Shown: positions 1-64,000 of the stretch, one piece after another
Position numbering within the stretch: position 1 is the first letter of the stretch
Layout of the letters: each line of letters opens with the position of its first letter
The notes under the pieces: generated by a model
What the model was told of the DNA's origin: nothing
Databases searched by the model: none
What the model saw: only the letters and a program-made list of their open reading frames with translations
Assembly (NCBI GenBank): GCA_918797485.1
Contig: CAKKNE010000006.1
Span: forward strand, 1,426,001 to 1,490,000
Length of the DNA stretch: 64,000 bases
Reading direction: 5' to 3'
Source of the DNA: Pelagomonas calceolata
Taxonomy: Eukaryota
Position numbers and translations under genes: made by a program

Positions 1-58
1 CTGCAACCCCGATCTCGCATCGCTTGCACGGTGACACATCACTGCAGTACTGGACGCG

Positions 59-2104
59 ATGCCAACACCACTACTCCTCCTCGCCCTGCAAGCCGCGGCC
101 CTGCTCGCGCCACTGCCGACGCGCAGGATAACGCGCTTGCAAGCCGCGAGCACGCGCCGCCGAGGCCTGCACCGGTCGCCGGATTTAGAGCAGGACGGCT
201 ATTTAGGAGTTGGAGACGGCCACGAGATCTACTATCAGGTAAAGACGCTCAAAAAGAAGTTTGGAGAACCGTTACCCACAGCGCTCTGGCTCCACGGCGG
301 CCCCGGCGCGGGCTGCTATCCGAACCACGCCCGCTTCTTCGACCCCGAGAAGTGGAGAGTAGTGTTGTTGGATCAAAGAGGCTGCGGCAAGTCGAAATAC
401 ACCGGAGAGTGCTGGGATGCTAATGACACGCCGCGCTTAGTCCATGATCTCGAGTTACTGCGGGCGCACCTCAACGTCACGACATGGGACTGCGTCCAGG
501 GCGGCTCCTGGGGCTCGACGCTCGCCTTAGCCTATGCCCAGTCCCACCCTTCTTCAGTGAGATCCCTCGTGCTGCGGGGCGTGTGTTTGATGCGACCCCT
601 CGAGATCGACTGGTTATTTTCACCGAACGGCGGCGCCGCGTCGTTGGCTCCGAAAGGTTTCGAAGCGTTTCGGAAGCACGTTTCACTAGAAGAGGGCTGC
701 GATGAGAGAGCCGTGCTGCACGCCTACTACGAGCGGTTTGCAGATCCGAAGACGCGGGACGCCGCAGCAAGAGCGTGGGCTAGCTGGGAGGGCGCCGCGT
801 CGTCGATCTCGCGACGGAGCGGCGTCGCCACCTTCTCTAAAGGGGAGTGGGCTTTTGAACATTCACCAGAGTATCAGGAGTACATGGCGAATAGAACGCG
901 CGACAAGGTCGCTTCACTAGCGAATCGGACGCAGTCGGAGGACTACTTCAACGGGACGACCGTGCCCGAGCTAGGGTCGACCGTCGATAAAGCGCTCCCA
1001 AAGCCAAAACGCCAGCCGGCCCAACAAATGCTCACGTGTGCGTATTCCGTGAAGAACGGCTTCCTGCATGAGGACTCGATACTCGGTTCGATCGACAAGA
1101 TAAGGGACATCCCCTGCATCGCGGTCCAGGGTTCAAATGATCCGATCTGCCCGCCGCGGACGGCGTATGATCTCCATAAGGCCTGGCCGGAGATGGAACT
1201 GGTGCTCGTGGCGGGCGGCGGCCACTCGCAGTACGACCCGGACGTGCAGCACGAACTGTTGGAGGCCACCGATAGGATGCACGGGAGGCTCGCCCCGCCG
1301 GCGCCGACGCCAAAGCGCGGCGGAGGACGCCCGTCGACGCGACTCTACGCGACGGCCCGCGACGACGACTTCTCAGCTCTGACGGCGACGAAAACGCGGT
1401 TCGTCCTCGTGCAGACGCGCCATCCGGGAAACGTCGGGGCGGCGGCGAGGGCGCTCTTGACGATGGGCTTCGACGAACTGGTTTTGGTTGACCCCGCGGA
1501 CCGCAAGATCCTAAATAGGCAGAAGGCTATTGATGGAGCGAGCGGCGCCCGCGGCATCCTAGAGAAGGCAAAAATCGAAGACAGCCTCGCCGCCGCTCTC
1601 GAAGGTTTTGATTTGCGTTGCGCGACCGGCATGCCAACGGACATGGCCCGGTCCCGCTCGACACGAGTCTTCCGCGAGCCCCGAGAATACTTCCAAGAGA
1701 TTGGCGAAGTCGGCTCCGTCGCGTTCGTCTTCGGCAACGAGCGCCTGGGCTTGGCCGAGGAGGACATGGCGCTCTGCGACGTCGTCCTAGGGATCCCGAC
1801 GAACCCCGACTTCGGGTCGCTCAACCTGGCGTCGGCCGTCCAGCTCGTCGCCTACGACTGGCGGCAGGCGCTGGGCGGGTTTCCCTCGCGACAGCGCGGC
1901 GGAGGACGCCCGTCGACGCGCCTCTACGCGTCACCTATTGACGATGACCCCGCCGCGCCCGAAGACCTCGAGACGCGAGCGCCGGCTCCGCCCGACACCA
2001 TCCTCGCCTGGCGCGAGAGCGCCCAGCACCGCATGGAGGAGCCCATGGCCGTCCCCACGGAGTCCCTCACGTTCACGGAGGTGGGCGAGGTGACGGTGAG
2101 CTAG
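59..2104 (+). CDS. Fusion of proline iminopeptidase (alpha/beta hydrolase, S33) and TrmJ/LasT-type SPOUT RNA methyltransferase, with predicted plastid presequence
   Basis: PIP motifs HGGPG, DQRGCGKS, GGSWGSTLALAYAQ, QGxxDxICP, GGHS. SPOUT motifs FVLVQTRHPGNVGAAARA, FVFGNERLGL, IPTNPDFGSLNLASAV. Hydrophobic N-terminus followed by an R/S/T-rich stretch. Confidence 0.85.
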   Translation: MPTPLLLLALQAAALLAPLPTRRITRLQAASTRRRGLHRSPDLEQDGYLGVGDGHEIYYQVKTLKKKFGEPLPTALWLHGGPGAGCYPNHARFFDPEKWRVVLLDQRGCGKSKYTGECWDANDTPRLVHDLELLRAHLNVTTWDCVQGGSWGSTLALAYAQSHPSSVRSLVLRGVCLMRPLEIDWLFSPNGGAASLAPKGFEAFRKHVSLEEGCDERAVLHAYYERFADPKTRDAAARAWASWEGAASSISRRSGVATFSKGEWAFEHSPEYQEYMANRTRDKVASLANRTQSEDYFNGTTVPELGSTVDKALPKPKRQPAQQMLTCAYSVKNGFLHEDSILGSIDKIRDIPCIAVQGSNDPICPPRTAYDLHKAWPEMELVLVAGGGHSQYDPDVQHELLEATDRMHGRLAPPAPTPKRGGGRPSTRLYATARDDDFSALTATKTRFVLVQTRHPGNVGAAARALLTMGFDELVLVDPADRKILNRQKAIDGASGARGILEKAKIEDSLAAALEGFDLRCATGMPTDMARSRSTRVFREPREYFQEIGEVGSVAFVFGNERLGLAEEDMALCDVVLGIPTNPDFGSLNLASAVQLVAYDWRQALGGFPSRQRGGGRPSTRLYASPIDDDPAAPEDLETRAPAPPDTILAWRESAQHRMEEPMAVPTESLTFTEVGEVTVS

Positions 2105-2245
2105 TAGCCTAAGTTGTATGTGTAGTTACACGAGCGGGCGAAATAGGCGATCTTGTCGTCGACGACTTCGTCGACGGCCTTCATGACCTTGTGGAAGCCG
2201 TGCCTGTGGGTGTACCGCTCGCGGCGCCTCATCACTTGAGACTAG

Positions 2246-2303
2246 TGACCGATACGCGATTCGAACGCGTAACCTTCAGGACTGGAATCTGACGCGCTGC
2301 CGT
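2246..2303 (-). pseudogene. 5'-truncated tRNA-Trp(CCA) fragment
   Basis: Minus strand ACGGCAGCGCG-TCAGA-TTCCAGT-CCTGA-AGGTT-ACGCG-TTCGAAT-CGCGT-ATCGGTC-A: part of the D arm, anticodon CCA, a perfect T arm and the 3' acceptor strand. The first ~14 nt and an oligo-T terminator are missing. Confidence 0.8.
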
Positions 2304-2305
2304 AG

Positions 2306-3073
2306 GCGAAGATTTTGGTCGCGGAGGCCGAGGGGAATAATTTTCGGGGCCAAATGATGGATGAGAGGTTTGAACGGTTTGACTCGTGCAGTCTGTGCGA
2401 GCAAAAGTACCACGGGGTTGTTTCGTGTGCGCTCGGGTGGGCGTGCTGGAAGACGTACGTGGGGCGACCGGAGGAGCACGGAGTTCGGATAGCCGCGATG
2501 AGGCTCCTTGGGAACGGTTTATACGAGGCAAGACACCATCAGGACGCATTGTCCGTGAAAGAGACCGAGTTGTCTATGCTGCGGCGCCTTGGCGCTCCAG
2601 AAACCATTATTCTCGCTGCGCAGGGCAATCTCGCGAACACGTATGCTCAAGTTGGACGGCTTGAACAGGCCTCACAGATGGAACGAGCTATATACCGCGG
2701 ACGTCTGAAGCTCAATGGCGAGGAACATGAAATGACTGCCGTAGCAGCCATCAACTATGCGTCGTCCCTTATTTTACTCAAGCGCTTTAGAGAAGCCAAA
2801 TCTCTACTGAGCAAGGCGACGCCAGTAGCGCGGCGCGCTCTCGGAGAAAATCATATACGGACGTTAGAACTGAGATGGAATTACGCCACGACGCTCCAAC
2901 ATGACGATGACGCCACGCTCGACGATCTCCGTGAGGCCGTGACGAAGCTGGAGGAGATTGAACCGATCGTTCGACGCGTGCTCGGCGGCGCGCACCCGAC
3001 CACAACGGGGATTGAAGACAATTTACGAATGGCGCGAGCCAAGCTTCTCAGGCTCGCGCAGAGTAAGAATTAA
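2306..3073 (+). CDS. TPR (kinesin-light-chain-type) repeat protein, 5'-truncated or a spliced 3' exon
   Basis: TPR-like repeats (NLANTYAQVGRLEQA, LGENHIRTL, LGGAHPTT) after CSLCEQKYHG. The frame opens directly after TAG at 2303-2305. Confidence 0.7.
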   Translation, partial: AKILVAEAEGNNFRGQMMDERFERFDSCSLCEQKYHGVVSCALGWACWKTYVGRPEEHGVRIAAMRLLGNGLYEARHHQDALSVKETELSMLRRLGAPETIILAAQGNLANTYAQVGRLEQASQMERAIYRGRLKLNGEEHEMTAVAAINYASSLILLKRFREAKSLLSKATPVARRALGENHIRTLELRWNYATTLQHDDDATLDDLREAVTKLEEIEPIVRRVLGGAHPTTTGIEDNLRMARAKLLRLAQSKN

Positions 3074-3074
3074 A

Positions 3075-3755
3075 CTACAGAAACTTACACCCACTCCTCC
3101 GAAACAGCGCCGCCTGGCCGACACGCTCCTCGCCCTGGTACACGTTCCAGACGTACGCGTCGCGCACCTCGAAGCGCCTGCCCGACGACGAGATGCGCAC
3201 GCCGCAGTAGTCGTCGACGTAGCCGTCCTCCGTGACCCTTCTCAATAGCTCGGCGCGCGCCTCGCGCTCGTCGGGTTCCGCGCTGAAGCGGGATGGGGTG
3301 GAGGTGAACGTCTCCCAGTCCATCTCCCACAGATCCAACGCCGCCTTCGACGCGTAATTAAACACGGGATCCTCCGCGCCGTCGTGCGAGACCACCACCA
3401 GATCGTCGGACGAGGCGACCGTCGAGCACTGGGCCGGCGACGCGTCGGGCGCCGGCAGGATGGCCGTGCCCGAGCACTTGCGCAGGCTCGAATCCAAGAG
3501 CCGCAGCCACTCGTGGTGCCAGAGGTTCGACGCGGCCGGCGGCCCGCCGGCCGTGAGGCGCCGCGCCGTCGAGTCCATTTGTTCAGGCTCGGCCGGCGAC
3601 TCCATCGCATTCAGATACGAGTCGGCCTTCCAGCAGCAGCCCTTGCGGCCGCCGAACTGGCCGCCCTCGCTGCCGCGGCGGACAGTGGTCGGTGCGACTG
3701 GTCGCCGCGGCGACACGAGCGCGGCGGCTACCTTTAGCAGCAGGAGAACCCGCAT
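3075..3755 (-). CDS. MEKHLA (PAS-like) domain protein with signal/transit peptide
   Basis: VVSH..DPVFNYAS.AAL.LWEMDW..FT.TPSR.SAE....R..LL..V...GY.DDY.GVRISSSGRRF.V.DA.VWN matches the MEKHLA signature. Confidence 0.85.
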   Translation of the reverse strand: MRVLLLLKVAAALVSPRRPVAPTTVRRGSEGGQFGGRKGCCWKADSYLNAMESPAEPEQMDSTARRLTAGGPPAASNLWHHEWLRLLDSSLRKCSGTAILPAPDASPAQCSTVASSDDLVVVSHDGAEDPVFNYASKAALDLWEMDWETFTSTPSRFSAEPDEREARAELLRRVTEDGYVDDYCGVRISSSGRRFEVRDAYVWNVYQGEERVGQAALFRRSGCKFL

Positions 3756-3944
3756 TTATGCGTCGTCTCGCTGCTTACGAGCTCTGACAGCTTGTGGAGT
3801 GCAGGAGAGCTGGAGGCCTAGCGCAGCCGGCACAACGGATGAATGCAAGGCGGCCTGCGCGCTGGCACAGGCAACGTGGCGCCTCTTTATCACGCCCAGC
3901 TCGCTGTTATGAGCACAAATGCGCCGTGAAATGCACCCCAGGGT

Positions 3945-3970
3945 GCTTGCTAGTGTCTTACAGTCGCTAG
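3945..3970. promoter_or_regulatory. Recurrent upstream motif GCTAGTGYCTTACA-N3-4-GCTAG (one of at least 7 copies)
   Basis: Near-identical copies at 8119-8140, 11158-11184, 16803-16826, 22450-22471, 25518-25544 and 49596-49622, all upstream of start codons. Confidence 0.6.
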
Positions 3971-4138
3971 GTCAGCTTGCGGAGCAGAGGAGCGTCGCTG
4001 GGAGCACAGCGCTGCTTTTAAGCACTCAATAAGCTGCCAGTGCTGTCATCGCTCTCACTGATCCAGTCGCATCACTGCCGCTCGCCCCACATCATGACTA
4101 GCCACAGCACCTAACACAGCACCTAACACAGCACTGGC

Positions 4139-6985
4139 ATGGCAGAGGACAACATCCCGCCGACGCCGCCCGGCTTCCGCCCGCCGCCGCCCTGGGCCTT
4201 TGGTGGCGCACCAGCACAAAACTACTACGCGCCGCCGGCGCCGCCCGCGGAGAACGGCGAGCTTCAGCGGCTCCGGGCCGAGAACGCAAGCCTCAGACAA
4301 CAACAACAAAGCGGCGACGACGTCGAGAGCCGGCTGCGAGGCGAGTACCAGGACGTGATTGCGCAGTCGATGAGTAGGATAAAAAAGCTGCGAACGCAGA
4401 TCAAGGAGATGAGGGGCGAGCGCGACGCGGCGGTCGCCGAGTGCGACGCGCTGCGCAAGCGCAACGCCGCCCTGGAAACGGCGGCGGCAGCCACGAAGAA
4501 GAAACCCGCCGCGCGGAAACCGAAAGCCAAGCCGCCGCCGCCGCCCCCTACGCCAATCATCGCCGACGCGCCGCCGCCGGCGTCGACGCGGCGCGCCGGC
4601 GGCGTGCGCGTCGCGGCCGCGGCGCCGCGGCGGCCGCCGCCGGAGCTGGCTTTGGACGACGGGCTCGACGACGACATGGACGACGTGCTCGCGTCGTCGT
4701 CGGACGACGACGCCGCGGCGCCGGCGCCGCGCCGCGCGGCCGCCGAGAGCGGCGACTCGGACGACGACGGCGCGTCGGACGCGCGCTGCTCCGGGGCCGC
4801 GCCGTCGTCGCCGACGACGGTGGCCCAGTTCACGGCCACGCTCTACGAGATCCTGGGTGAGGACAAGTCGGAGGTGCACTGCCACTGGTCCGAAGACGGC
4901 GAGCGCGTCGTCTTCTTGGACTCGGACGCGTTCGCGCGCGACGTCTGCCCGCGCTACTTCCGCCACAGCAAGTGGACGAGCTTCTCGCGCATGCTGAACA
5001 TGTACGAGTTCCGCAAGATCTCGACGAGCCCGCGCAACGCCCGGTCCACGCGCCACGAGTTCGCCCACGAGTTCTTCACGCGCGACCGCAAGGATTTACT
5101 AAACCGCGTGCAGCGCAAGCGCCGCGCGTCGCCGTCGCGCAAGGAGCCCATGTCGCAGCAGTCCTCCGACGAGGACGACTTCGACGCGAAGTTTCCCGCG
5201 CGCAAGGGTGCGAAGCCACCGCCGCGCCGGCGCCGCGCCGTCGCCGAGAGCGACGACGACGAGGAGTCCGCTGATGCGGGCGGCGCCGAACGGCCGCCGC
5301 CGCGGAAGCGCCCCAAGCCGGACGCCGCCAAGCCGGAGCGGGAGGACGCGCAGGCCGTCGTGAAGAAACGGCTCGGCCTGAAGGGTGCCGCGGACGTCGC
5401 CGACGCGCACGCCTACTGTAGAGCTGTCCTGGCCGAGGACGCGGCGCCCGAAGCAGCTCTAGCCAAGCTCGCGCTCGGCGCGGCCTTCCGCGACCGGCGC
5501 TTCGCGCCCGTCGAGAAGAAGCAGCGGGACCACCAGCGGCGGCGCCACGCGAAGCAGGGCCAAGCCACGGAGACTCCGAAGCAGGAGGCGCGGCGCGTCG
5601 CGGCGGAGACGCGCGCCGCCTTTAGTACATGGACCGGGGCCCGTTTGTTAATAGAGCTGCTGGCGTGGGCGCGCGGCGTTGACGATGGCGGGAGAAAGGC
5701 CGCTTCATGTTTACTGGGTTTGTGTCGCATCGACTTGCACGCGCTCGCGTCGACGAACATTTTTGAGTTGCTGGCGAAGGCCGTGCTGTCGTGGGAGGCG
5801 TTCCGGTTCGCCCTGGACGAGGCGCAGCGGGCGGAGCTCGACGCGGCCGAGGCGTTCTGGGCCGCGAAGGCGCCGGCCGAGGCCTCCGACGTCGCGGTCG
5901 GCGCGTGCGGCGCGCTGTTCTTTTCTGCGACGTCTCCAAGAGACGCGCGGCGCCTGAGCTGTGAATTACTAAGACGGGGCGTCGACCGCGCGGCTATTAT
6001 TGAACAGGGCTGGCCGGCACCCCAAGAGGTTTCTGAGGATCGCGAGTGGGCCGCGGCCCGAGGCGATGGCAAGGATGTCCCGCGGTTGCTGGAAAAAGCT
6101 TTAGACGACGGCGACCTCCAGAAAGTGGCCGCTCTCGACCCGTCGCAGCTTGTTGAAATGTGTAGGGACAAGATACGAGACGTACCTGACATGATAGCGC
6201 GACGCGCGGCATGCATGAAGGCGGCGCCGGCGTTCCAGTTGATAAATCTGGATAGGAGCCCGGACCGGTTAGAACGGTTGCGCAAGCTCGCCCTCTTGCA
6301 CGGCTTAAATGTACAAAGGGTACAAGCCGTCGACGGCGCCTCGGATTTCATACCGGAGTGCGACGTCTGTAGATCATGGTCCAAGGAGGCGCGCGACATC
6401 AATACTAGGTACGACAGCCAGCGCGAGAAGCGGACCAAGGGCCCGCCGCCCGAACTGTCGCCGTCCGAACGGGCCATCGCCGCGTCGCATATTAAGTTAT
6501 GGCGCGCGTGTAGCGGTGATAGTATGACGTTCATCCTGGAGGACGACGTGGTCTTCGAGGCCGACTGTGCTTCTACAATAAAAGACCTCGTCGCCAAGGT
6601 GCCTATTCAATCGGCGTCTCTACTATTGCTGGGCTACTTCCACCGCGAAGAGAAGGATTTGTCGTTGGCCGACGAGACCGCGTTACTAGATTTCAAGCTG
6701 CCGCAGTACTTCTGGGGCGCCCACGCCTATGGGTTGACGGCCCCGGCCGCCAAAGTGCTCTTGAAACGGTTGCCCGTGGACTGCCCTATTGATGATTTTA
6801 TTGCCCAGGCCGTTAGGGAGGGCGTACTACACTGCTACGCGGCGCGCGCCAAGGTCGCGAAGCAGCGCACTCAAGATGTTTCGTTGGTGGTCCATTCTGG
6901 AAGGGCCAACCCCAACGTGACGCACAACCGGTCCAAAAAGATCTCCTACGATCATTGCGAGAGCTTGGGGGAGCGTGTATGTTGA
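4139..6985 (+). CDS. Coiled-coil + HSF DNA-binding domain + C-terminal glycosyltransferase family 25 domain (single ORF)
   Basis: HSF: LYEIL...WSEDGERVVFLD...VCPRYFRHSKWTSFSRMLNMYEFRK...EFAHEFF.RD.KDLL.RVQRK. GT25: INLDRSPDR, AVDG, SHIKLW, ILEDD, WGAHAY, PIDDF. Confidence 0.8.
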   Translation: MAEDNIPPTPPGFRPPPPWAFGGAPAQNYYAPPAPPAENGELQRLRAENASLRQQQQSGDDVESRLRGEYQDVIAQSMSRIKKLRTQIKEMRGERDAAVAECDALRKRNAALETAAAATKKKPAARKPKAKPPPPPPTPIIADAPPPASTRRAGGVRVAAAAPRRPPPELALDDGLDDDMDDVLASSSDDDAAAPAPRRAAAESGDSDDDGASDARCSGAAPSSPTTVAQFTATLYEILGEDKSEVHCHWSEDGERVVFLDSDAFARDVCPRYFRHSKWTSFSRMLNMYEFRKISTSPRNARSTRHEFAHEFFTRDRKDLLNRVQRKRRASPSRKEPMSQQSSDEDDFDAKFPARKGAKPPPRRRRAVAESDDDEESADAGGAERPPPRKRPKPDAAKPEREDAQAVVKKRLGLKGAADVADAHAYCRAVLAEDAAPEAALAKLALGAAFRDRRFAPVEKKQRDHQRRRHAKQGQATETPKQEARRVAAETRAAFSTWTGARLLIELLAWARGVDDGGRKAASCLLGLCRIDLHALASTNIFELLAKAVLSWEAFRFALDEAQRAELDAAEAFWAAKAPAEASDVAVGACGALFFSATSPRDARRLSCELLRRGVDRAAIIEQGWPAPQEVSEDREWAAARGDGKDVPRLLEKALDDGDLQKVAALDPSQLVEMCRDKIRDVPDMIARRAACMKAAPAFQLINLDRSPDRLERLRKLALLHGLNVQRVQAVDGASDFIPECDVCRSWSKEARDINTRYDSQREKRTKGPPPELSPSERAIAASHIKLWRACSGDSMTFILEDDVVFEADCASTIKDLVAKVPIQSASLLLLGYFHREEKDLSLADETALLDFKLPQYFWGAHAYGLTAPAAKVLLKRLPVDCPIDDFIAQAVREGVLHCYAARAKVAKQRTQDVSLVVHSGRANPNVTHNRSKKISYDHCESLGERVC

Positions 6986-6987
6986 AA

Positions 6988-7843
6988 CTATTCCTTATAT
7001 TCCTGGTAGCCGCCCGAGAGGCTCGAGGCGATCCTCTCGGCCGCCGCCGACAACGACAGACGCGCCCCATGCGTCGGCGCGTAGGTGCCGCAGTGGCCAC
7101 AACTTAGTTTGCACGCTTGCTGGGCCGTGCGGCCGTCCTCGCCGCGCACCTCGCACCTGTGCGCAATCACCCAGTGTGATTCAGCCGCGAATTTGATTTG
7201 TGCACTGCTTCGCACCGCGTTGGCGTAAATTCCGAGACCCAGTCGCAGTTTTTGGAAGGCTCGCCCGTCTTGTACCAGTCCTCGTCATCCTTATGCGGAC
7301 AGACCGTCGGTACTGCTGACGGTGCGTAGGGCGCCGCCGTCGGCGCGGCCGTCGGCAGGTCCGACGGCGCGGCCGTGGTCGGCTCGTAGGTCGGAATGCC
7401 AGACGGCACTGCCGTCGGCGCGAACGGGAAGCACTCTTCACCTGTGTGGAAATCAGAATTTTACGGCGCGTGCTGGATCGTCGCGTCAATCTCTACACGT
7501 CATCGACGCGACGCCTGCTCGATGGCGTGGCGATGCCGGTTCCTCACCGCTCGACCGAGCCAGGACGGCCGCGTCGTCGCCGAGAAATGACTTAGTGCAG
7601 AATTGTCGGGTACACCCGACGCACTGCCTGATTTCCACACAGCTCTTCACAGGCACGCGGGCACGCCTCCCGCGCGTCCCGCCCGTCGGCGCCGCGCACC
7701 GCACAGCGCGTCGGGATGAACTCGGCCACCCACGCGCAGTCCTTCCACGGCTCGTCCCCGTTCTTGACCCAGGTCGGGTCGTCGACGCACGTTTGGTCCT
7801 GACCGTAGGCCAAGGCGCACGTGATGAGAAGCGCGCGCCGCAT
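6988..7843 (-). CDS. Small secreted Cys-rich protein with two ShK-like repeats and a PT-rich linker (exons 7843-7651, 7441-7216, 7156-6988)
   Basis: Signal peptide, two C.DD..W.K.G.P.K.C.WV.EF.PTRC.VRG.DGR.A..AC...C repeats; removing both GT-AG introns keeps the frame. Confidence 0.75.
7442..7642. mobile_element. Introner element (non-autonomous DNA transposon forming an intron)
   Basis: Perfect 15-bp TIR CTGTGTGGAAATCAG / CTGATTTCCACACAG. 8-bp TSD CTCTTCAC at 7434-7441 and 7643-7650. Donor GT from the TSD, acceptor AG from the TIR. Confidence 0.9.
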
Positions 7844-8337
7844 CGCTATAATTTTTTTTATATCTGGCTTGTCAGTATGCGGCTGTGGTCCCTGTTTCCG
7901 GCGTTTTCTCCGACTGTGGTTCGTTTGCGTCCTTCACGGCATCATCATTAATGCCCTCACTCGTCTCAATAGCGCCTTCGCCGCGCGGTACCCTGCCAAC
8001 CACACCCACCTTAACCACACCCATGCCTGAGTTACTCAAGTAATTCCCCGGCAGTCGAGCGCTCGACGAGATGACTCGGCCGCGGCCGAAAGATCCATAG
8101 CGCTCGTTTCGATTTTTCCTAGTGTCTTACAAGACGCTAGCTAGCTCGGCGGCGGAATTCACGCGATTTCACGCGCTGGGATTGCACACTAAGGTATTTG
8201 GTGACAGACACGTCGCTCTGCCGAACGCCTCCAGCGATTCACCAAGCTCCCGCGCCGTCGAACAGCGCTGAAACCACAAACCCATCTGTGGTCCGCACGG
8301 AAGGCCGCGCTCAAACGCGACGTATAGTTAATAACCA

Positions 8338-9576
8338 ATGGCCGCGATCGCATCAGCGCTGCGCCTCGGCCAGCGCGCCACCGCCCGAGGCCGCCGCTTC
8401 CTCAACCTGCACGAGTACCAGAGCGCGCAGATCCTGGCTGCCGGCGGCGTCACCGTGCCCCGGGGCATCGCCGCCACCACCGTCGAGGAATGCGTCAAAG
8501 CCGCGGCACAATTGAAGGGAGACGAAGTCGTCATCAAGTCCCAGATTTTGGCGGGAGGAAGAGGTCTAGGAACGTTCACGAACGGCTTCCAGGGCGGCGT
8601 GCATGTCATCCCGAAGTCCAAAACCCAAGAATACGCCGAAAAGATGATCGGCCAGACGCTCGTGACCAAACAAAGCGGCCCGGAGGGCAAGCCCGTCAAT
8701 ACTGTATTGATGGCGGAGAAGATGGACTTGGTGAACGAGATGTACTTTGCTATATTGTTAGATAGGGCCTTCGGCGGTCCTGTGGTCATTGCCTGCGCGG
8801 AAGGAGGCACTTCTATTGAGGATCTCGCGGAGAAGTACCCGGAAAAAATAAAAAAGGTCCCTATTGATATTGTTGCTGGCATGACCGATCAGCAAGCGTC
8901 GGAGATTGTCGATGCGTTGGAGATCTCTGGTAGCAAACCTGCAGCCATAGAACAGGTCAAGGCCCTCTACGGCGTCTTCCGCGATAGTGATTGCACCATG
9001 GTCGAGGTGAATCCCCTCGCGGAGGACAGCAACGGTACTCTGATTGCCGCCGATGCCAAGTTAGGATTCGACGACAACACGGCCTTCCGCCAGAAAGATA
9101 TATTTGCCCAAAGGGACCACTCGCAGGAAGATCCTCGCGATGTGGCGGCCGAGAAGTGGGATTTGAACTACATTGGGTTAGATGGCTCGATTGGATGCAT
9201 GGTCAACGGCGCGGGCCTCGCGATGGCCACCATGGACATCATCCAGATGCACGGGGGCTCGCCGGCCAATTTCCTCGACGTGGGCGGTTCGGCCAAGAAG
9301 GAACAGATCGTCGAGGCCTTCAAGATCGTGACCACCGACCCTAATGTCAAAGCCATCCTCGTGAACATCTTTGGCGGGATCATGAAGTGCGACGTGATTG
9401 CGGCCGGTATTGTCGCTGGTGTCGAGGAAGTTGGGTTGCAGATTCCGCTGATTGTCAGACTGGAGGGCACGAACGTCGACGCGGGCAAGGACATTATTAG
9501 GAACTCGGGTCTGAACATCCTCGCGGCGGACGACTTGGACGACGCTGCCAAAAAAGCGGTGGCCGCGATCGCCTAG
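8338..9576 (+). CDS. sucC: Succinyl-CoA ligase beta subunit, mitochondrial
   Basis: LNLHEYQS, KSQILAGGRGLG, EVNPL, DAKLGFDDN, GCMVNGAGLAMATMD, PANFLDVGG, NIFGGIMKCD, RLEGTN; Arg-rich presequence. Confidence 0.97.
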   Translation: MAAIASALRLGQRATARGRRFLNLHEYQSAQILAAGGVTVPRGIAATTVEECVKAAAQLKGDEVVIKSQILAGGRGLGTFTNGFQGGVHVIPKSKTQEYAEKMIGQTLVTKQSGPEGKPVNTVLMAEKMDLVNEMYFAILLDRAFGGPVVIACAEGGTSIEDLAEKYPEKIKKVPIDIVAGMTDQQASEIVDALEISGSKPAAIEQVKALYGVFRDSDCTMVEVNPLAEDSNGTLIAADAKLGFDDNTAFRQKDIFAQRDHSQEDPRDVAAEKWDLNYIGLDGSIGCMVNGAGLAMATMDIIQMHGGSPANFLDVGGSAKKEQIVEAFKIVTTDPNVKAILVNIFGGIMKCDVIAAGIVAGVEEVGLQIPLIVRLEGTNVDAGKDIIRNSGLNILAADDLDDAAKKAVAAIA

Positions 9577-9715
9577 TTGCCCGGGGGTTATATATAAGCA
9601 CTAGCTTCGTCCACTTCTCCACGCCATCGAGCAGACGCAGCGCCAGGGGCATCGTCGCGTCGACGGCGTGGGGACTGGCGCGGGCAAATGGAGAGTCGTG
9701 GTAAAAACGCCTTAC

Positions 9716-10987
9716 TCAGGACCTCCTCTTCAGCCAGTTCGCGATCATCGAGTAGTAGTGCTTGAGTAAATCCGTCGGCGGCTCTTCCGAAATTTCAGAA
9801 GCGAAGCGCCGCGCGAGCGCCTCGTGCGCGCGCGACGACAGATCCAGCGCGTCTTCATGCGTCGGCTCCCGTTCCCAGAGCGCCCGTTGACTCTCCAGGA
9901 CCGCCTTCTGCGCGTCGGAAAAGTGCGCGGCGTTCGCCAGGCCTGACCCCTCCTCCGTCACTCGACTGTCGCCGCTCAGGTCCGCGTTCACCGCGGCCCG
10001 CCGCTTCTTCCGCGGGCCGTCCTCGCACTGCTTCTCCTGCCACTCGCTATACCTCGAAGCGTACTCCTCCTTGAGCTTCGCGCTTCGACGCTTGTAGTCC
10101 GATTTTACGGGGTCTTCGTCAGTCATCGCCGCCCAGTCGGCCTTCATCTTCTTCAGCAGGTCCGGAGGATTTAATGAGGGGAATTTCGTTCTATAAGTCT
10201 CCTTGAGGTCGCGGGACCACATGTCTAGGGCCTTGGGGTAACTTGTCGGTAGGGGCGGCGTGTCGCCACTCGTCGACACGTCACCTGACAATCTCTTCGC
10301 CTTGTTGATGGCCGCAGGATGAGTGGAAGGAACGAAGCCCTTGCAGGTCTTGACGAGGTTCCACTTCGCGGCCCAGGCCTTTTCGTCCTCGAGGAATTTG
10401 GGCATCGTTCTATCATATTCGGCTTGGTACGGTTGCCTCTGTTCTGGTGTCAAAGCTTTATACAGCTCGCTAATCTGTTTACGGACCTGGGCCTCGCTCT
10501 TCTGCGCACCTATCGTTTCCCGAGGCTTCGTCGCGCGGGACCATAAATCAAAAACGGAAGGAGGCTTTCGCGGTCGATCCGAATCCCAGGGCTCCGGTTG
10601 GACGCCCTGCGCCTCCTGCCAGGCGTCGCGCTCGGCGTGGGCCTGTTGCACGTAGGGCGCTCTAGCTGCCTCGCCCAGCTCCGCCCAGGTCAGCCGCATC
10701 TTCTCGTTGAGTTGCATCGGTTCCAACTCAGGATGTTGCCGCGCCAACCGGTCGCGCTGGGCGTCCCGATAGCGGTCGTAGGCCGACTTGGGCTGCATGA
10801 AGGACGGTTCGGATTTAATCGCTTCCGGTACTGGCTCTTCGGGCTCCTCGGGGGTTCCCCTTTTGGAAATGGCCTCGAGGGCCGCGTCCGTCGCGGCGTC
10901 CCTTGCCGAGGCCGGGCACCTTTCTAAGACGTCGAAGAGCTCTAGTATTAATTCTTCGCTGTTGTTGCTCGCCGCGACGGCGGTCAT
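9716..10987 (-). CDS. Multi-HMG-box protein
   Basis: Three HMG-like boxes (QPKSAYDRY...W..L....RAPY; PRKPPSVFDLW...YKALTPEQRQPY; ALDMWSRD...W..MTD). First ATG at 10987. Confidence 0.75.
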   Translation of the reverse strand: MTAVAASNNSEELILELFDVLERCPASARDAATDAALEAISKRGTPEEPEEPVPEAIKSEPSFMQPKSAYDRYRDAQRDRLARQHPELEPMQLNEKMRLTWAELGEAARAPYVQQAHAERDAWQEAQGVQPEPWDSDRPRKPPSVFDLWSRATKPRETIGAQKSEAQVRKQISELYKALTPEQRQPYQAEYDRTMPKFLEDEKAWAAKWNLVKTCKGFVPSTHPAAINKAKRLSGDVSTSGDTPPLPTSYPKALDMWSRDLKETYRTKFPSLNPPDLLKKMKADWAAMTDEDPVKSDYKRRSAKLKEEYASRYSEWQEKQCEDGPRKKRRAAVNADLSGDSRVTEEGSGLANAAHFSDAQKAVLESQRALWEREPTHEDALDLSSRAHEALARRFASEISEEPPTDLLKHYYSMIANWLKRRS

Positions 10988-11455
10988 GGTTGGGAGAGGC
11001 TGTGGGCTCTCCGAGGCTGGAGCGGATTGGCGGCGCGTTACGCGTGGAAGCGCTGCTCTCGCGGTCGTGGGCGACGCAGGCGAACGCTGTCCAGTAGTAA
11101 CTCCCAGCAGTAGGCTGGCTATAGCCTCCCAAAGCTCGCGGCCGAAAACACGGCTAGCTAGCGGCCTGTAAGACACTAGCAAGCAGCAAATTTCGAGTTC
11201 GGACGCGTCTGGACGAGTTTGAACCGTCCGGGCGGCGCCCGGAGTGGTCGGGACGCCTCCCGGGCCGCCCCGCCGGGCAGCCCTCAAAGCAAAAACAGGC
11301 AGTGGGCGGGAGACGCCGGCCGCACGCCTCGTCGCCGCGCCATAGGGACTCGTCGCTTCTGCAGCAGACGCATTACTCGCGCCCGAGGCAGCCCGCATTG
11401 CCGCGCAACCCATCGCTGGGGCAGCCCCTCTCACTCAAAGGCAGCCCAAGCAAGC

Positions 11456-12805
11456 ATGCCTCTCGCCCGGCGGCGCATCGGCTCGTCCTTCGAGTATGGC
11501 CACCCGGACCTGTACCAGAACTCCCAGGCGGACACGATGCTGCAAGACGTGACGATGGCCTCGTCGACAGGCACGCTCGCGCAAATTGGGCTCCTGAGCC
11601 ACTACGCGACCGAACTGTTCTCGGACTTATTTACGACGGCACAAGGCTTGCAGGAACGCCTGGATTCCGCGACGTCGCGCGTGCGCACGTTGAACGCGCA
11701 GCTGCCTCGAGTGTGTGATGTTGTGGCGAGATGTGACGGCGATAGTGTTCATAGAAGTGGCACGCTACCGGAGCGGGAGCACCCGCAGCGCGTCCAGTTT
11801 ACGGTGGAGACGATGCCGCGAGGGCTGCGGGAGCGGTACGACGCGCTCGAGCCGCCGCCCGATTTTTCTAGAATTGATGCTTTACTACCTCCAGAGGTCC
11901 TGGAGAAGGAAGGGCCGTCGTCGCAAAAGTTCTCGCACCCCGGTCTATTCTTGGACCAGTGGGCTCAGGAAGAACTGCGGAAGATGGAGGAGTTGAAGAA
12001 GCGGCGCCAGGAGGAACGCGAGGAGCGGCGGCGACGGCGGAAGGCGCTTCCCAAAAGAGAGAGGAAGCCGGTGCCGAAGGTCGAGGCGCCGCCTCTTATT
12101 GCGGAGGACCAAGCGCCTCCGGCGGAGAGCGCGCCTGTTACGCCAGCGACGCGCGAGGAGCGGCCGACGATCGAGATCCCAGAAACGCCGCCGCCCGTCG
12201 TGCCGCCGCCGACCATCGACAACTCGCCGTCCGCGCGCGAGTCCGAGGACTACGCGCGCTTCGCGCGCATGCTGCGCATGGGCGTTCCCAAGCAAGCCGT
12301 CGCGGCCAAGATGCAAGCCGAAGGTCTGGATCCGTCTGTGTTGGACGACAGCGACGACGACAGCGCGGCGTCGCCCGTCCAACCACAAATCGCGCGCAAG
12401 AAGCCGCCGCCGCCGCCCATGCCGCGGAAGAAGCCTCCTCCGCCTCCGATGCCGAAGACAGCGGCGCAGCCGTCCCCACCGAAGAAGAAGCCGCCGCCGC
12501 CGCCCATGCCCAAGGCGAAGGCGCCCGCGATGCCGTCCGGTTTACTAGGAGCCATCCAGCGCGGCGCGGCGCTCAAGGAGGTGGAATCGGCGCCGCGACC
12601 GGAGCGGCCCGAGAGCGCGCTGCTCCAGGCCATCAAGTCCGGCGGGACGCTGCGGAAAGTGGTCCGAGAGCAGAAGCCGCGGCCCGCGCGGCGGGGCCTG
12701 TTCGGCGGCGAGGTGGACAAGATCCTCGCGCTCCGCGCGCGCGTCGGCGCCGAGACGGACTCCTCGAGCGGCTCCGAGTGGGACGCAGGGAGCGACTCGG
12801 GTTAA
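11456..12805 (+). CDS. WAVE/SCAR-family actin nucleation-promoting factor
   Basis: N-terminal WAVE homology domain (LLSHYATELFSDL, KFSHPGLFLDQW), basic region, YARFARMLRMGVP..AV..KM..EGLDP module, polyproline, two WH2 motifs (LL.AI..G..L.KV), acidic tail with Trp. Confidence 0.85.
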   Translation: MPLARRRIGSSFEYGHPDLYQNSQADTMLQDVTMASSTGTLAQIGLLSHYATELFSDLFTTAQGLQERLDSATSRVRTLNAQLPRVCDVVARCDGDSVHRSGTLPEREHPQRVQFTVETMPRGLRERYDALEPPPDFSRIDALLPPEVLEKEGPSSQKFSHPGLFLDQWAQEELRKMEELKKRRQEEREERRRRRKALPKRERKPVPKVEAPPLIAEDQAPPAESAPVTPATREERPTIEIPETPPPVVPPPTIDNSPSARESEDYARFARMLRMGVPKQAVAAKMQAEGLDPSVLDDSDDDSAASPVQPQIARKKPPPPPMPRKKPPPPPMPKTAAQPSPPKKKPPPPPMPKAKAPAMPSGLLGAIQRGAALKEVESAPRPERPESALLQAIKSGGTLRKVVREQKPRPARRGLFGGEVDKILALRARVGAETDSSSGSEWDAGSDSG

Positions 12806-12829
12806 TTTTTGTGTGGTTTTCTTAGGCGC

Positions 12830-13491
12830 CTAGTGGCCGAGCTGGTAGATGAATGGCGTGTACTGGCAACGCCAGTAGCCGAGGATGTGCCAGGCGATCT
12901 CCGGCGGACACCGGACGAGGAATTCGAGGCTTCGCATGTTCGGGCCGTTGTGGCGCGTCGCACGCGGGAGGACGGCGCGCCGTCGAAGCGCGAGGCTCCG
13001 GAGCCGAAGGACCGCCGCGCGAGGTCTCCGGTCGTAAGCTCTCCAGCCGCCGGCCGCGCGTACCCCTGCGACCACGACCCTCAGGGCATCGAAGCAGTTG
13101 CCGGGGGGCAGGGGCGGGTCAGCCCGGTTTTCTTGTTCATCCAGAAGCAGTTCGGAGGAATGGATAGTTCCAGTTACCGGGTTCCTCCAAGCACAATCCA
13201 GCGACGGCAGAGCTCGCATTAGCAAGAGTGACATCTCCATGCCAGAACGTGACGGTCCGGCTTGTCTCATTCTCTGGTACACCAGCGACAGCGGATTATG
13301 GTTTCGATAATTCAGCGCGAGAACGTTTGCCCCCGCGTTGAGCAAAAGAGCCGCTAGAGGGACCTCGGGCCCGGATTCTGAATGGCTACTCTCCCTGGCA
13401 CGGCCATAATTCCGACCATGTGCAGCGTAATGGAGCGGCGTGTACCCATGTTGGTCGCTGTGGTTCACGTCCGCGCCTCGCGCGAGCAAGA
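12830..13491 (-). pseudogene. 5'-truncated ankyrin-repeat gene fragment
   Basis: LLLARGADVN..D..GYTPLHYAA and LLLNAGANV. The coding signal begins abruptly at ~13491, and sequence further upstream is antisense WAVE. Confidence 0.6.
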
Positions 13492-13980
13492 GCGGGTGTC
13501 CCGAAGCCCGCGGTGGCCCAGAAGATGCGGACCGACGGGTTGGATCCCTCGGTCCTGGACGATAGCGACGACGACAGTAGTGTGGACTCGTCCGTGACGT
13601 CGAAGCGGTCGTCGGCGCCGCCGCCTCCCCCATTGCCGCGGCCGGCGGTGGTCGTCGAGGACGAGCCCGTGCGAGCCGCGACGCCGACGCAGGGTCTTAT
13701 GTCCGGCAATTTGTTGTCAGCTATTCAACAAGGGACTACTCTAAAAAAAGCGGTTGTGGAGGAAGAAGAAGTCCGAGAGAAGCCGAACGACCTGCTGAGC
13801 GCCATCAAGCGCGGCGCGAACCTGCGGAAAGTGTCCGACGCGCCGCCCGCCGAGCCGCCGAAGACGCAGGGTCGGGGCGGATTATTAGGAAACGAGGTCG
13901 ACAAGATCCTCAACCTGCGGGCGAAGATCGCGGCGGCGTCGGAGTCGTCTTCATCAGACTCGGGGAGCGACTGGGACTAA
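13491..13980 (+). pseudogene. Diverged duplicate of the WAVE/SCAR C-terminal half (orphan exon or fragment)
   Basis: GVPKPAVAQKMRTDGLDPSVLDDSDDD, two WH2 motifs, EVDKIL.LRA and SDWD*, collinear with 12280-12805. No N-terminal domain. Confidence 0.7.
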
Positions 13981-14146
13981 CTTATACGTAGCTGTAGTTA
14001 CCGCACCTCGGCGACGGCGTCTCGCGGGCGGGAGCGGCTGGGACTAACTATACGTGGCTAGTTCTTGCCGCCCTGGCGACGGCCGTAGGAAACGTAGTAG
14101 AGACATAGAGGACGGTTACCGGGGGGGGGGATGGAAAGCGAGACGC

Positions 14147-15450
14147 CTACTTCCAGGACGAGCCGTAGAGCTGCGTCTCCGTGTGGCCGTGGAGCTTGCG
14201 CTTCTTCGGGATGCCCTCGGCCGTCGCCTCCTTGGCGCCGCCCTCGCGGTCGCGGAAGTTCACGGCGTCCCCTTTGACGTCGGAGATGCCGACCATGGCC
14301 TTGCCGAGGTTCGTCGACGTCTCTAACAGCACTTTGGGGTCGCTGTAGTGGGCGACCGCGCGCACGATGGCCTTGGCTCTTTTTTCCGGGTCCTCGGACT
14401 TGAAGATGCCGGAGCCCACGAACACGCCGTCCATGCCGAGCTGCATCATGAGCGCCGCGTCCGCCGGCGTGGCGACGCCGCCGGCCGCGAAGTTTACGAC
14501 GGGCAGTCTACCCTCTTCGGCCACTTGCTTCACGAGTTCGTACGGAGCCTGCATCTCCTTCGCCGCCACAAACAGCTCGTCCTCGTCCATGGTCGTGAGC
14601 ATCTTGATCTGCTTCTGGACCGTGCGCGCGTGTCTCACGGCCTCTACGACGTTCCCCGTGCCGGCCTCGCCCTTCGTCCTGAGCATGGAGGCGCCCTCGG
14701 CCACTCTACGGAGCGCCTCACCTAAATTGCGGCACCCGCACACGAAGGGCACCGTGAACTTGTTCTTGTTGATGTGGTTGTCCTCGTCGGCCATCGTCAG
14801 GACCTCGGACTCATCAATATAATCGACTTCCGCCGCCTCGAGGACCTGGGCCTCGACGAAGTGGCCGATGCGCGCCTTCGCCATGACCGGAATGGTCACG
14901 GCCTTCTTGATGCCCTCGATCATCTGCGGGTCGCTCATGCGCGCGACGCCGCCATCAGCTCTAATGTCGGCGGGGATGCGCTCCAAAGCCATGACGGCGA
15001 CGGCGCCGGCGGCCTCGGCCTGCGTTGGGGTCGCGTCGATGGCGTGGCGCGGCGTTTCCGCGCTCTGATTCAGCGGTCGGCGGCCGGGTGTGTGTGGTCT
15101 TGGGTTTGCGGCGTCTTCTGTAGACGCGTGCGCCGCGGACCGGCGCATCGATGGCGCGGACCGCCCGGCCGGGGTGTGGCGCGGCGTGGCGCGGCGTCCT
15201 GGCGCTCTGATTCAGCGCGCGCTCGGCGGCGCCGAGCTGTCCTCCCCAACAGCTCTGGAAGTTGGTAAAACGCAGCGCAAAGGTTTGCAAGGGTTCGGCA
15301 CCGATAACGCACGATGCGCGCCTGCTCGGCGTCGATGACGTCCATGATGACGCCCCCTTTGAGCATCTTGGCCATCCCAATTTTGACGTCGGCCGTGCCC
15401 GTCGTCGCCTGGCGGCTGGTCTTGTTCTTGGCGCCCTCGCCCTTGCCCAT
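14147..15450 (-). CDS. PDX1: Pyridoxal 5'-phosphate synthase subunit PDX1 (exons 15450-15313, 15019-14147)
   Basis: [60 protein letters not shown]; in-frame GT-AG intron 15020-15312. Confidence 0.97.
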
Positions 15451-15818
15451 GGTTGCTTTATAAGTGATTCGGTGCTGTCCGGCGCTCGTTTGCGCTGTGA
15501 CCAGACTGCTACTCTCACTGCTGTCTGCAGTCTGCAGGCGATGGAGCTGGCACGAGACTAGCGGCCGGAAGCGGACGGAAAGTACTTCTACGGGCAAGCG
15601 GGAGATGTACCAGGAGCCCTGAACCGAAGCAAAGAGGCGTCCCGATCGTGCGGGTTTTACTCTCTAGCGTCCACGGTCCACACGCGGACCACTCGAGAGT
15701 GCCAGAGAGCAAAGACATATGTCTACAATGTCATTCTTACGCACACGCCTCCAAGCGGTAGATGCGGATCCGCCACGCGCGACTCCCAGGCCGGCGGGAT
15801 CAGCGCCGACTGCTGAAA

Positions 15819-16715
15819 TCACGTTCCAAAGTTGGCGCTGAAATCATTTTCCAACTCGTCGGCCGCGAACTGGATCTTCATGAAGGGATAGATGAAGGCG
15901 GCCGCCTTGGTCTGGTCTTCCCAGCGCGCGCAGTACGCCCGCGCCTTGTCGATGATGTAATTCGGGATCCCTCCATACATAGTTTCGTCGAGCCACACCT
16001 GGCCATATTCACCGCTCATGTCCAAGACGAAGCCCGCCGCCTGCGCCGGGTCCTCCCAGCACTCCAGCTCGTCGCCGAGCAGATTCGGCTGCTGGTGGAA
16101 AAAGAGCGGCGCGCCAATGGCCCGCGACCAAGCGGCCACGAGATCGCCGGGGTGGCACTCCCGTTCTTCAGCATCTTCGGCGAGCGAGGGCCGGCCGCTG
16201 TGGCCGGCGCGGCGCGCAAACTCGCGGTGCGAGTATTCGCACGCGGCAAGGATGCGGCGCAAGCCATCGGTAGACGGCTCCACGAGACAGAGGAAGAGGT
16301 AGGCCTCATGGTAGGAGTCCCTCGTCCACAAAAGGAGGATGAAGAGTACCTCGGCCGGCTCGAGCGCCCAGGCCTCCCGGAAGAGAGCCCGCGACGCGTC
16401 GGACAATCCGGCCAGTCGCTCCTGCCAGGTCCTCGCGCGCCCCAGAGGCGTACCGTTATCGGTCATATAACTGCCCATGACGCCTTCGATGGTCGCTTTT
16501 CCGTTTCGCGCCACCTCGCAGACGGGGCGCCAGCGGCCGCGGGTGAGGGCGCGCCGCGCCGCGGTGCGCGTGCCTTTGGATAGCTGCTTCGCTAGCGAAG
16601 CGGCATCACCCAGCGCGAGGAATTCGACGCAACGAATCTGCAGCTCCTGCGGCAGAGCAACGAATCGAGAGGGTGAGCTCTCCTGGCTGCTTTTGTGCGC
16701 ACGTAGAGCAGCCAT
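15819..16715 (-). CDS. Hypothetical protein with F-box-like N-terminus
   Basis: FVALPQELQIRCVEFL near the N-terminus; long ORF with host-like codon usage. Confidence 0.55.
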   Translation of the reverse strand: MAALRAHKSSQESSPSRFVALPQELQIRCVEFLALGDAASLAKQLSKGTRTAARRALTRGRWRPVCEVARNGKATIEGVMGSYMTDNGTPLGRARTWQERLAGLSDASRALFREAWALEPAEVLFILLLWTRDSYHEAYLFLCLVEPSTDGLRRILAACEYSHREFARRAGHSGRPSLAEDAEERECHPGDLVAAWSRAIGAPLFFHQQPNLLGDELECWEDPAQAAGFVLDMSGEYGQVWLDETMYGGIPNYIIDKARAYCARWEDQTKAAAFIYPFMKIQFAADELENDFSANFGT

Positions 16716-16904
16716 GGCTCAAACGAACGCTGCGGCAGCAACGCGCGGTAGCTGGCAGACCCAAATGAAGCGTTAGCTCCGATGTTTGTCAGGGCAGCCG
16801 AGCTAGCGGCCTGTAAGACACTAGCAATCAAACGTATACGCGTAGCAGCGCCTACTGTGACGGGTTCGGCGGATCAAACAAGCCGGAAAAACACAAAAGG
16901 TCCA

Positions 16905-18593
16905 TTAGTCGTCCAGCCCCGCCGTCAGCCCCGCGAGCCGCGTCGTCGACTCGCGGATCCGCGCCAGCAGGTCGGCGTGCGACGCAGCCGGCGAGCCCGG
17001 CGGCAAATCGAGAGGCAACTGTTTTTTCCGTGATGACGGCGGCGGGAGCGACCGCGCCCTCCCAAAGACGTCCGTGCCCGGCGGTAGTTGTCGCACGCCG
17101 CCGTTTTGCGGGCACGCGACCCTAACATTTTTGTGGCAAAAAAAGGCCGTCGCGTAGTGGGCTTTGGCGTCGACAATAACTCCCAGCGACGCCTTCTTGC
17201 CAGGATCCGCCCGTAACTCGATAAACAGCGGCTGCTGCGGCGCGTCTCTCGCGGACGCCCACGCCTCCGCACAACTCCCTTTGTCGTCGCCTCGAAAACC
17301 ACCCCCAGAAGCATGCAACGCCAATACGGTCCTTCCATCTCGTCTTGTCACGGCCACGGCGCCGCGCGCGTCCGCGACCAGCGCGAGTTGACCGGTCTCG
17401 TAAAAACAGCGCAGACACTGCGCGTCCGACGCGACGGAGACGCCTCCTCTAGGCCATCTGCAGACCACCGAACCGTCGGCGTGGCCCGCCACCGCAATGG
17501 TCTTGCCGCTCTTGTAGGAGGCCTCGTAGGGGGTAAATTTCGAGGGTGCCGCGGGCCACGTTGTCCTGGTGGCGTCCTGCACGATGGGCGGCAAAGGAGG
17601 CGACTTGGGCTTCTTCCTTCTTCTACGTTTCGGTTTTTCTCGCGGTTTTTTAGTGTCGAGGCCCGCGACGGCGTCGGCGAGCGACATGTCGTCGCTCGGC
17701 AGGCGCCGAGGGCGCGGTTGTACAGGAGACGGGCTCCGCTTCAGCGCGGGCAGGTCGTCCGCGTCCGAGGCCGGCGTCGGCGCCGTTGTCGGTTCCGCCG
17801 AGCGGCTCGACTCCGTAACTCGCGACCCCGAGACCAGCCTCGGGGCGGCGGGCGTCGGCGTCGCCGTCACCGAGGGCGTCCGCGACGAGGCGGCGGGCGC
17901 CGGCGTCTTCATTGCGGACTCGATCTTGCGGTTGTGCAGCTCCCGACTCCGCTCGTCCGCGCGCAACCGGTGCCGCGCGACCTCGCCCGCCTTACTACTG
18001 GAGAAGGCGTCCGCTTCTGTACGATCCTCCACCGTCACGGGATTGCCGTCGCACCACCTCAGTCGAGGAAATAAGGACACAACAAAGGACCGGTAGTCGC
18101 CCAACTCGGACGCGTCTTGTATTGGATTCGGTCCGAGTTCCAGCACTCGTAGTGTCGCTACGTGCTCCAGACACAGCAATTCGGACGGGGCCTCTATTTC
18201 ATTACTGCCGAGCCAGAGCTCCTCGAGGAAGTCGAGTTCTTGTAATGGTAAGGTGCACCGCTCGCGCTTGCCGATCCTATTCTCATGTGCTTGTAGTACG
18301 CGCAGATTACTCAGTTGCGCGACGCCGTCCAGAGACTCGAGGGCGTTGCGCGAGACATCTAAAACTTGCAGGTGCGGCAACGATCGTAGTGTAGACAAAG
18401 AAGTGAGCTTGTTTGCGGATAGAGACAGGTGGCAGAGCTTGGAAGCGGCGGGCCACGGGGCCTCGGCAAGGAAGGGCGGTACCGTAGCGTAGCCGCGGCC
18501 CTGTCGCAGCAAGACGCCGGGCGCGTCGCAGACCGCGTCGTCGTCGTCGGGGTCCGTCGCGTCCGGCGCCGGCGTCGTACCGGCGTCGGACAT
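16905..18593 (-). CDS. SDS22-like leucine-rich repeat protein with FAM194-like C-terminal beta domain
   Basis: LxxLxLSxN repeats, LRRcap NPI...YRSFVV..FPRLRWCDG; C-terminal FYETGQLA-type beta repeats. Confidence 0.7.
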   Translation of the reverse strand: MSDAGTTPAPDATDPDDDDAVCDAPGVLLRQGRGYATVPPFLAEAPWPAASKLCHLSLSANKLTSLSTLRSLPHLQVLDVSRNALESLDGVAQLSNLRVLQAHENRIGKRERCTLPLQELDFLEELWLGSNEIEAPSELLCLEHVATLRVLELGPNPIQDASELGDYRSFVVSLFPRLRWCDGNPVTVEDRTEADAFSSSKAGEVARHRLRADERSRELHNRKIESAMKTPAPAASSRTPSVTATPTPAAPRLVSGSRVTESSRSAEPTTAPTPASDADDLPALKRSPSPVQPRPRRLPSDDMSLADAVAGLDTKKPREKPKRRRRKKPKSPPLPPIVQDATRTTWPAAPSKFTPYEASYKSGKTIAVAGHADGSVVCRWPRGGVSVASDAQCLRCFYETGQLALVADARGAVAVTRRDGRTVLALHASGGGFRGDDKGSCAEAWASARDAPQQPLFIELRADPGKKASLGVIVDAKAHYATAFFCHKNVRVACPQNGGVRQLPPGTDVFGRARSLPPPSSRKKQLPLDLPPGSPAASHADLLARIRESTTRLAGLTAGLDD

Positions 18594-18869
18594 GCTGTCC
18601 GACACCCAGGTTTACTCGCGCGCGCGACGACGGCGGGGCGCAGCGCCTGCGTATTCGGGCTGCAGGCAGCCTCGACGGCGCCTGGACGCCGTTTCGCGGC
18701 CGGGGGCTGCGGTTAGGGCCCGCAGCTTGCGTAGCGCCAGGAGCGCCAGACCTGTCAACCGGTTGTTGGGCGCTGCAAAGCGCACGCGCCGCCTAGCCTA
18801 GAAAGGGGAACACCACAGCGCCGGACGCCGTCACGAAACGCCTTGCGACGGAAGGAGGCTGCCTTTACC

Positions 18870-20741
18870 ATGGCCGCGCCGCCGCCGCACCGCATTCGAG
18901 TTGTTTGTAGACTAAGGCCCGCCGACGACGCCGCCGTGGAGGTACGAGGCGCCTCGCTCATCGTGCCGAAGAACCGCAGCGTGCGCGAGTCGCGGGACGA
19001 GTTACCAGCTCAAGGTGGGCTGCGGTTTGGCGTCGATGCCGTCTACGATCAGAGCGCGTCGCAAGTGTCCGTTTTTGAAGGCGAGGCGGCGAAATTAGTC
19101 GACGGCGTCGTCGACGGCGTCACGGGTACGTTGTTAGCCTATGGGCAGACCGGCGCGGGCAAGACCTTCACCGTGCTCGGAAGAGGCGGGACGGCCAGTG
19201 GCGCGAAATACGACGACCGCGGCTTGGTACCGCGGTGCCTGGAGCGACTCTTCGCGACGGCCATGCGGAAAAGACGTTCAGGGCGTGTCGTGGACGTGCG
19301 GTTGTCGGTTTGTGAAGTATACAACGAGACGGTCGTGGATTTGTTGAGGCCTCCACCGGAGAAGGGGCAGCCGGTCGGCTTGCCCGTCGTCGAGAGGAAC
19401 GGGTTGACGGAGATCAAAGGCTTGGAGAAGGCTCCTGTTGCTAGCGCCGCGGACGCGTTGCAGTTGCTCTATGATGCGGAGATTAACAGAGCGGTCGCCT
19501 CTCACGCGATGAACTGCGCATCCTCTCGATCGCACTTGGTGGTGACGGGCCACGTCGTCTGTAGTCACGGGGAAGATGTTACGGAAGCGAAACTAACGAT
19601 CGTGGACTTGGCTGGGGCTGAACGCGTCAATCAAACACAGTCAAGGGATGGTACAGCGACTCTCAGAGAGGCAGGCTACATCAACAAGTCGTTGGCCTTC
19701 CTAGAACAAGTTGTCGTCGCGTTAGGAGACGACAAGCCGAGGTTGCACATCCCCTACCGCTCTTCCAAGCTCACGCATGCGCTCAAGGATGCCTTAGGTG
19801 GCACTTGTAGAACAACTTTGATTGCGTGTGTGTGGCCCTCCGCAGCTCAAGCGGATCAAACGAGGGCTACCTTGAGATTCGCGGCGCGCATGGGCCGCAT
19901 CACGTGCGCTCCGGTCGTTGGTAGACGTAGAAGTGCTTCGGAAGACGCGGCGTCTAAGGTAGTAGCAAGGAAACTGCGCAACGAGGTGGCCGTGCTACGA
20001 GCCGAACTGGCGGCTAGAGACTTGATAAGGGGAACGCCGCCGCCGGCCTACGCCTACGGGCCGCTGACGGACGCCGACGAGGTCCAGAAATGTGCGAAAG
20101 TCGCGCGAGCGTATGTCGACGACGGCACGGTGCCGCCCGTCATTACCGTGGGTCAAGTGCGCGCCGTGTATGCGGCTCTTCGTGACTTGTGCAGCCAGGC
20201 GCCGCCCGCGGCAACGCCGGCGGCGCCGCCTTCCGAGACGCCGGCTCGACAAAGCCGGCGCCTCTTCGCGACGCCTCTTGCAAGTCCGCCGCCGCCAACC
20301 GAGCAATTGACGTCATCTAATTTAGAAGCGCACCAATCCATGACGAACGAGGAACTCTTCAAAAGGTGGCGGTCGTCGACAACAGATCAAGAAGTTATTG
20401 ACGTTGAGGAAGATTTACGAGCGTGCGCTTCTAGAAAGAAGGAGCTCAAGACCCTATCCAAGAAACTTGTTACAGATGTCAACGACGCCAAGACGCGCAT
20501 CGACGAGGAGTTGCAAGCGTTACAGGCGACGGGCGGCGCGGACGAGTTCGGCGACGACTCCGAAGCAGCGCATGCGGTGGCGTCCTCGAAAATTAGGGAT
20601 GCGAAGCGCGTCTACCGTTCAGCGTTCGAAGCGCGGAAGCAGGCCCAGATGGAACTCGTGCACGTCGACGCGCGGCGGAAGTACTTGTTCCGCTTATTGG
20701 TGGCCAAGTTCCAGGCCGCCCATGATTTAGTAAGCACTTAG
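18870..20741 (+). CDS. Kinesin motor protein (kinesin-9, KIF6/KIF9-like)
   Basis: AYGQTGAGKT, MNCASSRSH, DLAGAER, YINKSLAFLEQVVVAL, HIPYRSSKLTHALKDALGG. Confidence 0.9.
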   Translation: MAAPPPHRIRVVCRLRPADDAAVEVRGASLIVPKNRSVRESRDELPAQGGLRFGVDAVYDQSASQVSVFEGEAAKLVDGVVDGVTGTLLAYGQTGAGKTFTVLGRGGTASGAKYDDRGLVPRCLERLFATAMRKRRSGRVVDVRLSVCEVYNETVVDLLRPPPEKGQPVGLPVVERNGLTEIKGLEKAPVASAADALQLLYDAEINRAVASHAMNCASSRSHLVVTGHVVCSHGEDVTEAKLTIVDLAGAERVNQTQSRDGTATLREAGYINKSLAFLEQVVVALGDDKPRLHIPYRSSKLTHALKDALGGTCRTTLIACVWPSAAQADQTRATLRFAARMGRITCAPVVGRRRSASEDAASKVVARKLRNEVAVLRAELAARDLIRGTPPPAYAYGPLTDADEVQKCAKVARAYVDDGTVPPVITVGQVRAVYAALRDLCSQAPPAATPAAPPSETPARQSRRLFATPLASPPPPTEQLTSSNLEAHQSMTNEELFKRWRSSTTDQEVIDVEEDLRACASRKKELKTLSKKLVTDVNDAKTRIDEELQALQATGGADEFGDDSEAAHAVASSKIRDAKRVYRSAFEARKQAQMELVHVDARRKYLFRLLVAKFQAAHDLVST

Positions 20742-20742
20742 C

Positions 20743-22275
20743 TTAGTCGTCCTCGTAGCTCTCGCCGTCGGGCTCGATGGACGCGTCGACCTTCGCCGCG
20801 AGCGCGGCGAGCTGCTTCTGTTTATCGGCAAAAGCCTTCTTCTGGGCGGAAGACGCGTTTTTGTTCCCACCGATGAAGTTCGAGGCCTTCCGCGCCATGT
20901 CCGTATGGACGACGACGTTGCCGTCGACTTTTTCCGCTGGGTAAAAAGTGTCCGCGGTACCGTCTCCGGTCGTATCCACACCGGCCGTGTCGATCGTGCC
21001 CGCACCCTTCGTATCTAACAATACTGTTTTTTTGCCGGAACCGACTTTTCGGTTGGAGGTCCGTTGCCTGTTCCCAGCCTGGTGTTCGAGTTCATCGGCC
21101 GCCGCCGGCAAATACGCTAAATCAGCGGCGGCATGATCCAAGGGATTCACCCTCACGACCATGCACGTGATGTCGTCCCGGTAGTCGCCCTCCTCCTCGT
21201 TCCATTTAGCTGCTGCTTCCAAAATTAATTCTCTGCAAGCTCCCGTCGCGTCATCTTTTTGTACTAAGTCCTTGCATAAGTCCACGGCGTTTTTTGATTG
21301 GATGAACTCCCAGATGCCGTCGGAAGCCACGATGAAGAAGACATCGTTATTTGTTAATGTGTACGTTGATATCGCGGGGTCGGCAATCACTCCCACATGT
21401 TTCACGCATCGATCACCTAATGATCTAGACATTGCTAACCCCACTTGCGTGAAATTAGCGTTCAAATACACGCGCGCGGAGAAGCCTTCCTTCGTCCGCG
21501 GTTTCACAAAACCACCAGCCGCTTCGATGCGAGCCTGTTCCTCGGGCACGTCGGGGTTGTGGTCCACGGTCAGGTCCTTGGCTATGATTTTCGAGCCTTT
21601 CTTCGTCGCGAGGACGGCTCTGCTATCGCCCGCGGACGCGAGTGTCAGAGTCTTGTCCACGAGAACGGCCACGACGGCAGTAGTGCCGGAGTGCTTACAT
21701 CTAACTGTAGGATCCTTCTTCATGGCCAAGTCGCAGGCCAGGAAAGTCGTCTTGAGAGCCACCGGCAGGTCCGTACTAAATGAAGGGTGTTTGTGCAGGT
21801 TGTCGCGGATGTACTCCATCGCGAACTGCGAGACCTCCTGGCCGTGCTCGCCGTGCCCATCATACACGGCGAACAACGCCCGTCGCGGGTCCTCGCCGTA
21901 GGGCTGCACCACACACCCGCGATCTTGATTGATCTTCGCCATGGCCCCGTCCGTGAAATAGGACGGTTCGATGCCGTGGCACGAAAACGTCCCGACGATG
22001 TTCGACGGGAACGGCGACAGGGCCCAGTCCGGCTCGTAGATCTCGCTGGCGGCGTAACTAATATCCCGCGACCGCCGGTGCTCGCGACTGCCTTGCGGGG
22101 GCCGCTGGACGAGCGTCTCGGTGTTGGAATCGGGCTTCTTGCCGATGCTCCGCCGTCGGCTCCGCTTCTTCGGGTAGGCGTCCGTGCCGGGCGGGACGCC
22201 GGAGAGGGGGTCTCCAGTCTGTGCCTCGGCCTTCATCTGCTTGAGGCGCGCCGGGTTGAGGGGCGCGGGCACCAT
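20743..22275 (-). CDS. PP2C/PPM family protein phosphatase (start uncertain)
   Basis: INQDR, VYDGHG, SGTTA, GDSRAVL, DHNP, GLAMSRSLGD, ASDGIW, DDIT. Confidence 0.92.
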   Translation of the reverse strand: MVPAPLNPARLKQMKAEAQTGDPLSGVPPGTDAYPKKRSRRRSIGKKPDSNTETLVQRPPQGSREHRRSRDISYAASEIYEPDWALSPFPSNIVGTFSCHGIEPSYFTDGAMAKINQDRGCVVQPYGEDPRRALFAVYDGHGEHGQEVSQFAMEYIRDNLHKHPSFSTDLPVALKTTFLACDLAMKKDPTVRCKHSGTTAVVAVLVDKTLTLASAGDSRAVLATKKGSKIIAKDLTVDHNPDVPEEQARIEAAGGFVKPRTKEGFSARVYLNANFTQVGLAMSRSLGDRCVKHVGVIADPAISTYTLTNNDVFFIVASDGIWEFIQSKNAVDLCKDLVQKDDATGACRELILEAAAKWNEEEGDYRDDITCMVVRVNPLDHAAADLAYLPAAADELEHQAGNRQRTSNRKVGSGKKTVLLDTKGAGTIDTAGVDTTGDGTADTFYPAEKVDGNVVVHTDMARKASNFIGGNKNASSAQKKAFADKQKQLAALAAKVDASIEPDGESYEDD

Positions 22276-22642
22276 CCTTGCGTCGCTCTTGGTTGTTCTT
22301 CTCCACCGTAGCGTCGATGGGAGCTGCGCGGGCCTTGGAGCGGGCGTGAGGTTGTCGAATGGACCCCGCTTCACAAAGCTCCGGGGCAGCCTCGCGGCCG
22401 TGGGGCGATCTCACGCCAAAGGGGGCCGGTGGTGACAGCGGCCGTTTTGGCTAGTGCCTTACAGCCGCTAGCTTTCCGAGCCCTCTTTCTAGTGTTCCGT
22501 CGGACGCGTCGGGGCCTGCGAGCAATGCGGGGCGGTCCTCGGGAGCGGGCCATGTTTGCCATTTTGGCAGAGGCTCTGTGTAGGGCTGCCGCCGCGCCGC
22601 AGCCGCAATGATTGCAATGCGGGGTCACCAGTGGCCCTGAAG

Positions 22643-23662
22643 ATGCGCGCCGTCGTCGCCGCGGCAGCACTGACGGCAGCCCACGCCTACGGCGACGGCG
22701 CGGCCCGGCACCGCCTCGAAGAGGCGGAACGCTGGCTCTACGCCGGCGCGCCGCCTCCGAGCAATTGGGAGATCACGTCCAAACGCGACCTGCCGCCGTC
22801 CAATAAGTGGTCGGACCTGAATAGCGGCAATTCCAAGCGTGTCCGAGCGACGACGTACGCGTCTCGACCCGTCGTCGTCAAGGAGGCCCTCGCGAAGGGC
22901 CACTGGAACGAGAGAAATGTCAGAGGTGAATTACTATGGCTCGAGTACCTGCGGGGCGCGCCGGGCATACCACGATTGTATGGGGCCTTCTTCACCGACA
23001 ACGGCACGAAAGTGTCGCTGGTCGCGCAGCGCGCGGGCCACCCGCTCGCCCGAGGTAAAGGCACACGGCATTCCAGAACCATGCTCCTGAAAGAATGGAA
23101 AAATTGGTGCTCGTCGCGACCGGTCGAGGCGCTGCGCGCGCTGTTAACGTGTTTCCGGTCCTTCGCGGAAGTTGGCGGTTCCTTTCTCTCTGACTTCTCG
23201 CCGCACCAATTTACGGTGGGTAAGGACGAAGTCTTCCTCATCGACGGGCCCGACGCGCTGAGTGGGCCTTTATACGACGTCTTCGCCGCCCGTAACCTGC
23301 CGACCGTGTATGCCGGGCCGGTACGAAAGTGCTCCTCCGAGGATAAGTGTCCGGCGACGTCGCCGGCGCACTGCTGCTGCGGCGGTACTAGCGCGAAGAC
23401 GCGCTGCGAGAAGGGCGCCAAGGGCGCGCCCGAGGCGGCGGGCGGCTGCGCGGCCGGCTCTTGTCAACGCGTCTCGGCGAAGACCCACGTTTTTGACGTG
23501 GCGGCGAAGGTCTGGGCCTTCCCCTATGTCCTAAACTTCGTCGAGCTCGCGCCCGCGCGGAAGCTGGCGCTGCGGCGGCTCCAGGTCTGGATGGAGCGGC
23601 CCCTCGTGGGCGACCGGCCGAACTTCACGGAGGCGCTCGCGGCGCTCGACGGGGTCTCGTAG
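22643..23662 (+). CDS. Secreted protein-kinase-like protein (PKDCC/VLK-like)
   Basis: Signal peptide; GNSKRV, VVVK, E..WLEYLRG.PGIPRLYG, DFSPHQF, LIDGPD; Cys-rich insert. Confidence 0.6.
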   Translation: MRAVVAAAALTAAHAYGDGAARHRLEEAERWLYAGAPPPSNWEITSKRDLPPSNKWSDLNSGNSKRVRATTYASRPVVVKEALAKGHWNERNVRGELLWLEYLRGAPGIPRLYGAFFTDNGTKVSLVAQRAGHPLARGKGTRHSRTMLLKEWKNWCSSRPVEALRALLTCFRSFAEVGGSFLSDFSPHQFTVGKDEVFLIDGPDALSGPLYDVFAARNLPTVYAGPVRKCSSEDKCPATSPAHCCCGGTSAKTRCEKGAKGAPEAAGGCAAGSCQRVSAKTHVFDVAAKVWAFPYVLNFVELAPARKLALRRLQVWMERPLVGDRPNFTEALAALDGVS

Positions 23663-23980
23663 TAACGCGTTGTTTTTGTGGTGACCTGCCGAGTCGTCGG
23701 AGGAGTCCGGGCGCCGTGCGCGTTCGCGGGGCCAGGCCCAAGGCTCAGGCTAGTTACGTCGCAGGGTCCCCCGTACCCCTCCCGCTCCCCCCGGGCCCAC
23801 CCGTCCGGCTGGACTAGGAAGTAAGGTGCCGTGCTAGAGTGTTACGGTTTGCGCAGGATCAGATTTGATGGCCAAGAGCCTTGTAGGAGAGCTGCCCTTG
23901 CGCGCCGCAGGCGCCAGTTCCGGACGGAGAGGAACGTAGGACCAACGCACGCGCACGGGGGCTGCGGTGCTCACGTCGTG

Positions 23981-24892
23981 ATGGCGCCCGCCGCGGCGCG
24001 CGCGCGAGAAGCCGCCGAGGCGCCCGCGCCCGCGCCGAGCGTCGAGGACGCGGCGGCCGGCTGGGCCGCGGTGACCGAACTCATCGACGCGCGGATGCAG
24101 GAAGCAATCCTTCACCATCGTTATTGCGCCGAGTTAGCGAATCAGATGCGCGAGTCTATCAAGGACGTCGCGGCTGAATATGTCTGTCCGCTCACCCTGG
24201 AATTGCCGGTCGACCCCGTCATGGCTAAAGATGGCCGGATCTACGAACGCAGCCACATCCTCGCGTGGTTGAGCCGGAACGCAACGAGTCCGGTCACCCG
24301 CGAGCCCATGGGAACGGAATTGACACCGGTGCCAATAATTAGGAACTCAATCGAAAAGCTCGTTAGTAGCGGCGCTATCGAGGGCGACATCGCCGAGGCC
24401 TGGCAGAAAGCCTCGGCGAAGAAGCGGGCGGACGAGATGCTAGTGAAGGAGACGCGCGCGAAGGCGGAAGGCGGTGAGGGTGACGCTATGTATCTGCTCG
24501 GCGCGTGGTACCAATTAGGCATGAACGGCCTCGCGGTGGACAAGGCGCAAGCCCGCGCGTGGTACGAGCGCAGCGCTGCGGCCCGCGACCCAAGAGGGCT
24601 GGCGACGTTTGGTTGCTTTCTCCTGGATGGCATCGGTGGGCCCCAGGACAATGTATTTGGGATCATGAATTTGGCCCAGGCGGCGGAGCTCGGATCGGAC
24701 TATGGCGCGTATATACTTGGCCACGCGTTCTTCAGTGGCGATGGCCTGCCGAAGGACCCCGTGCGAGCGCGATACTGGCTGAAGAAGGCCGTCGACGGCG
24801 AGTGCGAATTCAAGCTCCTGTTCCATGATGACAGATCCGCTGCTGAGCAAATGCTCGAGGCGCTGGAGTCCGGCGGTGGAGTAATTTCCTAG
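23981..24892 (+). CDS. U-box + Sel1-like repeat protein
   Basis: EYVCPLTLELPVDPVMAKDGRIYERSHI..W....TSPVT; Sel1 repeats (AMYLLGAWY..G..GL..D...A..WY). Confidence 0.9.
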   Translation: MAPAAARAREAAEAPAPAPSVEDAAAGWAAVTELIDARMQEAILHHRYCAELANQMRESIKDVAAEYVCPLTLELPVDPVMAKDGRIYERSHILAWLSRNATSPVTREPMGTELTPVPIIRNSIEKLVSSGAIEGDIAEAWQKASAKKRADEMLVKETRAKAEGGEGDAMYLLGAWYQLGMNGLAVDKAQARAWYERSAAARDPRGLATFGCFLLDGIGGPQDNVFGIMNLAQAAELGSDYGAYILGHAFFSGDGLPKDPVRARYWLKKAVDGECEFKLLFHDDRSAAEQMLEALESGGGVIS

Positions 24893-24906
24893 AGTAAATG
24901 AACGCA

Positions 24907-25245
24907 TTACCTCAGCGCCCCGACCCACTCCCGGTCGCTCGCGTGGACCTCGTCGAGCGCGGTCCAGCCCCCGTGGAAGTCCGCGTCCATGAGCTCCTCC
25001 CACTCCTGGCACTTGGGGTCCTCGCGGTAGCGGCTCCGCGGGCCAGTCGCTTCGCCAAGATCCGTGGCGCCGGCCGTCGTGACGTACAGGAAGAGCGTCG
25101 ACGTGTTAGGAGCGCGGAAGATCGTGAGCTGCGTCACGCCGGCGGCGCGGAGCCCCCGGCAGACCTCGGGCCAGATGTGGTCGTGGTAGTGGAGGTACTC
25201 CTCCATCTTGCCGTCTTTGACGGTCGTGGTGAAGGCGTAGCGCAT
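24907..25245 (-). CDS. rhaM: L-rhamnose mutarotase family protein
   Basis: EEY...HDHIWPEV...LRAAGV....IF and CQEW..LM motifs. Confidence 0.8.
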   Translation of the reverse strand: MRYAFTTTVKDGKMEEYLHYHDHIWPEVCRGLRAAGVTQLTIFRAPNTSTLFLYVTTAGATDLGEATGPRSRYREDPKCQEWEELMDADFHGGWTALDEVHASDREWVGALR

Positions 25246-25722
25246 CTTTGCACTTCTGCGACGTAACTTGCACGGCACGGCTGCGTTGCGAGCGAATGGG
25301 TCGCGGCACGAATTTATGCTGCACGACTGCTGCTCCCGCGCGCGGACGGCTGCGACGAGCTATGCTGCCTGACAAAGTGCAGCAGTCTGTACTGGCCTGT
25401 GGGCGGCTTTGTACACGGTCCGTTCGCTGCCGTTCGATAGTTTAGAGCTCCTTAGCTGCGTTCAGCACCTCAGCTCGGGTCTGCGTCGAGTTAAGCCACA
25501 AATGTATGCACAGAATGCTAGCGGGCTGTAAGGCACTAGCAAGCAGAGCAAAAACGACCGCACAGTTCCAAAATTGCCCTTGTAACGCCATCGACGCGTT
25601 GCGGAGTCGCACGACTTGTTTCTGAACGCCGCAACCCAATCCTCAAAGCTCCGGGCCCGCCCGCGCACGCGTTTGGGCACCTCGCCGCCAGAGCCTGTCC
25701 CAGGAGCGCGCGAGCGGCAGCG

Positions 25723-26142
25723 ATGCAGCCGAGCACGACCCAGGTCCTCACCGCAGCAGCTTTGAGCTGCATGCTCCTCTTATACCTGCAACGGCGCCGC
25801 CTCCCCACGCGAAGGGCCGCGATCGAGATCAGAGACGAGGCGACTGTCATGTTAGTTGCTGATGTGGACTACCAGCAAAAACGGGTGCTGCGGGAGGTGC
25901 ACCTGCGTGAGGTGAAGCACTCCGCTTCCAGGCGGCTGGAGGATGTGGTAAGAGCCTTGGTCGCGGAAGCGCGCGACGTCGGCGCCGAACAGGCCACGGT
26001 GTTCGAGCGGCCCAAGGTCTCCGTGGGCACGTCGGTCTTGCGGGCCGTCGAGGACCGCTGGCGGCGGTCGCGCTGCGACGGCGCCTTCGACCTGCGGGTC
26101 GTGTCGTTTCTGGCGCAGGCGCCGCCGTGGCTGCCTTCCTAG
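25723..26142 (+). CDS. Hypothetical protein with N-terminal hydrophobic segment
   Basis: 139-aa ORF downstream of the promoter motif, with host-like codon usage. Confidence 0.45.
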   Translation: MQPSTTQVLTAAALSCMLLLYLQRRRLPTRRAAIEIRDEATVMLVADVDYQQKRVLREVHLREVKHSASRRLEDVVRALVAEARDVGAEQATVFERPKVSVGTSVLRAVEDRWRRSRCDGAFDLRVVSFLAQAPPWLPS

Positions 26143-26243
26143 CCGTGTGTAAGTAACCTTATCTATCGCGGGGGACGGTCTCTGTGGTCCTGCTCGGCGA
26201 GGGCGTTGAAACGGCAATAGATACTACAGATTTACGCGCAAAA

Positions 26244-27251
26244 CTAGTCCGCCTTCTCGTCGCGCCGCTTCTTGACGCGCGAGAAGGGCGAGATGGCGTC
26301 GTCGAAGATGTAGCGCAGGACCGTGCCCGGCCAACTATAGCACTGCGGCAGGTCACTATAAAATTCCGGCGCGATCTGCGTCACCAGCGGCAGCCGCGAC
26401 CAGGGCACGCTCGGGAAGTCGTGGTGCTCGTTGTGGTAGCCCACGTTGTACGCCAGGGCGTTCAAGGGCCCGTAGTAGGAGTAGGTCTCGGCCGTGCCCT
26501 CAAAAACATAATGTTCCGCGATGAAGTGGCCGGCGGTGGGATGGATCGACCCGGCGAAGAAGGTGGACAGCAGCAAATATAATAAAGCTGACCGCCCGAA
26601 GCACGTGAGTATGACCGCGTCGAAGGCCAGGACCACGGCCCAGTTCAGCAATATCCACCGATCGACCGGGACCAAGTCGGGCTTCACGATCATGGGCCTC
26701 AAGGCGTACCCAAAAATCTGGCAGAACATGAAGACGAACTTTCGTAGAGTGTGATCTATGTAGGAGGTCGCCGTGCCAGAAATCAACCACGCTTCGAGGT
26801 ATGTGGGTATATCGGTATCAATACCATCATCACCTTGCTGGGCATGGTGGGCCATGTGGTAGGGTTTAAATGTGACCGCGTAGGCTATCGTAATGGGACA
26901 GTTCGCGACCATGGCTATCAATCGATTCTCGGCCCAGGACTTGGCCCCCAGGCCGTGCGCGAGCTCGTGGATCGCGAGGAACAGCGAGTGGTTCGCCGTC
27001 GCTCCGATCACGTAGGTCGCGGCGAGGTAGTAGGGCCACCGCCACTCCTTCACATACGACGCGACCCAGACCTGGAGGGCCACGGTCAACACAACGAGGT
27101 ATTTCGTGAGGGGTTCATAACCGAACAATTTCTGGATTTCCGGGTGGACCTTGAGGATGGCTCGTCTTCTTATCGCGTGCGGCTCCTCTTGCGTGCGGTA
27201 GACGAAGTCCCAGGGCCTTTCTAACGGTTGGGCTCGCGCGCCCTTGCCCAT
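26244..27251 (-). CDS. DES1: Sphingolipid delta-4 desaturase
   Basis: EPHAIRR.AIL..HPEI..LFG, His boxes HELAH, HMAHH, HNEHH; HPTAGHFIAEHY, ETYSYYG. Confidence 0.95.
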   Translation of the reverse strand: MGKGARAQPLERPWDFVYRTQEEPHAIRRRAILKVHPEIQKLFGYEPLTKYLVVLTVALQVWVASYVKEWRWPYYLAATYVIGATANHSLFLAIHELAHGLGAKSWAENRLIAMVANCPITIAYAVTFKPYHMAHHAQQGDDGIDTDIPTYLEAWLISGTATSYIDHTLRKFVFMFCQIFGYALRPMIVKPDLVPVDRWILLNWAVVLAFDAVILTCFGRSALLYLLLSTFFAGSIHPTAGHFIAEHYVFEGTAETYSYYGPLNALAYNVGYHNEHHDFPSVPWSRLPLVTQIAPEFYSDLPQCYSWPGTVLRYIFDDAISPFSRVKKRRDEKAD

Positions 27252-28026
27252 CGTTTGGCCGGTAGCGCGTCGGCTGTCTTTTCAGAGGTCTGGCTGCTGT
27301 CCCGTAACGCTATACGTCTACGGGGGTGCGCTGGCGTTGTACGGCGCGCGTCGGGGCCGCGCGCGCGTGGTGCCGAAGCGATGCAGTTGCTGCTGCAAAC
27401 TTTCGAGCTGGCGCTGCGCTGGACGTCTGATACGTCGTGATTTGTGCCGCGGACGGGTGCAGCTGGTACGCTGAGACGTGTGGCACAGCTCTGCTATAGT
27501 CGAATTTCTCTGGCGGCGCGTGTGCGCGGTTCGAGATGCGAGTTGGACGGCGCCGCGTCGACGCCAACTTTCTTTGGGTGCGGGGTGGCTGGCCGGAAGA
27601 TTGATCCGACGCGTCCACGGGTCTTCGAGTACCAGGTCTCGCAGTTAGCCAGGTCCCAAAAGCCGCCTCTGACAGGTGCATTCGACAAGGCAATTTGTGA
27701 GCTGCAGTTGTCGTATAGCGCGACTGTCAGCAAGCGTCGAGGGTCAAACGGGTCTCCTGAGTACTCGTGAGACCGGCGACAAGCGCGACGATGGGCAAAG
27801 GCGCTGGTAAAGGCGCGCAAAACCCAGCAATGATGGCCTTACATGATGGACATTGCTGCACAAAACCCCTTGAAAATATCTCCCGCCCTCTTCCCGCCGT
27901 CTAAGGACGCATCTTTTATAGCAGTAGCCGCGCCGACGGCGTCTTCGCCCGCGGGTACGCCGTCGACGCGCACGATACGCACGCCGCCACCACGTGCGTA
28001 CGATAACCTCCAAACAATTAGATTAC

Positions 28027-29022
28027 TTAACCCAAAGCCCCGATCCCCGCCGACGACGCCGCGATCGCCTCGCTCACGTCGACCTGCACGCCGACGTAGT
28101 ATGTCACCGCTCCTTCGCTGTCCCTTAAGGGCGCGATGAAGAAGCGGTTCCAGAAGGTTTCGCCGTCCTTGCGGTAGTTTAGTAGCGTCACGAGGCACTC
28201 GTGCTCGCCGGCGACGGCGTCGCGGATCTCTCCCACTCGTCTAGGGTCCGTCCGAGGACCTTGCAGGAACCGGCAGTTCCGGCCGATGACTTCCTCTCGA
28301 GCATAGCCGGTCATCCGCAGGAAGGCGTCCGACGCCCAGACGATCGGATTGTCCGGCTGTCGCGGGTCCGTGACGCAGAAAGATCGCTGGGCCTCCTGGA
28401 TGACTTTCACTAAGCATAGGTCACCGCGGGCCATCGACTCGTCCCTCGACGTAATCGCTGAATTGTCCTCGCTCCCTAACTCTGCGAAGAGCTTCGCGCG
28501 TTCGCTTTCGTCCAAATGTTCTCGAGCTATTGCTTTCAACCTCTGATTCGTCTCCTGGAGCGTCTGGAGCCGTCGTCGGAGAGCGGACGCGAAAAACCCT
28601 CGTCTCAGTCTATGGCCCTTCGCGAAGGCCCGCGCGACCTTGTTCACGTCGCCCTCGGCGGCCTCGTCGTCTGACGCGTCGTAGTCGACCTCTTCAACTG
28701 TCCTCGAAGGTGGCCGCGGCGGCGGCGCGCGCTTCCCGAACAGAAACGCCATCTGCGCGCTGTGGCCGGCCCAGGACCCGCTCCACTGGGGCGCGTCCTC
28801 CTCATCTATTGATACGGGTGTTGACGTGTGGTCGACCATATACGCGCTCAACAGTGCGGAGTCCCAACTTTGAGCTGTCGACGTGAGCACGTCGAAGGAC
28901 TCCCTCCTGTCATTGGAGGGACCGCTGTCCGTGCGACGTCTTTTGGCGGCGCTGGACGCCGCGAAGGTCGGCGGCGCCAGGGCCGTGAGGTCGCCTTCTC
29001 CGCGCGAGCGCTTGAGGGACAT
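28027..29022 (-). CDS. Aureochrome-like bZIP-LOV blue-light receptor (divergent basic region)
   Basis: LOV: SFCVTDPRQPDNPIVWAS..F..MTGY...EVIGRNCRFLQG...LLNYRKDG..FWN...VGVQ, preceded by a bZIP-like helix (AKGHRLRR...L...LQ..N..LK). Confidence 0.85.
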   Translation of the reverse strand: MSLKRSRGEGDLTALAPPTFAASSAAKRRRTDSGPSNDRRESFDVLTSTAQSWDSALLSAYMVDHTSTPVSIDEEDAPQWSGSWAGHSAQMAFLFGKRAPPPRPPSRTVEEVDYDASDDEAAEGDVNKVARAFAKGHRLRRGFFASALRRRLQTLQETNQRLKAIAREHLDESERAKLFAELGSEDNSAITSRDESMARGDLCLVKVIQEAQRSFCVTDPRQPDNPIVWASDAFLRMTGYAREEVIGRNCRFLQGPRTDPRRVGEIRDAVAGEHECLVTLLNYRKDGETFWNRFFIAPLRDSEGAVTYYVGVQVDVSEAIAASSAGIGALG

Positions 29023-29695
29023 CTTTCGTATTTGCGGCTGTGGTTGCAGGGCTGCCGTTGCGCTGTTGCAAAATTGCGTCCACCGGCTTGCACGCTAGCC
29101 ACACCTTTGCGCGTCCGCGCACCTTGGCTGCCTCAGTGATTGACGCACTGGTAAGGATCGCGGCTTCCCTGCTGCACGCATGCACCTACCGGCTGCAGAG
29201 CGACGGTGCAAAAGGATTTCGAGCCTCGACGCATGCAATTGCAGCGTTGACGTGCTATGATTCGCTCGTTTGGCCCGCTAATTTGAGGTGCTAAAAGATA
29301 GCCAAATCGACCAGCTAAGTGAGGTGAAGCGGGCTTAGCGGACGTCTCCGGCCGCGGTAGGGGTCCAGGAGGGTGCAAGAACAAGCTGGGAAACCGCCTT
29401 TTAATTGAGCAAAAAAAAAACTCAACAGACCCCGCGCACGGGCGTGGCTTCCCCGAGAGCTCCGGGGCGCATCCACGCACCGGTCGCGGGAAGGAGACTC
29501 CTTCGAGCATTTTCAGTATCGTCTTGGAGGCGCCTGGGCGGTGGAGATGAGGGACGCGCGCGCCGGGCCCCGCGGACGCGCCCCGTCTCGCCCAGTCTCC
29601 TTCGAGTTGGACGCCTCGCCCCCCAGCAGACGGCTCCACGACAAAGCGTAACGCTCGTCGCACACTATCACCTTACACAGCGCCTGCGCCGGTCG

Positions 29696-30439
29696 CTAGC
29701 AGATCACGCAGTTCCCGCGCCGCCGCTTGGCCTCTGGAGGCGCCGCATCGCCATCGTCGGCGCGGCGCTTCGTGCCCCGGTCTCCATCGTCGGCGTCGTC
29801 GTCGCTGGCGCCGCCGCGCGCGTCCTCCGTCTTGTCGTCCGCGTCGGCGTCATCGTCGGCGGCGGCCTCGCCCTCCGTGTCGGCGGCCGCGGCCGCGGCG
29901 TCACCGTCGTCACCGTCAGCGGCAGCCTCGCCTTCGGCGGCCGGCGTCCGCCGCCCGAGCCAGGGCGGCGCCGGCGGCCGCGCGGCCAGCTCCGTCCGCA
30001 GACGCTTGATCTCGCGCAGGGCCGCGGGTAGGTTGTCGATCTCCGCCTCCACAATCGTATACGCCTCGTCGCCGTCCAGCACACGTGCGCCGCCGTCGCG
30101 CAGCATGCGCCCCGGGCACAAAATGATGGTGTCACCGACCTCTACGTCCGCTCCGGACCCTCCTGCCAATCTTACCAGTTCGCCGCGACAGGTCAGCACG
30201 GCCGTCGGGTTCACGCCCTGGGCCACGACACGCAGATTCCCACCTTCGTCACGCAGCAGCGTCGCCTGGCGACGGGAGACCCGCGGCGACGTGATGTCCG
30301 GCGCGAGGAGGCCGCGCCGGCCGAGGTCGACGACGTCCAAATCGGGGATAGGCGTGACCGTGCCGCCTTGGCTGCGCAGCGACAGCGGCGGCGAGCGGTG
30401 CTGCGTCGCGCGCGCAGCCGGCGTCGCGATGGATGCCAT
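29696..30439 (-). CDS. FHA-like (PNKP/APTX-type) domain protein with acidic tail, NLS and CaaX end
   Basis: LGR....ITSPRVSRRQATL...GVNPT; ends AKRRRGNCVIC*. Confidence 0.6.
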   Translation of the reverse strand: MASIATPAARATQHRSPPLSLRSQGGTVTPIPDLDVVDLGRRGLLAPDITSPRVSRRQATLLRDEGGNLRVVAQGVNPTAVLTCRGELVRLAGGSGADVEVGDTIILCPGRMLRDGGARVLDGDEAYTIVEAEIDNLPAALREIKRLRTELAARPPAPPWLGRRTPAAEGEAAADGDDGDAAAAAADTEGEAAADDDADADDKTEDARGGASDDDADDGDRGTKRRADDGDAAPPEAKRRRGNCVIC

Positions 30440-30791
30440 CTCTTTTTAACCGCGCTCGCGCTCTCTTTTTTCCGCGCTCGCGCCGACTGGCGTCTCTTGA
30501 ATGCGCTCGCGCCGACTGGCGTCGCGGCGCGAGTAATTTGTGCTCCACAGACTTGGCGCCTCGGGCGCTCTGTGCTCTCACACGGTTTTTTGCAGGGAAA
30601 GCGGTACGCGCAGCTCTGCGCTGTGGATAATTACTCGTAGTGCTGTGGATGAAACTGCTCGTGGTATGCTGCGACAGCGCGCTATTGCGCGCCGAGAGCA
30701 GAGCCAGATCAATTCGGCCATCGACGCGACGCGCACCCCTAAGAAGAAACAAAACTCGATACGAGGAAGGTTAGGACAAGGGGGAACGAAC

Positions 30792-32383
30792 TCAGCAGAT
30801 GGCGCAGCCCTCTTTCCGCCTCTTCGCGTCCGGCGCCGCAGGGGAAGACGGCGCGCCCCGCTTCGCGGACGTCGAGGGCTCGTCCTCGTCGTCGATCCAG
30901 CCGCCCGCGTCGATGCCCTCGCGGCGCAGGCGCGCGACGTTTCGCCGGCGATCATCAGCAATTACGTCGGGGCAGTTCTGGATGCCCACGTAGTACCTAA
31001 CTTGCCCTGCGGCCCGTAGCGGTGTGAGCAAGAATCTGTTCGTGAAGGTCGTGCCGTCCTTCCTGTAGTTTAGTAAGGATACGTCCGCCGTACTACGAGT
31101 AGCTAGAGCTCGTCGGATGCGATCTACTTGCTGCACGGACGTCCCGGGACCTTGGAGGAACCGGCAGTTCCTCCCCAACACGTCCTCCGGCTCGTAGCCC
31201 GTTCTATCGACAAAAGCAGGCGACACGGCAATAATGGCCGCGTCGGGATCGCTGCAATCGCTCACCAGGAACGAGCACCTTCTCGCGCACAACTGGGCGA
31301 CCACGCGCACGTCGGCCGGCTCCATGTCGCGCATGAAGTCCGCCACCGTACTTCCGGCCTCCGTCACGAGTTCTAGATTCGACACCACTCTCTCGGACAA
31401 GGTCTGAGAAGAACCTTGCGAGCCAGGAGGCCCCGTGACACAGGAGAAGGCCTCGTCGTGCTCCGCATCCGACGCCGCCCAGGCCACGACGGTGTCGACG
31501 ACTTTCCGCCAGTTCGGCTGCTGTTCTGGGACCACATAGTCCAAGGGCGTGTAGCCGTGCTTGTCCTCGCTCAGCATGAGCTCGAGCAGGCCCTCCTTGC
31601 CGGTCGACTCGTGGAGCATGTCGACCATGGTCTCCATCGCTTCCAGGACGTCGGGTGGCGGCGGTTTGGCCGACCAGAACAGGTCGTGCAAGACGTTCTT
31701 GCCGCTGTCGCAGCAGACCATGGGGTCCGCGCCACTCTTCAGGAGTAGGGAGACGACGGCGAGCGGGCTCCGCGACGTCGTGTACAGCGCCCGTCGGCAG
31801 CACTTCATGAGCACCGTCTCGCCGTTCGCGTTCTGGGCGTTCGCGACCCTCGATTCGGGGGCGACCTTCTCGCGGATCTCCTCGAGCGAGCCCTCGTACA
31901 TGAGCTTCAGCAGAGGCTTGTCGTACATTTCAGGGAGCTCGTCCGTCGTTCGGTACTTCAGCGCGACGCACGTGATCTTCGAGTCGGGATTCTTGAAACT
32001 CAAAGGCTTCGGGTCGACCCGGACGCCTTTTCCAACTAACTGTTGCAGGAAATAATCTTTGGGCCTGCGGCGCGCGTCGCGTTTGCGGTTTGTGTTTGCA
32101 TGAGCGACTCTCTCGTATCGATGTCGTGTCGGGGGACGCGCGCCGTGCATGGCGAGGCGCACGCGCGGCCGCGGCGCGCGGCGGGCGCGCTTTGCTGTTT
32201 CGACGTCGGGCCCGTCAGAACGCCAGAACCTCAAAGAGGCGTCGGGCCGCGGTCCCGTGCCGCGGCAGCGGCGCGGGGGCGCGGCGCTTCGATTGCGGCC
32301 GCTCGGAAGGCACCGCGTCGCGTTTAGACGGCGCCGGCGGCGTACGCTTGCTGGCTCCGGCTGGAGCTCTGTACTTCGGCCAT
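30792..32383 (-). CDS. Ankyrin-repeat + LOV domain protein with C-terminal CaaX (exons 32383-32346, 32064-30792)
   Basis: ANK: NANGETVLMKCC, LLLKSGADP...GKNVLHD, DKHGYTPLDY. LOV: GRNCRFLQG, LLNYRKDG, VGIQ. In-frame GT-AG intron 32065-32345; ends CAIC*. Confidence 0.85.
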
Positions 32384-32946
32384 GGTGCGCCGCGCGCGCG
32401 CAGCGCTTGCTATGTCGTAGCGTGGGGTCTCGGCTAGCCGTCCGTAGCGTCTCCGTGCACGTATACGCTGCGTTGATGTTGGTACGGCTACTCAAAGCCG
32501 GGCTAGCTCTGCTCTTTGTCGACGTGTCCAGAGATCGCTAAAAATACCACTTTGAGGGACCCGTCTCCAACGTGACAAAAAGCCGTGAGGGCACGCAGGC
32601 TCCGCTCCCCTCACGCCTCACCCACACCAGAAGACGCGTCGCGACCGCAGCGGACGCGTGCTGACGCCCCGCGCCCAAAAATGCAGCACTCCCGGAAACC
32701 GCAAGTTCACCGGTCCGCTGGGCGGGAGGGCTCTTCGCGCGGCCCCTTGGAGCGCTCCGCGACGACTCGGCGCGGCAGGACCCGTTGCCGAACCGGCAGC
32801 AACCGATAAAAGGGCAGCTCCTCGCGCGCCGTACAAAGGACCGCCGGGGCCCAGCGCCTCAGTAGTGGTCCCGCTCCGCGTCACCCGCGGCCCGCAGCTC
32901 TAGTAGTTCGTTTCAAGCGCTCGGGGCAGCACCACAAAAGAGCACA

Positions 32947-34230
32947 ATGGCGCCCCTCAAGCCGGAGTGGTGCGCGCGCGCCCCAGTCAACGCCGTCAAC
33001 AAATCTTTTGGCGTGCCAAAGCCGCTGCCCGCCCGCCAGCAAAAGGAGAACCGCTACAAGCCCAAAACTAAAAGCATGGTCGACTGCGGCCGGCCCAAGG
33101 CCATGGACGCGCCGCGGCGCAAGGCGTCGCGTCTGCGGATGCTGGGCGTCAAGCCGGTCCAGCGCGGCGTGAACCGCCCGGGCCAAGTCCATGGGCGCCG
33201 GGCCAAGTCCGTGCAGGCGCCGCGGACGCACCGGCCGGTGCAGGCCTTACGAAGCGTCTCGGCGCACGCGGGCGAGAAGCGCCCCGTCGCACCAAAGCGG
33301 GAGCGGAAGCCGCCGTCCGTGAACGCCGGCCGCGACGTGTTAGGAGGAGGCTGCGACTCGTGGCTCGACAGCTTGGACCCGCGCGGCCGCGACGAGCGCG
33401 GCTCGCTCTGGGACCCGTCGCGCGCGTCCGTGTATGGAGGCGCGTCGGTCATGACGGCCGACGAACCCGCCGTCGAGGCGCCGGCGCCGGCGCCCGTCGT
33501 CGCGCCGGTCGCGTACATGAAGCCGCGGCGCCCCTGCCCGCCCGTGCCCGCGGAACCGCCAAAGAGGAAGGCCACGCCCGCGGCAAGGAGACAAAAGGTC
33601 ACCTGGGAGACGCTCCAGCAAGACTTCCAGCCGCCTTCTACCGAGGAGTGCATGCGCGCCTGCGCCACGAACCAGGAAGAGGACTTCGGCGGCGCGGACG
33701 TCTGGATCCGCCCCCCTACTGCGTTCAACGACGAGGAGGTCCGCGGGGGCTACGGCGATTCCGAGGACGACGACGACAATGAAGAGGGCATTGTGGTCGA
33801 GGCGGCGGCGCCGCCCAATTTCAAGGCGAAGCGCGCGATGTTGGTGACGGGGCCTCCTCTAGGGGCCGCGTACGACGAGGACGAGGAAGAAGAAGAGGAC
33901 GAGGACGCCGCCGCGCCGGAGGAAGAGGACGACGACGCCTCGTTCGAGGCCAAGCGCCGGGCGCTGCGCACGCCGCCGCCGCCGCTCGGTGCCGCGTACG
34001 ACGACGAGGACGAGACTGACGATGACGAGTCCGAGGGCGAGGCGCCTATTGATTCCTTCAAGGCCAAGCGCGCGATGCTCGTCACGGGGCCGCCGCCTCT
34101 CGGGGCGGCCTACGACGAGGACGAGACCGACGAGGACGACGAGGATGACGAGGCCGAGGCGCCGGTCGCGGAGGCGCCCGCCGCCGCCGCGCCGGGCACG
34201 TACGACGACGACGAGTTCGACGAGGCCTAG
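32947..34230 (+). CDS. Hypothetical protein, basic N-terminus and acidic C-terminus with three internal repeats
   Basis: F(K/E)AKR...PP(P)LGAAYD(E/D) repeated three times (~33820, ~33943, ~34057). Confidence 0.65.
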   Translation: MAPLKPEWCARAPVNAVNKSFGVPKPLPARQQKENRYKPKTKSMVDCGRPKAMDAPRRKASRLRMLGVKPVQRGVNRPGQVHGRRAKSVQAPRTHRPVQALRSVSAHAGEKRPVAPKRERKPPSVNAGRDVLGGGCDSWLDSLDPRGRDERGSLWDPSRASVYGGASVMTADEPAVEAPAPAPVVAPVAYMKPRRPCPPVPAEPPKRKATPAARRQKVTWETLQQDFQPPSTEECMRACATNQEEDFGGADVWIRPPTAFNDEEVRGGYGDSEDDDDNEEGIVVEAAAPPNFKAKRAMLVTGPPLGAAYDEDEEEEEDEDAAAPEEEDDDASFEAKRRALRTPPPPLGAAYDDEDETDDDESEGEAPIDSFKAKRAMLVTGPPPLGAAYDEDETDEDDEDDEAEAPVAEAPAAAAPGTYDDDEFDEA

Positions 34231-34268
34231 TCGCCGGCCTAAGAGGCGTATCTGATAACAACTAAGCC

Positions 34269-35789
34269 TTACGGCGAGGCGGCCCGATCCAAATAGGACA
34301 GCGCCAGATGCGCGTGCAGCGCGACGCCGCGCCGTAACAAGTCCTCGTGGAGCACGAAGCGCCCGTTGTGCACTGTTACTGTCGTGTCGAATTCCAAACC
34401 GGGCTCCGGAGCGAAGGACTTGGCCCCCTGTCCTAAAGCAAGAAAGACCGACGGGATCTCCTGCGCATAAAAGGCGAAGTCCTCGCCGCCCATGGTCGGG
34501 TCGATCACTCTCACTTCGTTCTCGGTGGAGGCCGGCGCCGCTATTTCTGTCGCCCACTTCCACAGCTCCGGGTCGTTCATCGTCGGCGGGTAGGCGTCGG
34601 CACTCCACGCAATAGAAGCGTTGCACCTATGAGCCAGGGCCGTGGCGTGCACCACCGCGTCGACGCGGTCCCGGAGCGACTGCAGACCTTCGGTCGACAA
34701 ACTTCGTAGTGTCCCCCCAATGCGCGCGCCCTGGGGGATGACGTTGTAGGCGTCGCCCGCGTGGAACATCGTCACGGAAACCACCGCCGAAGATAACGGG
34801 TCCGTCTCCCGCGCGGCGATGGCCTGCAGTGCCGTGACGACGTGCGCGGCCGCCACAATAGGATCCTTGACGTGGTGCGGCCTATGTTGAAAGACCACTG
34901 ACGCTACGTACGACGATGGCGTGCGAGCGCTAATTGTCTCCCTATTTGATCTGGGGGCCGTTGCAGCCGCGTCTCTCATGTATCTCAAGTGCGGAAAAAA
35001 GGCCCCTCAAGTGACGCTGGTCGCGCACATGGCCGCGTGGCCGCCGACGCCGCTCACGACAATATCAAACAGTTCGGTAGCTGCCAGCATCGGACCGGGC
35101 CGGCCCCCGATCGACCCGAGCGGTAGGAACGGCCACTGGTGGAACCCGAACGCGGCTTGCGGCTTCGGTTCCATACTCAAAACGCCCTCTTCGACCATCC
35201 TTTTCCCGCCGGCGCCGCCTTCCTCGGCCGGCTGCCAGATTAAACGTATGGTCCCTTTGATCTCCGCCTCACGCCGTTTAAGCACGGCCGCGGCCCCCAA
35301 CAGCATAGCAGTATGACCATCATGCCCGCAGGCGTGCATCCTGCCGTCCTCCGTCGACTTCCAGGGGGAGTCCACGTTTTCGTGGATGGGCAGGCCGTCG
35401 ATGTCGGCCCTTAGTAAAACACAAGGCTCCTTCCCCGAACCTATCTGTGCTACGATGCCCGTCCCACCTTCGCCGCTCACGAAGCCCTTCGCCGCCAACT
35501 CCGCTCGTTTTGTATTTTTTGCCCAGCCCGTGGTGAAGTTGACTTGTAAAGCCGTCAGCACTTGCGCGATCTTGGCTGCGGTTTGTTTTTCATCAAACAA
35601 GAGCTCGGGCGTCCTATGCAGTTCGCGCCTCGTTTCCACGACCCAGTCCTGCTGCTCGCCGGCGTCGTGCCAGAGGTCCGCGAAGGTATGTGTTGTGTCG
35701 GTGTCGTCGCGCGTGAGGCGGACGCCTGGGATTGTTTCGTCAGCGGTCGTTGCTGTTGCGACGAGTACTAAAGTGAGGACTTTGCGCAT
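34269..35789 (-). CDS. M20D amidohydrolase (ILR1-like), predicted secreted (intron 34882-35028)
   Basis: RRELHRTPEL, LRADIDGLP, MHACGHDGH, QPAEEGG, GGHAAMPH reconstituted across the intron, GGEDF. Confidence 0.93.
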
Positions 35790-36059
35790 GGTTGTTGCGT
35801 CGCGTCGCATTTACAGGTCGCTGCAATATGTTCTCCTGAGCTGCGTATTATCAGCCTGCTAGGCGTACCGCAGCGCTTCAAGAACAGCTCGCGGTGCACG
35901 AATTCTGCGAACTCGGCCGCGCGTGTGATGCACTGCAACGCAAATGGAGCGAGTTGGCAAGCGGCAAAGCAGCTAAACCTAGCATCACCCATACTAGCCC
36001 GCAGCGGCCCAAACAAAGGCTGCCGCTTAACGCCGCCGGGGCTGCCCCCACCTAAACAA

Positions 36060-36786
36060 ATGGCGGACTTGGAAGAAGCAGTCATAGAGAAAGGAACGGA
36101 AGTTATTAATTTCCTGCGCGAGGAATGTCGAATCCCCGACGAGCAATGTGAACAACTCGAGGCCCTTATCACCAACACGGAAGACGCGAAAGGATGGTCC
36201 CCCGACGGTAGAGAATTAATGGAGCGCGTCGAGGACGTGGCCAAGTGCCAGCCCTACATGCCCCACGATAAGTACGCGGAGATGTTGGTAATAGGCTGGA
36301 GCGCGGCTTTGGACCTCATGAAGCACCAGCGGAAGATGGCCTTCAAGAAGGTCAGGACGTTGCAGGAGGACGCGAAGTGCCCCGCCGAGCTCATGGACGC
36401 GGCCTATCGCACGCGAGATGAACTGGATCTAGGCTGCGCCAAGGCGAACATTCGATTTTGTGAAGCGCGGTTCCTGGTGGAGGTGCTCCAGGAGAACCCC
36501 ATGCCGCCCATCGAAGAATTGAGGAAGAAGGTCGACGAGGACTGGGCCGCGGGCACGATCGGGCCGCCCAACACCGACGGCTTCGACGACGAGGGGCGGC
36601 ACGTGGCGGAGGGTGCGGAGCGGTGCGTGAATCAAAGCGTGGCGGCGCGACGCCAGCTCGGCGGCGTGGCGGTGGGGTCTCTCACAGACACCCGACTCAC
36701 TGGTCGATTTCCACACAGGTGAGGAGGGCGCGAAGGACGAGTCCAAGGGCGAGTCCAAGGACGAGTCCAAGGAGGGCGCCGAGTAA
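36060..36786 (+). CDS. Hypothetical protein (intron 36613-36718, introner-derived)
   Basis: ORF stays in frame after removing a GT-AG intron ending GATTTCCACACAG, with TSD-like GTGCGGAG/GTGAGGAG. Confidence 0.6.
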
Positions 36787-36861
36787 TACTTTCCTAGGAC
36801 TTAAGCGAGAGAGAGAGCGAGCGGGCGGACGTTTCTTTTTTTTTTCGTAGCGACTGGCGTG

Positions 36862-38406
36862 CTAAAGAGTCGCCAGGCGCGACTTCTGCTGGCGGGCCTT
36901 CTCCTGCGACGAAGCCCCGCCGTGGTCGAGCTTGCCGCCCATCCAGCGCTGCATGAGCATTTTTAGGACCGTCTCGAACAAGAGCGACTCGCGCGAGGCG
37001 CCAGAAATCCGTTCCGCGTGGAGGTGCGTGAACGCGTGCATCAGGAAGAGCACGACGAAGCTAATACCGACCCGTCTCATGACTACTCTCAACGACCATC
37101 CTAGGACGAACTTGGCCACCCAGCACGTCCACGCCGCGATTAACACCAGGGTCGCGTTCATGCGCACGTGTCTTATCGGTAACATGTACTGTTCAGGATC
37201 TGATGAATACGCGCCCGTCTCCCGGAAGGTCTGGAGTAGCGCGTCCTTGCGGGCGTAGTCGTCCAATAAAGTGTCTCGCACGCCTTTCGGATCATCGTTA
37301 CTCATCTTCTCACCAGGCACCTTGACGATGTGCGTGAAGACGTGGAGGCCCCCTCGAAAAATGGTGTGGAGGTCGGGGATGACGCGGGCTGGATCGTCCA
37401 ACGGTCGGGAGCACAAGCAGCCCCCTCTCGCGGCTCCTGTTACGTCATCCACTTGTACGGAATCCTTGTCCCGACAGACGAAGGCCATCGTGACACTAAA
37501 GATGCCTTCGGGATTATGCGTGGTCACGAGCTGCATGCCCTTGTATCTTGGAGTCAATAAATACTTCAGCGGTCGTAGGTCGTGATCGAGCATGAACTTG
37601 GAGCACTGCTGGACGTACTCGGCGTCCTTTTCTACTCCTGGGTCGACGATCGCCCCTTCCGGCGCCAAGAAGATGACCCGATCGACCTTCGCTTCCTTGA
37701 AGCTTCTTATGTTGTCCAGGATGCGGGGCCCGTCCCGGTGGAACGTCCGTCTCAAAAAGATGTCCCCGAACAGCCCGCGAGACCAGCCGAAGATCGGCAT
37801 GAGCATCGTCGTGAACTCGGCGCAGAAGCCCACCCGCACCTGCGGTTCTAGCGTCGAACCCATGAGCAAACCCACGAGCCAATCCACTCTGCTCCCATGA
37901 TTCGTCATGAACACGGACGAACCACACTCCGGCACTCGTCGCAGTTCCGCAGGCGTGCAGCACCACACTCTAAACCCGCACCACGAGAAGGGCACCGCCA
38001 ATATGGCCGGTTGGACGAGTCTGTCGTAGTGCGTGCAAGCTCGTTTATACAGCGCGCCGCCGTCCGGGATCAAATGCAAGAATAAGAGTGGGAGCTGCCA
38101 CAGGAAGTAGAGGAACGCCACGCTCAACCAAACGGAAGCCAGGAAATAGACCTTCAGTCGCAGGAACAAAGCCGGCGCGCGGTTCCTCATTCTTTTCCTA
38201 TGGACCTTCTCCTGCTCATTGACGTCGGCAGGAAAAGCGTCCCAGGGGTTGCCCATCAAACCACCTCGCCCGAGCCAGTCGCGCGGCTCGAGGGCCTCCG
38301 AGTTGCTAGAGCTGCTGCGGCTCAGCATGGAATCGGCCGGGCTGCCGCGGCCGTTGCTGCCCGGGTGCGGGGCGGCACCGTTGCGCCGTCTTAAGGTAGG
38401 AGTCAT
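36862..38406 (-). CDS. Lysophospholipid acyltransferase (PlsC/LCLAT-like), membrane protein
   Basis: NHGSRVDW (NHx4D), IFLRR, FLAPEG, LLTPRYKG; hydrophobic segments. Confidence 0.85.
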   Translation of the reverse strand: MTPTLRRRNGAAPHPGSNGRGSPADSMLSRSSSSNSEALEPRDWLGRGGLMGNPWDAFPADVNEQEKVHRKRMRNRAPALFLRLKVYFLASVWLSVAFLYFLWQLPLLFLHLIPDGGALYKRACTHYDRLVQPAILAVPFSWCGFRVWCCTPAELRRVPECGSSVFMTNHGSRVDWLVGLLMGSTLEPQVRVGFCAEFTTMLMPIFGWSRGLFGDIFLRRTFHRDGPRILDNIRSFKEAKVDRVIFLAPEGAIVDPGVEKDAEYVQQCSKFMLDHDLRPLKYLLTPRYKGMQLVTTHNPEGIFSVTMAFVCRDKDSVQVDDVTGAARGGCLCSRPLDDPARVIPDLHTIFRGGLHVFTHIVKVPGEKMSNDDPKGVRDTLLDDYARKDALLQTFRETGAYSSDPEQYMLPIRHVRMNATLVLIAAWTCWVAKFVLGWSLRVVMRRVGISFVVLFLMHAFTHLHAERISGASRESLLFETVLKMLMQRWMGGKLDHGGASSQEKARQQKSRLATL

Positions 38407-38693
38407 CTTCACAAGCTGCCCCGTCCACCAATTGGGCCGTGCGCGGCCAGGGACCGCGTGCGTTTTTTGCCACCCACCCGCCAAACCGAATCGCGGGACC
38501 CCCTACTCCGCTACGAGGCGTGGCGCCGGTCCTCCAGTGCGTCTGGGTGAATGCCGAGCGGTGGGCCACGCTGGTGCGCGGGCGCCGGCGCCTGGCGTGC
38601 GACCACCGCGCGGCCGCCGCCGGCGCGCCGACGACCTGTGCGGCCGCCTCCACCACGACGCCGTCGCTGCGCCCGCTCACATAAAACACTTAC

Positions 38694-40635
38694 TCACCAC
38701 CCCTCCCGCGCGCCCTTTACAACAGCCCGCGCCAGGAACGGCCCCGCCTCCCTCAACAGATCCAATTCAGGATCGAGCTGCCTTCCGATACCTTCGACGA
38801 CGGCGATGGCCACGACCGTCGTCGCGAAGTTCGCCTCGAGGCGTATCCTATGGCGCCGGCAGGCCGCGAGGACGTCATTTAACAACGCCGCGACGCGCAA
38901 ATCCTTCAAGGTGACGCCCCTGACGGTGGCGTCCTTGACCAGCCGGTCCAACTCGTCGACGAAGGCCTCGACGTCGTCCTCACCACCTCCACGATGCGTC
39001 GCTCGAGCTGCTATTAATTGACCCGCGCGCCGCCCGTCGCGCTTCACGACCGCTCCAAATAAATCAATAAAGTTCCGCCGGTCTCTAGGTGATAGCTCTA
39101 TGACCAACCCCGCGTCGAGGATCACCAGATCAAAATCATGACCGTCAAACCTAAGTAACAGATTGCCCGCGTGGAGGTCACCGTGAATATAGTTGTCGGC
39201 GAAGAGCATTTTGAGTAACGCTCGCAGGCCGCGCCGCGCTACTTTACGTTTCGTCTCGGGATCTAGCGACGGTAAGGCTTCATTCAAAGGCACGCCGCGC
39301 TCGAAGCTCTCCACCAACACACCGCTTGATGAGAGTAGAGGCTCCGGGAACACCACGCCCTGCTCTCCAACAAAGTTGCGTCGCAAGCGTCGTAAAGCCT
39401 CGGCCTCGTTCATCATGTCGCAACTCAACAACATCTTGTCGGCGAAGTCCTCTACTAAACCAGTGGGGTCGAGCACCTCGCACGTCCGCGGCATCAGGAG
39501 CGACGCCGCCCGCGCGAGCCACCTTAAAGCGCGGACGTCGTCCTCGACCCGCGATCTAGTAGATGGGTGCACGAGCTTGACGGCGACCGCCCGGCCGCGG
39601 CGCAGGCCCCTGCGCGCGTCCGGCGTTGTGTCTATACGTGGCAGAGACGACGCGTCGATGGCGTCGAGGCGACGTCAGAGCCGCTCGACGCGGCCGCGCG
39701 AGAGTCTCGTCCTTGCACCGCGACGTTGTCGATATCACGATTGCCATAAACCATGGAGGACGCTGCGTAACGCACCGCCGGACGTGCGCGACGCAGCCCG
39801 CGCCGACCGTCGCGCCGAGGACCGTATCACCGCCGGGGAACGCGTCGGCGAGCGTCCGCAGGGCTTCGCGTCGCGTCTGCGTCGCGCGCGTCGCGCGGTT
39901 CTGCAGGAGGCCGCAGCGTTGGCACCTGCGTTTTCTGTTGTTGTGATGGCGTGTTGTGTTCTTTCGAGCTTCTACCCCCACCAACGCCGTCGACGCGATC
40001 CCCGCTTTGCTGAATCATCGCGTCGACATCCACGCCATCGAGGCGACCATGATTCGGCGGACGCTGGCCGCGCACCAAGCCTCGGGGAAGACGTCGGGCC
40101 GCGTCGCCGACCACTGCGCGAGCTTCACGGCCGTCGGGCCGCAGCCCTCGATCGCGTAGAGGACGTGGCGCCACCACCACTTTCTCAAAAACGGTATCAG
40201 AAGTGCAAACGGCGCCCAGAGCGCGACGGGCGCGACGCGGAGCGACCAGCCTCCTAAGGTCCTGGCGACGCGCCAGTTTTTTGGTGGCATCGTTTTTTTG
40301 GGAGGTACGGCCACGGCGACTTCGCAGTTCGGCGGCCGCGCTAGTGTGATGGTCGCGAGGGCGCAGGCCGGCAGCATTGGTGTCCGTGCCATTTGATGCA
40401 GCGTCCGGCGCCAGCGCGCGGACGTCGCGACGCTGCTCCCGGCCTGCGCCCTCGCTGTCCGTGCGACCGCGTCCAGCGTCCCACGCCATCGCGCAGACGG
40501 CGCGACATGTTCGGTGGCGCTTATCCGCTTTGTTGCGGCGGCGCGAGTAATCGTCGCGGTGCGGCTTGTTGTCGCCGCGGCGGCGCGACTGGTCGTCCCG
40601 CCGCTCGTGGCGAGGAGTCTTGAGGCGCGGAGCAT
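38694..40635 (-). CDS. ABC1/UbiB atypical kinase (ADCK2-like); introns 39926-40075 and 39610-39775
   Basis: GPTAVKLAQWSATRPDVFP, GAGCVAHV, VAVK, HGDLHAGN, LDAG, VEGIGRQLDP; splicing keeps the frame. Confidence 0.9.
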
Positions 40636-41013
40636 CGCGGTCGACTCGGTGAATGCGTAGCAGCCCTCCGCCCCGCAGCGCTTCCGCAAGAGCGGCGCCG
40701 AGGCCCCGTCGACTCGCTGCGAGCCGTGCGTTACGCGCGGCCGCGCAGGTCGACCACTAGGTCAGGAGCACTGGGCTCTACTGCGGCTTCTGGGCTCTCA
40801 GCGGCCCGCTAGCCGTTCCGCGCCGAACCTTTTGCCACGGTCGAATGGTTTGGACACTTTCCCACCCAGCAACGCCGCCAACGCCTGCAGTGGGCCGTCT
40901 CCGGCGGCGAAAAACACGCCCAAAACCCTCGAGGTTGGAGGCTTTCTTATAGGAGCCAAATCGCGAAAATCAGCTCTCGTCGCTGCGCACCCATCGGTGC
41001 TGCGCGCGCGAGT

Positions 41014-41085
41014 GCTCCTATGGCTCAGTGGTAGAGCATTTGTCTTGTAAACAAAAGGTCCTGAGTTCAATCCTCAGTGGGAGCT
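41014..41085 (+). tRNA. tRNA-Thr(TGT), intronless
   Basis: Complete cloverleaf GCTCCTA...CTTGTAA...TTCAATC...TGGGAGC-T followed by oligo-T. Confidence 0.97.
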
Positions 41086-41385
41086 ATCTTTTTTTTTGCT
41101 TCGGACGCGTCGGCCCGCGCGGGAGCGGGATCTATCCGAAAAACCATGCTAGTGCCTCACACGATAGCGTAATCGACGACGCCGGCGCTTATATTGCGGC
41201 GTACGGCCACGCTGGCCGATAGAATTAACCCTCCTGACCTCCAACACATCCAGTCCATCACCTCGGTCCACCCTCAAAACAACAAGGCCTGACGCGCGGC
41301 CGCGCCCAAGCTAGCGCTAGCGAGGCCGCCGCTCCCTTGGTCGCCGCGCGTTGCGAGCGCGGCGCGGCGCCGCCCCGCGCGCGCC

Positions 41386-42533
41386 ATGGCGGACCGCCCC
41401 CCCGGCGCGCCGCCGCCCATGCCTCCATCACAACATATCAGCCCCTCGCGGCGCGACGGCATGAGCGCGCACGACGAAAAACAAAGAAGACGAAAAACGT
41501 GCTTCTTCATCGACGAGTGCGGCGTGCGGCTGCAACTCCCGAAACTCCCGGTGATGACGGCGCAGTGCTTCTTCCACAAGTTCTTCGCGCGCGAGTCTTT
41601 TAGGAGACACGACCGCTTCGTGGTGGCGCAAGCTTGCTTATTCCTCGCGGCGAAGGTCGAGGAGTCGGCCGTGTCTCTACGATCGTTGGTGCGAGAGTGC
41701 CACGGCGTGCGCTACGCCGGGAAGAGCCGGGCGCCCCTTGATGAATCAAGTGAGAGGGACGTGAAGCGAGCTGTGGTGATGGCGGAGCGCGCGGTGCTCT
41801 ACGCGCGCCGCGGCGTCTCCTTTCGCCTTTCGCTCCGCGCCGCGCGGTGACCGTCGCATCGATGGCGCGTCGCGGCGACGGCGTGATGGTTCTACACTAC
41901 CTTCACGCCATCGACGCGGCGGGCCGGTGGCGTGCCGCGCGCCGAGGGACCGCGCGACGGCGTCGAGAGGGGGGAGAGGAACACACACACATCCAAGAGA
42001 GAATAAAACAGGACGCGCGACGCCCTTGATCAATCTAGGCCATCGGCTTTGATGTGTGCGTCGAGAACCCCCTGCTGGCCTTCATTGACCTCGTCAATAA
42101 GCTGCGGGCGGGCGACGTGCTTTCAGAAGATCTGAAGCAGCCGTTCTCGCAAGTGGGCATCAACTTCATCTCCGATTCATATCGGACGGCGCTGTGCCTC
42201 GAGTTCCCGCCGCAAAAAATCGCGGCGGCGTGTGCTTTTTTGACGGTGGTGTTCCTGCGGGCGCTGCCGGATGATCGGCCGCGGACGGCGGCTTTATATG
42301 GCGCGCTCGCGATCTCCGAGAGGAGTTTGAGGAGCATCTGCACGCAGATGGCCGAGTTATATGTGGAGAACAAGAAGTGCGCGCGGCTCTTAAGGGACCT
42401 GGCGGAGATGGGCCACGTTCCTGCCGAATTGGTGAGGCCTGCCCCCAGGCCGCCGGTGCCTCCTTCAGATTCCGTGGCCGGCGTGACGCCGTCGCCGTCG
42501 GTGCTGTCTTCTTCTTCCTCCGCTGGCCCATGA
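41386..42533 (+). CDS. Transcriptional cyclin (cyclin K/T-like), with a GC-AG intron 41803-42038
   Basis: FFHKFF, ACLFLAAKVEE, E..VLY|AIGFD reconstituted by splicing, LCLEFPP.KIAAAC. Confidence 0.88.
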
Positions 42534-43000
42534 GTGGTCGGGGTAAAATTAATAGTTGTTTTCATTTTCTATCCCGCGCTTGCGCGGCAGCTCCCCCACG
42601 CCATCAACGCGACGTCGCCCCCGTGGTATCGTCTGATCGATGGCGTTCTACCCCCGGCCCTTCTTCCCCCCCCCCCCGCATGCCAGCCCCATAAGCGATT
42701 GTTGCTAGACTCAGCCTATCTCTGGGATATTCCCAGATCAGCCTCGATAGCGTCAACTAGCGAAAAAAAATGACCTCCCAAATTCAGGATTCACCCTAGT
42801 CGTTCGCCGCGCCCAAATATTTCAGAGTAGCGGCCCGGGAACATACCCTCATGCCTCCCGGAACACACCGCCCCGCGGCGACATTCGCGGATGAATCTTA
42901 TGACTCGCCAAAATACACCAGCGATTGACGCCGTCGTCTACCGTCCGGATAGCCCATTATATCAACTCCAGCCCAGTTTTCATACACACTCGACGGAACC

Positions 43001-43656
43001 GGAGCCGACAACGCGCGCTCGGAGGGCGGGAAAAGAATTATACTAGACAACTCCCGAGTTTATGTTCGTTTCCTTCCGTTTGTTAGTGGTAGAGTCCATC
43101 TAGCCCGCCTCAACATTTACTGAGCCCAGTATCTTGATCCGTATGAGCCGCGGGATTCGGCGACTTTGGTACCCCGCGTTTACAGAAAGATGGGTAAATA
43201 AGTAGGATCCGCGAGTATCAGCGACGCCACTATCCAGATGGACCATAACGCCGTTGTTCTATTCACGATCGACCGACTTGCCCGTTCTCCGCGGACGACG
43301 GTGCGTACGCGGGCCCCCGGAAAAGCCCCAGACCCGTGAGTTGTGAAATAAATTTGCGTTTCAGGCGGTTCGGTTGCGGGACGGGCCATCTGACCGGGCT
43401 GAGCGTCTACTACATTGCTTCGAGACCCCGAGATGTTCCCCGCGCCTCGGCCATCTCGCGAGCCCACGATCTCGCTTATATGGGCTGGAGAGCTGGATAT
43501 GCGACCATCAGCCCGTGTACCTTCACCATAGACCATAACGCGATCATTTGTTTCATGACCGACGGACTTACGCGAGGTCCAGATCAAGATGTTCACGTCC
43601 CGGGCGTGGGCAGCCAAAAGTACCCTTCTTATAATGTAGATGTCACATACTTGTAA
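43001..43656 (+). pseudogene. Decayed coding sequence with two tandem ~97-aa homologous domains of unknown family
   Basis: Gapless alignment of 43061-43290 with 43351-43580 (offset 290) shows many synonymous differences; stops and a frameshift are present. Confidence 0.5.
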
Positions 43657-44288
43657 TTGACTATCGATGGGGTAGTATAGTGTCCAACGATACCGCTATA
43701 GCGACTACTGGGGGCCCTCGGGTAATTGCGTATTTGACGGTGACGGGGTGCTATCGGGCCCAAATTATTTACTTTTTTTGGATGCAGATCGGCCCTCGGA
43801 CTTACTCTGGGATAGGTCTGGGGTCGGGTGGTCGCCGACACCGCATGCGCCGCTGCTTGGGGCTCTCCAGAGAGCTCTGGATCGAAAACTTTGGGGGATC
43901 ATGATAGGTCTCTGCAAACTGCTGGGGACCTGTACTGATATGTATCCACCGATGGAAGCGCCCGCGCATGCGGTGTAGGCGATTGCGCACGTCTAGTATC
44001 GACCCTAGGCGACTCCCGGGAGGCCTCCGGGCCACGAATCGACAGGATTCCACCGGCGCGGCCGACCACTTTTGGCGGCCCGTCGGCGCCGCGAATTAAA
44101 TTTTTTTTTTCGCCACCCAGTAAGTGTCGTATCGATCGCCCCGGACGACAAACGGCCCAAACGATATTCAAACAACTCCAGGGCGCATCTCACACTTTTT
44201 ACCCCGGGATCGTGAACGCGGCGCGCGCCGACAGACGTTCGAAACCCCAGCACGCCGTCGCCGCGACCCCCAAGATAACTAGAGATAA

Positions 44289-45767
44289 TTACATGAGCGC
44301 ACAGGAGCTCTGGTTGGCCGCCGCCTTCTGGACTTGATCCAAACCCTTCTCCGCGTGCGCGTGGGACCGCTCGACGAGTTCCCCGATTTTGTCGACGTCG
44401 TCCTGCTGCTTGTCGACCAATGTCGCGAGATCCCTAAAAATCTCGTTGACCTTGTGCACGTCCGCGTTGATGTTGCGCAGCTCGGCCTCGCGCTCCCTTA
44501 CGAGAGCCTCGTCGATGTCCTCGTCCTGCATCGCCACCTGTGTGTTTTTCGCGTGTTTTTTTTCGCGCGTGATGCCATCGACGCGACGTCATCGACGCGT
44601 CCTCGCCGCGCCGGCGGCCCGGCCGAAGCCGCCTCTTCCGTGCCGACGCGCGGCGACGCGCGGCGACGCGGCCGCCCCCCCTTTACGCCGTCGAGGCAGC
44701 GGGTGCACCGCGTCCGCGTGTCCGCTCGACGGCGTGGAGGCGACACGGACGAGTATCTCGGCCCCTCTCGCACGCCGTCGACGCGTCAGGTCGAGCGAAG
44801 CCACCTCGAGTCTCGCGCCGGTCGCCGCACCTGGAGCTGGACGCGCTGCTCGCCCACGAGGAGGTCGACGTCGCCCGGCGGCGGTCGCGGCGGCGACCGG
44901 TCGCGGCCCGCCGCGGCGCCGACCGGTGGGGGGCGCGCCGGCGGCACCGGCGGCGCCGCGGCGACGCGGCCGAGGCGCCGCGTCGCCTGGCGGATCCGGT
45001 CCTCGACGCGCTCGAAGTCCGTGCGGAGGCGCGCCTGTGTTGTGTTTGTCTTTTACGGTACGGCGATCGACGTCCTCTCGGTGTGGCGATTGTTTCCTCT
45101 CGTCGGCGTCGGCAGCGCCGGCGGTGCTCGACGGACGGCGGCGCCGTCGCGCCGGCGTTCGCCGCACCAGCGGCTCTCACGCCAGCCGTGGACGTAGACC
45201 GCCTCTCCAGGGAGCCGCGCGAGCCGACACGACGAGAGTGCTATACGCGCGACCGCGTCTCTCTCTCTCCTACGGTTTAGCCCACGGTACCTCCACCTTG
45301 GCCCCAGCCGACGTTACCTTCACATGAACGCAATGATGGCGTCGAGGAGACCACAAGTGTCCACCTCAAGCCATCGCGCAGACGACGGGAATGAGCGGCG
45401 GCCGTGGCGGATCTCGCGCCCCCTCCACGCCGTCGACGCGACGTAAAAACACAAAAGGTACCACGCCGGTGGGAACGTGCGCGGCACGTCTCCGCGGGGC
45501 CGTCGCGGGCGGGCTGTTCTCGGCGTCCCGCAGCAATTCCGTGAGGTGCCGCCGCGTCGCCCGCGTGAGGTCCTCGACGACGCCGCGCTGGACCGCGACC
45601 TGCTGGCGCAGCTCGGCGTCGGCGCCGGCCGCGCCCGCGGAGTCGACCATGTCGCAGAGCCGTTCGAGCAGGGCCACGTTCTGGCGCAGCTGGCGCAAGG
45701 CGTTGGCCGCGCGGTCCGTCGTGGCGTCCGGTTGCGTCGTCGCGCGCTCGGCGGCGGCGAAACTCAT
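44289..45767 (-). CDS. Syntaxin-like Qa-SNARE lacking a transmembrane anchor, ends in CaaX (exons 45767-45477, 45034-44831, 44537-44289)
   Basis: Habc-like helices, RLRTDF, SNARE motif ERE..L..I..DV..VNEIFRDLATLV..Q...VD.I; ends SSCALM*. Confidence 0.8.
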
Positions 45768-45989
45768 GGAGGTGGTTTTTTGTTTTCTGGTGCTGCTAGT
45801 TCGTTTCGTCCGGTGTGGTGCTTTGTGGCTGCTTGGGGGTTGCGCAGAGGGTCAGAGGCGGCCTGTTGACGTTTTTTTCGCGCCCTGCGATTTTTGACTC
45901 GCGGCGCAGCTGCTCAATTATGTCTTACGGGTTTTGTCTCGGGTCCCTTGTAGTCCGACGGAACCACCGATCTCTTTAAACAGAGGTCT

Positions 45990-46140
45990 GGTTCTATAGT
46001 CACGGATGTCTAGGTCAAGACACCGCTATCTTAGTTGGTTAGACGAGCCGTAAAAGGCTCGAGCACTGACTTCAGGTTCTGATTCTGACAGCCTGGGTTC
46101 GAAGGAGTTTTAAAACGCTCTGAAATTCCCAGTAGAACCT
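45990..46140 (+). tRNA. tRNA-Gln(CTG) with three BHB introns (46002-46031, 46043-46067, 46104-46126)
   Basis: Removing the introns gives a 73-nt cloverleaf GGTTCTA TA GTCT AGTTGGTTA GGAC T TCAGG TTCTGAT TCTGA CAGC CTGGG TTCGAAT CCCAG TAGAACC T; oligo-T terminator follows. Confidence 0.9.
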
Positions 46141-46752
46141 CTCTCTTTTTTTTGCTTTTTTGGGCTCCTGGAGACACGTTCTTTCGATTGACGGAGTTTG
46201 AGGACAATCGGCGTACGTCGTTTACCCCGTGAAACACGCGTGGGTACCAGAATCAAGGAAGATTGCACTATACTACCGCGGCCGCCGCGGGCGTCTCGCG
46301 CGATGGCGCCTCGTCCGACGACGCGAGCTCCAGTGGCGCGGAAGCCGCGCCGGTGTTGGGGAGAGGGCGCGTGCGATGCATAGGGAAATTGCAGCGCGGC
46401 GACGGCTCGACCGCCGCGGGCGCGTCCTCGCGTGCGAGCTCCGCCATTTCAAGTACACGCCACTACTTTAGGCGGCGTAAAAGGCTTGTTTTGGGCCCCT
46501 TGGCTTGGTAACGCGCCGCGCTGGTTCGCAGTCAGGAAGGCACAAGGCACAAAAATGGCCCTGGGGGCAGCCCTACCGTACAACCCACCGGTTTTTGGTT
46601 AGCCCTCGCGTGTGGGTGCTCTCGTAGCTGCCCCCTGATGGTCGCGCGCGCCGATGCACAAACTTGTATGTCGAGGGGGAGCGAGCCGCAAAGTCCGCCA
46701 TACCCCCCCAAAGCGAAGGGTGCGCACGGCGATGCAAAAAACAAAAAAAAAA

Positions 46753-46849
46753 TGGAGAATAGGGGATTCGAACCCATGACCTATCGCATGCGAAGCGATC
46801 GCTCTACCAACTCACTAGCGTTCTCTAGCTAGACCTGAGCTAATTCCCC
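46753..46849 (-). tRNA. tRNA-Ala(CGC) with a ~25-nt D-loop intron (46809-46833)
   Basis: Acceptor GGGGAAT/ATTCTCC with G3:U70, anticodon arm ATCGC-TTCGCAT-GCGAT, T loop TTCGAAT, oligo-T terminator; the insert forms a relaxed BHB. Confidence 0.9.
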
Positions 46850-47165
46850 AGTTTTGTACTTGTGCCACTTATCGGTGCCGAAAAGAGGACACATGCGTGG
46901 GAGAGATGGTGATTTTTGGTTCTTAAAATGTTTATCGCGGAAACCCTATTTTTTTTATTTGCCTTTTTTAAAACCGATTTGACGTGCAGCCCGGACCAAA
47001 GATCTGCTTGAAGGCCCGAAAAACTCAACAAGCCGAAGAAGGCAGCCCGCAGCCACACCTCACAAATCCGTCAGCAAAACGAGCGCCGTCAAGCGGAGCA
47101 AAACGCAAAAAACACATATAGCTGCAGGCCGCTCTTGCGCGTCCGGACGCGTGGGCGGGAGAACG

Positions 47166-48024
47166 ATGGACGACGAGCGCCAATCCCGCAAGCTGCGCCA
47201 GCTCCAAGCCGAGATGATCGCGCTGGCCAACGACCGAGAAAAGGCGACGTCGGCCGACGAATGCCGCGCCATCGACGCGAAGCTGCGCGCGCTCGCCGAG
47301 CGGGGCGCGGCGATGAAGCACGTCAAAATGTCTCCGGAGGAGAAGCCCTGCGCCGCGTGCAAAAGGCCGACGGCCCGGACGGTCGTCTCGGAAGGCCGGG
47401 CGCACCGGTTCTGTTCGGTCGAGTGCGCGTCTTCCCGCGTCCGAATCAAGGCGTGTCGCCTCGATGGCGTCGAGGTGGACGTATCGTTTTGACGCCGTCG
47501 GAGAGTGAGAGACACGGTTGCGTTGTGCTGATGCGCGTCGATGGCGTACTGGTGTTGTACTGATGCGGTGGAGTACGCCGTCGGTACCCGCCAGTACGCC
47601 ATCGACGGATGGAAGCTCGCGAGCGGGGGCGGGTCGGAACAAGAGTACGCGCGACGCAGGCCAGCGCCGCGGCTGGAGCCAGACGGACGGGAGCGCGGGC
47701 GAGGCGCCGCCGCCGCCGCGGAAGCCGATCGGCGCGCTCACGCTCGACGCGAAGAAGGACGAACAAGAGGACCGCGACACGATCGTGGCCTGCGGCGCGG
47801 CGCGGCGGCGGCGGCAGCGACGGCCCGACGTCGTGCTCGACTCGACGCCGCGGCGGGTCGCGCCGCCGCCGGACGGGACTTTGCGCGTGGCGGGCGCGCC
47901 GCAGAAGCTCCTGCCCGCGCCGCCGCCGCCGCCCGAGGCGTTGCTGGACGGGTTCGAGAGCGACGAGGTCGTCGAGGACTCCCGGACCGGTGGTGGTGGC
48001 GGGTGGGGGCGGGGGTTTCTGTGA
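47166..48024 (+). CDS. Hypothetical protein with coiled coil and CxxC...FCSxxC zinc finger; intron structure uncertain
   Basis: CAAC...RFCSVEC, then an intron-like segment with the repeat motif, then a Pro-rich open frame. Confidence 0.4.
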
Positions 48025-48104
48025 TGTTCTGTGTTTTGACTATGAAGTGTTTTGCGATTTTGTTAATAGAAGTACTAGTAGGAACTACAATCAACAAATC
48101 TTAC

Positions 48105-49361
48105 TCAGTAGTACCCCGCGTGCAGCCAGAACTCCGCGACGCGGCGGGCTGGCTGGGCCGGAAGGCGAAGCATCGATGCAAAAGTCGGCCTGATCCGCGC
48201 GAGGTGGGCTTGCGCATACCTCTTGAAGCCGCCCGCGGCGACGACTCGCCCGAGGTACGGGTCCGGAGGATATGCGGCAGGCAGCTCGGCCCCGGCACGG
48301 AGAAATAAAGGCCACATACGGTGATACTCTCTTCGGAGTGCAAGGTCGAAAGGCGTCAGCCTGTGACCTTCTCTTAGATTCGGAGAAGCGCCTGCGGCCA
48401 GGAGCACTTCGACGCAACTGGTAGCCCTATGGTAGACTGCAAGGTACAGCGCCGTCTCTCCATCAGGGGTCTTCGCGTCAACATCAAGGCCCGCTTCGAC
48501 TAGTAACGAGACTATTTTAGTGTTTCCTCTGCGAGCCGCGTAGTGAAGCGAAGGCGTCAGCCCGTGACCTTCTCTTAGATTCAGAGAAGCGCCTGCGGCC
48601 AGGAGCACTTCGACGCAACCGGTAGCCCTATGACGTACTGCAAGGTACAACGCCGTCTCTTCATCAGGGGTCTTCGCGTCAACATCAACGCCCGCTTCGA
48701 CTAGTAACGAGACTATTTTAGTGTCGCCTCCACGAGCCGCGTAGTGAAGCGCCGTCTCTTTATCAAGGGTCGTCGCGTCAACATCAACGCCCGCTTCGAC
48801 TAGTAACGACACCATTTTAGTGTCGCCTCTGCGAGCCGCGTAGTGAAGTGGTGTAAGACCATAACCATCGGTCGCTTCCAAGTCTGCCCCAGCATCGCGA
48901 AGGAGCTCGAGACAGGCCGCGCAACCATCCGTAAAGCGTCGCACTTTGCACAACGCAAGAATTGGCGTTTCACCCTGAGGGTCTACCCCAAAGTAGAAGG
49001 ACTCCGGACGTTCGCGGAAGGAATCCGGCGCCTCGCAGAAGGAATTCGGCGAGGCTCCGGATGCAAGCAGTCGGCGGACCGCCTCGACGTCACCACGGGA
49101 TGCGGCATCGTGGATCGACTCCACGGGTGAATCCTTGCCCCCGGTGTCGCCAACACCAAAAAAAAAGGGGGGCGGCGGAGGCCGACCGCCCCAGGGATCA
49201 CGTCGACGGTCGGCCAGATATCCTTCCGTGCCCTCGGCGGTGACGATCGTCGACTCCTCGCACACGGTACCACATCTCACACAGACGGCTTCGGCCGAGC
49301 TCTCGTTCAAGTCGATGTCCGTGCTGCGGCACTCGGGGTTCGAGCAGCGCATCTGCGACAT
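48105..49361 (-). CDS. TFIIB/BRF1-type zinc ribbon fused to ankyrin repeats
   Basis: CSNPEC.STDID....EAVCVRCGTVCEESTIV, then ~7 ANK repeats (TALHYAARRG...LLVEAGVDVDA), several near-identical at the DNA level. Confidence 0.8.
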   Translation of the reverse strand: MSQMRCSNPECRSTDIDLNESSAEAVCVRCGTVCEESTIVTAEGTEGYLADRRRDPWGGRPPPPPFFFGVGDTGGKDSPVESIHDAASRGDVEAVRRLLASGASPNSFCEAPDSFRERPESFYFGVDPQGETPILALCKVRRFTDGCAACLELLRDAGADLEATDGYGLTPLHYAARRGDTKMVSLLVEAGVDVDATTLDKETALHYAARGGDTKIVSLLVEAGVDVDAKTPDEETALYLAVRHRATGCVEVLLAAGASLNLREGHGLTPSLHYAARRGNTKIVSLLVEAGLDVDAKTPDGETALYLAVYHRATSCVEVLLAAGASPNLREGHRLTPFDLALRREYHRMWPLFLRAGAELPAAYPPDPYLGRVVAAGGFKRYAQAHLARIRPTFASMLRLPAQPARRVAEFWLHAGYY

Positions 49362-49769
49362 CTTGGCTGTTGGTGATTTCACTGGCGCTCCGGCGTGTGG
49401 TTTCGGCCGCGCCGCTTGGAGAAAAAAAGCCGACCGTGCGCTCTGTGGCGCAGTGAGAAGCAAATACCTCAGTGAGGTGCGCCGCTGTAGCGGTACGTAG
49501 CGGTACGCCGAGAACTGATTACACAGTGAGCACAGGGCGGCCAGCGGCTTTTGACAGTCCCGTGACCACTGCGCTGTCGGCTTTGATGCAGGAGAGCTTG
49601 CTAGTGTCTTACAGGATGCTAGCTCACTGAGCGCGACGCGTCGCCATACTCGTCCGTCTGGAGCTGGCAAAACTGCGTGTGTGCTTGTTCTCGATCGCTG
49701 CGAGACGCAGACGCAGCAAAATCGCACCGCTAAGGGCTCTATGCAGCTCACACAAATCTACCCCTGACC

Positions 49770-50702
49770 ATGCGCGGCGCGCTCTTCAGCGCATTCGTGG
49801 TCCACGCCCTGGCCTTGTCCGCACGGCGGCGGCCGTGCCTCCTGCGCTCACCAACACTCGTCCGCGCCGCCGCGGCGAGCGGGCGGCGGCCGTGCCACCT
49901 GCGCTCACCAACACGCCTCCGCGCCGCCGCGGCGAGCGACGATAATGGAGCTCAAGCCGTGGTCAGGGCGGCCGCCGTCGCCGGCCTCGACCGCGTCCAA
50001 GCCTTCGCGCGAGCGCACTGCGCCCGCCTCGCGGGCGACACACCACAAAAGCCGGAACTAGCCAAGGGGCAGGAGTGCGACGTGCCGTTCCCGGGGCTGC
50101 GCGCCACGCCCTGGCACGCGACGGAAGAGTTGGGCTGGGTCGCACGTCTGGAGGAGGATTGGAGAGAAGCGCGGGACGAGCTGACGGCCTTCCTGGCGCT
50201 GCTGGACGAAGGCGGTTTTGTGAAGCCGGAGACGGCGCTCTGCCCCGAGACGGGCCGCTTCGAGAAGCTGGTATTGTGCGAGGACGGGAGCCGAGCGATT
50301 GAGACGGCGACGCGCGTCGGCCGCGACCATTTTGCGAGGACGCTCGCGCTGCTGCGGGTGAGCGGTGCGCCGCTCGGCCCGGCGCCCGTCAGCATGAATA
50401 GGCAGCCTGCGGGCTCGGGGCTGCCGCCGCACTCGGACAACGCGAACTTTCTGTTGACGGGCCACCTCGGCCTCGTCGTGCCTGATGGTGTTTGCGAGTT
50501 TGTGATGGTGGAGTCGACCACGCGGCGGTGGCGCGAGGGTCATGTATTACTCGCGGACACGTCCTTCGTGCACGCGACGCGCAACGATTGTGAAGCGGAC
50601 CGCGTCGTGCTCCACTTCACGGTCTGGCATCCCGACCTCGCCGCGGCGGAGCGGGACGGCATCGTCCGCCTGCACGGGGCGCTGCGCGCGGCCGGGGGAT
50701 AG
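49770..50702 (+). CDS. Aspartyl/asparaginyl beta-hydroxylase family (2OG-Fe(II)) protein, predicted plastid-targeted
   Basis: PPHSD...LTGHLGL.VP, W.EG..L..DTSFVH...N, RVVL...VWHPDL. Confidence 0.85.
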   Translation: MRGALFSAFVVHALALSARRRPCLLRSPTLVRAAAASGRRPCHLRSPTRLRAAAASDDNGAQAVVRAAAVAGLDRVQAFARAHCARLAGDTPQKPELAKGQECDVPFPGLRATPWHATEELGWVARLEEDWREARDELTAFLALLDEGGFVKPETALCPETGRFEKLVLCEDGSRAIETATRVGRDHFARTLALLRVSGAPLGPAPVSMNRQPAGSGLPPHSDNANFLLTGHLGLVVPDGVCEFVMVESTTRRWREGHVLLADTSFVHATRNDCEADRVVLHFTVWHPDLAAAERDGIVRLHGALRAAGG

Positions 50703-51597
50703 TTTTTTTGTTAAGTTTATGTGAGCTGTCCACGGCCTCGTCGATGGCGCATCGCGTCGATGGCGTACTAGTGGGCTACCCCATCGCCACGCCATCGCTG
50801 CGCATCAGCACTCGAGTGCCCCGTGACCAAAGGACGCCTGGCCCAAACTCACTAGGGCCTGTGTGCCCCGTACCGACGGTACCGTCAACGGGGCACATAC
50901 AAGTATGTATCCCTGTGGAGCTCAGCCCGCATAAGGGTGGCCGGGAGCTCTCAGCCCCCCCCTCCGACAACCACAACAAAGCTACGACGCGCGCGTCGCG
51001 TCGAAAAAAACGGGTTTTACAGGTCGTGCGTACCACGCGAGGCTCATCCGCGCGTAAAAAAATCCACAGACCTGTCATTCGCGACGCTACAACCATACCA
51101 AAAACATGAGCCGGCCGCCCGGCCGCGCCGCCGGCCTCCTCATCTCTTTGGTGACCCTCACCACAGCACAAGTTACGCCGAGCCCGTCGTCCCTACCGAA
51201 CCAGTACTCGCCCGACAAGCGCATACCGCAGTTCATCGATTTAGGACTGACCGCGGCGTGCGGCGTCCTGATGCTGATCCTGCTCAGCCTCGTAACGCGA
51301 CCGGCGTCCGCGGTTACGGGTCACCGTCGCCTCGATGGCGTCTCGTGTCCTTTACGCCATCGCCGCGACCCCGTCGAGGGCCCCGCTTCGTCGAGGCGTC
51401 TCGCGACCGTCGCAGGTCGTCCGCATGACCCGCGCGCACCTCGACGCGCCACCTAGACGTTTAGTCCAGGCCGACACCTTCAGCAAAGAGGGCCAGCGGT
51501 GGTCCTGGGACTTCGTGCTCCTCCTACCGATCAGAGACGAGGACGCGCTCCAGGACGCCCCAAAACGGCAGCAGGACGTCGACCTACGGCCTTTTTT

Positions 51598-52017
51598 ATG
51601 ACCATCGCCGACGCTGATAATGATGAAGTGTATCTGGACGTGCCGGGCTACGAGAATTACTTCGCGGAGGACGCTTTACCTATTATAGACGAGGAGGCGA
51701 AGGAGGAGGAGGAGGAGTCCGTGCTCTCGTCGTCGGCGGCGTCGTCTTCCGAGGCGTCTGCGTCTGCGTCTGATGATGATGACGCGTCGACGGGCTCGTC
51801 GTCCTACGAGAGCTACACGGCGTCGTCGGCGTCGTACTCCGGCGCGTCTGACGACGACAGCGCGGGCGCCGCGTGGCCCGCGGGCGCGGCAGGCGCCGGC
51901 GCCGCGGCGGCGGGCGCGGGCACGGCCTACGCCGCGGGCGGCCACTCGGCCGAGCTCGATTACACCGGTCCGGAGCTCGCCCACAGCGCGGAGCTCGACT
52001 ACCAGAGCCCGGTGTAA
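51598..52017 (+). CDS. Low-complexity acidic/Ser/Ala-rich hypothetical protein; gene structure uncertain
   Basis: Open frame with host-like codon usage and a duplicated HSAELDY motif. Confidence 0.35.
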   Translation: MTIADADNDEVYLDVPGYENYFAEDALPIIDEEAKEEEEESVLSSSAASSSEASASASDDDDASTGSSSYESYTASSASYSGASDDDSAGAAWPAGAAGAGAAAAGAGTAYAAGGHSAELDYTGPELAHSAELDYQSPV

Positions 52018-52039
52018 TCACAAATATAATACCAACAAA

Positions 52040-52529
52040 TCAACACGCGCCCGGCCAGCAGTGGCCCTCGACGTCCTCGTCCTCGACCTCGCGGAGGCGC
52101 GCGGCGAGCAGGTTGCGCGACGCCGTGAGGCGCTCGACGTGCTCGTCGAGGGGCACGAGGTCCCGTTCGCTTTTCTCGAAGACCACGCGCATCTCCTTCG
52201 CCGACAACAAATCTAAATCCTCGAGCGCGTCGAGGTATTTCGTGCACTGTGTGTAGACGACCGGTGACGCGATTCGTGAGAGTTTCCCCGCGCAATCGAT
52301 CTGGCGCGGCGCCGCGTCGACGGCGTCTCGACGTACAACGCCACCTCGACGCCAACGCGGGAAGACTTTTCACCCAAAACGGACGCTGGGAGCGGACGTC
52401 GCGGAGGAGCTGGCTGCGTTTCGCCAACGCCGCGGTCGGTGGCTTCGGGATCTTCGGGAGCGCATCGCTGCTCGTGCTGAGCTGCCGCCTTGTCGTTTGG
52501 AGTGCTCTACGCGCGGCGCCAAGTATCAT
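52040..52529 (-). CDS. Small hypothetical protein with mitochondrial-type presequence (intron 52247-52373)
   Basis: MILGAARRALQTTRRQLS presequence; a GT-AG intron joins it in frame to a helical C-terminal exon. Confidence 0.55.
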
Positions 52530-52719
52530 TGTGTTAGTTTACTCCTCGCAGGTCTCCAGCGGCCGTGCTCGTGTTTTACGTTCTTATTTACACCGGTAAC
52601 ACTGCGCGCACCTGGAATAAGAAGGACTTACTCAGCAAACTGGCGCCGGCTAGCGTGCATTAGCCCACTAGCTTTGAGCCGTCGAGCCCAGTAGTACCCT
52701 AAAGATGCTCCATTACACA

Positions 52720-54024
52720 CTATTCGAAGACCACGGGCGCCGCGTTCTCGTCGTCGTCCACGAGCAAATCACCAATAGACGCGAGCTCCGACGCGGAGAG
52801 CTGCCGCGGCGGCGGCAACTCCGGAGGAGGCGGTGGCGTCCGTGCGGCGAACAACGCCGTCGCTGACGCTACTAATCGATCCAGGTCGTCGGCCCAGCCC
52901 AAACTAGCCGCGAGCGATCGAATGCCGTCGTCACACGCACCCAATAAAGCCACATCTCTATAATTCGCCGCGTTCCCATAATCTAAAGACCCGGATCCGA
53001 GATGTCGTGCGACCGCGATGGGAATGCGCGGGTCCCTTCTTCCCACGGCATCGCGGTTCACGAGACACCTGACACAATTTTCAGGAACATGGCCAACTAA
53101 TTGCGCGAAGGGCTGCACGCTCAGCGACGTCCCGATGACCAGCAGCAGCTTACACCTAGGTAGGTCCTGCGTCGCGAGCTCGAAGAACCGCCGCGGCAGC
53201 CCTTCGCCGAAGAACACGATGTCGGGTTTGACGAGGCCGCCTTCTCTATCTCGGAGCGCCTGCCAGCCTTGGGGTCCGGCGTCGATGGCCGCTTTGAGCT
53301 CTGCTGGGTCTACCGACGCACCGGTATCGATACACGTCGCGCTGTCGAAGTTGCCGTGGGCTGCTACGGTTAACTCCGCCGGGACCCCTGCTGCAGATTC
53401 GAGCGAGTCGATGTTCTGCGTGAAGCATCGCAGGAGTCTACCTTTGTCGTGCAGTAGCTTTATAAATAAATGTGTTGTGGTTGGACAGTACGTCCCGGGC
53501 CACAGCTCTCTGGCCAGCGCGTAGAAGGCCTCGGGCCGTTCCCGGAAGTAGGCGAGCTCGAAGATGGCCTGGGGGTGCGGCAGGTCGTACTTCTGGAGGT
53601 TGTCATACAGGCCCGTTCCTGGACTTCTGAAGTCCGGAATGCCCGCCGCCGTCGACATGCCGGCGCCGCCCATGACGACGATGTCCCGTTCGTTGCCGTC
53701 ATTGATGTAGGCCGCTAACCCATCAGCGTCGAAGGACGAGAGGATGGGCGGTGGCGTGGGAGGATCGACGAGGTGATCAGGCAATTCCCCAGCCTGCCTC
53801 AATGCATCTAACTGCCGCGCGAGGAGTTCGAGTTTCGACGGGCCGTCATCTGACGAATCGGAGTCTTCGCGCTCCGGCGGCGGGTCTCTTGGTGTTAAAG
53901 GCGCCGCCGTCGCGAGCGAGGGCGCGGGCTGCGCGTCGGCCGTGTAGGCCGCGGCGCCCGGCGACTGGGCGTTGGCCTCGTCGCTGATGCTCCTTTGTCG
54001 TTTCAGGCCGCCGGCGGGATCCAT
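52720..54024 (-). CDS. SIRT2: NAD-dependent protein deacetylase, class I sirtuin
   Basis: GAGMSTAAGIPDFRSPGTGLY, FTQNIDSLE, AHG, KPDIVFFGE, GTSLSVQPFA. Confidence 0.93.
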   Translation of the reverse strand: MDPAGGLKRQRSISDEANAQSPGAAAYTADAQPAPSLATAAPLTPRDPPPEREDSDSSDDGPSKLELLARQLDALRQAGELPDHLVDPPTPPPILSSFDADGLAAYINDGNERDIVVMGGAGMSTAAGIPDFRSPGTGLYDNLQKYDLPHPQAIFELAYFRERPEAFYALARELWPGTYCPTTTHLFIKLLHDKGRLLRCFTQNIDSLESAAGVPAELTVAAHGNFDSATCIDTGASVDPAELKAAIDAGPQGWQALRDREGGLVKPDIVFFGEGLPRRFFELATQDLPRCKLLLVIGTSLSVQPFAQLVGHVPENCVRCLVNRDAVGRRDPRIPIAVARHLGSGSLDYGNAANYRDVALLGACDDGIRSLAASLGWADDLDRLVASATALFAARTPPPPPELPPPRQLSASELASIGDLLVDDDENAAPVVFE

Positions 54025-54499
54025 GGTTGTCGGCGCGCCGCGGTTTGTGCTATACAGTTTGTGGTGGGTTTGAAAGCACTGTGGCGCTCGTGAGGGCGCA
54101 GGGATGCGCGGCGCTGCGTCGTAAGCTTCGCTAGCTTACAGACGTGTGCTGCAATGAGTTGGCGGGTGCTCGCGCGGCTCAGGAGCGCACCGGTAATGTC
54201 AGCAGTGTCCCAGCCAAACCCACTGAAATCGGGGCGCGGCTGGGACGACGCTCTGGCTAGATACGTAGTGCGCCGACGGGCTAGCTATGGGACCACGCGC
54301 GCTGCCGTAGAAACGTACCGGATCGACGTGGAAAAACCCGAGATTTCATCTCATCTCAGCGCGCGCTACAGTGCCAAATCGCTCCCAGCGCTGCCCAAGG
54401 TGCTGCCGCGTGGTGCCCGTGTGCTGCCGAGCGTTGCCCGTCCGGGCGCCCGCGCTCCGCCGACGCATCAGCCTCCAGAGTCAAGTGGCAAGAGAGAGC

Positions 54500-57400
54500 A
54501 TGAGCCGCCTCCTGAAGGAGATCGCCCCGCACAACGCGCCGGGGCCGCGCGCCCTGACCACGACGCCGTGCCTCGTCTGCGGTGATGATGGAGAGGGGAT
54601 GGACTGCTGCCCCGCGGCGCTCTGCACGCCGTGTCTGCAGCGAGCGGCCAAGGCGCAGGGGTCGCTGTTTCGCTGCCCGTTATGTCGAGATGATGGCGCG
54701 TTCGTGATCGCGGCGAAGAGGAGAGGAGTGGTCGCGAACGCGAAGGCGACGCCGCGCTACGCGAGCGGCGACGATCTAACGATACGAAGGCGCTGCAACG
54801 CGCCGCGATGCAAGGCGCCGGGCGGCCGGTTCGTCGACGCGGCCGAGAACCCGCTGACGCGCCACGGTAACACAGAGAAGTGGGCCCTCGCGACGTGCGC
54901 GCACTGCGGCCAGACGTCGCGGCACCGCGGGTGTGTGAAGAGATTTGAGGGCTTTCGCTGCGACGACTGCGACGTGCAAGTGCTGGAACGGACCCCGGAC
55001 GACTTCCGGAAGGGCGATCGCGTCGAGGCGCGCTTCTCGGGCGGGCCGCGCTGGTACGGGGCCGAGGTCGTCGCCGTCGTTGAGGAAGGGATCCGCGTCA
55101 AGTACGACGACGACGGGTCCCTGGAGACGATCCGCGTCGCCGCGCGCATCCGGCACCGCGCCGCGGAGGAGGAACGGCCGCCTTCGCGGCCCGCGGCGCG
55201 GTCGCGCCGGGGCGAGGAGGAAGGCGGCGGCTCGGTCCCGCCGGGTCAGTCTCGGAACCCAACCGGGGGCTTCCGGTGCGAGGTCCGCCAGGTCGGCGGC
55301 ACGAGATGGCGCCGCTTCGAGTCTTGTCGGGACGCCGGCCGGGCGTTCAACATTCACGGCAACTACTTCTCACGACTCGTCAACGACGACGCCGCGTGCC
55401 CGGCGTGGGTGCGAGAACAGTTCGAGGCGCGGCGGCTGGGAGACGACGCGGACGAAGAATCGTCGGCGGACGACGACGAGGCCGCGCTCCGGGCGCTGCG
55501 CGAGCGCGTCGAGCGCGACGGTGGCGACGAAATGACGGCCGCGCGGCTCGATGCGTTGCTGGCCGGCTGGAAAGGGTCACGCGAGCGAAAAGTTACACAC
55601 GGCCGCCCGAACGGTTTTGCCTACAGCTTCGTCGCCCCCGACGGAACCGAGATCACGTCGATCGGCCGCGCGGCCGCGGCCGTCCTCGAGGCCGTGCCGG
55701 CGGCCGACGTCGAGGCCGCCGCGGCGGAAGCGCCCGCGCCCGCACCGGTGGCCAGGGAGGAAGACAATGACGACGCGCCGGCGGCGGACGAACCGCCGGT
55801 GTTTGACCACGGCGCTGCGCTCCGGGCGCTGCGCGAACGCGTCGAGCGCGATGGCGGCGACGCGATGACGGCAGCGCGCCTCGACGCCCTGCTCGTCGGC
55901 TGGACGGGGTCGCGGCAGCGCAGACGGCGAACCGGCTACACTTACAGCTTCGTCTCCGCGGGACGAGCCTGGTCTTACAGCTACACCGCCCCCGGCGGCG
56001 CCAAGTTCCGGTCGATTGCCAGCGCGGCCGCGGCCGTCCTCGGCGTCGCGGCGCCGACTGACGAGGGCGCCGCGGACGAGGCGCCAGCGCCGACGGCCGC
56101 CGCACCGCCGTTGAAGGTGTCCCTGGTCTCGGAGGTCGCCGCCCGCGAGGAGCTCCGCGACCATCTGCGAGGTCTGCCGGGCGTCGAGGCGTCCCAACTG
56201 GACAACCTGCTCGCCGGGTGGCAGGCGACGCGGCGCCGACGAGCAGACGGAACCACGTACAGCTTTATCTCGCCCGGCGGCGAAGAATTCACGTCCGTCT
56301 CCCGCGCCGCCTGGGCGGCGTGCCGCCTCGCGCCTGTGGAGAGACGACTCCGCGCGGAAGCCGAGCGGCTACGGGTCGAGAACGACGCGCTGCGGAACGA
56401 CCCGGCGGCGGCCGCGCGGCGCGAGGCCAAGCTCCGGGCCGAGGTCGGGAGGCTCCGCGTGGAGAACGAGAGGCTCGCGCGGGCGGCGCAGCAGCCACCG
56501 GTCGTCGTCAACCACAGCCGCCGCGACGCCGGTCTCGGCGCGTGGATGGCCGAGACGTTCGACCACGCCGTCGGCACGGAGCCGGTCGTCGTCAACCAGG
56601 TCCGTCCAGCGCGCCGCGTGACGGCGGGCGCGCCCGTCGTGCCGCCGGCACCGGCCGTGCCGGCGTGGCCGGCTCCGATCGAAGCGCCGATCCCGCCGCT
56701 CGGCCCCCGTGCCGCGAGCCTCGCTGCTGACAACGCGTTCCGCGCCGCGTCGGCGTTGGCGCTACGCAATTTGAGAGATTCCCTCCACGCCGTCGAGGCG
56801 CTGGCGACGAGCGACTTCCAGGGCCCCATGAAGCGGCCGGTCGCGCGCCTGGCCCTGAAGGCGCACCAGCTCGCGACGCACGTCGCCGCCTCGGAGACGC
56901 AGCTCGCCGAGCGCATCACGTGGGCGCCGCCTTCTTTCTGGACGCCCGACGAGGACTGGCGCCTGGAGCGGCTGTACAGCGATGAGTGCGCCGCGGTCGA
57001 CGCCGCCGGCCTACAGGGTAGGTCGGTGCGCGCCGATTTCTGGGCCCGCGCCGCCGCCGCCCTCGGTACCAGTCGCACGGCCGGGGCCGTTGAGTCGCGT
57101 TGGAAGGCATTGCGCGCTGGCACCGGCGCGAGGACGCGGCCTTGGACATCCAACGAGGACGAGCGACTCCGAACCATGGTCGGCGACTTGGGCGCGAGGA
57201 GCGACTGGCCCGCCATCGCCGTGCAGCTCGGCAACGGCCGGACGGCGGGGGGCGTCGAGGCGCGCTGGCAGATCTTGCGCGCCGACGAGCCGATGAGAAC
57301 GAAGCCGCGCTGGACGGCCGACGAGGACGAGCGGCTCTCGGAGCTTGTACGCGCGGCTCCGGAGCGCGCGTCGGGAAGTGCGCGACCAGGCATGTGGGAC

Positions 57401-58267
57401 CGCATCGCCTTGTCGTTTCCCGATCGTACTGCGTCGGCGGTCGAGCACCACTGGAAGGATCGTAACAAAAAAGCGCAGCGACACGCCATGGCGGCGCCCG
57501 CGCCGCCATCAAAAACATTAGAGAAATCACAGAAGATTAGATGTCTGCAGGACAATCCGAAACAAAAAGGCACTGCATGTCGCGACCGCTACGAAAAGTA
57601 TAAATCTGCTACCACTGTCAAGGAATTCTATGAGAAGGAAGGCACTCCTGCTGATCTGGACCATGACATTGGAAAGGGATTTATCGAAGTTATCCAACCG
57701 ACGCCCGCGCCGTCGATCGCGGGCGATCCTGACCGGAAGAAGCGGCCGCGGGAGGGACCTGCCGCCCCCCGCTGGTCCTCGGACGAGGAGGCGCGCCTGC
57801 GCCAGGTTGTTGAGGACGAACGCAGGGCGATCGCGGGTGGGGCGCCGAAAGCCGGCGTGTGGGATCGAGTCGCTATAGCTCTCGGGACGGGTCGGACAGG
57901 CGGCGCCGTGTCACAACACTGGAGCGCGATGAATCGAGGCACCGCCACCGGTGCGCCGGGCGCGGCTCGTTGGACGCCCGACGAGGAGCAGAAGCTGAGG
58001 CGGCTCGTCGAGGCGGAGCGCGCCGCAAATCGCGGCAAGTGTCGCGGGTCGTTCTGGGATGGCGCGGCGGCGGCGCTCGGCACGAAGCGGACGGCGGCGG
58101 CAGTCCAGCATCACTGGCAGGACATGAATAGCGCGTCGCGCCCGAGCAAGAAGGCGCGGACCGACGAGCCGCCGCCCCCCGAAGAGGTGGACGACCCGAT
58201 ACTTGACCCGTTCGGCCTCCGCGCGGGCCTCGCGGCCCTCTTCTCCCCATGGGGATGGGGTTCGTAA
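54500..58267 (+). CDS. Large chromatin-associated protein: RING/PHD-like fingers, Tudor, three MBD-like repeats, five Myb/SANT repeats
   Basis: CxxC clusters; FRKGDRVEAR...WYGAEV...VKYDDDG; three GW....Y.F..P.G..F.S repeats; five W(T/S).xE...L...W..(I/A)A....RT...V...W repeats. Confidence 0.8.
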   Translation: MSRLLKEIAPHNAPGPRALTTTPCLVCGDDGEGMDCCPAALCTPCLQRAAKAQGSLFRCPLCRDDGAFVIAAKRRGVVANAKATPRYASGDDLTIRRRCNAPRCKAPGGRFVDAAENPLTRHGNTEKWALATCAHCGQTSRHRGCVKRFEGFRCDDCDVQVLERTPDDFRKGDRVEARFSGGPRWYGAEVVAVVEEGIRVKYDDDGSLETIRVAARIRHRAAEEERPPSRPAARSRRGEEEGGGSVPPGQSRNPTGGFRCEVRQVGGTRWRRFESCRDAGRAFNIHGNYFSRLVNDDAACPAWVREQFEARRLGDDADEESSADDDEAALRALRERVERDGGDEMTAARLDALLAGWKGSRERKVTHGRPNGFAYSFVAPDGTEITSIGRAAAAVLEAVPAADVEAAAAEAPAPAPVAREEDNDDAPAADEPPVFDHGAALRALRERVERDGGDAMTAARLDALLVGWTGSRQRRRRTGYTYSFVSAGRAWSYSYTAPGGAKFRSIASAAAAVLGVAAPTDEGAADEAPAPTAAAPPLKVSLVSEVAAREELRDHLRGLPGVEASQLDNLLAGWQATRRRRADGTTYSFISPGGEEFTSVSRAAWAACRLAPVERRLRAEAERLRVENDALRNDPAAAARREAKLRAEVGRLRVENERLARAAQQPPVVVNHSRRDAGLGAWMAETFDHAVGTEPVVVNQVRPARRVTAGAPVVPPAPAVPAWPAPIEAPIPPLGPRAASLAADNAFRAASALALRNLRDSLHAVEALATSDFQGPMKRPVARLALKAHQLATHVAASETQLAERITWAPPSFWTPDEDWRLERLYSDECAAVDAAGLQGRSVRADFWARAAAALGTSRTAGAVESRWKALRAGTGARTRPWTSNEDERLRTMVGDLGARSDWPAIAVQLGNGRTAGGVEARWQILRADEPMRTKPRWTADEDERLSELVRAAPERASGSARPGMWDRIALSFPDRTASAVEHHWKDRNKKAQRHAMAAPAPPSKTLEKSQKIRCLQDNPKQKGTACRDRYEKYKSATTVKEFYEKEGTPADLDHDIGKGFIEVIQPTPAPSIAGDPDRKKRPREGPAAPRWSSDEEARLRQVVEDERRAIAGGAPKAGVWDRVAIALGTGRTGGAVSQHWSAMNRGTATGAPGAARWTPDEEQKLRRLVEAERAANRGKCRGSFWDGAAAALGTKRTAAAVQHHWQDMNSASRPSKKARTDEPPPPEEVDDPILDPFGLRAGLAALFSPWGWGS

Positions 58268-58286
58268 GCACATAACTAACAAGTCA

Positions 58287-58931
58287 CTACTTAGCCGCCG
58301 AAAGCTCCTCGACGCGCGCCGCGAGCCGTGCGACCTCCTCCCTCAATTCGGCCACCTCGGCCCGCAGGGCAACGACCGAGGGGTCCTCCTTCGGCTTGAA
58401 CGCCGCCTTCAATTTGTCGAGGCGCGACTCGGAGGGCGCCGCGTCCTCGCGCGCCATGGCGCCGGACTCGTCGAAGGAGGGCTCGGGCGACGACCCCATG
58501 AGCTTCGAGATTTTCGCCGACGCGTCGCCCGCGGCTTTCCGCGTGGCCTCCGCGGCGTCATTCATGTTCTTGCGCGCGTTCGAAGCGAGCTCGGCCGCCT
58601 TCGGCTCTGTCTTCTTCATCATCTGTTGTAGAGATGCTTGAGCGGCCGAGGCCCGTCTCGAGACGTCGCTAAAGGTCCAGCCCTTGGAGGCGTTTTCCTT
58701 GGGCGGCTGGTTGGCGTCGCCTCCACTAAGAAAGAGGACCTTCTTCAGGTTGCCCTTGCCGTCGGACATCGTGCCCTCGCCCGTCACGGACGGCACGGTG
58801 GTGTCGTCGGGCGTCGTCGGGGGAATGACGACCTCGTCGGGCGAGGAGATGGAGAACTGGCTTTGTGCTGGCGGCGGGAGTTCTTCCACGGCGGCGGGCG
58901 GGCCGCCGGCGTCTTCCGTTGCTCCCATCAT
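58287..58931 (-). CDS. Hypothetical coiled-coil protein
   Basis: 214-aa ORF with a C-terminal heptad repeat. Confidence 0.55.
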   Translation of the reverse strand: MMGATEDAGGPPAAVEELPPPAQSQFSISSPDEVVIPPTTPDDTTVPSVTGEGTMSDGKGNLKKVLFLSGGDANQPPKENASKGWTFSDVSRRASAAQASLQQMMKKTEPKAAELASNARKNMNDAAEATRKAAGDASAKISKLMGSSPEPSFDESGAMAREDAAPSESRLDKLKAAFKPKEDPSVVALRAEVAELREEVARLAARVEELSAAK

Positions 58932-59176
58932 GGCTGGTGTGTAGAGATTGGGTCGATAGCGCTGCGGCGCGCGGCCGAGAGCTTTTCGTGCGCTGGCGGA
59001 GTGATGAATAACCGTAACGCACCAGCCGTTTTAACACCTGGTACGCAAGGCGCGAGCGCTGGAAACTTCCAACTTTATTTTTTTGCTTCTAGTGAAACAG
59101 GCATACTAGGAGCTGTTTTGGGCAGCCGAATCGAGCCACCACGCCACCAGCGATGGCCGGGCAGCCCTAGAGCGCC

Positions 59177-60007
59177 ATGCGCCACCTCTACCTGCTCGCC
59201 GCGGCCGCCGCGGGGCAGCCGCAGCGTATTTGGATCGATGCCGATTGTGATGGATTTCACGACGCGGCTGCAATCAGCCAGCTATCAAAATATAACATCA
59301 TCGGTGCCTCGGCGGTCTTCGGAAGCGCCACAGTTGTCGAAGCGCAACGGAAATGCTCCGACGTGCTGCGCAAGGCCAATATTGACGTCGAGGTGACCGC
59401 CGGCGCTTCACACTACGAAGACACGCAAGCAGCAAATAAAGCGGTCGGTGCCATGACGCACGAGCTCGCGAAAGCCATCAAAGATAACGAAAAGATGACC
59501 GTCGTGGCGCTAGGCACGCTCACGAACGTCGCGGCACTCGCCGTGAGAAGGCCGGACCTGGCCGAATCGCTTCATGTTGTCATCACGTGCGCTACCAATG
59601 ACCCATCAGACGTTTGTGTAACAAAGGACTGGCAGGCTTTAGCCGCTTTGCTGCGGAGCCCCGCCGACATGACGATGGCCCCGCCCGCGCCGCCGGCAGC
59701 ATGGGACGACGTGAGTGTGCTACCATCGTGGCTATCAACTCTAATAACGGGCCCGACGCGCGACCCGACCATTGATGGCGCTCTTCAAGGCGCGCGCTGC
59801 GAGGCCGAGAGCGCGTGGCTCATGCCGATCAACGAGGACTTCCACGACCCTCGGTTTGTGTTAGAGACGGGCGAATTACCGGAGTGGCCGACGAAGGCCA
59901 CGGCCCTGCGGCCCGACTCCATCGGGTTGAGCGGGAGTCTCGAGCGGTGCTGGGGCGCGCACGACGCGCGGCGGCGGCTCGTGGATGACTCGCGTAGCGA
60001 GCTGTGA
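59177..60007 (+). CDS. Inosine-uridine nucleoside hydrolase-like protein, predicted secreted
   Basis: IWIDADC...D, S.VFG, V.AGA, VVALGTLTNVA, D..A...LL.S. Confidence 0.7.
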   Translation: MRHLYLLAAAAAGQPQRIWIDADCDGFHDAAAISQLSKYNIIGASAVFGSATVVEAQRKCSDVLRKANIDVEVTAGASHYEDTQAANKAVGAMTHELAKAIKDNEKMTVVALGTLTNVAALAVRRPDLAESLHVVITCATNDPSDVCVTKDWQALAALLRSPADMTMAPPAPPAAWDDVSVLPSWLSTLITGPTRDPTIDGALQGARCEAESAWLMPINEDFHDPRFVLETGELPEWPTKATALRPDSIGLSGSLERCWGAHDARRRLVDDSRSEL

Positions 60008-60110
60008 AGTAAGATGTGTGTCCTACCTTACCGCGGCGGCGGCGTCGTGGTGGCGGCCGTCGCGCATCCCGGCGTCGTCGACGAGTCATCCATGGCTTTT
60101 TTCTAGACTT

Positions 60111-61804
60111 TTAGGACCCCCCTGGCTCCGTCTGCGTCGCGCCGTCCTCCGTGTCCCTATCATCACTCGGCGCCGGCGGCGGCTCCGTGTCCATGGCGTC
60201 GCCGCGCCGCCGCTGCGGCGGCTCGGTGCGCTGCCAGGCCCTATCGTCCAAGAACGGATGTCTCAGAGCATCGGCGGGCTCGACGCGCGCCGACGGCGAG
60301 TACTCGAGCATGCGCCGCACGAACTCGACGAAGAGGCGGTAGTTTTCTGGAGCGTGCCCGGCCTCGCCGCGCCGTCTTCCTCCGGGACCGCCCGTGTCGG
60401 CGCCGACGACGTCAGACAAGCCCCGCGGCTCGCCCATGGGCTTGTTTCGCTCCCCGGGCTTGGCCTTCAGCGTCCACCGATGAGGCGGTTTCTGGGACGT
60501 GCTTCGACTCCGCGTCGCGACGCCCTGTTGACTGGCAGCAGGATTGGCCACGAAGTACTGGTCCCGCGTCGATCTATCGGCGGCCTCGACCATGCTCTCG
60601 GGCGGCATGCCCAGGACTTCCACGAGTCGTCGCATTTGATCTAATTGATCCGAACCGGAGAATAGAGGTTCACCGGTATGCATCTCTATCAGTATACAAC
60701 CGAGCGACCACACGTCAATAGCGACCGTATAGGGCAACCCCAACATCACCTCCGGCGACCGGTAGAACCGCGACTGGATGTAAGAATACATCCGCCGGTC
60801 CGATCGACAGGACGAGCCAAAGTCAATCACTTTGATCGCGCTCCGTTTGGGATGCCTCAACAGAATGTTCTCGGGCTTGAGGTCGCAGTGGATCACGGCC
60901 ACGTCCTGCGCGGCACGGACGCCGTCACGAGACGCGTCGACTCTCGGACGATCACGAAGACGGCGTCGAGGCGGCGCGGCATCGCGACGACGCCGTCGAC
61001 GCAACGTGAAGTTCAGAAATGTTCGGAAACAGACGCCGAGTCCGCACCGGCCGCGCGAGGAACGCCAACGCATGTAAAATCTGCTTCGCGAATTTCCGAA
61101 CCAAATTCAACGAAACGCCGTGGAATTGCGTGTTCTTCAGCAGCTCGTACAGATTATAGGAAAGCATCTCGAAGACCAAACACTCGTGGCCGCGATACAC
61201 GAAGTGGTCCAGGAGCCGTACGATGTTCTGTTTGTCGTCTCTGTCCGCACTTCGTAATGCTCGTAACAGTTCGATCTCCGTCTGGGCCTGCAGCGCGAAG
61301 GGCTTCTTGGACTTGATGATCTTGATCGCGACGTCCGTGCCCGTGCGCTCGTCTCGTGCCCGAACAACTTGGCCGAAGCTACCCTTGCCTATTCGCTCTT
61401 TGATGGTATAGTGCTCGCCGAAGGCGTCCTCCATCTCGAGCTTGTAGTCGTGGTGCTCGTCGTCCCACTGGGACTGGGGGGCTTCCGCCGCGCGCTGCTG
61501 GACCTTCCTTTTTGCTTTTTTCTCGTAGTAGACCTGTGCGGTTGACGTTGAAGCGTTTTCTGCGGGTGGGGTTTTGACGGGCGGCGCCTCTCGCGGCGCG
61601 CCTCATGCTCGTACGTCGCGCCTCCGCCGTCATAACGGCGCCACGGGGCGCTCTCGCGGCCCTCTCGCCCGGCTCGGCCCCAGCGCGCGCGTTTGACGTC
61701 TCTAGGACGCCGCTCCAAACCTTGTTGATGAGCTTGTACGTGTCGATGAGCTGGACGCTCATCTTGTAGAGCGGCCGCTCCGTGTGGGGCCGGTGCTGCG
61801 CCAT
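60111..61804 (-). CDS. DYRK1: DYRK1/minibrain dual-specificity kinase (introns 61534-61720, 60906-61047)
   Basis: PL.KMSV.LIDTYK.IN, GKGSFGQV, HCDLKPEN, IDFGSSC, YSYIQSRFYRSPE. Confidence 0.95.
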
Positions 61805-62368
61805 TCTGTTTCAGGCGTCGGGCCGGCGGGTCACGGGGGCCGCGGCTTTCGGTAAAAATCCGCGCGGCGGCGGCGGAGTAACGCTGTGCTGCGGCGCAGC
61901 GGTCCCGCGCGGCCTCGGTTAGTGTAACAACGCACCGCGGCGCCTAGCAACGGTAACGCTCTGAAACAGGTTCGCCTCGGCAGAGTGTAACCGCTGGCCC
62001 TTCTCGCTTAACAGGGCGCCCACTGAGGTAACAGCGCAAGCCTGGAGAGGTCTCTCGCTCACCGTATACTCCGAAAGGGTGTCATACTGGCGGTCAGGTC
62101 GGCTTTAGTCACAGCTCTGGCTTAGTGGCAGTTTTTTTATTTAGCTAAAAAGACCAGGCCGCCCAGGCCGTTCCGCCGCCGCGAGGCGTCCGTGGGCGCT
62201 GGAGCATGTCTCCGGGAGGCCGCTGACTCAGACCGCCGGCGTGCGGGGCATTTTTTTGGCTCGACAGAGGCATGCGAATTTTGCTATCACCGGCTCGCGC
62301 GCAGCCGCCGAGGCAGCCCGCCAAGCGCAAATCATGATACGATCATAAGAAAAACAAGTACGGAAGCG

Positions 62369-63838
62369 ATGCGGCTCTACGCTGGCCTGTGGCTGGCGGC
62401 AGCGTGTGCCTACGACCAACACAACGAGGTCGACGCGCGCATCCGCAAGGCCCTCAAAAAATCGCTGGAGCCCTATCCGAAAGGAGAATCGAAGGATGAC
62501 GCCATCCACTACGTGAGAGATGTGCTCTCGTTTCCGGAGAGCGCGGTGCTCGTGTACGATCATCACGTCATTGTCGATAGACGCTTCCTGCGCCCGGAGA
62601 AGAGCCGGAAACATGTTAATTTTCTCGCGTCGATCGTAGCGAAGCAGAAATCCATCAAGAACGCTGCTTACGCGTTTTCTGGCAACTCTACTGGGCTCTG
62701 CGGGCGGGATATGGGCGCCAAACGGGCACCTTACCCTTGCGTGATCATCGCAAAAGCTTATGGTACGAAACAACCGGGGGTCTTGGTGCCGAACCCCTAC
62801 CACCATGATTTGGATTATTGGAGCGCTCTCCGAGATCACATCAAAGCTCGAGCGTCGTCGAGGCCGTGGAAAACAAGATTACCTCTAGTCTTTTGGCGGG
62901 GCAATGTCTTGGATCGGTGGCACGCGCCCGACGACCCCAGGTATGCTGGTGACAGTTGTGAAAATGAATTTGGCAATCATGCGAGGTTGGCGGCGATGGC
63001 GGAGTCGGTCTTACACCCAGACTTAGTAGACGTCAAGTGCTTCTCGAAGCACAAATGTCGGGCGCGCGACCCCGACGAAAGGCCGTGCCCCGACGAGCAG
63101 TATTTATATAGCGATACGATGCGCCGGGTGCAGCGGAACTCGAGCCTGATTACGGACCACGGCCACGTGGCGAAGGAGAACTACACGCGCTACAAGTACG
63201 TGCTGAATCTGCCGGGAAGTACGTCGGGAAGCTACTCGCGGAACCTGAACCACCTCTGGTTCCTGGGGAGCGTGGTCCTGTTCTGGAAGGCGCGGTTCAC
63301 GGAGTGGTATTTTCCCGCGCTGACCGAGGGCGCGACCCATTTAACTGTGGATTCTTCGACGCTCGCCCTCGCCGTGCGCATGCTGGAGGAGAATCCGAAA
63401 GATGCCAAAGTACTAAGGGAGAAAGCTTCAGATGTCGACCACCGGATCATGTGCCCGTCCTGTTTAGCTGCTTATGTGTCCGAAGTCATCGACGAGGTTC
63501 GCGCTCATTTCGCTCTGGGAAAGTTGTTGGATGACCCCTGTGCAACACATGCTTTCTTTGATGCCTTGAACTGTCAAAGGCGAGACTTGGTCATCATCCG
63601 GGCCACAGCTCGGCCGGCGGGCTCCTTCGACGTCAGCGAGTTCATGCAGCGGCGTTTGACCACGAACACGACCTTCGCGAAGACGACGTGCCACGAGATC
63701 GCGTCACGTGCGCACGCAGAGTGTCGCGCGCGGGACCGATCTATATTAGGATGGCTCCGCGCGAAGCTCGGGGGCTGGCACACTGCTCAAGTGTCGTCGC
63801 TGGACGAGCCGCCGGGGACGCGGAGGCTCCGGGGGTAA
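62369..63838 (+). CDS. Glycosyltransferase family 90 (CAP10 domain) protein, secretory pathway
   Basis: Signal peptide; PW..R...VFWRG, YKYVLNLPG...SYS, EWYFPAL..G..H. Confidence 0.8.
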   Translation: MRLYAGLWLAAACAYDQHNEVDARIRKALKKSLEPYPKGESKDDAIHYVRDVLSFPESAVLVYDHHVIVDRRFLRPEKSRKHVNFLASIVAKQKSIKNAAYAFSGNSTGLCGRDMGAKRAPYPCVIIAKAYGTKQPGVLVPNPYHHDLDYWSALRDHIKARASSRPWKTRLPLVFWRGNVLDRWHAPDDPRYAGDSCENEFGNHARLAAMAESVLHPDLVDVKCFSKHKCRARDPDERPCPDEQYLYSDTMRRVQRNSSLITDHGHVAKENYTRYKYVLNLPGSTSGSYSRNLNHLWFLGSVVLFWKARFTEWYFPALTEGATHLTVDSSTLALAVRMLEENPKDAKVLREKASDVDHRIMCPSCLAAYVSEVIDEVRAHFALGKLLDDPCATHAFFDALNCQRRDLVIIRATARPAGSFDVSEFMQRRLTTNTTFAKTTCHEIASRAHAECRARDRSILGWLRAKLGGWHTAQVSSLDEPPGTRRLRG

Positions 63839-64000
63839 TTTTGATTTAACTGTACCGTGACTACTTCGAGACTGCCAGTGGTGGTTAGTAACTGTCGCGG
63901 CGATGGCGTGCTGGTGGGGTGGACGTCCGCCCGCCTCGACGCTATCGCCGCGACGGCGTGCTGGTGGAGCTCCGATCCACACTTCCGGGCGGGCGCGGCC

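What the first reader, a model, noticed from the sequence alone, without database searches (positions are those of the whole stretch)
45990..46140. Cryptic tRNA-Gln(CTG) gene split by three archaeal-type BHB introns (12/13, 22/23, 59/60)
Seen: an apparently intergenic 151-nt stretch bounded by GGTTCTA/TAGAACC and followed by oligo-T. Intron 1 (46002-46031): helix ATAG/CTAT, bulges TCA and CTT, inner CGG/CCG, outer CT/AG. Intron 2 (46043-46067): bulges AGA and CTG, helix GGTT/AGCA with one mismatch, inner CGAGCC/GGCTCG. Intron 3 (46104-46126): helix TTCG/TGAA, bulges AAG and ATT, inner GAG/CTC, outer GGG/CCC. Cutting after the second base of each bulge (the known BHB rule) gives a canonical 73-nt tRNA-Gln. 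Established: most eukaryotic tRNA introns sit at 37/38. Multiple non-canonical BHB introns are known from archaea, the red alga Cyanidioschyzon and some nucleomorphs. Inference: this stramenopile nucleus has a position-independent BHB splicing system, which I do not know to be described in this lineage and which standard tRNA scanners would miss.
Basis: partly seen in the sequence, partly recalled or inferred. Interest (0 to 1): 0.95.

Follow-up and report, generated by a model that had tools for sequence, protein, structure and literature searches.

The report
Archaeal-style split tRNAs in pelagophyte alga
In a marine alga, likely a pelagophyte, a glutamine tRNA gene is cut into four pieces by three short inserts shaped like archaeal tRNA cut sites, which are likely removed by a shape-reading splicing enzyme, a gene layout I found in print for eukaryotes only in red algae and remnant algal nuclei.

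Summary
Observation confirmed. Removing exactly the three inserts gives a perfect tRNA-Gln(CTG). A blind splice scan recovers it at 36/36, while 0 of 3000 shuffles exceed 28. ARAGORN and Rfam miss it.

It is not alone. A tRNA-Ala(CGC) 600 bases away has a D-loop BHB intron. A relative (L005) has a different intron at that site, with two compensatory pairs, plus an extra intron at 2/3 in the acceptor stem; splicing both by the BHB rule gives the same 72-nt tRNA. Gln intron 2 shows a G-C to A-T pair swap in two studies.

The host is likely a pelagophyte. Not shown: spliced RNA, the enzyme, or absence of intronless copies. The central helices are not the predicted equilibrium fold.

The layout is known from Cyanidioschyzon, Chondrus and the Guillardia nucleomorph; ten paper searches found no stramenopile case. 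This scan noted similar genes before in giant viruses and Cyanidioschyzon, none in pelagophytes. Verdict: new member of a known kind, in an unexpected supergroup, with rapid intron turnover.

The parts
45990..46001 (+). tRNA-Gln(CTG) exon 1 (positions 1-12)
46002..46031 (+). intron 1, 30 nt, at 12/13 in the D-stem; strict BHB (helix 4/4, inner 3, outer 2)
   Evidence: (shuffle P 0.0011)
46032..46042 (+). exon 2 (positions 13-22, D-loop)
46043..46067 (+). intron 2, 25 nt, at 22/23; relaxed BHB (helix 3/4, inner 6); compensatory pair 46047/46058 in two other studies
   Evidence: (P 0.0019)
46068..46103 (+). exon 3 (positions 23-59, anticodon CTG, no intron at 37/38)
46104..46126 (+). intron 3, 23 nt, at 59/60 in the T-loop; strict BHB whose outer helix is the T-stem
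   Evidence: (P 0.0057)
46127..46140 (+). exon 4 (positions 60-73; no encoded CCA)
46146..46153 (+). run of 8 T, likely RNA polymerase III terminator
   Evidence: sequence; function from established knowledge
46753..46849 (-). second split gene: tRNA-Ala(CGC), miscalled by ARAGORN as 46754-46825; run of 10 T follows at 46752-46743
46809..46833 (-). Ala D-loop intron, 25 nt, after G16; BHB helix 4/4, inner 5; replaced by a different intron with two compensatory pairs in L005, which also has an extra 27-nt intron at 2/3 (L005 743-769)

Best explanation
This is a nuclear tRNA-Gln(CTG) gene split by three short inserts at positions 12/13, 22/23 and 59/60, likely functional, which are likely cut out of one precursor by a tRNA splicing endonuclease predicted to read the local bulge-helix-bulge shape and not the distance from the tRNA body. 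Steps: (1) shown: four exons that rebuild a perfect cloverleaf, BHB geometry in the one register that rebuilds it, an oligo-T after it, and pair-keeping changes in relatives; (2) inferred: RNA polymerase III makes one precursor of about 155 nt; because intron 1 sits inside the A-box positions and intron 3 inside the B-box positions, transcription would depend less on an intact internal promoter, as proposed for C. merolae; (3) inferred: TSEN cuts after the second base of each bulge and a tRNA ligase joins the exons; the central helices are only 0.9 to 4.6 kcal/mol above the predicted best fold and would be captured by the enzyme one at a time, intron 1 being cheapest to form and needing the lower acceptor stem open; (4) inferred: because any site that can form a BHB is tolerated, introns are gained, lost and replaced quickly, as the Ala gene shows between two close relatives.
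For: Only removal of all three inserts gives tRNA-Gln, 1 of 8 subsets. Blind scan: 3 tRNAs in 64 kb, Gln at 36/36, Ala at 35/36; nulls 0 of 3000 above 28 and 0 of 30 windows. For each of 4 window introns only 1 of 9 shifted registers meets the BHB criterion, and intron shuffles meet it in 0.1 to 0.6% of 20,000 trials. Motif-free boundaries include the BHB register for all three Gln introns. L005: different Ala D-loop intron, 9 of 9 pairs kept, 2 compensatory, plus an extra 2/3 intron (shuffle P 0.0012); BHB splicing gives a mature tRNA identical to the window's at 72 of 72 positions. Gln intron 2: G-C to A-T in runs X15 and X7, two studies. In X15 record 8 all 10 listed changes within the Ala gene fall inside the predicted intron, none in the exons. 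No GT-AG ends and no terminal repeats in the introns. CAG and GCG are the preferred codons (30 vs 10 CAA; GCG 112) in five window ORFs. Precedent with RT-PCR proof in C. merolae (PMC3728597).
Against: No spliced junction was seen in any RNA run; these libraries are poly(A) or contigs and do not capture tRNA, so this is absence of a test. Central helices have pairing probability of 0.22 or less in ViennaRNA at 20 C and none of 6 motifs is the free minimum as an isolated piece (the constraint may understate them). The pair-shuffle control for the Ala intron is not significant with two sequences (104 of 500). In X15 record 8 the listed substitutions, read without its 5 gap columns and 7 unlisted changes, keep 2 of 5 inner pairs (1 compensatory) and break 3: inconclusive. 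An X7 contig has a one-base deletion at 46102, which would turn the first bulge of intron 3 into a relaxed loop (table truncated). Conservation in L002 is weak support because 516 nt downstream also show 0 substitutions. No genome was held, so TSEN subunits, TFIIIC and intronless copies were not checked.
Confidence: 0.88

Rival explanations
1. A dead tRNA gene broken by three hairpin insertions, with an intronless Gln(CTG) gene elsewhere doing the work.
For: No transcript seen. An intronless copy could not be excluded. The window holds a decayed tRNA-Trp-like relic, so relics do exist here.
Against: Exons score 36 of 36 with an intact terminator. All inserts have BHB geometry in the tRNA-restoring register. 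Changes in relatives fall in introns and keep pairs. No target-site repeats.
Confidence: 0.05
2. The inserts are removed, but by another machinery (spliceosome, or a hairpin-cutting nuclease plus ligase), possibly at slightly different junctions.
For: The inner hairpins are more stable than the central helices. For D-loop introns several junction choices fit a cloverleaf (7 of 90 for Gln intron 2; 25 of 84 for Ala). Earlier scan notes describe spliceosome-type inserts in tRNA genes of another marine stramenopile (unchecked).
Against: Intron ends are AC..CT, AC..CT, GG..AT, TC..TT, TC..AT, TT..CA, none GT..AG, and lengths are 23 to 30 nt. The 4-bp helix between exon and intron and the 3-nt offsets are the TSEN signature and are kept in all six introns. 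The alternative Ala junction with the more usual 8-nt D-loop would make the two relatives' tRNAs differ; the BHB junction makes them identical.
Confidence: 0.05
3. The genes or introns came recently from outside (giant virus, archaeon or red-algal endosymbiont) and are passengers, not a native pelagophyte trait. This concerns origin and is compatible with TSEN splicing.
For: Earlier scan notes report ectopic BHB introns in giant-virus tRNA genes (unchecked). Ochrophyte plastids are of red-algal origin and red algae have such introns (PMC13578239; origin recalled).
Against: The genes sit singly between ordinary nuclear genes, lack encoded CCA and end in oligo-T. Exact exon motifs were not found in viral contigs (0; 4 non-tRNA chance loci) or prokaryote genomes. 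The introns differ between close relatives, so turnover is local.
Confidence: 0.12

Closest known systems
[quoted passage not shown] 2013, PMC3728597; read parts 1-2 of 6)
   Same: Nuclear tRNA genes with one to three short introns outside 37/38, BHB or relaxed BHB junctions, interrupted A and B boxes, oligo-T terminators, missed by standard scanners.
   Different: Different supergroup (stramenopile host nucleus, not Archaeplastida). All three Gln introns are ectopic, whereas the three-intron tRNA-Ile analysed there includes 37/38. The positions listed there are D-stem, D-loop, variable arm, T-stem and T-loop; the L005 Ala intron is in the acceptor stem (2/3) and uses the 5' leader for its helix. 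No permuted gene was seen in this window. Expression is proven there and untested here.
Atypical introns of Chondrus crispus and of the Guillardia theta nucleomorph (as summarised in PMC13578239, PMC4090602, PMC3978253; passages only)
   Same: Non-canonical D- and T-arm introns in eukaryotic tRNA genes, up to three per gene in G. theta.
   Different: Both are red-algal genomes by descent; many G. theta introns lack a defined BHB, whereas all six here have one.
Multi-intron tRNA genes of Thermoproteales and Asgard archaea (PMC4090602 passages; bioRxiv 10.64898/2026.10.13.758758 passages)
   Same: BHB-defined introns at 22/23, 59/60 and other sites, several per gene, repeated gain and turnover.
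   Different: Here the gene is eukaryotic in type (no encoded CCA, oligo-T terminator, nuclear neighbours). PMC4090602 the extreme archaeal position; 2/3 is one base further out.
Canonical eukaryotic 37/38 tRNA introns cut by the four-subunit ruler-type TSEN (PMC10485636, section 6 and passages)
   Same: Same enzyme family and bulge chemistry are inferred.
   Different: That enzyme is described as removing only 37/38 introns; none of the six introns here is at 37/38.

Membership tests
Eukaryotic nuclear tRNA genes with ectopic BHB introns (C. merolae type) | Exons rebuild a canonical tRNA after intron removal | tested here: met
Eukaryotic nuclear tRNA genes with ectopic BHB introns (C. merolae type) | Introns lie outside 37/38 | tested here: met
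   12/13, 22/23, 59/60; Ala after 16 and 2/3
Eukaryotic nuclear tRNA genes with ectopic BHB introns (C. merolae type) | BHB or relaxed BHB motif at the junctions, in the register that restores the tRNA | tested here: met
   4 of 6 introns have a 4/4 helix, 2 of 6 have 3/4
Eukaryotic nuclear tRNA genes with ectopic BHB introns (C. merolae type) | Pairings kept by compensatory change in relatives | tested here: met
   3 compensatory pairs in complete comparisons; two further variants inconclusive because tables are truncated; few sequences
Eukaryotic nuclear tRNA genes with ectopic BHB introns (C. merolae type) | Located in a eukaryotic nuclear genome, oligo-T terminator, no encoded CCA | tested here: met
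Eukaryotic nuclear tRNA genes with ectopic BHB introns (C. merolae type) | Spliced mature tRNA detected in cells | tested here: inconclusive
   no reads on either tRNA gene in 4 poly(A) runs of one sample; no spliced joint in 2 RNA contig sets; libraries unsuited to tRNA
Eukaryotic nuclear tRNA genes with ectopic BHB introns (C. merolae type) | Cut by a TSEN with relaxed, position-independent specificity | not testable with these tools
   no genome held; no enzyme assay
Canonical eukaryotic intron-containing tRNA genes (37/38, ruler mechanism) | [quoted passage not shown] | tested here: not met
   anticodon loop is uninterrupted in exon 3
Spliceosomal introns in non-coding RNA genes | GT..AG ends | tested here: not met
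   0 of 6 introns
Permuted or trans-split tRNA genes | Exons out of order or on separate loci | tested here: not met
   exons are collinear within 151 nt

The most novel reading that the evidence does not exclude
Pelagophytes, a stramenopile class that includes abundant ocean picoplankton, run an archaeal-style, position-free tRNA splicing system in their own nucleus, independent of red algae, and their tRNA introns are actively turning over within natural populations, reaching even the acceptor stem (2/3) with a helix borrowed from the 5' leader. A large part of their tRNA set would be invisible to current annotation, and such hosts could be what splices the ectopic tRNA introns noted in giant viruses.
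Probability: 0.6. Interest if true: 0.85.

Novelty: new member of a known kind. Interest (0 to 1): 0.7.

Why it matters
A 2023 review (PMC10485636, section 6) names as open whether the simpler two-subunit-type TSEN enzymes predicted for eukaryotes outside animals and fungi can remove introns at non-canonical positions, and warns that tRNAscan misses such genes. A 2026 review (PMC13578239) lists such introns only for red algae and the red-derived G. theta nucleomorph and leaves ancestry versus convergence unresolved. A case in a stramenopile host nucleus bears directly on both questions and supplies defined substrates, with natural variants, for testing. It also means that tRNA inventories of pelagophyte genomes are probably incomplete: 2 of the 3 intact tRNA genes in this window are split, one missed and one miscalled. 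Intron presence and sequence differing between close relatives offers a view of tRNA intron gain and loss in progress in a eukaryote.

Tried and rejected
Whole-genome search: no genome held, so no census, no intronless-copy check, no TSEN or TFIIIC search.

Poly(A) raw reads X21-X24 (one sample, 6 to 12% of each run read): zero depth over both tRNA genes; they show only that the locus lies outside the neighbouring mRNA, whose reads fall off at about 45900-45925. RNA contigs X9 and X15: no spliced joint; X15 holds unspliced gene and intergenic contigs and may contain DNA, so it is no evidence of transcription. Loose ends at 46805-46806 look like unrelated intronless tRNAs and were set aside.

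Metagenome pattern scan: 14 loci, 2 true (L002, L005), 12 dropped as chance or unrelated, including an intact intronless tRNA (anticodon CGG) in L008. Viral scans: 0, 0, 0 and 4 loci; the 4 are not tRNA. Prokaryote genome scans: 0 and 0.

A fourth intron in the Gln leader was considered: the scan offers one only at a lower score with a broken acceptor pair; rejected. An A-box-like motif at 12834 is not followed by a tRNA. One search was a script with an index error and gave nothing; one search is the corrected version. My B-box pattern also missed the intronless Thr gene, so the promoter argument rests on intron positions, not on that pattern. Maruyama et al. 2010 is not held.

Full report
OBSERVATION. 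Each insert has a 4-nt exon segment that pairs with the end of the insert, a 3-nt bulge on each strand and an inner hairpin. Of the 8 subsets of removed inserts, only removal of all three gives an intronless ARAGORN tRNA-Gln(ctg) with a full cloverleaf. The insertion points number 12/13, 22/23 and 59/60. Eight T follow at 46146-46153 and no CCA is encoded. ARAGORN and Rfam do not find the gene.

IS IT CHANCE? BHB-like shapes are common: 421 lenient and 28 strict candidates in 350 nt. What is rare is their agreement with the tRNA frame. A blind scan that splices any combination of up to three or four BHB candidates ahead of an oligo-T finds 3 tRNAs in 64 kb: intronless Thr(TGT) at 41014 (36 of 36 points), this Gln (36 of 36) and an Ala(CGC) on the minus strand (35 of 36). 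With the gene ends fixed and the interior shuffled, 0 of 3000 trials score above 28; 0 of 30 shuffled windows give any hit at 30 or more; shuffled introns meet the BHB criterion in 0.11, 0.19, 0.57 and 0.16% of 20,000 trials; and only 1 of 9 shifted registers meets it for each intron. My thresholds were chosen after seeing the introns, so I also placed boundaries by cloverleaf score alone: 2 of 90, 7 of 90 and 5 of 90 choices reach the top score for the three Gln introns, and the BHB register is among them each time.

HOST. The window is 63.5% G+C. This rests on one protein. Neighbours are ordinary nuclear genes (SNARE, cyclin, ABC1 kinase, ankyrin repeats; 5 of 8 scanned ORFs had a Pfam match), and poly(A) reads cover the divergent upstream gene but not the tRNA genes. 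The stretch is held by 20 of 24 listed runs from 11 studies, many of them seawater metagenomes. No call names the species; the G+C content and habitat fit Pelagomonas calceolata (recalled).

A SECOND SPLIT GENE AND A NATURAL EXPERIMENT. The Ala(CGC) gene at 46849-46753 has a 25-nt BHB intron after G16; ARAGORN miscalls its 5' end. One metagenome scan gave 14 loci, 2 of them true. L002 has the Gln gene unchanged at 151 of 151 positions against 9 substitutions in 220 nt upstream, but 516 nt downstream also have no substitution, so this is weak. L005 (83% alike over 1.5 kb) has the 78 covered Gln positions unchanged and a different intron at the same Ala site: all 9 pairs are kept, 2 by change on both sides, while slid controls pair 17 to 44%. 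With two sequences the pair-shuffle control is not significant (104 of 500). L005 also has a 27-nt insert at position 2/3 of the acceptor stem, absent from the window, with a 7-bp inner hairpin and a 3-of-4 central helix formed with the 5' leader (shuffle P 0.0012). Cutting both by the BHB rule gives a tRNA identical to the window's at 72 of 72 positions. Of the 25 top-scoring Ala junction choices, 8 give identical products in the two relatives; the BHB choice is one of them and the choice with the more usual 8-nt D-loop is not. L005 is a single contig, not confirmed by reads.

VARIANTS IN OTHER RUNS (its tables omit 54 substitutions and 27 indels). Runs X15 and X7, from two studies, both change 46047 and 46058, turning a G-C pair of Gln intron 2 into A-T. 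In X15 record 8 the 10 listed changes within the Ala gene all lie inside the predicted intron, from its first base to its second-last, and none in the exons; read without the record's 5 gap columns they keep 2 of 5 inner pairs and break 3, which I count as inconclusive. An X7 contig has five listed changes at 46102-46118, in and just before intron 3, with none listed in the central helix or second bulge; the deletion at 46102 would make the first bulge a relaxed loop. No run shows a spliced joint.

HOW IT LIKELY WORKS. From established knowledge (PMC4090602 passages; PMC10485636), TSEN/EndA enzymes cut after the second base of each BHB bulge; archaeal forms read only the local shape, while the yeast and human form measures from the tRNA body and cuts only at 37/38. 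None of the six introns here is at 37/38, none has GT..AG ends and the four in the window have no terminal repeat. I infer a position-independent TSEN and a tRNA ligase. Folding at 20 C predicts the inner hairpins mostly formed but the central helices not (probability 0.22 or less), at a cost of 0.9 to 1.1 kcal/mol for intron 1, 3.2 to 4.6 for intron 2 and 3.8 to 3.9 for intron 3 (similar for isolated motifs). This counts somewhat against the model; it also suggests capture by the enzyme and ordered removal, as shown for C. merolae. Intron 1's helix needs the lower acceptor stem open; intron 3's outer helix is the mature T-stem. Intron 1 lies within the A-box positions and intron 3 within the B-box positions, so transcription would have to tolerate a broken internal promoter, as argued for C. 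merolae; TFIIIC could not be checked. CAG (30 against 10 CAA) and GCG (112) are the favoured codons in five window ORFs of 1947 codons, so both tRNAs would be in demand.

WHAT IS KNOWN. C. merolae has 42 introns in 27 nuclear tRNA genes, 25 of them ectopic, three genes with three introns, and RT-PCR proof of splicing (PMC3728597, parts 1-2 of 6 read). A 2026 review lists non-canonical introns for C. merolae, Chondrus crispus and the G. theta nucleomorph and none for stramenopiles (PMC13578239, passages and part 3 of 14). PlantRNA 2012 reports introns in Phaeodactylum and Ectocarpus tRNAs found with tRNAscan-SE, with no mention of atypical positions in the passages seen (PMC3531208). Passages of PMC3978253, PMC4033280, PMC8450103, PMC8975779, PMC11237714 and bioRxiv 10.64898/2026.10.13.758758 add no stramenopile case. 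Searches. Not seen: Maruyama 2010, Kawach 2005, PlantRNA 2.0, pelagophyte nuclear genome papers and all supplements; these could hold an unnoticed mention. Earlier notes of this scan describe the same architecture in giant viruses and C. merolae and spliceosome-type inserts in tRNAs of other marine protists, but nothing in a pelagophyte or like this sequence; they are unchecked leads.

VERDICT. The gene and its BHB introns are real, with confidence about 0.95; that they are spliced in the cell by a shape-reading TSEN, about 0.88. It works like the C. merolae and archaeal systems and meets every defining feature that could be tested; expression and enzyme are untested. It is a new member of a known kind. 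Its interest comes from the lineage, from the acceptor-stem intron and turnover between close relatives, and from making a stated open question about eukaryotic TSEN testable. Interest 0.7.

Noticed in passing
window 46849-46753 (-) and L005 741-864 (+): tRNA-Ala(CGC) with a D-loop BHB intron, miscalled by ARAGORN; the relative L005 has a different intron there and an extra intron at 2/3 in the acceptor stem.
   Followed up: yes
window about 2303-2246 (-): The 3' three quarters of a tRNA-Trp(CCA)-like sequence with a perfect T-arm, one mismatch in the anticodon stem, a degenerate 5' part and no oligo-T; no matching 5' half found in the window. Likely a relic; a split half is not excluded.
   Followed up: partly
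window 45969-45988 (+): A 7-bp hairpin with an A/T-rich loop directly before the Gln gene; its loop varies in L002, X15 and X7 while the stem is mostly kept. It resembles the intron hairpins but gives no valid splice. Unexplained.
   Followed up: partly
window 41014-41085 (+): Intronless tRNA-Thr(TGT) with intact A box, 71.2 bits in Rfam: split and unsplit tRNA genes coexist in this genome.
   Followed up: yes
window 45895-46080, run X7: A contig (depth 12.5) matches upstream of 45895 and from 46080 on, with unlike or missing sequence between: possibly an orthologue with different introns 1 and 2.
   Followed up: no
window 48105-49361 (-): ORF that begins with a weak TFIIB-type zinc ribbon (E 6e-4, below cut-off) and continues in frame into ankyrin repeats; may be two genes or exons read together.
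   Followed up: no
window 46316-46352 and 46396-46436: Short stretches between the two tRNA genes match many unrelated contigs at high depth; probably G+C-rich low-complexity matches or a small repeat.
   Followed up: no

Follow-up and report, generated by a model that had tools for sequence, protein, structure and literature searches.

The tRNA-Ala(CGC) gene investigated in this study is interrupted in its D-loop by a 25-nucleotide insert, which we consider very probably a genuine intron of the BHB type whose splicing would leave the loop AGGGGTA. The gene itself is likely a functional nuclear gene, and contigs of close relatives, most of them with 90-96% identity in the flanking gene, indicate that its locus alternates between intron-bearing and circularly permuted forms. 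We favour, although with reservation, the view that a position-independent, archaeal-style tRNA splicing operates in a pelagophyte nucleus, where the Ala and the neighbouring Gln loci would at present be gaining and losing BHB introns and turning permuted.

The window and its tRNA genes

The window, by which we refer to the entire stretch of 64,000 nucleotides that was analysed, consists of gene-dense eukaryotic DNA with 57-70% G+C, and its protein-domain content comprises HSF, HMG, kinesin, Myb and PAS-domain genes. The beta chain of succinyl-CoA ligase encoded in it shares 80% identity with a cluster containing Aureococcus anophagefferens, 74% with Chrysophaeum and 70% with Aureoumbra, and we therefore assign the window to the nuclear DNA of a pelagophyte (stramenopile). 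The same stretch occurs in marine metagenome runs from several studies.

A scan of all 45 T-run regions of the window, with BHB excision applied, returned tRNA calls in four: three correspond to Thr, Gln and Ala, and the fourth is a junk call that lacks a valid anticodon. The initial annotation had described two of three tRNA genes as disrupted and about 600 bp apart; these are Gln and Ala, separated by 613 nucleotides. A scan for permuted tRNA genes, which recovers just two of the four complete permuted genes of the control loci, found none in the window. The heavy use of GCG, from which the plausibility of a functional gene had been argued, is equally evident, as it is the commonest codon in 13 open reading frames of the window (410 of 6422). 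The third gene is intronless and serves as comparison:

41014-41085, plus strand: tRNA-Thr(TGT), intronless (ARAGORN/Rfam)

A probable D-loop intron in tRNA-Ala(CGC)

The Ala gene resides on the minus strand (46849-46753) and, as had been stated, is otherwise sound, with a G3:U70 pair, one mismatch in the T-stem (U50/C64) and an oligo-T stretch behind it. It contains an acceptor stem of 7 bp, the D-stem GCTC/GAGC and an anticodon stem of 5 bp, and its D-loop, including the insert, extends over 32 nucleotides. ARAGORN and Rfam catch the gene solely in truncated or mis-started form (46754-46825; 29.7 bits). In the following list of its parts and throughout the text, L numbers denote loci on metagenome contigs.

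46834-46849, minus strand: 5' exon, positions 1-16 (acceptor 5' strand, D-stem 5' strand, A14-G15-G16), from the sequence
46836-46839, minus strand: exon strand CTCA of the central helix (positions 11-14), invariant in a four-allele alignment
46833-46835, minus strand: 5' three-base bulge GG/T, with the cut predicted by the BHB rule after the second base
46809-46833, minus strand: D-loop intron at 16/17, 25 nt, relaxed BHB (HBh'), the sole D-arm-restoring excision with a 4/4 central helix, with borders equal to the difference to L025
46815-46832, minus strand: inner helix CTAGC/GCTAG with an 8-nt loop, 20 of 20 cells paired in four alleles
46811-46814, minus strand: intron strand TGAG of the central helix, 15 of 16 cells paired in four alleles
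46808-46810, minus strand: 3' splice site TT/G, without outer helix behind it (motif analysis, folding)
46753-46808, minus strand: 3' exon, positions 18-73, anticodon CGC at 46792-46790 (ARAGORN, Rfam, sequence)
46743-46752, minus strand: oligo-T (T10), presumed polymerase III terminator

A GTGTC(C/T)T motif is located closely upstream of the Ala transcription unit in four of seven copies checked (window, at about 46886-46892 on the minus strand, L003, L031 and L001). As the A box is interrupted by the intron, this motif might serve as an upstream promoter element.

All elements that had initially been annotated are present (CTCA/TGAG helix, GGT bulge and CTAGC/GCTAG inner helix), and the removal of 46809-46833 that had been predicted from them is backed by the insert-free loop of L025 and by introns at 15/16 in other relatives, all of which yield AGGGGTA. 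When excisions were enumerated such that the D-stem is kept and a remaining loop of 7-11 nucleotides has A at both ends and GG inside, one of the 27 that restore the D-arm, 46809-46833, showed a BHB central helix with all four pairs. Other motifs with four of four pairs in the Ala gene (14 of 15) were rejected, as their excision does not restore the cloverleaf. A motif as good as that of the window appeared in 0.12% of 5000 shuffles of the intron letters (p = 0.0012). If each site is cut behind its second base, a normal cloverleaf is predicted to result, and the predicted product, which combines the body of the window gene with the loop of L025, is called tRNA-Ala(CGC) by ARAGORN.

The motif is of the relaxed HBh' rather than the strict hBHBh' form, since an outer helix is absent, with no pairs compared to five in the third intron of the Gln gene. 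The folding energy of the Ala intron is unexceptional (z = -1.1 to -1.6), and its 3' splice site is paired and not bulged in the fold of minimum energy. Features of other intron classes were not encountered: the anticodon arm is uninterrupted and the insert located at 16/17, unlike the canonical eukaryotic intron at 37/38, the length of 25 nt and the lack of a matching Rfam family do not correspond to group I or II introns, and the window gene is not circularly permuted.

In an alignment of four alleles (window, L011, L002 and L030), 35 of 36 helix cells pair, compared to 21-57% in slid controls, a result of modest weight given that this covariation set consists of four related sequences and that the window copy served to draw the structure. 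In the same alignment, four of the five pairs of the inner helix show double changes, whereas three of the four pairs of the central helix never vary.

The convergent tRNA-Gln(CTG) gene

The second disrupted gene of the window, which was missed entirely by ARAGORN and Rfam, contains three non-canonical introns:

45990-46140, plus strand: tRNA-Gln(CTG), convergent with Ala, its spliced form matching the intron-free halves of L003 and L039
46002-46031, plus strand: intron 1 at 12/13, central helix 4/4 (BHB scoring)
46043-46067, plus strand: intron 2 at 22/23, central helix 3/4, inner helix 6 bp (BHB scoring)
46104-46126, plus strand: intron 3 at 59/60, strict BHB with outer helix, central helix 4/4 (BHB scoring)
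46146-46153, plus strand: oligo-T (T8), presumed terminator

If spliced by the BHB rule, the gene is identical in 73 of 73 nucleotides to the intron-free halves. Contigs of the RNA runs X15 and X20, from different studies, carry the compensatory pair G46047A and C46058T in the inner helix of intron 2, with no exon changes among those listed.

Relatives of the Ala locus

Our view of allele variation is based on 40 loci with 42 matches, obtained by scanning metagenome contigs for the Ala anticodon arm, with relatives represented by short contigs of 1-6.6 kb. Eleven matches in ten loci are syntenic with the window, including the identical L001 and L024, and all eleven Ala copies are disrupted in some way. 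The 31 non-syntenic matches were excluded from intron counts; none carries a D-arm insert, and seven, from unplaced organisms, show an insert-free D-loop AGGGGTA or AGGGGCA. Viral contigs and prokaryote genomes gave no matches.

In the flank at 47050-47480, identity to the window amounts to 90-96% in L003, L011, L030 and L039 and to 82% in L025, which aligns in pieces, and L001 represents a more distant lineage (79% in an ABC1 kinase). Across syntenic relatives the exons are nearly invariant, introns and flanks have diverged, and the T-stem mismatch U50/C64 is common to all close orthologues. A tree of six sequences from 430 nt of flank, in which L025 and L030 align in pieces and from which L031 and L002 were excluded as too short, did not resolve the order of events.

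The D-loop varies widely among these loci. In L025 there is no insert, and the loop reads AGGGGTA. The copy on the minus strand of L031 contains the same intron as the window, and L011 and L002 contain variant 16/17 introns that retain both helices and the GT..AG ends. Different-looking introns at 15/16 are found in L001/L024, L027 and L039, each with a single register, a central helix of four of four pairs and AGGGGTA as product. The insert of L030 (811-870) is a variant of 27 nt that is damaged at its 3' end, and its central helix scores 0/4 at 16/17 and, judged by eye, 3/4 at 15/16. This insert may be in decay, or its splicing may leave another loop. A loop that is shared by the 15/16 intron of L001 and the 16/17 intron of L002 (p = 0.002, one of 36 comparisons) hints that the D-loop intron might be old and shifted by one base.

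Altered architectures of the Ala and Gln loci

Across both genes and the relatives, introns occupy positions 2/3, 12/13, 15/16, 16/17, 22/23, 30/31, 55/56, 57/58 and 59/60, and none of the intron and junction positions seen in the Ala and Gln loci corresponds to the 37/38 site. In the Ala genes of L002, L011, L025, L030 and L039, base 2 of the acceptor stem is followed by an insert of 27 nt, where the last four bases of the leader form the central helix (3/4 or 4/4) adjoined by an inner helix of 7 bp, and an intron at 57/58 is additionally present in L002, L025, L030 and L039. The Gln gene of L039 has introns at 12/13, 22/23 (with a central helix of 2/4) and 30/31, and its T-loop intron is absent. 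Among 22 distinct inserts, a number which includes homologous copies of about 12 families, three or more of the four central-helix pairs are present in 20, and 19 combine this with an inner helix of 3 bp or more, compared to 2-10% in shuffles.

Other copies are circularly permuted, with the 3' half located upstream of its 5' counterpart and termini that form a BHB. This concerns the Ala(CGC) genes of L003 (1575-1700, minus strand) and L031 (215-360, plus strand), with junctions 14/15 and 15/16 and a spacer of 8 nt, and the Gln(CTG) genes of L003 (385-530, plus strand) and L001 (1540-1660, minus strand)/L024, where junction 34/35 lies inside the anticodon. Two of these genes also contain an intron, at 59/60 in the permuted Ala of L031 and at 55/56 in the permuted Gln of L003, and a permuted Gln is partly visible at the contig ends of L025 and L030. 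Each of the four permuted junctions that were scored shows three or four of the four central-helix pairs, together with a leader/trailer helix of 5-13 bp. A descent of the permuted leader from the D-loop intron was considered and dropped, as the best match (L003 leader and L039 intron, p = 0.013 among 24 comparisons) is not significant. On the loci of relatives, ARAGORN with its intron option and a low threshold returned mostly junk.

The arrangement of the genes differs as well. L031 contains two convergent Ala copies, the permuted one and a second of window type; one of the two is found at the place of the window's Gln, and this contig may be chimeric. In L001/L024 the permuted Gln directly follows Ala on the same strand before one terminator, and the same holds for Thr in L027; such Ala-Gln and Ala-Thr pairs could possibly give rise to dicistronic precursors.

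RNA data

Six of seven RNA runs share words with the stretch, and four of the seven were analysed as contigs. Spliced joints were not found in these four, although contigs cannot show their absence, and the matches listed for them include no contig of the source organism over the Ala intron. The deep coverage that X15, X16 and X20 show over the 3' exon of Ala was assigned to the intronless tRNA-Ala of another organism because its loose ends differ, and it thus provides no support. In X19, a cyclic contig spans 46030-46154, the region of the Gln precursor, with introns 2 and 3 retained. Its junction is ambiguous by 3 nt, a range that covers the 3' cut predicted for Gln intron 1 (46032). This agreement was discounted, as it concerns one contig with an estimated chance of about 1/6.

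Discussion

In the mechanism that we propose, the Ala gene would be transcribed by polymerase III up to the oligo-T stretch, and exon positions 11-14 would pair with the TGAG of the intron. By analogy to archaea and C. merolae, the tRNA splicing endonuclease is predicted to read the local BHB motif and not the distance from the anticodon, and it would cut after the second base of each three-base site, at 46834/46833 and 46809/46808. Ligation, end trimming and the addition of CCA would then complete a tRNA with the D-loop AGGGGTA. The same relaxed enzyme might also handle the three Gln introns and the permuted forms of relatives, the latter presumably via a circle, and a cut at the 2/3 intron would be needed while the leader is still attached. 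If any BHB module can be removed cleanly, such modules are probably near neutral, which would allow fast gain and loss at the locus. Their clean presence or absence at exact exon borders suggests, as a speculation, RNA-templated gene conversion.

Several other explanations of our data have to be weighed. It is improbable, yet the best surviving of these, that the window gene is real and the varied architectures of its relatives are products of mis-assembly. The short metagenome contigs on which all relatives are found and the two convergent copies in L031 would fit such an origin. However, every architecture comes with coherent intron or leader/trailer helices that are not part of the tRNA, and most forms recur, with the 2/3 insert in five loci, the 57/58 intron in four, permuted Ala in two variants and permuted Gln in L003, L001/L024 and partly in L025 and L030.

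About as improbable, and placed by us marginally below mis-assembly, is the possibility that the Ala gene is a pseudogene or silent copy that was broken by insertion of a small hairpin, with an intronless copy elsewhere decoding GCG. Short D- and T-arm insertions in eukaryotic tRNA genes are mostly taken as pseudogenes, according to one source (PMC4090602), and no transcript of the window allele was found among the matches listed for the four RNA runs. The T-stem mismatch, which could likewise be read as a sign of decay, is however shared by all close orthologues. Moreover, conservation of the exons goes together with covariation in the intron, the BHB geometry is followed by inserts at many positions, and an undisrupted copy is found in none of the 11 syntenic cases, all of which argues against a broken gene.

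We regard it as more doubtful still that a 24-nt segment with GT..AG ends (46811-46834) is removed instead, by a spliceosome-like or ruler-type process, to leave the D-loop AGTTGGTA. Its product is also accepted by ARAGORN as tRNA-Ala(CGC), the GT..AG ends are kept in L011 and L002, and within the 16/17 family this register yields plausible loops, AGTTGGTA in the window and AGATGGTA in L011 and L002. The choice of the AGGGGTA register is thus a consequence of L025, the 15/16 introns and the permuted genes rather than of the 16/17 family alone. In all three equivalent registers of the 24-nt removal, the central helix has only one to two of four pairs, the intron-free orthologous loop of L025 differs from its product, and GT..AG ends, confined to this register of the 16/17 family, are found in none of the three Gln introns and none of the three 15/16 introns. 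A segment of 24 nt in a polymerase III transcript would in addition be an unusual spliceosomal substrate. Finally, the retention of the insert in a tRNA with an enlarged D-loop hairpin, to which its folding into a hairpin of its own and the lack of a spliced form in the contigs of the four RNA runs might point, is the least credible of all, as, in the fold of minimum energy, the TGAG of the intron competes for the D-stem strand, and the inserts at 2/3, 12/13, 22/23 and 30/31 and the permuted forms at the same locus require cutting and joining.

The BHB-type intron thus favoured can be compared with systems described in the parts of the cited sources that were accessible to us. Eukaryotic tRNA splicing is taught as being fixed at 37/38, with red algae and nucleomorph remnants as exceptions and permuted genes in some green algae (PMC13578239). 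Non-canonical introns are described for archaea, C. merolae, Chondrus, nucleomorphs and, in one case at 27/28, Ostreococcus, and permuted genes for C. merolae, prasinophytes, Auxenochlorella, the Bigelowiella nucleomorph and Thermofilum (PMC13578239, 10.1101/2021.12.21.473619, PMC3728597, PMC3978253, PMC4090602, PMC8450103, PMC12636532, PMC11237714). Splicing was shown by RT-PCR for non-canonical tRNA introns of C. merolae (PMC3728597) and for D- and T-loop introns of Chondrus (10.1101/2021.12.21.473619).

A close likeness is to the red alga C. merolae, where nuclear genes contain one to three short introns in the D- and T-arm with strict and relaxed BHB motifs, and where genes can be both permuted and intron-bearing, as found here for the plus-strand Ala of L031 and the Gln of L003. 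Our case differs in residing in a stramenopile nucleus and in a single locus whose architecture varies among near relatives. The permuted junctions given for C. merolae are 20/21, 37/38, 50/51 and 59/60 (with types I-V in a table note) and those found here 14/15, 15/16 and 34/35, so that these junctions and the acceptor-stem position 2/3 provisionally appear new compared to that alga. Chondrus crispus (PlantRNA 2.0, 10.1101/2021.12.21.473619) similarly has non-canonical introns, located in genes classified as pseudogenes by standard finders, but at two fixed positions, D-loop 20/21 and T-loop 58/59, in contrast to at least nine positions in two genes, combined with permutation, in our data. 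The introns of the Guillardia theta nucleomorph and the permuted tRNAs of prasinophytes and the Bigelowiella nucleomorph are further algal examples of non-canonical or permuted genes (PMC4090602, PMC3978253), although these are nucleomorph genes or mostly have 37/38 junctions that suit the ordinary eukaryotic endonuclease, whereas the genes described here are host-nuclear and none is disrupted at 37/38. In Thermoproteales, where non-canonical tRNA introns transpose, BHB modules likewise occur at many positions (22/23, 30/31 and 59/60 are listed), with up to three per gene and recent gains (PMC4090602). There the host is an archaeon instead of a eukaryote, and the most 5' position named is 3/4, compared to 2/3 in the relatives, where the leader serves as central helix (PMC4090602).

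On sequence grounds, the Ala intron displays the features of the relaxed class and would work like the introns of C. merolae and Thermoproteales, and what appears new is the lineage, provisionally the positions, and the switching of architecture among close relatives. In the literature searched, outside of which most subscription papers fall, we found no report of non-canonical introns or permuted tRNA genes in a stramenopile, and in the accessible part of a 2026 review 'Aureococcus' and 'Pelago' do not occur. A stramenopile nucleus with such freedom would point to a deeper ancestry, a gift of the red-algal endosymbiont or a repeated relaxation of the endonuclease. If true, the locus would for the first time show at population scale how tRNA genes become disrupted and permuted. 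The origin of permuted tRNA genes has been called unresolved in one source (PMC3978253), and published models invoke either tandem duplication or the reverse transcription of a circular precursor. Since intron-bearing and permuted versions of one locus are found in close relatives, of which public ocean data contain an abundance, these models become testable. Standard gene finders miss or mis-call such genes, and the tRNA sets of pelagophytes are therefore probably under-annotated.

Additional features of the window and related loci

A lower-GC region of the window without Pfam match (42570-44100), located between a cyclin and a syntaxin-like gene, is missing from the syntenic L001/L024 and possibly constitutes a repeat or the remnant of a mobile element. 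Palindromic CCATCGACGCG-like repeats, which may be introner-like, recur at 41800-42040, 44550-44790 and 45400-45450 in apparent spliceosomal introns. The length of the spacer between Gln and Ala is not constant among relatives, L025 and L030 having a much shorter one; in L003 (610-1310) and L031 (480-1150), about 700 nt between the tRNA genes are largely missing from the window and contain an apparent short open reading frame. L002, L011, L025, L030 and L039 have in common a short leader hairpin that resembles D-arm sequence. In L008 (267) and L037 (2161), a tRNA-Ala(CGC) of an unplaced organism is cut off after the T-arm by unrelated sequence, and its allele in L036 is intact.
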